Positions 1 to 64,000 of a stretch of 64,000 nucleotides of DNA are shown here, piece after piece (positions within the stretch are counted from its first letter, which is position 1; each line of letters opens with the position of its first letter). The position numbers were made by a program, and so were the translations under genes. The stretch is from Raja brachyura (Eukaryota): contig OY740785.1 in NCBI GenBank assembly GCA_963514005.1, forward strand, positions 49,538,001 to 49,602,000, written 5' to 3'. The notes under the pieces were generated by a model. It did no database searches, had not been told where the DNA came from, and saw only the letters and a list, made by a program, of their open reading frames with translations.

Positions 1-182
1 CATAATTTATAATGCATTAAGCAATCATATAATTTTACAATTGCCTGTAAATTTATATAGATGAACAAGTAAATGTGCAAAGACTTTGAGATGCATATCA
101 ATAAATGTAACTGGACAACTCGAAAAAAAATATGTTTCTGTAATTCCAGTGTTACAGCTATACAACTAACAATGATAAGACA

Positions 183-595
183 GTGCAATGGTGCAGCTGG
201 TAGAGCTGTTGCCTCACAGCACCAGAGACCCGGGTTCGATCATGACCTCAGGTGCTTTCTGTGTGGAATTTTGCATGTTCTCCCTGTGACTGCGTGGGTT
301 TTCCGGTCTCCTCTCAGGTCCCAAAGAAGTGCAGGTTTGTAGGTTAATTGGCTTCTGTAAATTGCCCGTAGTGTGTAGGGTGTAGATGCTAAAGTGGGAT
401 TACAGTGAGCTGGTGAAAACAGGTGATCGACGTGGGCCAAAGGGCCTGTTTGTAGGTTAAATGTCTTGGTATGAATGTAAATTGTCCTTAGTGTGTGTAG
501 ATAGTGTTAATGTGCTGGGATCGCTGGTCGGTGTGGACTCGGTGGGCCAAAGGGCCTGTTTCCGCGCTGTATCTCTAAACCAAACTAAACTAAGA
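183..595 (+). mobile_element. HE1/V-SINE-type tRNA-derived SINE fused to the 3' half of a second copy
   Basis: tRNA-like head (tggtgcagctggtagagc...gggttcgatc), central gttctccctgtgac...gtttgtaggttaattgg, CR1-like tail gggccaaagggcctgttt; at ~449 it restarts at tttgtaggtt and ends gtatctctaaaccaaactaaactaa. Confidence 0.85.
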
Positions 596-601
596 CTGTA
601 C

Positions 602-702
602 CCAGGCATACGTCTGGGTGCTGGCATTTGTAGACTGCAGTATTGTCCATTTAGACACATGGCCAGCAATTTGTTTCTTGCAGCACCCAGACGTATGCCT
701 GG
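602..702. repeat. Perfect 22-bp inverted repeat with 57-nt spacer
   Basis: ccaggcatacgtctgggtgctg (602-623) is the exact reverse complement of cagcacccagacgtatgcctgg (681-702). Confidence 0.9.
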
Positions 703-1219
703 TGGGTCTCTATCGCCTCTTTGCACAAAGAATGTGCCTCTCATGGGAATTGTGCTTCATCAGCCTATACAGGTCCTTTTGATCCATGACAGCATTTTGT
801 CACTCCTCTTCTATCGTAACGTGCATTCATTTAGAAGTGGTACTCATCTGTTTCTGCGAGTGTTTGCTCATTTGGCAACATGCCCCTTCCAGAGATGGCT
901 GCAAAGATGACACATGCTAAGCTAGGTATTGACAGTAATGAAAGCTTGTAACACATCAGTGAGGAATGCTGTGCTGAACGAATACCATCAGATTCAGTAC
1001 AAGTCTCGCAAAGAATTCCAGCAATGTTGTTCTGCATATCTGGAAATCAAAGTTTGCAAACTTAATGTGAGTTTCATAACAGCGTTAGTGTGACTCTCAA
1101 TACAGTTCTAATGGCATTATAATATAGTATTGCAATTTTCAGCCATGTATATTTGTATGAATGGTTGACAGGAGGAAACTGGTTCCTAGGTAAGTATTTG
1201 TAACATTCAATTCACAGTA

Positions 1220-1861
1220 ATAGAAACATAGAAACATAGAAAAATAGGTGCAGGAGTAGGCCATTCGGCCCTTCGAGCCTGCACCACCATTCAATATGAT
1301 CATGGCTGATCATCCAACTCAGTATCCTGTACCTGCCTTCTCTCCATACCCCCTGATCCCTTTAGCCACAAGGGCCACATCAAACTCCCTCTTAAATATA
1401 GCCAATGAACTGGCCTCAACTACCTTCTGTGGCAGAGAATTCCACAGATTCACCACTCTCTGTGTGAAAAATGATTTCCTCATCTCAGTCCTAAAAGACT
1501 TCCCCCTTATCCTTAAACAGTGACCCCTTTTCCTGGACTTCCCCAACATCTGGAACAATCTTCCTGCATCTAGCCTGTCCAACCCCTTAAGAATTTTGTA
1601 AGTCTCTATAAGATCCCCCCTCAATCTTCTAAATTCCAGCGAATACAAGCCGAGTCTATCCAGTCTTTATTCATATGGAAGTCCTGCCATCCCAGGAATC
1701 AGTCTGGTGAACCTTCTCTGTACTCCCTCCATGGCAAGAATGTCTTTCCTCATATTAGGAGACCAAAACTGTATGCAACACTCCAGGTGTGGCCTCACCA
1801 AGACCCTGTACAACTGCAGTAGAATCTCCCTGCTCTTGTACTCAAATGCTTTTGCTATGAA
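1220..1861 (-). mobile_element. 5'-truncated CR1-clade LINE (HER1-like), ORF2 C-terminus plus 3' tail
   Basis: Minus-strand translations LYRVLVRPHLECCIQFWSP and YSLEFRRLRGDLIETYKIL are the CR1 ORF2 C-terminus; tail is (TATGTTTC)n, read as tagaaaca repeats on +. Confidence 0.93.
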
Positions 1862-2090
1862 TCTATCCATTATCTGGTATTTATTCTAAGATAGAGTTGT
1901 TTTGCACGTTTGGACATGCGGGAATTTGTTAAATTTAAATTTTATGATATTTACATGAATTAATTTGAGATTATTCCTGGTTGTTCAATGCATTGTTCTG
2001 GAACTTTCATTCCAGGATGAGGTAAAGAAAAATTGATCTTCTTGCATTTTTTAAATATAATTTTATTTAAGTACTTTTCAATATTTAACA

Positions 2091-2410
2091 GGCGGCACAG
2101 TGGCGCAGCACATTGAGCTGCTGCATCACAGCGGCAGAGACCTGCGTTTGTGTCCATAGGTGCTGTCTGTGTAACTTTTCCACGTTCTCTCTGTGACCTT
2201 GGGGGTTTCCTCCTGGAGCTCCAGTTTCCTCCCACATCCCCAATACATGATTTGTAGGTTACTTGGCCTCTGTAAACTGCTGCTGATGTACAGGGAGTGG
2301 GTGTGAAAGTGAGTTAACCTAGAACTAAAATGAAGGGTAATTGATTGTCAACATGGACTCATCAGGCCGAAGGACCTGTTTCCATGTTGGGTCTTTCAAT
2401 CAATTCAATC
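2091..2410 (+). mobile_element. HE1/V-SINE-type SINE (diverged)
   Basis: ggcggcacagtggcgcagc head, gtttcctcccacatccc core, ggccgaaggacctgtttcc tail. Confidence 0.8.
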
Positions 2411-3721
2411 GATCAATTTTCAGAATAATCATTAACTTATACCTAACTAATTATGTGATATTGACTGTATGATATGCCAAGACATGATGCACATTTATAA
2501 CTCCAAGTTAAAATACTAAACCTGACAGATGTGTATATCACCCCATGAACAGGCTGCTCTGTACAGTAAATGGCATATGATTAGGCAAAGTTTTCATCAC
2601 GGATCTTCAGTGTTATGGCAGAAGGTCAGTTTCAAGTAATAAGCCCAGGATGTTTGTCTTAAGCAGTTGAGTTTAACTTGGAGACTTATTAATCTTATCA
2701 TAAACACCCACAGAACAGACACGGCTGCAGATACTTTTGTTTTAAAACTAATGGTGTAAACTGCGACAGGCTTGAACACTGAGTTCTTTATGAGCGAGAC
2801 CCGGCTGTTCATTTTCACACTGTTTCTCTTAGCTTTAGCCACCATTTGTCTTTTGAGTTTTGAAATCAGCCTTTTTGCAGTATTGCAGCAACTGCTGAGC
2901 TGAGACAGGTGCAGGGATCAAAGAGGCTCAACAAATAAAACATCTGGACGCAAAAACCATAATAGGCTCATTTTGTTGCCAAAGTCTCACTAGGAAAATG
3001 TTGAAAGTATAGACAAATACAATTAGACCAATGATCCAAACACTGACAAAACAATTAAGCATTCTTTATGAAGTCACATCAAACAAAATTTCCAATGTCA
3101 TGAAATCGCATTGGATTATTTCACAGAAATTGTAATACATCATTTCTATGATAAACCAGAGATGATAATCTTGAAACAGGTGCTACTCATAAAATTTGTA
3201 GCTTTTCTCATGTAAGAGATATTTGCCTATTTGGCTGTGAAGGGATTTTCAGGATTAATTTAGATTATAAATTCTCCATGAAACTAAATTAACAAGGCAC
3301 TTCTTTCAAGATAAGTGCTATTTGAACTGTTCTTTCCCTGCTAATCACGTGATGCTTCAGTTTGTTTTCCCCGAATGAAAGTTCAACTCGGATAATTAAT
3401 TAGTTCCATGAATGCACATTTTGAGAATATGTGGGATTGGTGCCTTGATTCCATATTCCTTATTTTCAATTTAAATCAGGTATTATGATTGGTTTTTCAT
3501 GGAAAGTAGGGGACGAAGAGATTAAAAGAGAAAGTGATCATTTTGAGTCAAGAGTCAAGCAAGTCAAAAATGTTTAATTGTAAGCGTGCCATCAACAGAA
3601 CAATAAAATCTTACTTGCAGCTGAATAATAGGCTTGTAAACACAATACACACAGATAACATATAGTAAAAAATGAATTAAATAAATTAATCACTACACTC
3701 AATAATACTAAATAAGGAAAA

Positions 3722-3862
3722 CAACACAAAGTGCTGGATTAACTCAGTGGGTCAGGCAGCATCTCTGGTCTGAAGTAGGATCCCACCAGAAACGTCACCT
3801 ATCCACGTTCTCCACAGATGTTGCCTGACCCATTGAGTTACTCCAGCACTTTGTCACCCTTT
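3722..3862. mobile_element. Penelope pLTR-derived palindromic short element
   Basis: aaagtgctggattaactcagtgggtcaggcagcatct ... agatgttgcctgacccattgagttactccagcacttt arms around a degenerate ctgaag...gaaacgtc core. Confidence 0.75.
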
Positions 3863-4240
3863 CAGTACCATTGGTCGTCAGCATATAAACCAGTTCTTTT
3901 GGTGGTTGTATTCAGTACCACCCAATCTTTTGATGGGAATTATGAGGAATTTAACATCCCGTTTGTACAGACAAATAAGCACAAGCCTATTTCTGTAAGA
4001 ACCATGGATTCCAGTTTTCCAGTCATTATATTGGTTGCCAAACTGCCGGGATGGATTGAGTGTGAAAGGAAAAAAAACGGTTGTATTTGGGTTATTTTTA
4101 GGAACCCCAAATGGAATGTTTCAAGGGCAGGGACCTTAGACATAATTTGTTAAAATCTGTTTCATGAAAAGTGGAAACAAACAACTGAGTTTGAAGAAGG
4201 GTTTCAACCCAAAACATCACCTGTCCATTTTCTCCCAAGG

Positions 4241-4555
4241 TTAGACTTTAGATTTTAGAGCTACAATGCGGAAACAGGCCCTTTGGCACACCGAGTCCAC
4301 GCTGACCAGTGATCACCCCGTACACTAACACTATCCTACACACTAGGAACAATTTACAATTTTTACAGAAGCCAATTGACCTACAAACCTGCACATCTTT
4401 GGGATATGGGAGGAAACCAGAGCACCTGGGGGAAACCCACGTGGTCACAGGGAGAACATGCAGACTCCACACAGACAGCACCCGAGGTCAGGTTTGAACC
4501 CGGGTCTCTGGCACTGTGAGGTAGCAACTCTACCGCTGCGCCACTGTGCCGCCCC
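4241..4555 (-). mobile_element. HE1/V-SINE-type SINE
   Basis: Reverse complement has the gggcggcacagtggcgcagcggtagagttgct head, box B gggttcaaacc and the gggcctgtttcc tail. Confidence 0.88.
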
Positions 4556-4659
4556 CAAGATTCTGCATGACCTGCTGTGGTTCCTTCAGCATTTTTTGAA
4601 ATATACAAGATTCCAGCATACTGCAAGATTCCAACATCTTGCAGTATCCGAACAAACAA

Positions 4660-5862
4660 TTGAACCTGACATAAGTGGAGAGGATTTGTAGGAGGTTGGT
4701 ATTGATCAGGACATAAACTGCAAGAAGTGCAAGGAGTCTTTTAGGTTCCTGGGAACCATCATCTCCAAGGACCTTAAATGGGGGGCCACCATCGACTCCA
4801 CAGTCAAAAAGGCACAACAGAGGATTACATCCTGCGGCAGCTGAGGAAGCATAATCTGCCACAGGCAACATTGATCCAATTCCATAAGGCTATCGTAGAG
4901 TCTGTCCTCACCTTCTCCATCATGGTCTAGTTTGGCTCAGCCACCAAGCATGACATCCGGAGGCTGCAGCGATTCATCCGATCAATTGAGAAGGTTATTG
5001 GCTGCAACCTTCCCTCCATTGACAAACTGTACACTGCAAGGGCCAGGAAGCGAGCAGGCAAGATCATCTCTGACAACCTTTCACCCTGGCCACAAACTCT
5101 TTGAATCACTTCCTTCTGGAAGGTGACTCCGGACTGTCAAAGCTGCCACAGCCAGACATAAAAACAGCTTTTAAATAATAGTAAATAATAGTTTCTTTAT
5201 TGTCATTGTAACATGAACCATGTACAACGAAATTTAAAAATGTCAACCAGTCAGTGCACCATTCAAACCATAAAAGCTAACGATACATACAAGGTAAAAT
5301 ATTTAAAAAGATAAACAACTAAAATAAATATGAAATATGAAAATAGCACGCATAAACACCCAACCCTACATCCTTCTGTCGATTTCACAGTGTACCAACC
5401 ACAGTCCCTTAGTCCCCGCGTTCCTTGGCGGCTACATTTAGTGCCTTTATAGCAGTGGGGTAAAAACTGTTTTTAAGTCTGTTTGGCCTTGTCCTTGTAG
5501 ATCTGTACCGTCTGGGAAATGTCCTTTATAATATTCTGGGATTTTTTGATGCAGCGGGAACTGTGTAAGTCCTCTAAGGTAAGGAGAGGGCAGCCGACAA
5601 TCTGGGCGTTGTCAAGAACATAGAACATAAAACTTTTTTCCAAGAGTAGTAGCTCTACTCAATAACCAAAAATCTGTAGCCTCCCTTTGCTCTGGTATTT
5701 TATTTAATTCACATGTTTAATCAATAATGTTTTATTATTAATGTTGAATGTTTTATATGTCATTCCTAACTGTCACTGTGTGTCATGTTGTCACTTGCGG
5801 GCAGAGAACCAAGGCAAACTCCTTGTGTGTGAATACTTGGCCAATAAACTTATTCATTTATT
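4660..5862 (+). mobile_element. Rex1/Babar-type LINE 3' portion, interrupted at ~5172-5630 by an antisense fragment of the same type
   Basis: Translates across frameshifts to ESFRFLGTIISKDLKW..VKKAQQR..IVESVLTFSI..GHKLFESLPSGR..ARHKNSF and resumes ~5631 through aataaacttattcatttattca; the inner insert reads RRYRS..NRLKNSFYP on minus with a tgacaataaa tail. Confidence 0.8.
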
Positions 5863-6529
5863 CAAGTGTGACAAGAAGGATGTGGCCAGCTGGCCACAGC
5901 CATGTGGGAGATCACATGACTCCTTAAGATTATTTCAATACCATAACATAGAACATAAAACTTAGAACAGTACAGCACAAGAACAGGCCCTTCAGCCTAC
6001 AATGTTTGTGCCTAAAATGATGCCAAGGCCAACTCTTATCTGCCTGCACATTATCCATATCCCTCCATTCACAGGGATTCCAGAACAGAACTAAGGGAAG
6101 GTGAAAATTTCAATAATATTTATAACTGAAACAGTTCTGAGGCAATGAAGATCCTATTTCAGAAAACATCCGTAACTTTCAGAAGGGAAGTTAATATATA
6201 ATTCAAAGTAAAATATTGCAGGATTCTCTCCTGGCGTGTGACAGTGGGACAATCTGAACACACTTTCAAATAAATGTGAAATGTCCTTCTGCTTTAGACA
6301 CAGGTTTATTATTTAGTCCAGTGTTAATTAGTCCATAAATAAGAGAATTCCCTTTTGGAGAGCAGAATCTTTTCAAATATCACCTTCTGTTATTCACCGA
6401 CTTTATACTTTGGCCCTGCTTTGATAAATTTGCTATTGAAGCAAATTCTGAAGCAAATATTTAATAGATCAACATGTCATGAACAGCCACCTGTAAAGAT
6501 AAATTAAATAAATAGAAATGTTTCTACTT

Positions 6530-6887
6530 TTCGTAAAAATCATCCTAGCAGGATGCATCACAACTCTGCTGAAGGCCAACAGACATTGCAGTGACATGTG
6601 GATGTAGCCCAGTCCATCTTGCAGACCAGCCTCCTCTCCTGCTCCCCCCTTTGATTCTGTCTATACCTCATGCTGCCTTGGGAAAGAAGTCAACATAAAT
6701 AAGAACCAATTCCACCCCAGTTACTCTCTCTTCTCCCTTCTCCCTTCTCCCATGGACAGATGATACAATATGATCTTTCCATAAGCTAGGATATAGTCCC
6801 GATCTTCCAACAACCTCATTATGGTCTTCGCACTTTTTCTCTGTAACTGTAACAATATAATGTTGCAACACTGTATTCTGTACTCTA
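6530..6887 (+). mobile_element. Degraded Rex1/Babar-type LINE 3' fragment
   Basis: gtaaaaatcatcctagcaggatgcatcaca...tgctgccttgggaaagaagtcaacataaataag resembles the same C-terminal region; tail resumes after the SINE at ~7290 (gtacatgtgacaataataa). Confidence 0.5.
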
Positions 6888-7206
6888 ATTTAGTTTAGTA
6901 TAGAGATACAGCACGGAATCAGGCCCTTCGGCCCACCAAATCCGCACACCGACCAGCAATTCCAGCACATTAACACTATCCCACACACTAGCTACAATTT
7001 ACAATTATACCAAGCCAATTAACCTACAAACCTGTACGTCTTTGGAATGTGGGAGGAAACCGAAGATCTCGAAGAAAACCCATGCGGTCACAGGGAGAAC
7101 ATACAAACTCCATACAGACAGCACCAGTATCGGGATCGAACCCGCGTCTCCGCCGCTGAAAGCACTATTAGGCAGCAACTCTATTGCTGTACCACCGTGC
7201 CACCCT
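6888..7206 (-). mobile_element. HE1/V-SINE-type SINE
   Basis: (TTTAG)n tail, aggcccttcggcccacc, aattaacctacaaacctgtacgtctttgg, gggatcgaacccg box B. Confidence 0.88.
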
Positions 7207-8329
7207 AGTTATTTTACTCTTTGCTCTATTTTTGTGCATGTGTTTGGCTTGCTTGTATTCGTATATCATATGATTTGACTGGATAGCACACAAACAAAGC
7301 TTTACACTGTATCTCAGTACATGTGACAATAATAAATCAATACAAATACCAACATCTTACACAATACAGAAAAATGATTGTTTGCTGTGGGAATAGTATA
7401 TAATCATGGTTAATTTTATAAATTGTGACATTGTTTGCACAGGAGTTAGGAAAATAAAGCTAATTTTATTTTTACTGATGTTAAAATAATTTTATTTGTT
7501 ATTCTCTATTTAACATTTATTTTTATACAAATTAGCTTCAAATCTTAATAGGCTGCGTCATTGATTGTAACATTTTGATAATCAAATAAAAAAATCATGG
7601 AGCATTAAAGCTCTCAATGCATTCATCACTAAAACCAATAGTGTTCAGGATCCTTTTGTTGCAATAAAAGGATACCTCATTTCTTTGTCCCTTACCTTGC
7701 TTGTAGATGGCATTCCATTCAAGTTGCTTAGAAACTGCTTGGAGATCCGATAGCATCACCTCTTTGTATATTCCTTTTATATGCCGTTAGCTATTTTTAC
7801 TTCCAATGTTGAATATTTGTTTTCTCTTCAATAAAGCCTTTTACTCCATTCATCTTGTTTTACAATTAAGATCATTATTAATACAAATGTATATTATGTT
7901 GAAAGGCACCAAAATAATTAATACATTTAAAACTTGGTCCTGACAGGTGTATTCATTTCAGCTTTTTATTATATGCTTTCTGATTTTAGCTTAACTATAC
8001 CAAAGTTTAAAATGCATTGCAAGTTACCAAAAAATATTTATATCTTGGTCAGAACATAATGTACAGAACATCATTGATTTCAATCAAAGTGCTATTCACG
8101 AGAAAGAGAAAAGAAGCAGTATTTTATTGAGACCCTCAGCCATTGTCAAGAACTCACAGCAAGACTCAAATTTGGTCAAGGTCGTGAAGTTTTCTGATAT
8201 TACCAAAACCAGTTATGAACACAAAGGTAACACACTTTTGCTTTATCTCCTTCTCATGTCCATTCTGAAGTCAATATGATACATTCGCTGAGTTGTGTTT
8301 TTGCTTGTATTCAAATCATCAAGATAAAA

Positions 8330-10385
8330 TAGGCCGGTCAACATGGTTTTGTGAAGGGGAGATCTTGCCTGATGAATCTGCTGGAATTCTTTGAAGATGT
8401 GAATAACAGGACACACAAAGGATGTTGTAGATTTTCAGACAGCCTTTGATAAGTTGCCACATGTGAGGCTGCTTAGGAAGATGAGAGTCCATGGTATCAG
8501 AGGGTAGATACTAGCATGGATAGTAGGCTGGTTGGATGGCAGAAGGCAAAGTGGCAATAAAGGGGGCTTTTTCTGGTTGGCTGCCAGTGACTCGCGGAGT
8601 TCTGCAGGGGTCGGTGCTGGGGCCATTACTCATCATGTTGTATATTAATTATTTGGTTGAAGGGATTGGCTATATGGTAACCCAATTTTCACTGTACCAA
8701 TTGGTGCATGTGACAATAAATGTAAACTTGAAACTTGAAGATTTTGTGGCCAGGTTTGCAGATGATACGAAAATAGGTGGAGGGGCAGGTAGTATAGATA
8801 AAGCAGGGAATCTGCAGAAGGACTTGGACAGGTTGGGAGACTGGGCAGAGAAGTGGCAGATGGAAAATAGTGTGGCAAAATGTAGAGTCCTGCATTTTGG
8901 TGTTAGGAATAAAGGTGCAGACTATTTTCTGAATGGGAGAGAATCCAGAAATCAGAAGTGCAAAGTTACTTGGGAGTGCTGGTGCAGGATTCCCAAAAAG
9001 TTAATCTGCAAGTCAAATCGGTAGTAAGGAAGGCAAATGCAGTGCTAGTATTTATTTCTAGAGGGCTAGAATACAAATAAAAAGCGATGTAATGCTGAGG
9101 TAGATAAAATGCTGGAAAAACTCAGCGGGTGAGGCAGCATCTATGGAGCAAAGGAAATAGGCAACGTTTCGGGTCGAAACCCTTCTACAGACCTAAGCGA
9201 AATATGGCACAAGCAATCTTTCCAGATACAGCAGAGGTTCATCTGCACCTCCTCCAACCTCATCTATTGCATTCGCTGCTCTAGATGTCAGTTGCTCTAC
9301 ATCGGTGAAACCAAGCGTAGGCTTGGCGATCGCTTCGCCGAACATCTCGCAATAACCAACCTGATCTCCCGGTGGCTCAGCACTTCAACTCCCCCTCCCA
9401 TTCTGAATCCGACCTTTCTGTCCTGGACCTCCTCCATGGCTAGAGTGATGACCACCGTAAATTGGAGGAGCAGCACCTCATATTTCGCTTGGGCAGTTTG
9501 CACCCCAGCGGTATGAACATTAACCTCTAATTTCAGGTAGTCTTTACTTTCTCCTTCCCTTCTCAGCTCTCCCTCAGCCATCTTGCTCACCTCTTCCTTT
9601 CTTCCTCCCTTCTTCCCTTCTTCTCTCCCCCCCCCTCCCCCCCCCACCCTCACATCAGTCTGAAGAAGGGTTTCAACCCAAAACATTGCCCATTTCCTTC
9701 GCTCCATAGATGCTGCCTCACCCGCTGAGTTTCTCCAGCATTTTTGTCTACTGTCGAGTTTCCAGCATCTGCAGTTCCTTCTTAAACATGTAATGCTGAG
9801 GCTCTATAATGCGCTGGTCAGTCTGCATTTGGAGTATTGTGAGCAATTTTGGGCACAATATCTGAGGAAGAATGTGCTGGCTCTGGCAGGGTCCAGAAGG
9901 GGTTTACAAGAATGATCCCAGGAATGAGTGGGTTAACATATGATGAGCGTTTGAAGGCACTGGGCCTGTACTCGCTGGAGATCAGGATGAGGGGGACCTC
10001 ATTGGAACTTACCGAATAGTGAAAGGCTTGGATAGAATGGATGTGGAGAGGATGTTTACACTAGTGGGAGAGGCTAGGATACAGGTCATAGCCTAAGAAT
10101 TAAAGGACGTTCCTTTAAGAAATAAGATGAGGAGGCATTTATTTAGTCAGAGGGTGGTGAATCTGTCAAATTCATTCCCACAGAAGGCTGTGGAGGCCAA
10201 GTCAATGGATATTTTTAAAGCAGTGATAGATAGATTCTTGATTAGTATGGGTGTCACTGGTTATGGGAAGAAGGCAAGGGAATGGGGTTAGGAGGAAGAG
10301 ATAGATCAACCATGATTGAATGGCTGAGTAGACTTAATGGGCCGAATGGCCTAATTCTGCGCCGATCACTTATGACCTTATAACA
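8330..10385 (+). mobile_element. CR1-clade LINE ORF2 pseudogene (RT through 3' UTR) with nested insertions
   Basis: QHGFVKGRSCL.NL, AFDKLPH, GVLQGSVLGPLL, FADDTK, LQKDLDRL..W, 3' atgggccgaatggcctaattctgc tail. Confidence 0.9.
9101..9787 (+). mobile_element. 5'-truncated Penelope-like element with inverted 5' pLTR, nested in CR1, 14-bp TSD
   Basis: GIY-YIG fragment LIYCIRCSRCQLLYIGETKRRLGDRFAEHL; 9101-9192 is an inverted copy of 9658-9751; flanked by atgtaatgctgagg at 9087-9100 and 9788-9801. Confidence 0.9.
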
Positions 10386-10699
10386 TGACCCGATAGAGCC
10401 CCTCTTTTTGGGTATCTTGTATGTTTTTCACTACGTCTGGTTTGAGTTACTTTCTTTGTCCTACTTCTCCCAAAAAATCAATTTCCTTCAGCTGAACTTG
10501 AAGCAGCTAAAATATCGAAAATTAACAGAATAAAATTATGTTGCTGTAAATCTAGTGTTTCTTAAAGCAAAGCATGCAGTGGTGTTCAAAAACTTATTTG
10601 CTCTAATGAAGCAAGGTCTACAGTTTAATTTTTCACACTAAGAACAGTGACCCCAATCGTAAGAATTTAGTCAAAGGTGATGTATTTCAAACCAGGGCA

Positions 10700-11480
10700 T
10701 TGGAGATGTCCTCATTCTTTAGGGAACGGGGGTTCCCCTCTTTGACTATAGATGAGGCTCTCACCAGGGTCTCTTCTATACCCCGTAACTCTGCTCTCAC
10801 TCCCCATCCCCCCCACTCGTAACAAGGGCAGAGTCCCCCTTGTCCTCACCTTCCACCCTACAAGTCGTCACATGCAACGAATAATCCTACGACATTTTTC
10901 GCCACCTCCAATGGGATCCCACCACTGGCCACATCTTCCCATCTCCTCCCATTTCGGCTTTCTGCAGAGACCGCTCCCTCCGTAACTCCATGGTCAATTC
11001 GTCCCAAACCACCCCTCCCCTAGTATTTTTCCTTGCAACTGTAGGAATTGCTACACTTGTCGCTATACCTCCCCCCTTGACTCCATTCAAGGACCCAAGC
11101 AATCTTTCCAGGTGCGGCAGAGGTTCACCCACACCTCCTCCAACCTCATCTATTGCATCCACTGCTCTAGGTGTCAGCTACTCTACATCAGTGAGCCCAA
11201 GCGTAGGCTTGGCGATCACTTCGCCCAACACCTTCGCTCAGTTCGCAATAACAAACCTGATCTCCTGGTGGCTCAGCACTTCAACTACCCCTCCCATTAC
11301 GAATCCGACCATTCTGTCCTGGGCCTCCTCCATGGCCAGAGTGAGTCCCACCATAAATTGGAGGAACAGCACCTCATATTTCGCTTGGGTAGTTTACACC
11401 CCAGCGGTATGAACATTGAGTTCTCCAATTTTCAGGTAGTCCTTGCTTTCTTGCTCTTTCCCTTCCCTTCCAATCTACGA
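10700..11480 (+). mobile_element. Penelope-like element fragment (GIY-YIG endonuclease region)
   Basis: RVPLVLTFHP linker, then RQRFTHTSSNLIYCIHCSRCQLLYISEPKRRLGDHFAQHLRSVR..VAQHFN..LEEQHLIFRLGSLHPSGMN. Confidence 0.9.
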
Positions 11481-12015
11481 CATCTTTGCTTCAGGAATAA
11501 ACCTTGGTTTCATTTCCAGACTAAGTCCCAAGCTTTCAGCTGAGTTAGAAGTAGCAAAATTATTTTTAAAAAAGCGAAGGCTACATCAAGTATGTAAAAT
11601 AATTGTAGAATAAGTATGTAAAAATGGAAAATAAAGCTCAATTTAAAGAAAAATGGAAAGTCCAAAAATGGAAAGGGAACGGAAATACTGGATACATTTA
11701 TCTTTTACTTAGAACCTATGATAAACATAGCCAAAAATCACTAACAAAGTGGGCCTAAAGTTTGAGTTGAATAACAAGTCTTAACATTTATAGAGATAAC
11801 TAGCTTTCATACCAGGTAAATTGAGAACATCCTAGAAGTGTGTGTATGTTATCTGTGGTCAGAAAAACCAAGCTAGCATTTCAGTTCAATGATCTATCTT
11901 AAGAAGATGCAAAAATGCATCAGTGTCTTCTAATCATACAAACCTATGATGATTCAAAGCAGGAATATGTTGATCAGATTGCTAAAATTTTGGTCAGAAA
12001 TGGTTATAATAAGGG

Positions 12016-12245
12016 TGTAGCGGGTGCGTGAGAGAGCAAGGAATGAAGGCGAGAAGCCAGGCAAATTCAGCAGAGGCTTTAATGAGCACAGCACCCTACT
12101 CCCCGCTTAAGTGAGAGACTGAAGACTGGTCATCCGCCAAAAATCCCTGCTCTTATCTTCGTAGCTGGCAGCCTCCCCCTGACGTGTCCATCAAGTGCCG
12201 AAGGGGATGAACCAGGGAATGGCCTATTGCCCAGGAACCGCCACA
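12016..12245 (-). mobile_element. Probable solo LTR (Gypsy-like)
   Basis: GC-rich 230-bp island, termini TGTAGCGG...CCGCCACA (7/8 inverted), ATTAAA signal on minus (~12078-12083), flanks aggg/tggg as an imperfect 4-bp TSD. Confidence 0.65.
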
Positions 12246-12620
12246 TGGGAATTAAAAAAGCAGGTGAGAGAAAAAGATTTAGGAAGAGCATAGGTAAATT
12301 AGAAAATCATCGATGTTATGTTTGAAACTGTTTCCCTGATTTTAATGCTCACACCTTCCACATATGAAAATTATTCTGCACCTTCTACAGCAATAACATT
12401 CATTTTGATTAAGAGGAAACTTTTTATTAATTTGAAATATAGAAGAGAAACAATCTAATAATACCAATATGGAAATGGAATTCAATCTATTTGCAATTTG
12501 GATGGCATGTTCTAGATTTAAGCACTTGTTTTGTTTGAGTATATCAGTAGAGCTACATGTAATAGGGTTAGGATTTTATTTTAATGTAAAAGTTTCCTAA
12601 TAGATCACATTAAATATATT

Positions 12621-12800
12621 GTGTAGGAAGGAAATGCAGATGCTGGATTAAACCGAAGATAGGCGTAAAAATCTGGAGTAACTCAGCGGGTCAAACTGCA
12701 TCTCTGGAGAAGAGGGGTCTTGACCGAAACATCATCTATTCCTTTTTGCCTGAGATGCTGTCTGACCCACTGAGTTACTCCAGCATTTTGTGTCTATCTT
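12621..12800. mobile_element. Penelope pLTR-derived palindromic short element with 15-16 bp TSD
   Basis: Inverted arms ctggagtaactcagcgggtca / tgacccactgagttactccag; cacattaaatatatt on both sides (12606-12620, 12801-12815). Confidence 0.88.
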
Positions 12801-13919
12801 CACATTAAATATATTTCCAATTACAGCACCAGAGACGAGGTACAAAAAATTATGAGCACAGTGTACATTAGTTATAATATGCCATCCTGATTAATTTTTT
12901 TCACTCAAATTGTATGGGGACTTCAATATAAGAAAGTCCCTGTTGGTCTTCTATTATGTTTCATGTATTGCAGAATTACTCCCTTTGTTGATTGTCGGGA
13001 CATTTGGTAATTCATCTTCTTCATCTTTTTGTCCTACTAACCTTAATGATACATTTAATAGTCTGTCCTCATTAATAATTATTTCAAAGCCATCCAGTTG
13101 CCAATGGATTTCTAACAGTTAACAAAGGATGGTGGCCATCTGTTTATCTTGGCACACATATTTCTTAGTTTCCTTAGCAGTAGAGTGAAAGCTTTCATAA
13201 TGTCTTCTCAATTCTATAGCAAACAACTTACTGCAATGAAGGGGCTTGACAGAGAAAGTGAAGAAACCGTGGTCTATTCTCAATGCAACTGATTTGTGCA
13301 AAACAGCTTTCAGATTTTATCTAAAAATACAAGCACTTATTAAAATAGTTCAAAATAACACAATTTTAAACCAATGAGAGGTACTTCGATGTTCTCTGAC
13401 CAAATCCAACTTGCCAACAAAATTGACGGAATCCAGCTGCTGTATCTAAAGGCCGTGTTGTTGAGGATGGCTACTCACAATCATGATTTGGACAGTAGGC
13501 AGAAGACCATTGAATTGACACTTTATAAATATTATGCAGGCATGGCCATAAAAATGTTTAAATAACAAGCAGAAGAAAGCAGCTTTAACCAATTCAAAGT
13601 ACAGCTATAAATATTTTATCAGTGATGCAATCCTATTTCAGAGTGTATTTTGTGTTGTCACAGAAGTGTTTGATAATTTGTCTTTCCAGAACAGATTTTA
13701 AAAAGTTTTATTTCATATTCTGCTTTGATTTTCAGCATTCCATGTGTTCCATGCAACAGGCCATTCATGGCCATCACAACAGTCTCTTGACCTGAGGAAT
13801 GAGCAGTGAACGATGCAGAGGCACATACCTTGTTGCCCCTGCATTCAACTAGAGCAGCACAAACACCTCCACTAGGGATCTCTGGACCTCGGAAGGTTTG
13901 TAGAAAGTAGATGGCAATA

Positions 13920-14228
13920 GGGTGGCACCATGGCACAACTTGTAGAGCTGCTGCCTCACAGCACCAGAGACACGGGTTCAATCATGACCTCAAGAGCTGT
14001 CTGTGTGGAATTTGTACATTCTCCCTGTGACCTCTCAGGTTTCCTACAAGTGCATCGGTGACCTCCCACATCCCAAAGTTTGTAGGTTAATTAGCCTCTG
14101 TGAAGCGCCCCATCTGCATGGAGTAGATGAGAAAATGGGATAACATAGAATTAGTGTGAACGGGTGATCAATGGTCGATGAGGACTCGGTGGGCTGAAGG
14201 GTCTGTATCTTTAAACTAAGCTAAACTA
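13920..14228 (+). mobile_element. HE1/V-SINE-type SINE
   Basis: gggtggcaccatggcaca..gtagagctgctgcctcacagcaccagagacacgggttcaatc; tail gtatctttaaactaagctaaact. Confidence 0.85.
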
Positions 14229-15199
14229 TGAGCAATATTCTTCTAATGTGGAAAAAGAAAGCAAAACAAAAGATTGAACGGTAGCTAAACTTTCTGGGGT
14301 TACTGTCTTTCCCTGAAGTGATCCTGGTCATGCTGCTTGTACCATTTTCAGCCAGCACATGTCCATTGATGCTAAACTATGTGCAAAGAGTATTATTGGG
14401 ATAACCCAGGAATGCTTGCATCCTCTTCTTCTTTTTCAAAACTATTTGGAATGTATACAAGATTTTCCAAACAAGCTAAAAAAATAAATTAAGAACTGAA
14501 ACATAATCACTTCAACAGCTTCCAATCACCTACATTGCTTTACTTCCCCTTTACTTCCTCTCCATTCATTAAAAACATTTGATGTCTTTAATTTGTAACT
14601 GCATTGCATTAATAAACTTCCTTGAAGTCTTTGCCACAACTCCCTTTTTTACATAAGGTAATTAGAAACTCTGTAATATTGTGATTGTGGTCTTATTCTA
14701 TCGGGTTAGGAAAACTGCTGTGACATTCAATTACAAGCACCGGTAATATATCCCCATTCTTTTTGGCATGTTAAAAGAGCCATGTCAAATTAATTTCCTC
14801 TTTGAGGTTGCAATGAATAACTCTTAATTCAGTGTTTTTTGACATCCATCAATGCCAAAAACCTTCCTCTTAATTATTTTGCTCAACCCAATATTTATTA
14901 GCTAATTACTGAATTGTCCTAAGCATTGCTATTTTTTAATAGTTAACATAATCCAAAAATGCTGGCTGTGCATGATTTATTTTTAATTGTAATTGTTCTT
15001 TGGATACCACACGTAATGTACTTGTTAAATAACATAGCTGCCAACATGGAAGTAGCTTGTCTAATCTTGTCCTCAATCATTGTCGCGGTCCCTTGAGTGA
15101 ATTAATGAAGCAAATGAAACTCAACAGTCGATTACTCTGAACCCACTGACTGGTTTCTATTGTTTCATTAAAAAGTTCAAGTTACCATATATGTATGTT

Positions 15200-16390
15200 A
15201 AGTTCATACACCCACCATCCTCTCTGTGGAAAAAGTTACCCCTCAGGTTCCCATTAAATCTTTCACCTCTCACCATAAACCTATGACCCCTGGTTCTTGA
15301 TTCCTCTACTCTGGGTAAAACCGATGGCTCAGCCTTTGTAGCCAATGACTTAACATTGCATTTACCGATGCTGGGAAAATGTTGGGTGAACTAACATGAA
15401 TAAGACAGAGAGGCACCTAGTTCTATAATCGTTCAATGGTTCAATGATGCGTTATATATCACATGTTCAACTGCACAGTGAAATACTTTTTGCATATTTA
15501 ATCATCTAGGCACCATCATGGTGTGGTTCCATTTCCAAAGTCCAAAGTCCAAAATCCAGTCCACCCGCCCGCTCAGTTTACTGGAGCGGCCCTTGATCCA
15601 GGTAACTCCCCGGCTCCTGCAGAGATCTCCAAAGCTGCCTCATCCTTTATGTAATGGGGCGACCAGAATTGCACACTATATGCCAAATATAGCCTAACCC
15701 AAGTCCTAAAAAGATGCAATACAACTTCGAACCCTTTTACTCGATGCTTTGATCGATGAAGCAAGCATTACAATTCGCCTTCTTTACCAACCTATCTACA
15801 AACTTCAGTCTCCATGTGACCTATTCACAGTCACAGCCCAAATAGATTGAAGCTAGTATGGTTAAAGGATAATTTAGAGTTAAACAACATGAAAACCGGC
15901 CCAATCAAAGCCAATCTCATTTGCCCACATTTGGCCCATATATTCGCTTAACCTTACCTATAGCCAGGTGACCAAAATTAAACGCAATACTCAAACAATT
16001 GTTGCCTCACTAATACTCACTGTTGCCTCTATACTCCAAGTATGTATTGTACAATTGTAAAATAATGTCCCAACTTCTACACTCAGTTCCCTGTCTGATG
16101 AAGGCCAGCATGCAAAAGCTTTCTACATCCTCTATCTAACTGCGCTGCCATTTTCTGCTGCCATGTACCTGCACTCCTAGATCTCTCTGCTCTACAACAT
16201 TTCCTTAGGGCCTATTGTTCACTGTAAAGGTCCTACCCTGGTTTAACTTCATAAAATGCAGCACTTGACACTTATCTGAATTAAATTCCATTAGCCATCC
16301 TCAGCTACATGCCCAGCTGATCAAGATCCTACTGTAATTCATGATAATCATCTTCACTGTCGACAATTCCACCTATTTTAGTATCACTTA
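15200..16390 (-). mobile_element. Cluster of old CR1 fragments
   Basis: Minus translations ESRTRGHRFMVRGERFNGNLRGNFF and VRLYLAYSVQFWSPHY; further degraded RT-region pieces at 15950-16390. Confidence 0.65.
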
Positions 16391-17012
16391 GTTAAGCAGT
16401 GATTTATGGCGGGACAAGCATCCAAGAGTGAATGTTTTGCATGGCAGCACTGATAGTTTTAGATGAGGAGGGAATGGAGGTAGGTTTAGCAGAGCATTCA
16501 TGTCAGTATAGATGAGAGGATGAATGGCCTTTTTCATGCCATATATTCAATATGAATCAGTAAAAACCTCTCCATTCTTCTTTGAATTGTATCTTGGAAT
16601 CATTTGCAATAACTGAGAGGGAAAGTAGGGCTTCATTTTGATGTGTCATTCACTGAACACAACTTGAAAGTTATTGTTTGCTTTATCCAAAAACAACAGC
16701 ATTCTAGCAAGTCTCAGCATTGAACCCATCAGCACTGAAATTAAATATATAGCTTGGAAACAATGCACATCTGTACTTATAAAACATAATATAAAAGATT
16801 CAGAGTAAAAAGGTATGACATACAAAATTTGGAGTAATTTTTTCGTCTCTGGATAAATACTAATAGAAAACACTGGAATGTAGTACAGTGTAAGATAGTA
16901 CTGTATAATAGTATAAGATACCATGGCAATAAGTTGAAGGCCCATTATCAATCAAGGTTTATATTAAACGGTGTCCGCTGATTTTGACTGTCTCCCATCC
17001 TCTGCTCCCTAA

Positions 17013-17823
17013 TAGGCCTGTCCCACTTACCTGACTTTTTAGGTGATTACAAGAGACTATGAGGTCGCCACAATGTCGCCGCCACATGTTCGCCGGAGGT
17101 TGCCAGGGTGTCGCCTGCATGGTGGTGAGTAGTTCCCTCATTCTCGTAACTAGTCGAGGCTTCATTCTGGTCTCACCTAATTTTTCAATATGTTAAATTT
17201 TTCAATATGAGCAGAATGTTTACGCCAAAGAGAGTAGCGAGAATTCTCGTGACGTAGGTGCAGTGGTAGTGGGTCGCCAGGAGATCGTTGGTTGTCGTAG
17301 GTTGTCGCCGGTGCTGACCAGGGAATTTAATTGGCTCATTGGGGAAAAAAAACGTAAACAGTAGTTTTCAGAACTAAGGATAACCGACCGGTAATGTTAA
17401 TGTCCGCCGAGCTTCACAGCCGTGTATCTCTGGCTTCTTAAAAATTGTCTCCACTCCTTCTCCCCACCCTGTATCCCCCTTCTCCCCCCTTCATCCCCCT
17501 TCATCCCCCCCCCCCCTCTTTTAAAGGACTTAAGTGACCCTTCCCATGCACTGTGCATTCACCATCTTAATTATAGGGCCAACCTTCCTGTTCATCGTGG
17601 TGTGGGTCTGTATCACATTGGCTTTGCAGCATGTGAATTTCATTCAGACAGCGCTCCCCCCCCTTGCCCTGTCCCCCGCCTGCATAACTGGCTGATGAAG
17701 GAAGCGATGTGTGTATGTGTGTTCCACTCTGACAGTCGACGTTCCAGTTGCCGGTTTTTCAGCGACCTGCTACGACTTGACAGTCGCCGGCAGTTGCCAG
17801 AAAAATCGCCTAAGTGAGGCACA
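17013..17823. mobile_element. Non-autonomous PIF/Harbinger-type DNA element
   Basis: Left TIR taggcctgtcccacttacctgacttttt, degenerate right TIR aaaaatcgcctaagtgaggcaca, TAA on both flanks, CpG-rich gtcgcc-repeat interior. Confidence 0.65.
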
Positions 17824-17841
17824 TAAGGGTTGCGACACTAA

Positions 17842-18054
17842 AGGGCCTGTCCCACTTGGGCGTTAAATGCGCGTCATTTATGCATCACGGCACACGGCGT
17901 GACGCGTAATGCATGGCGTGCATTATGCGCGCATGTCGCGTAGTGAGACGTGATGGCGTAGGCAGTGACGCACGGTCGTGCGCGGCGCCCCAGGATTTTT
18001 GGAATTCTGGCCACCTGCATGACACACAAATGACGCCCAAGTGGGACAGGCCCA
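17842..18054. mobile_element. PIF/Harbinger-type MITE
   Basis: TIRs agggcctgtcccacttgggcgt / acgcccaagtgggacaggccca with TAA target duplication. Confidence 0.88.
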
Positions 18055-19289
18055 TAACTAACATCTTGTCAGGTCATTAAAAGACTTTTCCTTGGTTGAG
18101 ATGTAACAGTTAACAATTAAGTTTCAATAATTTGACCTGAATAAATGGCAAATATATTTACGTGGTTCAACTAGTTTTTAATTTATTTTGTCAGACGTAT
18201 GACAATGATATGAACAGTTTATTTTACAGGTTGTAAACTTGAGGGAAGCATTATGGGCCAAATGGCTGCACAATTGCGATTGGTCAGAATCACCGTCATC
18301 CATTTTTGGGTTCTTTTATCCACTGAGGTAAAAAAAATACCCTGTGTTGTGCAGTTCAGAGAATCAGGATGCCGTTCTTCATTTTGAACTCAGGTAATTT
18401 TCATTCCATCAGCAGGAAAATAAGGAGAAAGGGGAAATGAGAGGAATGTGCAAAATTGCTTTCCCTTCCTCTTTGAATTGCTCAACCCATATTTATTGGG
18501 TTTGTCCAAAACCTCAGAAGCTTTTGTACATGGGATAGGCATATATCTGTCTTGGGCAAGGCAGCAGTACAGAGTCTCATGGTTAAACAATCCTTCCACT
18601 TCAAGTAGATGTGAATCAGGCACTTCAGAAGGAGCGTAATTTGATAAAAACTTAACATCAACCAAAGAAGGATAATAGTGGAGCAGACCAGTAAAAGCAT
18701 TGTCAATGGATAAGAGTCAAAATGTTATTGTAATCAATCAGTGAGGGCTGGAGAGACTTAAAAACAAAGAAGTCCAAAGCTTATGGCTTAGATTGTTGAA
18801 AGCACCACTATTCAACTGAATGACACAGGAAAGCAGATTACATTCTGCAAACTCAGGAGACGCTTTGTGGAGGTGCCTGAGAACATGTCAATTTGCTTGG
18901 AGATCAGAAGTTATGGGAAGACCAGAGGCTACTTGGAGGAAAGCCTAAAGTACATGACCTTCCTTTTATGAGAATTCCAATAAATCTTAAATGTTGAGGT
19001 CTCATGCTAACTGTCCTCAATAGTCAACAGAGCCATGGCCCTTTCAGTCTCTGATTCCCTGTGCATTTAAGAAATCTTGATGAGCAAGATTCTGCACTGG
19101 GAATCTCAGCATTCAGAAAAATAACTAGGAAAATGAGGCGTAAGGTTGCATGGATTTTAATGGAATTAATGATGGAATTTAATTTGGGTTATTTTAAACT
19201 GCTAATCACTGTTAAATACCCAAGAAAATAAGGTTTGGCAGTGAGGGAGCACAGAGTACAGTGATCCATCTTGAGACAATCATGGCTTG

Positions 19290-19455
19290 ATTAGTTCTTG
19301 ATTAGTACGGGTGTCAGGGGTCATGGGGAGATGGCAGGAGAATGGGGTTAGGAGGGAGAGATAGGTCAGTCATGATTGAATGGTGGCGTAGACTTGATGG
19401 GCTGAATGGCCTAATTCTGCTCCAATCACTTAAGAACTTATGAACTTATGACCTA
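19290..19455 (+). mobile_element. CR1 3' end fragment
   Basis: ttcttgattagtacgggtgtcagggg...gggctgaatggcctaattctgctcc plus gaacttat repeats; matches 10230-10385. Confidence 0.85.
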
Positions 19456-19829
19456 TTGATGCCTTTGCCTAGATGGGGTGGGCAATTCACCATCCAACAC
19501 AGGAAGAAACTGAGAGCTTATATCTATCAGTAAAGCTTTCACAGGTTGTGGAACTTTCTTCTTGAAAACTGGGGACTGAAATATAACCTGATAGAGGCCA
19601 TTTGAGATTATGAATGGGCAATGTGGCCAAAACGCAGTCAGGTGAAACAAAAACCCAAGGCCAAAAGTATAATATAGATACTAATAACTCAAAATGAGTC
19701 ATTGGGATCTGGAACCCTTAACCAAATAAAGTTGGTGACTTGATAATATATATGCCTTTAAGGGGAAGGTTGATAACAATATGAGACAGGATCGCAACAA
19801 TATAACAATTCAAGTATGGCTGCAGGGAA

Positions 19830-20775
19830 AATGCTGCGAACTATAGGCCGCTGAGCTTAACATCTGTAGTTGTAAAGTTACTAGAGAGTATTCTGACGGA
19901 TAGGATATACAGGCATTTAGCCGGATAAGGCTGATTAGGGATAGTCAGCATGGTTTTGTACGTGGGAGGTACAAATTTCACAAATCTGATTGAGTTTTCT
20001 AAAGACGTGACTAAAAGGTTCGATGTTGTATACATGGACTTCAGCAAAGCATTCAACAAGGTTCCTCATGGTAGGCTGCGCTAGAAGGTTAGATCGCATT
20101 GGATCCAATGATCAATGGATAGAAAATTAGCTTCATGAAAGGAAGCAGAGCGTGATGGTGGAAAGTTGTTTCTTGCACTAGAGGCCTGTGACTAGTGGTG
20201 TGCCTCAGGGTTCATTGCTGTTTGTCATCTATATCGATGATTTGGATGTGACCATACACGGCAAGATTAGCAAGTTTGCATATGATACAAAAGTGGGTGG
20301 TTTTGTAGAAAGTGAAGATGTTTGTGAAAAATTACAGCAGGATCCTGTTCGATTGGCCAGCTGGGCTGAGGAATGGCTAATATAATTGAACACAGAGAAA
20401 TGTGAGGTGTTGCATTTTGGGAAGTCTAACATGGGTAGGACCTACACAGCGAATGGTAGGGCTCTGGGTAGTGTTATAGAGCAGAGGGATCTAGGAGTGC
20501 GGGTGCATTGTTCCTTGAAGGTGGAGTTGCAGGTACATCGGGTGGTCAAAAAGGCTTTTGGCTCATTGGCCTTCAACAGTCAGAGTACTGAGTATAGATG
20601 GTCATGTTGCAGTTGTATAAGACGTGGGTGAGGCCACATTCAGAGTACTGTGTTCAGTTCTGGGCACTAAGTTATAGGAAAGATGTCAAGCTGGAAACTG
20701 TACAGATAAAATTTACGAGGATGTTGCCAGGACTAGAGGGTCTGAGCTATACAGAGAGGTTGAGCAGGCTGGGTT
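19830..20775 (+). mobile_element. CR1-clade ORF2 RT-region fragment (pseudogene)
   Basis: NYRPLSLTSVVVKLLE, SQHGFV, DFSKAFNKVPH, TSGVPQGS, KFAYDTKVGG, KCEVLHFG, VRPHSEYCVQFW. Confidence 0.9.
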
Positions 20776-22356
20776 CTTTTATGTGTGCCATGACTTTTCA
20801 GACAAATTGTAAAGGATCATTAGCTGCTTATTTTGGCATAATGGTTCCAGAGGCTATGTGGTGAGGAGTGCCCATTGTACTGAAGCCCCTTGTGCAATGG
20901 CACTCCAGTATGGGGACCGGTTATGTACCACAACACACAATATACCCACATGCAGCAAGTATACAAACTGTGGTGGTGATGGTATGAACTACAGATTATG
21001 AGCTACAGACTTAATTAAGTGTGTAATATGATTATTGGAAGCCATTGAAATGAGAAAGAAAATATCCAGGTGGAAAACAATGAAGTTAGAACACATAAGA
21101 TAAGGTACAGAAATAGAAAGTGTTATAAACAAAACTAAAGAGCTGAAAAATTATTACAAGAACAATGTTTGGAAGGCATGGCACTTAAGGAGGCATATTG
21201 TTCCAGGAATTTTCTTTTAGCTCTTACCTGGAAAAGGAAATGCTCAGCATAATCCTGTGTTAATTGGTTCAAGAATTATTCCAGGCTTTGTTTCAATGTA
21301 TAGCATTTTATAGAATGTATAGCTCTACTTCAGCGAGACCATGTTAGGTCAGGGTATTGGGAAGTGTGTACTGAAAGCTGAAGAGACACTGAACCAGCTA
21401 CACGTTTCTCAGTCAGACAACCTGCTTTCTGAGCAAGTGATTTACGGCACTAATTTGCAAAAAATACCATAAAACATTTGCCAAGAGCTTTTCATAACAT
21501 TATTGCCTGGAATTTCCCTGGGGAGTTTTCCAATCTCCAGCTGTAACTTCAGTTGCAGATCAACAGAAATCATAGAGAAAGAGAGTTAGGAGCACTTTAT
21601 CCAAAAAGTTTCAGTGGAAGTTGAGAAATAATACCCTACAAAGCCTTTATTGAATTGATGGCAGTCATTACTATTTCTCTCACTTCTACTTTACATATTT
21701 TCATGGTAAAGTAGGAGTTATGTTCCTGTATCTACAATCTACTTTTTTCAAGGGCTAGACACAGATTGGAAACTGTATAATAGTTAGCATTCTCAAAGTA
21801 TTATTTATTCCCTCAGAAACATTTACATTTGATTTGTAAACGTGGCTTTTCTCAACTCTCTGGTCAAAGTCACAAGTCAATAACATTATGGCTGTATGTG
21901 GAGTAAACTACAGTCTTGATGGAGAGAAACAACTTGCGCAGTTGGGAAACTCAAAGCTGAGAATCTGAAGGTTAGATCAGGCGTTTCAACACTGAATTGA
22001 ATCCACATGCAAAGTGGTAAACTTTGTTTTGTTTTGCAAACTGCAACTTAAGTAAATTCAAGAGTAGATTTTAAATATGAATGTATTAGCTTATTGTACA
22101 ACCTACTCTGTTCAAAAGCCTAATCAAAATAGTTGATATAGATTTAAACAACTAATTTTACTTCGGAGTCACGTGAGTGATTCCATGAAGAACCCCGCCA
22201 GTGCGCATGTGCGTCAGTATGTCAGCCGCATTGCGCACGGAGGCTGTGAGGAACAGAGCTCCTCCAGCAGTAAGTATCAGACTCCAGGTAAGCGCAAAAC
22301 TTTGCTGGAGTATAAAGTCCGTGCTGTGGTGCTGTTATCTGCCGATCGCTAGCACC

Positions 22357-24197
22357 ATGGACAAAACGGGAAAGGGGAAGCGGCGAGTCGCAGCCAGCGG
22401 GTTTGGAACAGCTGCCGCATACCCCTGTTCAGTCGCCGGGTAAAAATGTAGGGACTACAGTCTTCATGCCACACAGCACAGAGCCTGCGCCAGCCGGGCG
22501 CAAGGCAACTCAAAAGTCTGCTAGGCCCATGGAGTTGGGGGATGATTCCTCACACACCTATCCCAAGTGGAGGAACTGTTACATACAGTGCTCCAGCAAG
22601 GCACACTCCAGCAGGAGGAGTGTCAGCGCCACTCAGAACTAGAGGCTCCAGCAGCAACAGGGCTGCTTGATAACACCTTCATATATGATGAGGGGAGTGC
22701 AATGGGTCAGCTTAGTCCTGACCCCGAATCTGATGGGGAGGTTGAGCCAGGAGAAAATCTGGATTTACAAGATGTCCCACCTCTGGTAGCATCATTTGCT
22801 GTCCGCTCCGGTTCAGGAGAGCCACTGGGAGAAGAGCTGGCTTCTACAATTAATTACATGGTTTCTCATCAGCTCCAGGAGCTCACCATGGATGAGACGG
22901 CCAAGAAACATGAGCCTCCAAAGAACTGTGGGTTATTACAAGTGCCAATGGTTAACCAGGTCATATGGGCTCAGATGGGACCCGGCATGCGTAACCAAGA
23001 AATTAAAATGCAGAGGGTTCTAAGGCTTTTGGGCTCTGGGATCACAGCATTCGCTAGGACGATGGATGGAGGGCATGTGTCAAGAACACAACAAGAGGCA
23101 CTGAGTTTGCTATGCAGTGCACACTTTGAAATAAACTGTGTCAGGAAAAGGGCTATTAGGCCCACCATAAACCCAAGCTTCGCCACGCTTTGTAAACCAT
23201 CCAATATCCAGCCTCCAAACATACTTAGAAACATAGAAACATAGAAATTAGGTGCAGGAGTAGGCCATTCGGCCCTTCGAGCCTGCACCGCCATTCAATA
23301 TGATCATGGCTGATCATCCAACTCAGTATCCCGTACCTGCCTTCGCTCCATACCCTCTGATCCCCTTAGCCACAAGGGCCACATCTAACTCCCTCTTAAA
23401 TATAGCCAATGAACTGGCCTCAACTACCCTCTGTGGCAGAGAGTTCCAGAGACCCACCACTCTCTGTGCGAAAAAAGTCCTTCTCATCTCGGTCCTAAAG
23501 GATTTCCCCCTTATCCTTAAGCTGTGACCCCTTGTCCTGGACCTCCTCAACATCGGGAACAATCTTCCTGCATCTAGCCTGTCCAACCCCTCAAGAATTT
23601 TGTAAGTTTCTATAAGATCGCCTCTCAATCTCCTAAATTCTAGAGAGTATAAACCGAGTCTATGTAGTCTTTGTTCATAAGACAGTCCTGACATCCCAGG
23701 AATCAGTCTGGTGAACCTTCTCTGTACTCCCTCTATGGCAATAATGTCCTTCCTCAGATTTGGAGACCAGAACTGTACGCAATACTCCAGGTGTGGTCTC
23801 ACCAAGACCCTATACAACTGAAGTAGAACCTCCCTGCTCCTATACTCAAATCCTTTTGCTATGAAAGCTAACATACCATTCGCTTTCTTCACTGCCAGCT
23901 GCACCTGCATGGCTACTTTCAATGACTGGCGAAAAGCTCGCAAAACGAGTCTACAACGAGTTAAGGACATGAATGAGGAGGCTAAAATGATGGGCCTGAT
24001 GAGAACAACGATGACCGGAAAACCGCTTAAAAGGAAATATCCTTATAGGAGCACTACAGCTTCCGGGGTTACACCAGGAACAAGCTGGCCTTCGACCCAG
24101 GGGCACGGTTGGCGCCCTATGTTTGGATCACGAACAACCATGGGGGCTCCTGCCAGGAACTGGGGTCACCAAGTCACACCAGTCACCAGGGAGGTAG
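22357..24197 (+). pseudogene. DIRS gag-like ORF1, disrupted by stops/frameshifts and a CR1 insertion
   Basis: caccATGG start (MDKTGKGKRR..); core LASTINYMVSHQLQE..PPKNCGLLQVPMVNQVIW..QEIKMQRVLRL is homologous to the ORF1 remnants of copies 2 and 3. Confidence 0.8.
23226..23929 (-). mobile_element. Young 5'-truncated CR1 LINE inserted in DIRS gag
   Basis: Uninterrupted ~200-aa ORF2 C-terminus (AVKKANGMLAFIAKGFEYRSREVLLQLYRVLVRPHLEYCVQFWSP...) and tagaaaca tail; close relative of 1220-1861. Confidence 0.95.
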
Positions 24198-26117
24198 GTG
24201 GGCCTGGTTCTCATGGAAACATATTATGTGTTACACAGCCAAAAATTGGGGGTAGATTACATCTATTCTATGAAGAATGGAAGCAACTTACTTCAGATCT
24301 GTTTATTAGGAGTGTTATTTAAGGGTTTTGGATTGAGTTCGATCCAAACGGTAATTTGCCTCTCCAACAGGTTCCTAGCAGAAAACTCAATTTTTCACAA
24401 ACAGAAGTAATGGAGGTTCAGGCGGAACTTGAAAATTTGTGTAACAAAGGGGTAATTGAGAGGACGGTTCATCAAGTCCGTCAATTTGTGTCAAATATAT
24501 TTCTCCATCCTAAAAAGGATGGAGGATGCAGAATTATTTTGGATCTAACTAATTTAAATCCATTTGTACTCTATAGACACTTCAAAATGGAAACATTTGC
24601 TACCGCCTAACTACTGATTTACAGAGGTTGTTATATGGCAACCATAGATCTGAAAGATGCGTACTACTCAGTGCCTGGTCATTTTGAGCATAGAAAGTAT
24701 TTTACATTTTCTTGGATGAATCAATTATGGCAATTCAAGACACTGTCTAATGGGTTAACTTCAGCTCCTAGAGTATTCGCTAAATCGTTAAAACCAGTTC
24801 TGGGGCTACTTAGAGCCCAGGGCCATGTGATTATGGCCTATCTGGGTGATATCTTAATTATCGGACAAACAAGTGAGTTAGCTGAAACATCTGTGGCAAT
24901 TGTTAAATTCACACTTGAAAAACTAGGGTTTGTCATTCATTTAGGGAAGTCTAAATTGACACCACTTACCACAATTAATTATTTGGGTTTCACAATTGAT
25001 TCACTCAAAATGGTAGTTACTCTGCCCAGGGAAATAAGAGTGAAGCTCATTGATGGTTGCAATAAACTTTTAAATGAGCAACAACCTTCAATCAGAGAAG
25101 TGGCCAGGCTGCTTGGGAAATTAGTGGCAGTGTTCCCAGCAGTTCAATTTGGGCCTTTGCACTACCAGCAATTACAGAGGGCAAAGGAACAGGCACTCAG
25201 GATACATTCGGGTCATTATGATAGGCCCATGCAATTATCAGCAGACGCAGTTACTGATCTCCAGTGGTGGATTCAACATGTCTCCAATAGTTTCAGCACA
25301 GTGGTGCTAGAACAACCGCCCATGGTCTTACAGACTGATGTCAGTGCACTTGGGTGGGGTACCACAGATACGAGCTCAAGCTGTGGGGGCAGATGGAGTA
25401 TGGAAGAAATCTTGCTTCTGCAGACATGGGGAATTAACCATTTAGAGTTTCTAGGGGGCATTTTATGGGCTCAAGGCTTATTGCTCTAACATGAGTAGTC
25501 TGCATGTTCAAATTGATAACTCTATGGCAGTAACTTATGTCAATCACATGGGTGGTATCAAGTCACTATCTTGTGACAAACTGGCTAACCAAATCTGGAC
25601 CTGGTGTATTGATAAGAACATTTGGCTTTCAGCTATTTAACTACCAGGTAGATTCAATATAGTAGCAGACACCAGGGCATGGAACATCCATGACAACATA
25701 GAGTGGATGTTGAATCGGGAAGTATTCAATGATATCATTGTCAAATATGGAAGGCCAGATGTCAACTTGTTAGCATCCAGACAAAACCACCAGCTACCCA
25801 AATATGTGTCATGGGAACCAGATTCTGGCACAATAGCAAATGACGCTTTCCCTCTGCATTGGAGTGGTATGTTTCCATATGCATTTCCACCAATTTGTCT
25901 CATAAATCGATGTCTGCTTAAAATCGAGCAGGATGATGCTTCAGGGGTGCTGGTGATACCAGACTGGCCTGCCCAGCAATGGTCCCCTTTGATATTGCAG
26001 TTGATGACACAACCCCTGATGGCTGTTCCCAAACAAAGGGATTTACTGGTGCATCCGGTAACTGGCGAATGCCATCCATTGTATAACCGTATTGATTTGT
26101 TAATTTGCAGATTTTAA
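24140..26117 (+). pseudogene. DIRS pol: reverse transcriptase, RNase H and adenine methyltransferase-like domain
   Basis: GGRLHLF..W; PKKDGGCRIILDL; IDLKDAYYS; GLTSAPRVF; YLGD (expected YLDD); RNase H LQTDVSALGWG, INHLE, VQIDN; MT-like DVNLLASRQNHQL, YAFPP, LVIPDWPAQQW; in-frame stops at ~24320 and ~24608. Confidence 0.93.
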
Positions 26118-27076
26118 GAAGGCCATATCTGCAGCGCGGATTGTCTGGTCAAACTGTGGACATGCTCACTGCAGCCTGGAGAATGAGTACTCAAAAGCAG
26201 TATATCACTTATGTAAAAAAATGGGAAGTTTACTGTGTATATTGACTATTGTACAGCAGGTATCTCGCATGTTCTAGAGTTCCTGTCAACCCTCTACTAT
26301 GAAGAAGGGCTGAGTTATAGTGCAATCAATACCGCTAGAAGTGCTTTGTCATCGTATTTAGTAATGAGGTCAGACAAACATCCTATTGGGTCTCACCCTC
26401 TCGTTGTTCAATTAATGAAAGGGATTTTTAATTCCTGACCCCCTAAACCTAGATATATGGCAATTTGGGATGTAAGCATGGTCCTCAGACTACTGCGTGA
26501 GTGGGTCCCTGTCTCATCCCTGCCTTTGGCCAAAATCACCATGAAGGTGGCCATGCTCATGGCATTGGTATCAGCACAGCGAGTACAGACAATACAAAAA
26601 CTACAGCTAGATAGCATGGAAATAGTTGCAGATAATGTTACATTCTACATTTATGACCTCCTCAAACAAAGCAGGCCAGATGTGACAAGGTTCAAAATAG
26701 TGTTTTCAGCATATCTCACGGATCCATCCCTATACATAAAAACACATTTGATGCAATACATTGCAGCTACAGAGGCCTTGCGTAACATGGAGACAGGATT
26801 CTTTATCAGTTACAAAAAGCCACATAAGAGAGTGTCAGCTCATACTATTTCACGATGGTTGAAACAAGTCTTGATTGATGCAGGTATTAACACTGATGTG
26901 TTCACATCTCATTCTACCTGGGCAGCAGCTACGTCGGGGCCAAGGCGAAGGACGTGCCCTTCGACCATATTTTGACGGCTGCCGGGTGGGCAAATGAGCT
27001 GATGGTTTGAACTTTCTATCATCGGCCGATTGCCGATCCAGGGCTGTTTGCCAATGCTATTTTGAGTTCTGTTTAA
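26090..27076 (+). pseudogene. DIRS tyrosine recombinase (YR)
   Basis: AWRMSTQKQY, LSYSAINTARSALS, LMALVSAQRV, ISRWLK, HSTWAAATS (HxxR Arg changed to Trp), AAGW, FYHRP. Confidence 0.92.
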
Positions 27077-27250
27077 AGTTCCCCATGGGATAGAGGGGTA
27101 CTGTTTGTTTTTTGGTTATTTTAAATAAAACTTTGTCACTGCATTTAAATGCAATGTCAACACTAATGCATTATTTCTCATCCAAGTCAATCAATGCAGT
27201 GAGAAGCCGGGATTTGAAATCTGCGGCACAAAATCACAAAGCTTTGAACC

Positions 27251-27361
27251 CTTCACGGAATCACTCGCGTGACTCCGAAGTAAAATAGTAAGATTAAATG
27301 AGAACTTACCAGTTTGAAGTTTGATCTTGATTTTATGAGGAGTTACATTGGTGATTACGTG
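27251..27361. repeat. DIRS copy 1 internal complementary region (ICR)
   Basis: 27251-27285 is the reverse complement of the left end (2 mismatches); 27286-27361 is the reverse complement of the right extension 27506-27581 (3 mismatches). Confidence 0.95.
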
Positions 27362-28844
27362 CCCTCCACGCCCAACCCTCTCTCATAAAGGTCATCTGGT
27401 AGTTCTCGAGTCACTCATCTTACTATGTCACTTCGGTATTTGGTTGTTTGTGATTTCATACCGCTGCTTTGAAGATTGACCCACATGCACACTGGCGGGG
27501 TTGTTCACGTAATCACCAACGTAACTCCTCATAAAATCACGATCAAACTTCAAACTGGTAAGTTCTCGTTTAATCTTACTAATTATTCATAGTCATAGTC
27601 ATAGAGTGATACAGCATGGAAACAGGCCCTTCAGCCCTACTTGTTCCAGGTACACTAGTCCCACCTGCTAAGCATGCAGCCTTGAGGTGCACATATCTTG
27701 ATGATCAATGAGGGGAAGGTGTCGTTACTAATCCACTCTGGTTGAGATCTGCTGATGTTGAAGTTGAGTTGCAAAAACTCAAGCCTTGGAACTTTTGTGA
27801 TGAGTTTGGAGGGGATAATTATGTTGATTGCCAAGTGTAGTTGATGAACGTACATGTTCCTGTTCTCCAAATAGTCCAGAGCAGGGTGGAGAGCGAATGA
27901 GTTAGCATCTGCTGTTCACCTGTTGTGACATTGGACAAATTTAAAGTGGTTCCAGGTTTGTTATTGATTCACACCATAACAAACCTCTCAAAGCATTTCA
28001 TTACAGTGGGTGTATGTGCTAGCAGATGGTAGGATCTTGTACAAGCTTGCCACTAGTTCTTAAAATTATTACAGGAGACACCTCAGAAAACAGCCATCAT
28101 ATAGCTTGAAAAATATAAGTTGTTATAAATCAGAAGGAGAAATTCTCGGAAGTGGGATCAACTGGTAAGAAAATTTACTGAGAATCCCTGTCCCATTACA
28201 ATTTGAAAGAGACATTCTCTGAAACTCAGCTCAGAACACTAGATAGTTGTATCGAAACAATTCGATTTTCATAGCCCGATTGCCAAAATTTGCTTAGTTG
28301 CCTACTGTTTTTGCTTAATTATGGGACAGGGTGGCATGGGAGGAGGCCATTAAGCCCATTGGATCTATACCAGCTCCCAGCAGAACTACTCCATCAATCC
28401 CATTCCCTTTCTCTTGTCGCCTGCAACTCATTCTCTCTCACCTGTGCACCAAGTGCTCTTTGGTTCTGCTGTAATTAACACCAGGGGATCATTTACAATA
28501 GCCAGTTAACCTGCCAGCATATCTTTGGGATTAGGAGTATATATGGCATCATGTTCAGGGCAAACATTGTGGGCCAATGAACCTGTTCCTGTGCTGTACT
28601 CTATTTATGGTCCAAGTTGCGATTCAACAGCACAAACTACTGCACACACTAATTGAGTCAATGTGTTGCACTATCTTGTGAAAAATCCAGACGGTTGGAA
28701 GTAGCATTAACTAGATGAGGCTGAAAATAAAAACTGCAGCCCATAGAACATCGAACATAGAGCAGAACAACACAGGTACAGGCCTTTTGTCCTACAACAC
28801 TCATGCACGTTATGATGCCAAGCCCACTCGTGCACTTAGATGCA

Positions 28845-29030
28845 CACTTCAGTTCAGTTTATTGTCACGTGTACCGAGGTACAGTGAAAAGCTTTTGTTG
28901 CGTGCTATCCAGTCAGCAGAAAGACAATACATGATTACAATCGAGCAGTTACAGTGTATAGATACATGATAAAGAAATTACGTTTAGTGCAAGGTAAAGC
29001 AGGAAAGTCCGACCAAGGATTGTCCGAGGA
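28845..29030 (-). mobile_element. LINE/SINE 3' tail fragment (Rex/L2-type tail)
   Basis: ttcagtttattgtcacgtgtaccgaggtacagtgaaaagcttttgttgcgtgcta also occurs at 49490-49545. Confidence 0.7.
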
Positions 29031-30683
29031 GCACTGTATTTGTGGCTGACACTTACCCTGCAAATAAAAGTTTGACAAAATCTTCAGCATAATGAATCTT
29101 ACATCATGTTCTAAACTGGTGTGAACTCATTATAATTTTCTAATTTATCACTTAAATGCAACTCAATTCCAAATTCTTTCAATGGGAATGTGGTCAAGTT
29201 CCCTATATAAACAGGTGCGATGCACTATTGCAATCTTTCGTTTCGGTGCAATTTCAAACAAAAGATATGCCTCCTGCTGGCTTGTACTTTCATTCCATTG
29301 TTTGGAGCGATTTGCAGAGTGTGCAGGGCCGACTGTGATGGAGCACCAGTTTCCCTTCCTGCATGATGACATGCCTCTCCATTTTTCTATTCAGCTGTCC
29401 TCTTCAGTGCCACAGTTCTAGAGTTACGGAACAGTTTCTAACTTGGAGCCATCAAGACAGTGGCGCATGGTTTATAATTTATGAGGGCACCCATTGAGCT
29501 GTCACTTTCCAAGCAGGTGCTGAGAAACTGGCCAGCAGCCAAAGCAAGAAAGAGGATTCTGAGCTCATCACTCAATACTTTAAGATGATGGCTGACATTT
29601 TCCATCAATAATGATTCCCCTTTCTCATAAAAAATATATACAATATATTTTTTCAAACAGCCCTTACATCATAAATAGAATGGTGTAACAACATGCTTAG
29701 GTATTGGTGGCCCAGGGACTTTGTCAAAAGGTTATTGTCAGCTGAGGTTAGTGCAATAGCCATAAATAACTGTATGGACGAGCTACGTAATTGAACCACA
29801 GTTCTTATTTTCTCCTCCTATTTTCATCCATATATAGCCTTAAAAATTGAGTAGCACCGTTCATCTGCACGGGCAATGCTTAGCCAATCAAACTGTTACA
29901 AATTCTTTACTTTGCTTAATAAATGTGATTAGAAATGACATTTATAGCTTGGAAATGAATAGTATTGAGAATCTACAGTAATTATTGATCTGACCAATTA
30001 TATTCACTCATTTGATTTTAAATGTAATTCATAATTTAAATATATTCATAATGTGCCATTTGAATAAGAAAAATAAGTACATAATGTTAGGGTTTAACAT
30101 TGTTGTTGGTTTGATTAGTGGATGACCAATTATCAGACCAACTATTGTCTTTTTTCCAGCACGTGAAAGCTACGGGTTATTGATTGCGGGCGATCAGCCA
30201 TGATCACAATGAATGGCGGTGCTGGCTCAAAGGGCCAAATGGCCTCATCCTGCACCTATTTTCTATGTTGCTATATTTATTTTAAGGATCAAAATGTTTG
30301 TTATTGAAACATTCACTATTACTATTCTCCAGGGAGCAATCCCAAAAAAGTTTCAGCATGATACAAATTATAAAAGTACATGCAATGCACTCGATTTAGG
30401 AACAGCAAAGCAGGATGTATTTTCAATGGTATAAATAGGCTGCTTGAATGCAGACCATACAGAGAACAATGTTCTTGTTATCAAATGTTGTCAACATTAT
30501 CAGGTTATTTGTGCAGTCACACTACTGAGTTAAATGGCCGTGTTGATTGCAGATCACGAGTAGCAGACACACTGTAACACATTTATTTGTGCTAAACTAG
30601 GGCATGATTTGTTTGTCGCAATGTTGAAATGCGTAATTCATCCCGTTGCATTAATGCCACTGGTACTTTCATGTCTATGTTGC

Positions 30684-31270
30684 AAATATGGATGGCGCCG
30701 TGCAATGGCAGCCTCGCCAACAGTCCGTCTCATCCTTTTCTTCTTTTGTTGTTTTTAGTCTGTTGTTAAATGTATGTTTTAGTGTATCTTTAGATTGCAT
30801 TATGTGGGGGGGGATGGGGGAAACATTTATTTTATCTCTTTCCTCGATGGAGATGCGATTTATTTCCGCATCGAATCTCCGTCCGCGCAGTCCCTTGGTT
30901 AGGGACTGAGTTTCGGAGCTCCAAGCCACAGGAGCTTTGATCGTCCCAATCACGGGAGCTTCGATGGCCCTGACGTGGGAGCTTCGATTGCCCCAATCAC
31001 AGGAACTTCGATCGCCGGCTGCGGGAGTTTCAATCGCCCCGACTGTGGATGGTTCGACTGTCCCTTACTCGGGAGAATAAAGAGGAAAGAAGGTAAGACT
31101 TTATTGCCTTCCATCAGCGTTAGGATCGTGGGGGAGCCGCTGTGATGGATGTTTATGTTAATTTTTATGGAGTTGTTTGTCTTGTGCTTTTTTGGTATGA
31201 CTGTCTGGCAAATCAAATTCCTTGTATATTTTTACATACTTGGCTAATGAATTAATTACAATTACAATTA
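30684..31270 (+). mobile_element. Non-autonomous retroposon with GC-rich head, internal ~20-22 bp tandem units and LINE-type tail
   Basis: Starts gatggcgccgtgcaatggcagcc; 5-6 units like gggagcttcgatcgccc at 30910-31065; tail tacttggctaatgaattaattacaattaca; related antisense copy at 37330-37905. Confidence 0.7.
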
Positions 31271-31439
31271 TTCTGTTATTGTGATTCTTACAGTTATTCA
31301 TCAGTATCACAGCGATGCTTGTGACACTGTTAACTGTACACACAATAGGCTTTTCCACAGAGCAGAGGATTCTAAACTGAGCATAGGCTTAAGGTGAGGG
31401 GGGGGGGGGGAATTAAAAAGGACCTGACGGCAGCATTGC

Positions 31440-32530
31440 TGTGCCGAACATGATGCCAAGTTACACTAATCTCCTCTGCCTATGTGTGATTCATATCTCT
31501 CCATTCCTTGCATATGCATGTGTCTATTAAAAAGCCTCTTAAATGCCACTATTAAATCTGTGTACGACCACTTCTAGTAACGTGTTCAGGCACCAACCAC
31601 TCTCTGTGTACAAAACCTGCTCTGCACATTGCCTTCTCTCTCTCTCTTTCCACCTCTCTCCTTAAATCTATGCCCTCTAGTGTTTGACATTTCTGTCTGC
31701 CTATTATGCCTCTAGCATTTTGCCTCTAGGATCTATGCCTCCAATATTTTATATGCTTCTATCCTCTTCCTCATCTTCTGACGGTCCAGAGAAAATAATC
31801 CAAGTTTGTTCAACCTTCCCTTGTAGCTGATGCCCTCTGGCAGTCATGGTGGCGCAGCGGTAGAGTTGCTGCCCTACAGCAAATGCAGCGCTGGAGACCT
31901 GGGTTCGATCCCGACTACGGATGCTGTTTGTACGGAGTTTCTCCCCATGACCTGCGTGGCTTATCTCCGAGATCTTCGGTTTCCTCCCACACTCCAAAGA
32001 TGTACAGGTTTGTAGGTTAATTGACTTGGTAAATGCAAAAATTGTCCCTAGTGTGTGTAGGATAGTGTTAATGTGCGAACCTGGTTGGCCAAAGAACCTA
32101 TTTCCGCTCTAAATCTTAGTTTAGAGAAACTAAATCCAGGCAGCATTCTGCATCATCTACAAAGCCTTCATATTCTTCCTGTATCTGGGTGACCAGGCTA
32201 CACACAATGCTCCAAATGCGGTCTAACCAAAGTTTTAGAAATCTACATTGTGATTTCCTTACTTGATTGATTAATTTCCTGACCAAACATATCACATGCC
32301 TTCTTTACCACTCTACTACTTGTGTCACCATGTTCAAGGAGCTATGGACCTGGACTCCAAGATCCTTCTGTACAGCAATGTTGTTAAGGTCTTGCCATTA
32401 ACTGTGCACATTCCTCTTCCATTCAACCACAAAAGGTGCTCACCTCATATTTACTCTGTAAACTCCATCTGCCAATCCTCCACCCATATCTGTAACAGAT
32501 CTATATCCACTGACCATTTTCCTCACTGTT
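31440..32530 (-). mobile_element. Old CR1 fragment interrupted by a + strand V-SINE (31838-32130)
   Basis: caccactctctgtgta, aataatccaagtttgttcaacc, cacaatgctccaaatgcggtctaaccaa are CR1 antisense motifs; SINE head ggtggcgcagcggtagagttgctgcc..gggttcgatccc. Confidence 0.75.
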
Positions 32531-32574
32531 GACAACTCCAGTAATTTTGTAAAATGGCAATGCAATGAAGACAG

Positions 32575-32750
32575 AAGGAACTGCAGATGGTGGTTTACAA
32601 AAAAAAGATACAAAGCGCTGGAGTAACTCAGCTGGCCAGCCAGCATCTCTGGAGAACATACAGGAAAGAAGGGTCCCTACCCAAAACATCACCTATTCCT
32701 GTTCTCCACAGTTGCTGCCTGACCCGCTGAGTTACTCCAGCACTTTTTCC
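32575..32750. mobile_element. Penelope pLTR-derived palindromic short element
   Basis: gaaggaactgcagatg..gctggagtaactcagc..gcatctctggagaaca / tgttctccacagttgctgcctgacccgctgagttactccagc. Confidence 0.75.
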
Positions 32751-33302
32751 ATTCAACTAATGATCTGGGAACAGAGGTGTAGTTGGGCCAGAGTACACGT
32801 GAGATAGGAATCTTAAAATTATTGACATACGTTGTGTGTTGCTGCCATGAAAAGTATTTTCTAATTGTCCTTAAAAAGGTAGTGACGACCCAGCTTCTTG
32901 AATCTCCACAGTCCACATAGTGAATTTCCTTCTATTATGTTCTAATGTAAACCAGCATCTGCAGTTCCTTGTATCTACATCGCATTTCTATAATGTTTCT
33001 GTTACAAGTACACTATTTAAATTCATAGACTCATAGAGTCTTACTGCATGGAAACCGAAACGACGGCCCAACTTGCCCACACTGACCAACATGTCCCTCT
33101 ACACTAGTCCCACTTGCCTGCATTTGGCCCTCATTCCTCTAAACCTATCCTATCCATGTACCTGTCTAAATATTTCTTAAACATAACAATAGTATTTGCC
33201 TCAACTACCCCTCCCCACCCCCCCGCTGACCCAAAACATCAGCTGTGATTTCCCTTCCACAGGTGCTGCCTGACCCACTGAGTTATTCCAGCAATTTGGG
33301 TT

Positions 33303-33740
33303 TTGTTCATAAGACTACAAAAAGTAGTAAACACTGCCCGGTCCATCATCAGTTCTGATCTTCCTTCCATCGAGAGGATCTATCACAGTCGTTGCCTCAA
33401 AAAGTCTGGCAGCATCATCAAGGACCCACACCACCCTGGCCACACACTCATCTCCCTGCTACCTTCGGGTAGAAGGTACAGGAGACTGAGGACTGCAACA
33501 ACCAGGTTCAGGAATAGTTACTTCCCTACAGCCATCAGGCTATTAAACTTGGCTCGGACAAAACTCTGAACATTAGTACACCTCCATCTGTTATTTGCAC
33601 TTTATTGATTTCTTCATTCATGTGTGTATTTACGTATATAATTGTAGTCAATGCCTACTATGTTCTGTTGTGCTATGCAAATAAAGAATTTCATTGTCCT
33701 GTCAGGGACACATGACAATAAACTCTTTTGACTTGACTTT
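33303..33740 (+). mobile_element. Rex1/Babar-type LINE 3' end
   Basis: RLQKVVNTARSII..IIKDPHHPGHTLISLLPSGRRYRRLRTATTRFRNSYFPTAIRLLN; tail aagaatttcattgt..catgacaataaa..(gactt)n. Confidence 0.88.
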
Positions 33741-34261
33741 ATTGAAGGATGGTCACCATATCTATTCAGCAGATTGAGCTGAGAATGGTTGATCTTTTGT
33801 TTTGGGTTCTTCACAAATGAAGCTGGATATGTTCATGGAGAGAAACCACCCATATCTCTCTAGATGCACGAGTAGATGTTAAATTTATGTTTTGGGTTCT
33901 TCAGTCTAGCCCAAAACTTCACCTACCTATGTTCTCCAGCGATACCACCTGGTCAGCTGAGATACTCCAATGCTTTGTGTCCTTTTGTGTAAACCTGTAT
34001 CTACAGTTCTTGTATCTACTGCTATATAGCAGGTCGTCGCCTTAATATCAGTCTGGAGGCGCATATTGGCCTGACAGTTACTGACTGTCCAATGGAATGG
34101 TCTCAACCCAAAATGTGACCTGTCCATTTCCCTCCATAAATGCTGCCTGGCCCCCTGAGTTCCTTCATCAGCTTGTTTCTTTGCTCCAGATTCCAGCATC
34201 TGCAGACTCCTATGCCTCCAGTTAATCCATATTTCTGTTTCTAAAGAACATTAACAAATCA

Positions 34262-34450
34262 GAGGTAGACGCAAAATGTTGGAGTAACTCAGCGGGACAG
34301 GCAGCATCTCTGGAGAGAAGGAACGGGTGACGTTTTGGGTTGAGACGCTTCTTCACCCGAAACGTCACCCATTCTTTCTCTCCAGAGATGATGCCCGTCC
34401 CGCTGAGTTACTCCAGCATTTTTGTTTCTCCCTTTGATTTAAACAAACCT
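34262..34450. mobile_element. Penelope pLTR-derived palindromic short element
   Basis: aaaatgttggagtaactcagcgggacaggcagcatctctggagagaagg / tttctctccagagatgatgcccgtcccgctgagttactccagcatttt. Confidence 0.85.
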
Positions 34451-35001
34451 GCAGATAGGAGCAGAATTAGGCCATTTGGCCCATCAAGTCTACTCCGCCA
34501 TTCAATCATGGCTAATCCATCTCTCCCTCTTAACCCCATTCTCCTGCCTTCTCCCCATAACCTCTGACACCTGTACTAATCAAGAATCTATCTCTCTCTG
34601 ACTTAGAAAATATCTACTGACGGCCTACACAGCCTTCTATGGCTGTGTTTTCTATTGATGTAAAATGTACAACAGTGCAGCATAGGAACAGGTCTCAGCC
34701 TAAGATGTCCGTGACGACCATGATGCCCATCTAAAGTAATCCCATCCGCCCGTACATCAGCTCCATCCCTCCATCCCCTGCCTGTTCTTGTGCCTGTCCA
34801 AATGCCTCTTAAATCTTGCCATCGCACCAATGCTTTTTTGTAGAGAAGTCCACATTATATAATTGATTGAACTGAAATTTCCCATTTGCTGTGGTGTGTT
34901 TAGAATAACAGATATTTATACCTCTGAACCATTCTGTACCATTTTCTTGTTTAACCCAATTCTAATGGTGAGGTAAAAATATTGGTTAATCTTGTTAGAA
35001 G

Positions 35002-35057
35002 ATTAAACAGTAAGGAGATATACATATGAGACTATTAAACAGTAAGGAGATATACAT
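35002..35057 (+). repeat. 24-bp exact direct repeat with 8-bp spacer
   Basis: attaaacagtaaggagatatacat at 35002-35025 and 35034-35057. Confidence 0.9.
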
Positions 35058-35889
35058 TAAGAAGGAAAAGGTGGATAGCAGGATATTATATAATTTAAAT
35101 TATACTCGTGGACATTTGGAACAGGGCAGATACTGCAGAAACGTAGCTGGCTTCAATGTCAAACCCTTTGCTATCTGACACTGGTAGAGATCAACTTACA
35201 TTATCCAAAATCCGAGTGCTTGTACACACCAGCATGGTTTGATCATCTCAGAGTTGAGGGCTTCACACTGGCTGTTCCGCATCTCTTGAGGAAGCCAAAT
35301 GATAATACGTTCAATAGAGACCAAAACGAGCCTGACAGAAGGCTCAGGAAATGTCATGTATGCTCTTGAGCATTCAAACTATGATCTCAGTGGTCATGCC
35401 AGAAAGGAATATTTGCACAGCATTATAACCATACGATGGCACTGCTACAATCTTCAAAGATGTGTAATGGATAGCAGGGATGACAGCAAGGTCCACTGCT
35501 TTCAGCTGCAGAACTATCTCTACAATGCAGAGCATGTAGATGTGACTGACAGTTAGAAACTTCTGCATTTAGCCCACAGCACATAAAGCCACCTAACACA
35601 TAACTCCGCAAATACATTAAGAAACGGTGTTCCAAGGCTATATATCTTGGTAAGCTGAACATTAATAAGAAGGTCTGGTCCCTGGCAGAATTTCCTGGTG
35701 AGCCTGACTTCCCTGAGTTTAGTCCTTCTAATTCAACAATACAAATAAGGATTACAAATCCAATCAAAAGTGTTAAAACATTTTGCTTCTCTTTTTATAC
35801 CAGGGAAATTTCATAAATTATAAATAATCTTGAAGAAGATTTGCTGAAATAGGGCCTTGAATTTTTGGACTAACTCGCAAAAATAACAT

Positions 35890-36430
35890 TCCCAAACATA
35901 ACTTCAAGTAACCCTTGCTTTCCCTCTCTCTCCAACCCCTCCTCTTCCTAGTTCTACAACCAGTCTTATTGTATCCAACTAGAGTCTGAAGAAGGGTCTC
36001 GACCCGAAACGTCGCCTATCTCCTTCGCTCCTTAGATGCTGCTGCACCTGCTGAGTTTCTCCAGCTTTTTGTGTAACCCTCCATTCTCCAGCATCTGCAG
36101 TTCCTTCTTTAATACATTTTATCACTGTTTGCTTTGTTGTTACCTTCTCCCAAATAACATTGATCTATTATACATTTTCCTTGATCTCCGTTCCCTTTGC
36201 CCAGTTTTCACACCTTACACTTCCTTATCTATACACATTTCCTTATCTATTTACCTCCCACTCCCCTGACAGTCTGAAGAAGGGTCTCGGCCCAAAACAT
36301 GATCCATTCCATCTCTCCAGAGATGCTGCCTGTCCCACTGAGTTACTACAGCATTTTGTGACTATCTTCGATTTACACCAGCATCTACAGTTCCTTTCCT
36401 ACACATTTTGTCTGTAGTTCCTTCCCACAC
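35890..36430 (+). mobile_element. Penelope-like 3' end/pLTR remnants, one nested in another
   Basis: caagtaacccttgctttccctctctc 3' UTR and two pLTR cores (35983-36110, 36270-36405). Confidence 0.75.
35983..36017 (+). ncRNA. Candidate minimal type I hammerhead ribozyme core (Penelope-associated)
   Basis: CUGAAGA-A-GGGU(CUCG)ACCC-GAAA-C-GUC: both conserved boxes, a stem II hairpin and a GUC triplet; stem I is weak in this copy. Confidence 0.55.
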
Positions 36431-49994: not shown

Positions 49995-50310
49995 TAGACA
50001 ATAGACAATAGATGCAGGAGTAGGCCATTCGGCCCTTCGAACCAGCACCGCCATTCAATGTGATCATGGCTGATCATCGACAATCAGTACCACGTTCCTG
50101 CCTTCTCCCCATCTCCCCTGACTCCGCTATCTTTAAGAGCCCTATCTACCTCTCTCTTGAAAGTATCCAGATAACCAGCCTCCACCGCCCACTGAGGCAG
50201 AGAATTCCACAGACTCACATCTCTCTGTGAGAAAAAGTGTTTCCTCGTCTCCATTCTAAATGACTTACCCCTTATTCTTAAACTGTGGCCCCTGGTTCTG
50301 GTTCTGTGGC
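49995..50310 (-). mobile_element. CR1 3' fragment
   Basis: RTRGHSLRIRGKSFRMETRKHFFSQR..WNSLPQ; tail read as tagacaa repeats on +. Confidence 0.9.
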
Positions 50311-50644
50311 CCATTCTGTCATATTACAATGTAAACACTAAGTGCAACAAATTAAATGTTTACTCTTTTCATAATGTCTTTGCAATATATTTTGGCATTT
50401 TTATAACTGATTGTTAGTGCCAAAAATGTGAACTAAACTGAAAAACACGCTTTTCTGTTGAAGGAAATGTTCAAAATTGCTACAATTAAATGAGCTGCAT
50501 TACATAATATCACAAAGAATTAAGAAAATCTGGCTTTGTGAGTTCACAGCATTTTTCTCGAGACAGGTAAGGGATTCAATGAAAAATGAAACATATCAAC
50601 GACTTTAAGGGAAATCTGTACACAAAAAAAATCGGTAGATTTGG

Positions 50645-50930
50645 TGCCTAACAGCGCCAGAGACCCGGGTCAATCCTGACTACGGGTGCTGTCTGTACGG
50701 AGTTTGTATGTTCTCTCTGTGACCCTGTGGGTTTTTTCCAGGTGTTTCAGTTTCCACTCACACTCCAAAGGCATACAGGTTTGTAGGTTAATATGCTTCG
50801 GTAAAAATTGTAAATTGTCCCTAGTGTGTGCAGAATAGTGCTAGTGGATGGGGATCACTGGTCAGCACGGACTCGGTGGGCCTGAGAGCCTGTTTCCGTG
50901 CTGTATCTCTAAACTTAAACCAAACCTTAA
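50645..50930 (+). mobile_element. HE1/V-SINE-type SINE (5'-clipped)
   Basis: acagcgccagagacccgggtcaatcctgactacgggtgctgtctgtacggagtttgta...gcctgtttccgtgctgtatctctaaacttaaacc. Confidence 0.88.
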
Positions 50931-53066
50931 CTTTTCTGTCTACCAATGATATGAGAGTAAACTTTCTGGCAAACACAGACAAGCTGGGCACTGGGTAAAA
51001 CATGATTTTATGAGATTTTAATCAGTTTACATTTGTTTTAATTTTGATGTTTGATGACAGAGGTCTGGATAATGTATTTTTTTAAATTATAAAGTCTAAT
51101 TAAATCTCAAAGCAATAAAATAGGATACTGATTTTTGTGAAACATCATTAATTATCGTAAGCAGTAATATTATTTGTTTTGCCTTTTGGTTTCTTGTTTC
51201 CATGATGTAAACATTGCTTATACTGTACTCATACTAAAAATAAGCATTCCAACAACGTGATTCCACTCTGCCATTGCTTGTCGTACCCCTTGTTTCCAAC
51301 TATGGTCACTGGAAATCCAGCTTTTGCTCAGAGCCTGCATGGAAATTGATGGTCGACAGAGAAGGGCAAAAGAGACGAGACAGCTGGTTCTGTCACCACC
51401 AAAAGGCCAGTGCAATGAAAGAGCTTCACTGTACTGAAACAACCCTCTCCCTTACACTAGCTTCTCTAGTAATCTGATTTGCCTGTCAACAGCTGCCCTT
51501 ATTTTCACATTCCTTTTGAAAAGGAATTATGGATTCTGTTATATTTTTTATTCCATTTCCAAATGGAGTCAAAGATCATAAATTGAATAGAATCAATTCT
51601 GAAGATAAACACTCTTAACTTTTGACTCTTGAGATAGTGGGGATTGTTTGCATTGGAAAATATCGCAATAGGTTTTTAAAAAAATGAATAAATATTTTGC
51701 AAGACCAATTGTGAGATCTAAGTGTCTCAATGAAAATGCAAAGTTATATTTTTAAGTTAATTAATTATTCTTCACTAATTAATCAGAATCAGAATCGGAA
51801 TGCCTTTTATTGTCACTACAACTTTACTTTACAACATTACACTATTATTTTACAATATATTGTATTATAAAACTAGGAATTGGCTTGTTCAGTAAATAAG
51901 GAAATAATAATATTAGAAAATAGACAGCACCAGATGCAATTTGACCAACCGAACCTATCACCTATTATTGTGCTAGATCTACATTATCAGGGACTCCATT
52001 TAATCTCATAGGGAAAGATTCCGATGACTTTTCTTCCTAGATACAAAGATAGTCAAATGTTCCAAGATTTTTTTAAATCCACACTCACATTTTCACAATT
52101 TAACCCTGGGCACGTTTCCACAGGTGACACTTCTGTCGTTCGATCAGCACATGAGCCACTATGTTTCATTGGATATGTGATCATGTTATTCTATATTTAT
52201 CCAGATTACCACATCACAAATGAGTAGAGCCATTTGTCCCATCTTAGCTCATCCTTCTAAAAAAAAAACAAGACTCCCCTCTGCATGTATGTCGCTGTTT
52301 TCCTGTCCTTTGACCTGATTGTTCCTTTCATACTTCATTGATTCTTATGTGAAAAATAACTTCCTTTGAAAATATTGAGCAAAAAGTGTTTGAGCCACAC
52401 ATGACCTTGAGTCTACCTTTGGAGTAATTCATTGTGAACCATTTAATAACATAAACTTCAATAAAGTCATTTTCAACATCCTGCTTTCAACGTTCAAAAT
52501 TCCACGCTTTTCCAGTTTTACTTCAAAATTCGATTTTTCAACACTGGTGATCCTTTTATAGATGCGTTTCTATGGTGGTTTCTGTCTCATGCCGAAAATT
52601 AGTCACAGTATCAAAATGTAATCTAGCCTAATTTTGCATGTGGCACTCTTTGACATTTTGATTTCTTATATTCCATACTCTGTTGACATGACATCTCTAA
52701 GTCAGTTTTCTAGTGATTATGTTAACTGCTGCTTCACAATATCTTAAATGCAGTATCTGACGTCATTAATAATTAGGTTCAATACTACTAGTACAACATA
52801 GGAACTTTGTTTTCCAGTAATATGCAGTATTTTATACTTATCGAATTACACCTTTCATATACGTTTCGAATTACACGTTTCATTGTCCATTAATTTATGT
52901 ATTTTATCTAACCTTCCTGTCTACCTTCCTGACCAAGGCTTCTCAGAGTACAGGGCAGTCTGAAACATTGTACTTTTCATTCCATTTATTATGAAGAATA
53001 TCAAGGAATTATAGATATTGAAACATCACCAGTCAGAAATGCATTGGAACATGTTACCCCTAAACA

Positions 53067-53335
53067 GAAGTTTAGGGATAACATGAGGAGGAACTTCTTT
53101 ACTCAGAGAGTAGTGGCTGTGTGGAATGAGCTTCCAGCAGAAGTGGTGGAGGCAGGATCGATTTTAACATTTAAAAGTAAAGTGGATAGGTATATGGATG
53201 GGAAGGGAATGGAGGAGTATGGTCTGAGTACAGGTAGATGGGGCTAGGGGAAAATAAACGGTCGGCACGGACTGGAAGGGCCGAGAGGGCCTGTTTCTGT
53301 GCTGTAATGGTTATATGGTTATATGGTTATATATG
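53067..53335 (+). mobile_element. CR1 3' fragment
   Basis: KFRDNMRRNFFTQRVVAVWNELPAEVVEAGS; tail (atggttat)n. Confidence 0.88.
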
Positions 53336-53689
53336 AAGGCTGGCGTGATTTGAATACTTTGAAAATGTTCAGCTTAGGAGAAACAGCTAGGAGCATGTCA
53401 GGTCTTACAAAGCCGATCTATTTTTTTTGAAGAGTTGACTAAAACAGTTGACAAGGAATGTCTGTGGAATTTATAGCGTCACAAAGCTGTACAGCATACC
53501 ACTCAGCCCACCGAATCTGTGAGAACCACTAAGAACAAATCCTATACTGATCCTATCTTATTTACCCCACATTCTCAATGACTATCTCCCATATTCTACC
53601 ACTCTCCCGCAGAGTAACAGCGACTTACCATTGTGGTAAGCGACTTAACTGTCAATTAAACCATTGACCTGCACGTTATTGAAACATAC

Positions 53690-54065
53690 AGAACAGTGAA
53701 AGGCTTGGATAGAGTGGATGTGGAGAGGATGTTTCCACTAGTGTGAGAGTCTAGGACTGGAGGCCATAGCCTCAGAATTAAAGGACATTCTTCTAGGAAG
53801 GAGATGAGGAGGAATTTCTTTAGTCAGAGGGTTGTGAATCTGTGGAATTCTTTGCCACAGAAAGCTGTGGAGGCCAAGTCAATAGATATATTTAAGGCAG
53901 AGAAAGATAGATTTTTGATTAGTACGGGTGTCAAAGGTTATGGGGAGAAGTCAGGAGAATGGGGATAGGAGGGAGAAATAGATCAGCCATGATTGATTGG
54001 CAGAGTAGACTTGATGGGCTGAATGGCCTAATTCTGCTCCTATCACATATGACCTTCTGATCTTA
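53690..54065 (+). mobile_element. CR1 3' fragment inserted into a degraded antisense V-SINE (~53480-54230)
   Basis: gtgaaaggcttggatagagtggatgtggagagg...gaatggcctaattctgctcc, near-copy of 10015-10385; SINE halves on both sides. Confidence 0.85.
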
Positions 54066-55091
54066 AGATCTTCTTTGGAGTGTGAGAGAAAACCTGAGCA
54101 TCTGAAGGAAACCTATGTGGTCACAGGTAGAATGTGAAAATTACGCACACAGCACTCGAGGTCAGCATTGAGTCCAATTTGCTGAAACTGTGAGACAGTG
54201 GCTCAACTAATAAATGCCACTGTGCCACAAAGCATGACTTCAAATAAAATATTTGATTAACTCCAAATTAGAGACTGGTAGTTCATGTTGAAAATCGGGC
54301 AATTAAATTGAGATTATTGACATGCTTCGGAAATTGCTATAGTACCAGGAGACAGGTATAGGGATGACAGGCATGTAGGTAGAATATGATCACAGGTTTG
54401 GTGCATTGTGAACCCAATAATCTACTACATACACAAACAACTAAGATGATGGAAAAGGAGATATCATATCCAAGTTTGTTAATGATACAATGATTGTTGG
54501 CAAGATAAACAGTGTCAGGCAAAACATTACATTGCAAACACCATAGATTAAGCAAATGGTAAAAGAACAAGTCAAGTACAATTTAAGGTACACATGCATT
54601 AGATCATTGGAACCAAGCACATTTGGTCACTTTGGAAACAAAATAAACCTGACAGTACACTTTCAATGAAACACTGTCACAAATGTAAATTACAAAAGCA
54701 AACTTTTTTTTTAACAAATTAGAAAATACCAGAGATGGTTGATCAAGCTGCATCTATGGATGGGGAACATTTCTAATTGATGAATATAATCAGGCAGAAA
54801 AGTTTAAAGCTTCTCTCTTCATGGATGTATCCTGACTCATTATATATTTCCAGCATTTTTCACTTTTAAGTTTAGAAAAAGAGTTTGGAGTCGGTATGCA
54901 TCTATTAATGAAGTGCCATGAACAAGCCAAATGGATTGTGTTTTTAAATCTAAAGGTTCAGAATTAAGAAAGTAGAATCATGTTACAGCTATGCAAAGCG
55001 CTGGGTAGAACACAACTAGTATGCTGTAATCAGTGTAGGAAAGAACTGCAGATGCTGGTTTAAATCAAAGGTAGACACAAAATGCTGGAGT

Positions 55092-55229
55092 CTTCTTCTT
55101 GCGTCTGGCGTGCACAGCCTAAAGTTGGAGGACAACTTGTTCTATTTGATCTTATTTGATTGTGCATGCCAGGTTGATTGTATTCGTCGAAACAGGGCGG
55201 ACCACGTGAAGGTTGCAATCTCCCACCCC
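55092..55229 (-). mobile_element. ~138-bp non-autonomous retroposon with (AAG)n tail and ~11-bp TSD (Ingi/Vingi- or RTE-type by inference)
   Basis: Flanked by aatgctggagt (55081-55091) and aatgctggatt (55230-55240); minus strand ends ..gctgtgcacgccagacgcaagaagaag. Confidence 0.85.
55176..55229 (-). ncRNA. Minimal HDV-like (CPEB3-type) self-cleaving ribozyme fold
   Basis: GGGGUGG GA GAUUGCA ACC UUCACGU GGU CCGCCCU G UUUCGA C GAA UACAAUC: P1 7 bp with G1-U wobble, P2 6/7, P3 ACC/GGU, L3 UUCACGU, catalytic-position C followed by GAA. Confidence 0.8.
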
Positions 55230-56978
55230 AATGCTGGATTAACTCAGCAGGACAGGCAGCATCTCTGGATAGAAGGTATGTGTGACATCTCGATTCCTTC
55301 ACTCCAGAGATGCTGCCTGTCCCGCTGAGTTACTCCAGCATTTTGTGTCTGCCATGCTGTAGTAAGTTCTGGACTCCAGAACAAAAAAAAATATTGACCT
55401 TGAGGGGAGTGCAGCACGTGATAATACTAGGACTGGCAGAATGAAGTAACAAGGAGCAACAACAGAACCTGCGATACAGTGGTTAAATACAATAAATGTG
55501 GTTCCAATGAAGGGTAATGACCCGAAACATTAACTCTTTCACTATCCACAAATGTGTGTCATAATTTTCTGTTTTTATATTATATGTGGTCCCTAAGCTT
55601 TGTAAGCAGTTGTCAGTTGAAAATAAACAGTTAAAAGAATTGTGCAATATTCTGGATTTTAAACAGGCTCCTAATATTTATATGTTCCTCGATTTAAAAA
55701 CTGCAACCTGTTTAACTTCAAGGCAACAGTGTAAAAATTATAGCTGATCCTTTATGACTGAAATTAGGAAATATTTCTATGTGCAGAGCTGTGGCACTTG
55801 GAACTTTTTTCTATGAATGGTAATTGATGCCTGGTATGTTGATCATTTTAAATCTGAGAATAAATCTTATTGAATAGCAATGTAGGCTTGAGGAGCATGT
55901 TGGCTGTTCTTGAAGTCTTATGTCCTGATGATTTCATTTGCAGACAAGCAATTGAATAAACCAGTTCATTCTGTTAAGTCCAAAAAAATGACTTGTGGTT
56001 GGGTTATGTTTTCTCTTCTCATGTATTCTGTCTCTGTTTTACAATTTTCCTGGCTAGGGGTCAGTTCTCAAACAGAGCTGTGAAATTCCACACCATTATC
56101 AGCATTGCTGCTGCACAAAAATGTCATAAAATATTTTTAGAAAAAATCGCTTATACAGAAAAGTTTTTTTAAAACTCTGAACAGAAAACGTTTCATTGGG
56201 CTTTTTGACATCAGATCATAATTCCCAAATTCACAGAAGTTATTTTGGTCTCCTCCATTTCCACCAACCAAATCTCAATTGTGCTCAGTTTCTACCTAAA
56301 ATAGCATTGGGATACTGAAACCCCATTGTAATACTGCAAAATACAAGGGCAGTTCAGAACCAGGTAACAAGGTGCACTTTGAAAGCAATAGCTGACACTG
56401 CTGAAAGTGAAAAGCTGCCTGTGCAAATCACAAAAACTTTGATAACTGATTGAACTGGGAAGGAGCTTTCTTCTGTGGTGCTATATGACTGGTTTGGTAG
56501 TGCCGCAAGTAAGAATTTCATTGTTCTGTTTCGGGACATGAGACAATAAAACACCCTTGACTCTGTTGACTAAGCATATTTGCTTTCAATTTTAGATGTC
56601 TAACATTTGAACATTTCCCCTTAGGTCAATTGGTACAACAAGTGGGAGATGCACGAAATTTGTCAAATTAGAAAAGACTAAAGAGAATTTGGATGAAATA
56701 AAATGCATTCAATTTCAAATAATTAAGAAATGAAACAAGCAAAATTAAGAAATCAAATATCAGCTAGGCTCTTCCCATTTCAAATAATTTCTAAATCCCT
56801 TCCTTCTTGCGGTGGCATTTTCGATCTTAATGCCTACATCATAGCAGTTTACTAACATTTGGTTGGTGATAATATTATTAATGTTGATCCTCGATCATTT
56901 GTTAAATTTGAAAGATTCAATGTTTGTTTGGATAAAGAACACGCAGATACAACTTTGATACATATATTATATGTATCA

Positions 56979-57113
56979 GCTGAGATCGCCTCTAACTGGG
57001 AATTCCTGCTTCATGCAGGTAACTAAACACAGTTTTGGAAGCTCATTGTGAGGAACACAGAACATTAAACATTTGGCCCACAATGTCTATGTTGACCATG
57101 ACGTTAATTTATA
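56979..57113 (+). repeat. Dispersed local duplication, copy of 58082-58216
   Basis: gctgagatcgcctctaact..gttgaccatgac occurs twice 1.1 kb apart with 3 substitutions in ~124 bp. Confidence 0.92.
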
Positions 57114-60100
57114 TATATATATATATCTGCTGATGGCTTTACTAGGGATCAAAAGTTTTTGCCCGAAATAGGATATGGTGACAGTCAAATGTTCTTCAAG
57201 GGATTGGGCAGCTGGCCAAAGCACATTTGAGATGGAGGAATTTCCTGGTTCTGTGGCAGGGCAATGTTCCTATCTTGTTTTAACCCTCCCTCCATCCAAA
57301 CCTACCTCTATGCAGTTGGAGAAACCACACCACTGTCACATTAAACTAACAAGGAGGATGTGCCTCCCACTTAGCTGATATTTGTGCAGCAGTCAAAAGT
57401 TCATGCCTGCCAGCTGTCTGCAAGCTTGCCCCAAGATTTCTGGAATGGCTGAAATATGTACAACTGCAATTTACCTTGCTGTGTTATTTCTTTAATAACC
57501 ATTAAACATTCAAAGAATATAGCATGTGTGTGCCACAATTCATGTTATCTGTGTTTACTAGCTTCGTGCCTTCATCTGGATGCTCCAGTGTTCCTCCACC
57601 ATTCCACCTCGCAATGCATTCCCATCACAATTCCCCGCAGGAGCCTGATATAAGTCACCACTGAAATTCATAAAAGTGCCAGACACACTCGGCAGGTCAG
57701 ACAGCATAGTGGAGATAGAAAAAGAGTAAATGTATCATGTCAAAGATACACACAAGGTGCTGGAGTAACTCAGCGGGTCAGGCAGCATCTCTGCAGAAAA
57801 AGGCTAGATGACGTTTTGGGATGGGACCCTTGTTATTGACTTGAATTAGTAACTGTTTCATCTTCTCGAGTTGTTGCTTTACCTGCTGGCTTCTTCCAGA
57901 GTTTCCTGGGTTTTCTTTATATCAGATTTCCAGCATCTGCTGTTTTTTTACTTTTGACAAAACACAAGGGATCTATTTTTACTAAATTCCGTCCAATTCT
58001 GCTGTGTTTTAGTTTACCAGGGGAAGAAAACTTTGACCAATTCCGAAGGTGGTCATGGAGAAGGCTGCAGCAACGCTGCGGGCTGAGATCGCCTCTAACT
58101 TGGAATTCCTGCTGCATGCAGGTAATTAAACACAGTTTTGGAAGCTCATTGTGAGGAACACAGAACATTAAACATTTGGCCCACAATGTCTATGTTGACC
58201 ATGACCTCAATTTATACTGCACATCTGCCTGGAAATTGCCGCTATCCTGCCTGTTCATTTAGCACAGTGTGCTGGTCTCCTGGAGATTTCTAGTGGACTC
58301 CATTGAGGCAAGAAAAATGAATTGATGCCTTTAAGCAAAAAAAGTAAGTTTTTAACAAACTGAATCTGCACCCTAACCACCCCATTGCTAAGGAAGAGGA
58401 ATGGAGGTGGTGGTCACAACAGCATTGCGTAATCCCTTAATTACAGATATCTGTTCATCTAGCTCCATCAAGCATGCAGATATCAGACAACTGCTCTGAT
58501 AGTATGGACATCTACTGTTTTGATAAAACGTAAATGTAATTTTCCAGAATCGGCAGTTCTGATGGGATGATATTGCTTGTCACCAGATTTCTTACAGCAG
58601 CCAATTTACAACAGCGCTGACCCCGTGCCACAGACTGTATTGGAAGGAACATTGAGTTTCCTTAGTATATTATTTTCAGTCAATGTAAATTAACAGATAT
58701 AACATCTGACTCAACACTCAGATTTCCCATTGAGTGCCAGGAGTTCCAAAACATGGATTCAGACCTGTTAGTAACACCTCTCATTAAATAAACCCATTCT
58801 AGTCCATCATCTCCTCTTTATACATTGTGAAAGAATTTAATGTGACTTGCTGTGGAATGAGTGTGATCTGGGAATGTATCGTTTGTCTAATGTTACCAAA
58901 GGCATCCTCATTTATTAGCACCAGATGAGTCTCAGCCAGCCAGTGTAAACAAGATCATCCTTTGGGCAGTACGCAGAGGCCTCAATGTTTCCATTTCCAT
59001 TTTCATTTCTGGCACACAAACAGAAATAACATTCAGATTACCATTCAGATTCTCTTCGCTCCCTTCTCAGCTATTCCAATTGGTATCCATATCATTCCAT
59101 ATATCTTTACTAAGTGCAATAAGATGCACCGCTAACAATTCACTGCCATTGACATCATGCAGCTCAGTTGCAGAAATGGCAGAAAATAAGCAAAGAAGGA
59201 AACGTTAATTACTATTCAAATATATACCGCCCAAAACCTTCCTATTGCATTCCCTCTTCTTCCACTTTCAGGAATTTCGCTAAATCTTTGGTTATCTGTT
59301 CCAATATACCCTTACTTGACATGGTATCTTTTGTTGTTGATTAGTAACGACCCTGTGAAGTGGAGTGCTATATTGAAAACTTTGTATAATCGGAATTTTT
59401 TTGATATTGTTTTGCCTACCTTGGCTAAACACCAAACTCTTGCAAATCATCGAACTATTTTCTGATGAAGCATTAGCGGTAACTATTGATACATTATTGG
59501 TGACTGCACATTTTCCTGATGCGAAGTAAATGTAAAAATGCTGTTGAAAAGTGGATGCAGTGTTTATTTCAGGACGGTGAAATTGGTTAAGTCCTCCTCA
59601 ATCCTCCTCTTCAAAATTAGTTAATAATGAGCAGAGTATGTATGGCAGATGCATTGCCCATTTATATGTGAAAACTCTAATGGGGCTATATTGATGTCCC
59701 TGGACCTATCTTCACCAAATACCTGTCACAGTTCTGCTAGGAGCTTACTTCAGCCTTGATCCAAACAAAAAGGAGAGCTGAACTCCAAAGGCAAGGTAAA
59801 AGGAATCACGCTTGTCATTAAAACAGCATTTGACTGAGTACATTCATCAGATTGGCTGTAGCAGTTCAACAAGGCATCTCTCCACCACTGCCTCAAAACC
59901 TATTCGTCCCTTTGTCGGGAAAACAAAATATGATGAATTACGGAATCAAATAAAATACACCCCTGATTTACATGTGGTGTAAAAACTTCACTCTTACATC
60001 ATCTCAATCAGATTATTTTTTTAAAGAATGTTGAATGTTTTATTATAATCAATATAAAAGCTGATATTTTCACAAATTAACTGTAATAGATAACAAAGGA

Positions 60101-61099
60101 AGCAAATATGAATAGTTTCATGTTCCACAGATATGTTTGCCTCTTTTAAAGACTTTCACGATTGACATGAAATTGCAGTTTAAAAAGCAATGAATCAGGA
60201 ATAGATTTTATAATAGATAAAATGATTCCCAATAATGCTGCTTTTCTTTTTCATCATTGTTAGATTATAAGCAAAGCAATCCCAAACTAAATACAGACAC
60301 TTTCACATACCATAGTATACCCTTGGTGCTGTTCAGTAATTGTATCCTGTGATAATTTCTTCATCTGCTGCAATCAGTACAGGAAGACAGGTGACTCCCA
60401 CAAGCCTGAACAGACCTGCTCTGTTCTAAGCTTTGCTCAGGCACTTCCACGGATTTTATTCAGTTGCTGCAGTCATTTCTTTGCACAATGATAATACTCA
60501 ACCCAATATCAGCTGTGTTAAACTTTTTTCCCTTTCTAATCTTTCACAGAAAACTATCTTGCATCTCTAACCAAATAAGCAGCAGCTTGATTGGATGTTG
60601 ATAATTGTCAGCCTTGGCACAGTAACATATCTTTCTCTGATGCAGCAGTCTCACCCCAGGAACCTATAGAGCCAAGCTTGATCAGAAGAAATAAATATTA
60701 ACAAATGTCTGTCATTAGATTTTATCTCCTGAGCTTCCAGTTTGAATTTCATTTTGGAGTCACGTGAGTAACTTCGTGAAGAACCCGCCAGCACGCATGC
60801 GCGACATATCGTCACAACGTATTGCTGCCGATGGCTGGAGGTGGAGCGCGGCTCCCCACCAGCCCTTCAGAGGGCCGACTCAGGTAAGGCTAAGCCCCCT
60901 AGGGTTGGTGTTTCCTGTTGTGGGGACTGTTTTCTCTCCTAACAGGAACGTGGAAGGATTCCAGGAACATTGTGAATGGGTGAGGCCGCCTCAGATCGGA
61001 CTGCTGCGGCAGTCACCGGCGGCTCCAATACTTTGGAGTCGGGAAGCCCGTTGACCCAGGAGGGTCCAGGGTCACACTCTCGCCGGCGGAGGACGGCAG

Positions 61100-61620
61100 A
61101 GGGGGTGCCCGACTCCACACCGCAGCCCACAGGGGACACCACAGGCTGGCGGCACGCACAGGAGTGGGGCTTGCCGGCTCGCCGTCAAAAGACCGGTAGC
61201 CCCGACTTTGCGCTACAGCCCGCGGGGGACACCGCAGGCTGGCGGCATGCAGCGGAGTGGGGCTTGTCGGCTCGCCGTCAAAAGGTTCAACGGCAGAGCG
61301 GCAGCCCCGACTTTCCACCACAGCCCGCGGGGGACACCGCGGGCTGCCGGTGTGCATGCAGGAGTGGGGCTTGCAGGCTCGCCGTTCAAAGTTAGGAGCG
61401 GCAGAGCGGCAGCCCCGACTCTACACCACAGCCCGCGGGGGTGATACTGCGGGCTGACGGTGTGCACGTGGAGTAGGGGTTGCAGTGCTTGCCATGGGCA
61501 GCAGCCCCGGCTCTACACCGCAGCCCGCAGGGGTCTCTGCGGGTTGCTGGCATTTAGGAAGGAGCAGGCTTGCATACAAAGGCAGCCTGACTCCACACTG
61601 CAGCTGCAGGGATACTGTGG
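61100..61620 (+). repeat. GC-rich tandem array, ~6 diverged units of ~80-105 bp
   Basis: Recurring cccgact(c/t)cacaccgcagcccgcgggggacaccgc..ggagtggggcttg. Confidence 0.85.
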
Positions 61621-62210
61621 CCTGTCTACATTAAAGTGCCTTGCTACTGCAGGGTATGCATTTCTTCAAGAAGTTGAGACTGCCAGCACATAGAAGTTAT
61701 TAAAACATGAGAGGCTGGTCACCATACTTCTTAAAGACCCTCAGGTAAGAGACTAACCTTGAATAGCTAAACGTCTGTATGAGAGTTTGCTTACAGATGG
61801 ATGGAGACCAGAATGAAGGCACCACAGCAGGTCTCCTAGGGCCGTGCGACTTCAGATGGAAATCAGCAGCCACCATTCCAGAAGAACGCGGAGGTCGGGG
61901 AGCCCTGCGTAGCCAGGACCCGTCTCTCCACCACAGCTGACCATGGGGCCACAAAATGGTGGAGCACCGCGCGGGAGCAGGGTAGGCCTGACTCCCTACC
62001 ACTGTCACCTAAGCATAGTGACAGTGGGGCAAAGGTGCGTAACATGTGACCCGCTCGGTGGCTTGTTTGTTTCCCCTACTATGCAGGTACCAGAGCAGGG
62101 GGAGAGCTGCGCACAGGTCATGCCCCGCAGCAGCAGGAGGCATCGACATACCACCGGGGGTAACCTGCTAGATTGCGGGCCGGTGATGGATCTGCTGGAA
62201 GTCGGGGAGC

Positions 62211-63050
62211 CCTGCAGGAGCAGGAGGTACCGGTGTTCCACCGGAACAGGCTGCCGGAGCGCAGACCGGTGGCAGCAGTTTACGGCCAGGCATCCCCGTT
62301 GCTACGGGTAAAGCCGGCTATGCGCCCTCACGAACCCGTGTGGTTAAGAGTGACGGCAGGCCTGCACGGACAGCGGAGCTGGTAATGGGGACCGGTACCG
62401 ATCCTTCCCTCTGCCTTCCCATCAGGCAGAGGTGCCGCTTAGGTCCGAACGACGGCGGACTAGCGGTATGTCCGTGCAGGAGTCGTACAGCCTGCGGGAG
62501 CAGGAGGTACCGGCACTGCACCGGAACAGGCTGCCGGAGCGCAGACCGGTGCCAGCAGCATACGGTTAGGCGATCCCGTTGCTACGGGTAAAGCCAGCCA
62601 AGCACCGTCACAGACCCCTGGGGGTGAGAGTGACGGTGTGCCTGCACGGACCACGGAGCCGGTATTGGGGACCGGTACCGATCCTTCCCTCTGCCTTCCC
62701 ACCAGGCAGAGGTGCCGCTTAGGTCCGAACGACGGCGGACTAGCGGTATGTCCGTGCAGGAGTCGTACAGCCTGCAGGAGCAGGAGGTACCGGCACTGCA
62801 CCAGAACAGGCTGCCGGAGCGCAGACCGGTGGCAGCAGAATACGGTTAGGCGATCCCGTTGCTGCAGGTAAAGCCAGCCAAGCGCCGTCACAGACCCTCG
62901 GGGTGAGAGTGACGGTGTGCCTGCACGGACTACGGAGCCGGTATTGGGGACCGGTTCCAACTCCTTTCCTCTGCCTGCTCGTCAGGTAGAGAGGCCGCTA
63001 AGATCCGAGAGACACCGGGCTAGCGGGTTGTCCGTGCGGAAGTCGAGTGC
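62211..63050 (+). repeat. GC-rich tandem array, 3 units of 280 bp
   Basis: cctgc(a/g)ggagcaggaggtaccgg starts at 62211, 62491 and 62771. Confidence 0.9.
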
Positions 63051-63476
63051 TGACGAGTACCTGTCAGCCACTTCGTAGAGGTGTGACCTACTGGCAGAAG
63101 CCCCAGCGACTCATCAGGGCCTGGGGAAGTCGACCTGTTGTCCGTGTGTAGCGGCAGCGGTCGCATGGCCAGGATGGAGCTAATGGTGAAAGAGTCACTC
63201 GGGTGGAGCTCCCACCACGGTCGCCGAGTCCCCCATGGATGGGAGGACGAGACCATGCGTCGGCAAGGTCCACGATGTGGGCAGCCGGCAAGCCCGCGCG
63301 GGCGTCGGGTCACCGTGCTGAGGCATTGGGTGCCGACTCCCCGCCGCGTTTGCCCTCCGTGGCAGCGGCATTAGGCTCCGCCAAACGAAGGCGTTCGAAC
63401 TCCCGCGCGGGAATCGCTCAGCTTTGCTGCGGCGGCTGGCAGCGACAACTTCCGGCACCGGATTCACCTCGACGAG

Positions 63477-64000
63477 GTGCGGGCCGATGAAAGGAGCCTC
63501 AGCAGTATATCAGAGCATGAGGACTCCGACCGCCCGAGTGTTCAGGGCGAAGGGCGTATTGACCGTATGGAGCGGCTATTGGAGCTCCTTTTACACAACC
63601 AACGACAGGAGGCATCCATCATCAAAAGGCACAGGGAGGTTTCACCAGTCTCAACAGCCAGCCTGCGGCAGCCAGAGGAGGAGGAATTTGCAGACCCTAC
63701 ACCGGTTCCATCGGAGGTGCCGCCGGAAGAACTCCTTGATGTGGCGGCGAAATTTGCTTCTCCGGAGACCATGGGACTTCCCCTCAACCCCAAACTGGCT
63801 GCCACCGTGGACTTCCTGACCAATCATCAGCTCCAGGAGGAGGTCCTATCAGAGGCCATAAACAGATACAAGGCCCAGCGAACTGCAACTCCCTCAACGT
63901 GCCCATAGTCAATACGCCAATCTGGGGCAACATCAGCCCAAGGATCAGGACCCAGGAGACGAAGCTCCAGCGGATCCTGAAGCTGCACACTGCTGGGATT
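63477..64000 (+). pseudogene. DIRS copy 3 gag-like ORF1 (partial, at least one frameshift)
   Basis: LAATVDFLTNHQLQEE..[shift]NCNSLNVPIVNTPIWGNISPRIRTQETKLQRILKLHTAGI aligns with copy 1 LASTINYMVSHQLQE..NCGLLQVPMVNQVIWAQMGPGMRNQEIKMQRVLRLLGSGI. Confidence 0.85.

Follow-up and report, generated by a model that had tools for sequence, protein, structure and literature searches.

The 138-bp insert described here, from the genome of Raja brachyura (2.7 Gb), is very probably (roughly 80%) a non-autonomous retroposon derived from both ends of an approximately 3-kb Vingi-like LINE. It is headed by a predicted HDV-like ribozyme lacking P4, which likely excises it, and the protein of the LINE likely copies it. 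The copy number, the fixed 5′ end at G1, the target site duplications (TSDs), the ends shared with the LINE, and the compensatory changes of the fold across LINE families were observed directly. Throughout, the window denotes the whole analyzed stretch of DNA (64,000 nucleotides).

The initial annotation, made from the sequence of the window, described a 138-bp minus-strand insert with a TSD of about 11 bp and an (AAG)n tail. The analysis confirmed this structure at positions 55229–55092; the tail is (AAG)3, and the TSD is 11 bp long and contains one mismatch (Table 1). The palindromic host repeat that the element interrupts is common among the fetched loci and may resemble Penelope-type ends; the only Rfam matches in this region were hairpin look-alikes belonging to it. 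Elsewhere in the window, at 22546–26975 and 47755–48234, reverse transcriptase and tyrosine-recombinase-like frames were found (Pfam RVT_1; Phage_integrase below the cut-off), which likely represent decayed DIRS-type retrotransposons.

Table 1. Features of the insert and its surroundings, in window positions; bases of the element are counted from G1.
Positions	Strand	Feature	Remarks
55230-55240	-	TSD, upstream copy	11 bp; differs from the downstream copy at one position
55081-55091	-	TSD, downstream copy	
55176-55229	-	Predicted 54-nt HDV-like ribozyme without P4	Element 1-54; G1 = 55229 = 5′ boundary
55223-55229	-	P1, 5′ strand	Partner 55194-55200; G1-U36 wobble
55214-55220	-	P2, 5′ strand	Partner 55176-55182
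55201-55213	-	P3-L3-P3	U20, U21, C22, A23, G25, U26 in CPEB3 numbering
55187-55193	-	G37-U38 (P1.1) and 5-nt loop in the place of P4	
55183-55186	-	J4/2	55186 = C44, predicted to be catalytic; at base 45, subfamily 1 has G, whereas subfamily 2 and the parent LINE have U
55181	-	G49A of the window copy	One P2 pair lost (G in 65/65 aligned copies)
55149-55229	-	Homology with family F (parent Vingi-like LINE), 5′ end	Element 1-81; alignment to L395
55161-55171	-	5′ arm of the predicted end-to-end helix	Partner 55106-55116; one mismatch in the window copy
55122-55138	-	Inner hairpin across the deletion junction	
55092-55135	-	Homology with family F, 3′ end	Element 95-138; last codons, stop 55119-55121, 3′ UTR, tail
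55106-55116	-	3′ arm of the predicted end-to-end helix	
55092-55100	-	(AAG)3 tail	Like Vingi-like families of the same genome
55070-55353		Older palindromic host repeat interrupted by the element	Arms 55230-55279/55293-55342 and 55070-55091/55332-55353

All helices listed in the initial annotation were recovered in the head, namely P1 (1–7/30–36, with G1-U36), P2 (10–16/48–54), and P3 (17–19/27–29). L3 (20–26), G37-U38, J4/2 (C44-G-A-A), and the C15-A49 mismatch in P2 were likewise present in the window copy. The head thus combines a 7-bp P1 with the G1 wobble, P2, a 3-bp P3, a 7-nt L3, and P1.1 in the nested double-pseudoknot order of HDV-like ribozymes. The core of L3 (U20, U21, C22, A23, G25, U26) is the same as in CPEB3 (PMC4836649, in part), as the initial annotation had stated. 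One detail had to be revised: P4 is indeed reduced, but the proposed 1-bp stem was not retained. If U38 lies opposite U21 as in CPEB3 (PMC4836649, in part), only five unpaired bases are left in the place of P4, and the helix is better called absent. Its absence fits the minimal HDV-like class, members of which are active without P4 (bioRxiv 10.1101/2023.06.13.544163, in part).

The fold was searched for with a descriptor requiring a 7-bp P1 starting with G, a P2 of 6–8 bp, a 3-bp P3, a 7-nt L3, the C22-G37 pair, and CNRA; its numbering was checked against PMC4836649 (in part). The descriptor gave a single match on both strands of the 64-kb window, exactly at 55229, and none in 1,536,000 bases of Markov control; a control with A, G, or T in place of the C gave 3 stray matches in 30 and was not used. 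The comparison with HDV and CPEB3 covariance models suggested in the initial annotation turned out negative, as Rfam returned neither an HDV nor a CPEB3 match to the element at E ≤ 10, nor any other small-RNA match. Nested (pseudoknot-free) folding was no better than that of shuffled sequences (z −0.48 for the whole element, +0.57 for the head). In a near-majority copy, nested folding formed P2 together with alternative helices in place of P1, pseudoknots being outside the model.

The idea that the insert represents a repeated family was borne out by a 17-mer from its 3′ half, which had 11,604 exact matches in the genome (control 0), i.e., at least 11,604 copies. The total copy number is likely near 20,000, judging from the exact-word count and a non-CpG divergence of 2–4%, a value biased low because copies were picked by an exact word. 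The sample comprised 69 of the first 70 places listed, all on contig C1 and picked by the 3′ word regardless of the head; one pair was a duplication. The expected start at the predicted cleavage site held for most of them: 52 of the 69 copies begin at G1, 59 within bases 1–3, and 66 within bases 1–6, and three begin at bases 48, 63, and 81. TSDs of at least 8 bp (mode 11–12) flanked 54/69 copies vs. 3/333 with swapped flanks. The base preceding G1 was T in 34 of 59 full-length copies, with which an endonuclease or ribozyme preference and untemplated addition are all compatible.

Two subfamilies were distinguished, with 31 and 37 of 68 copies and non-CpG divergences of 4.0% and 2.2%, respectively; inside the head, they differ only at the unpaired bases 8 and 45. 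The family is young. Base 49 was G in 65/65 aligned copies, so P2 is intact in the family, as had been predicted, and the core bases were mostly kept (C44 in 59/65, U20 in 63/66, G25 in 61/65). The window copy belongs to subfamily 1 with five differences from the subfamily majority, through which P2, the end helix, and the inner hairpin each lose one pair; this copy is probably dead or weakened. The element sequence was also found in sequencing data of at least seven organisms, and a loose contig end fell at the deletion junction in four sequencing runs.

LINEs were collected by a Pfam endonuclease search and then a protein search in which 143 of 480 candidates were scored, and six families of compact APE-RT LINEs, named A–F, were recognized in the genome. 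The autonomous-type partner sharing both ends, which the initial annotation had proposed to look for, was found as family F: its 5′ end matches bases 1–81 of the element and its 3′ end bases 95–138. The element is thus an internal-deletion derivative and not a SINE with an independent head, so that of the original “ribozyme-headed SINE-like family” the ribozyme-headed family stands, refined to a two-ended derivative that arose from a Vingi-like LINE by internal deletion. Family F starts with the head of the element and continues into an ORF (13 loci), and it ends with the last 44 bases of the element, including the stop codon; the parent LINE is about 3 kb long with a single ORF. About 49 candidates were counted at its 5′ end and 741 at its 3′ end, and no copy was intact among those seen, all being decayed. 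Among the 13 copies that reach the head, only two align from base 1 and the rest from bases 2–13. Such ragged starts fit reverse transcription halting in the fold, and they weaken the claim that cleavage alone sets the boundary. U5-A32 of the parent corresponds to U5-G32 in the miniature, so the pair is kept; all head differences among the parent and the two subfamilies are either this pair-keeping change or lie at the unpaired bases 8 and 45. The element inherited its predicted ribozyme from the parent Vingi-like LINE. At one locus (L258:401–540), a subfamily-2 miniature sits inside a copy of its own parent.

Vingi elements are compact, with a single ORF encoding APE and RT and lacking RNase H (PMC13708176, in part). 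The elements found here are 3.0–3.4 kb long, and protein relatives of about 1000 aa, on contigs of 3.2–4.1 kb, gave APE and RT matches and no RNase H match; in the fragments and in these relatives, Pfam finds APE and RT only. The parent therefore fits a Vingi-like LINE by architecture and published descriptions, rather than by an RT tree with named references. At least five further Vingi-like families (L175, L220, L229, L237, L269) occur in the genome, each with an HDV-like head (family C by eye only). Families A, B, D, and E have AAG-repeat ends, with 5,199 candidate 3′ ends in family A. A teleost protein (P0002) is 66% identical to the C-terminal part of family F, and horizontal transfer is possible. 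Among the matches listed in searches for a LINE with the ends of the miniature, almost all were indel variants of the miniature; one locus, L270, carries the 3′ end of family F. Other candidates were discarded: the best matches to PF14529 were an I/Nimb-like element with an RNase H-like region and CR1/L2-like elements, whose ends are unrelated to the miniature; family A was dropped as the parent because family F matches both ends; and a supposed hybrid (L330) turned out to be a deleted miniature. The genome also contains, in abundance, an I/Nimb-like LINE that has two ORFs and long open frames (L120–L149, L170, L171, L186).

Five of the LINE families (A, B, D, E, and F) and three metagenomic elements gave a descriptor match at their 5′ ends; the head of family C failed the descriptor and fits by eye only. 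Applied to 80 metagenomic loci, the descriptor gave 6 matches, one of them spurious, most loci lacking a 5′ end or failing. In L220 and L237, the TSD directly adjoins G1, and in L462 it is no more than one base away. Across eight Vingi-like families, both-sided (compensatory) changes were found at pairs 3–7 of P1, at most pairs of P2, at pairs 1 and 3 of P3, and at C22-G37. The J4/2 cytosine, U20, and G25 were constant save for one G25 change in one copy, and P4 ranged from 46 down to 5 nt. The pair table was chosen by a descriptor that requires pairing and is not fully independent; the independent evidence thus comes from where the folds lie, at the termini of the elements, and from the relatives that match Rfam models. 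An AUG in the frame of the ORF straddles J4/2 and P2 in families F, A, and B and in L449 (seen in L371, L191, L220, and L449), and is missing there in D, E, C, and L436; in the window copy, G49A destroys it.

The clearest Rfam match came from a full-length, decayed 3.16-kb Vingi-like LINE on metagenome contigs (L461–L463, a single element) with a TSD and a (CAT)n tail. Its head (L461:3575–3658, also L462 and L463) passes the CPEB3 model with 55.6 bits (cut-off 35; E 1.2e-12). It matches the CPEB3 consensus at 35 of the first 38 bases, and two of the differences form a compensatory pair. Since P1 and P2 of the other families are quite different, shared descent of this head and CPEB3 appears more likely than convergence; the available portions of the literature on the origin of CPEB3 state no LINE origin. 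Further matches, below the cut-off, were to HDV-F-prausnitzii (L436:303–369, E 1e-4; L456:359–423, 3e-4; L432:953–1019, 0.06).

In the miniature, bases 59–69 are predicted to pair with bases 114–124 around the inner hairpin (3′ part z −2.66; 2/200 shuffles). The two arms derive from opposite ends of the LINE, and both are retained by the deletion; the junction lies at the inner end of the duplex, so the deletion removed the loop. When the segment after P2 was compared with the 3′ ends in families F, A, B, D, and E, the cognate assignment ranked 1 of 120 at three overlapping window sizes; this test included one wrong 3′ row (L245), dropped from the later permutation test, and it covered the families with an available 3′ end sequence, thus all but C. 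By energy, single families were significant for F, A, and D (8, 6, and 0 of 1000 shuffles) and not for B and E (113 and 236 of 1000), and by the ungapped score F, A, D, and E were not significant singly (55, 29, 92, and 132 of 500). For eight elements together, 2 of 40,320 permutations reached the observed score, the window sizes and the score having been chosen after the helices were seen. Three outside elements fetched after the idea arose had helices of 13/13, 11/12, and 15/16 pairs (1, 16, and 0 of 500 shuffles). The helix stops 5–12 nt before the tail in 7/8 elements; the top four energy windows of L436 and L462 did not include the terminal duplex. Pairing of the ends is thus predicted by these models in the miniature and in most full-length relatives examined. 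Among the papers listed in a literature search, none was relevant to end pairing of such LINEs or to Vingi elements in skates, and the HDV passages of a review covering Vingi concern R2.

The same observations were weighed against other explanations. The element could be an ordinary Pol III SINE in which a degenerate small-RNA head is joined to a LINE tail; it is short and of high copy number, its tail is LINE-like, and a B-box-like word with two mismatches lies at bases 38–46. This is very improbable: a protein-coding LINE has the entire head as its 5′ end, from which the sequence continues into the ORF at 13 loci, no small RNA in Rfam matches the head, and, as the initial annotation had claimed, no exact A or B box is present. 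A closer alternative shares the origin proposed here but attributes the fixed 5′ end to an internal Pol II promoter within the head, comparable to Pr77 of L1Tc, the P4-less fold being slow or vestigial. Pr77 is both a promoter and a ribozyme (PMC3383444, in part), and the raggedness of the parent copies, together with a head that has no P4, no Rfam match, and a competing nested fold, would suit this explanation. We nevertheless regard it as unlikely, since every diagnostic change among the parent and the two subfamilies keeps the pairs and core bases, the fold covaries across families of otherwise unrelated sequence, and P4-less ribozymes are known to cleave (bioRxiv 10.1101/2023.06.13.544163, in part); moreover, the two functions are compatible.

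It is rather probable that the end pairing acts in RNP recognition or in template jumping. The complementarity may instead be incidental, a product of composition or a by-product of template switching with no part in mobilization, the 3′ tail alone being recognized. The weak or non-significant results of several families taken singly, the choice of windows after inspection, and the shorter helix of the younger subfamily 2 compared with subfamily 1 speak for this explanation. We consider it less likely than not, because cognate pairs beat non-cognate pairs as a set, the distance of 5–12 nt between helix and tail recurs in 7/8 elements, and all three of the later-fetched elements show the helix (1, 16, and 0 of 500 shuffles).

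If the element is a ribozyme-headed derivative of both LINE ends, its cycle may be pictured as follows. Transcription would proceed by read-through or from the element itself, and Mg2+-dependent self-cleavage 5′ of G1 would release the RNA. The segment after the ribozyme would then pair with the 3′ end, closing a loop of about 3 kb in the LINE; in the miniature, this pairing would form a local hairpin. As the shared ends suggest, the APE-RT protein of the LINE would bind in trans, and target-primed reverse transcription from the AAG tail would create a duplication of 8–15 bp. Loss of the loop with both arms kept may explain why miniatures arise and why they outnumber the parent.

Two-ended (bipartite) non-autonomous LINEs have been described for RTE, Ingi, Vingi, and R2 (PMC5786205, in part). 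Because family F shares both of its ends, the skate element appears to belong to this kind: both ends come from one autonomous-type LINE, the middle is missing, and the element has been amplified on its own with TSDs and the tail of its partner. Its closest counterparts are NARTc, RIME, and SIDER of the L1Tc/ingi clade, the sister clade of Vingi, which are also short and non-autonomous and keep the 5′ HDV-like ribozyme of the LINE (cut at +1) and its 3′ end (PMC3383444, PMC4035085, in part). Those are trypanosome elements with a 77-nt ribozyme including P4, a poly(A) end, and demonstrated promoter activity and cleavage (PMC3383444, PMC4035085, in part), whereas the skate element is from an animal and has a predicted 54-nt ribozyme without P4, an AAG tail, and predicted end pairing. 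In R2 SIDEs of Drosophila, a ribozyme and a 3′ end are similarly joined via an internal deletion and mobilized in trans, as is presumed here; however, R2 SIDEs are rDNA-specific, rare, and of an RLE-type source, while the skate family is dispersed in more than 11,000 copies and of an APE-type source (PMC3414825, in part). Non-autonomous derivatives of Vingi-1_EE likewise arose from a Vingi LINE by internal deletion and retain its two ends (PMC5786205, in part). The HDV-like core without P4 is shared with minimal HDV-like and theta ribozymes, which are found in metagenomes and phages next to tRNAs (bioRxiv 10.1101/2023.06.13.544163, in part), whereas the one predicted here heads an animal retroposon. 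The numbering and the core (G1-U36, U20, U21, C22, A23, G25, U26, G37, U38) are those of mammalian CPEB3 (RF00622), which differs in having a full P4 and a single intronic copy (PMC4836649, in part); the skate element does not match its model. The element is thus, on well-supported sequence comparisons, a known kind of ribozyme-bearing two-ended LINE miniature in a new variant that is Vingi-like and has a predicted minimal ribozyme and predicted paired ends.

The question of why only RTE, Ingi, Vingi, and R2 yield two-ended miniatures was left open by Kojima 2018 (PMC5786205, in part), and a conserved end-to-end helix would be a testable answer to it. We tentatively propose, as a possibility that may well fail, that RNAs of Vingi-type LINEs are looped by a helix between the post-ribozyme segment and the 3′ end, and that the ribozyme and the helix constitute the whole cis signal for retrotransposition. 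The 138-nt element would then be the minimum of this signal with an active 54-nt ribozyme, and mammalian CPEB3 a domesticated head of the same clade. If true, this unit would explain both the two-ended miniatures of the clade and the presence of both UTRs in Vingi gene-writing templates, and the 138-nt natural minimum would define the cis signals of this clade, which is already in use for gene insertion (PMC13708176, in part). The near-identity of the L461 head to CPEB3 bears on the origin of the CPEB3 ribozyme. In the skate itself, the predicted head, at more than 11,000 places, would rank among the smallest HDV-like ribozymes that occur naturally in animal genomes. All pairs and core bases are kept in 23 of 68 sampled copies (19 were not scorable); thus, many of them could cut host transcripts.
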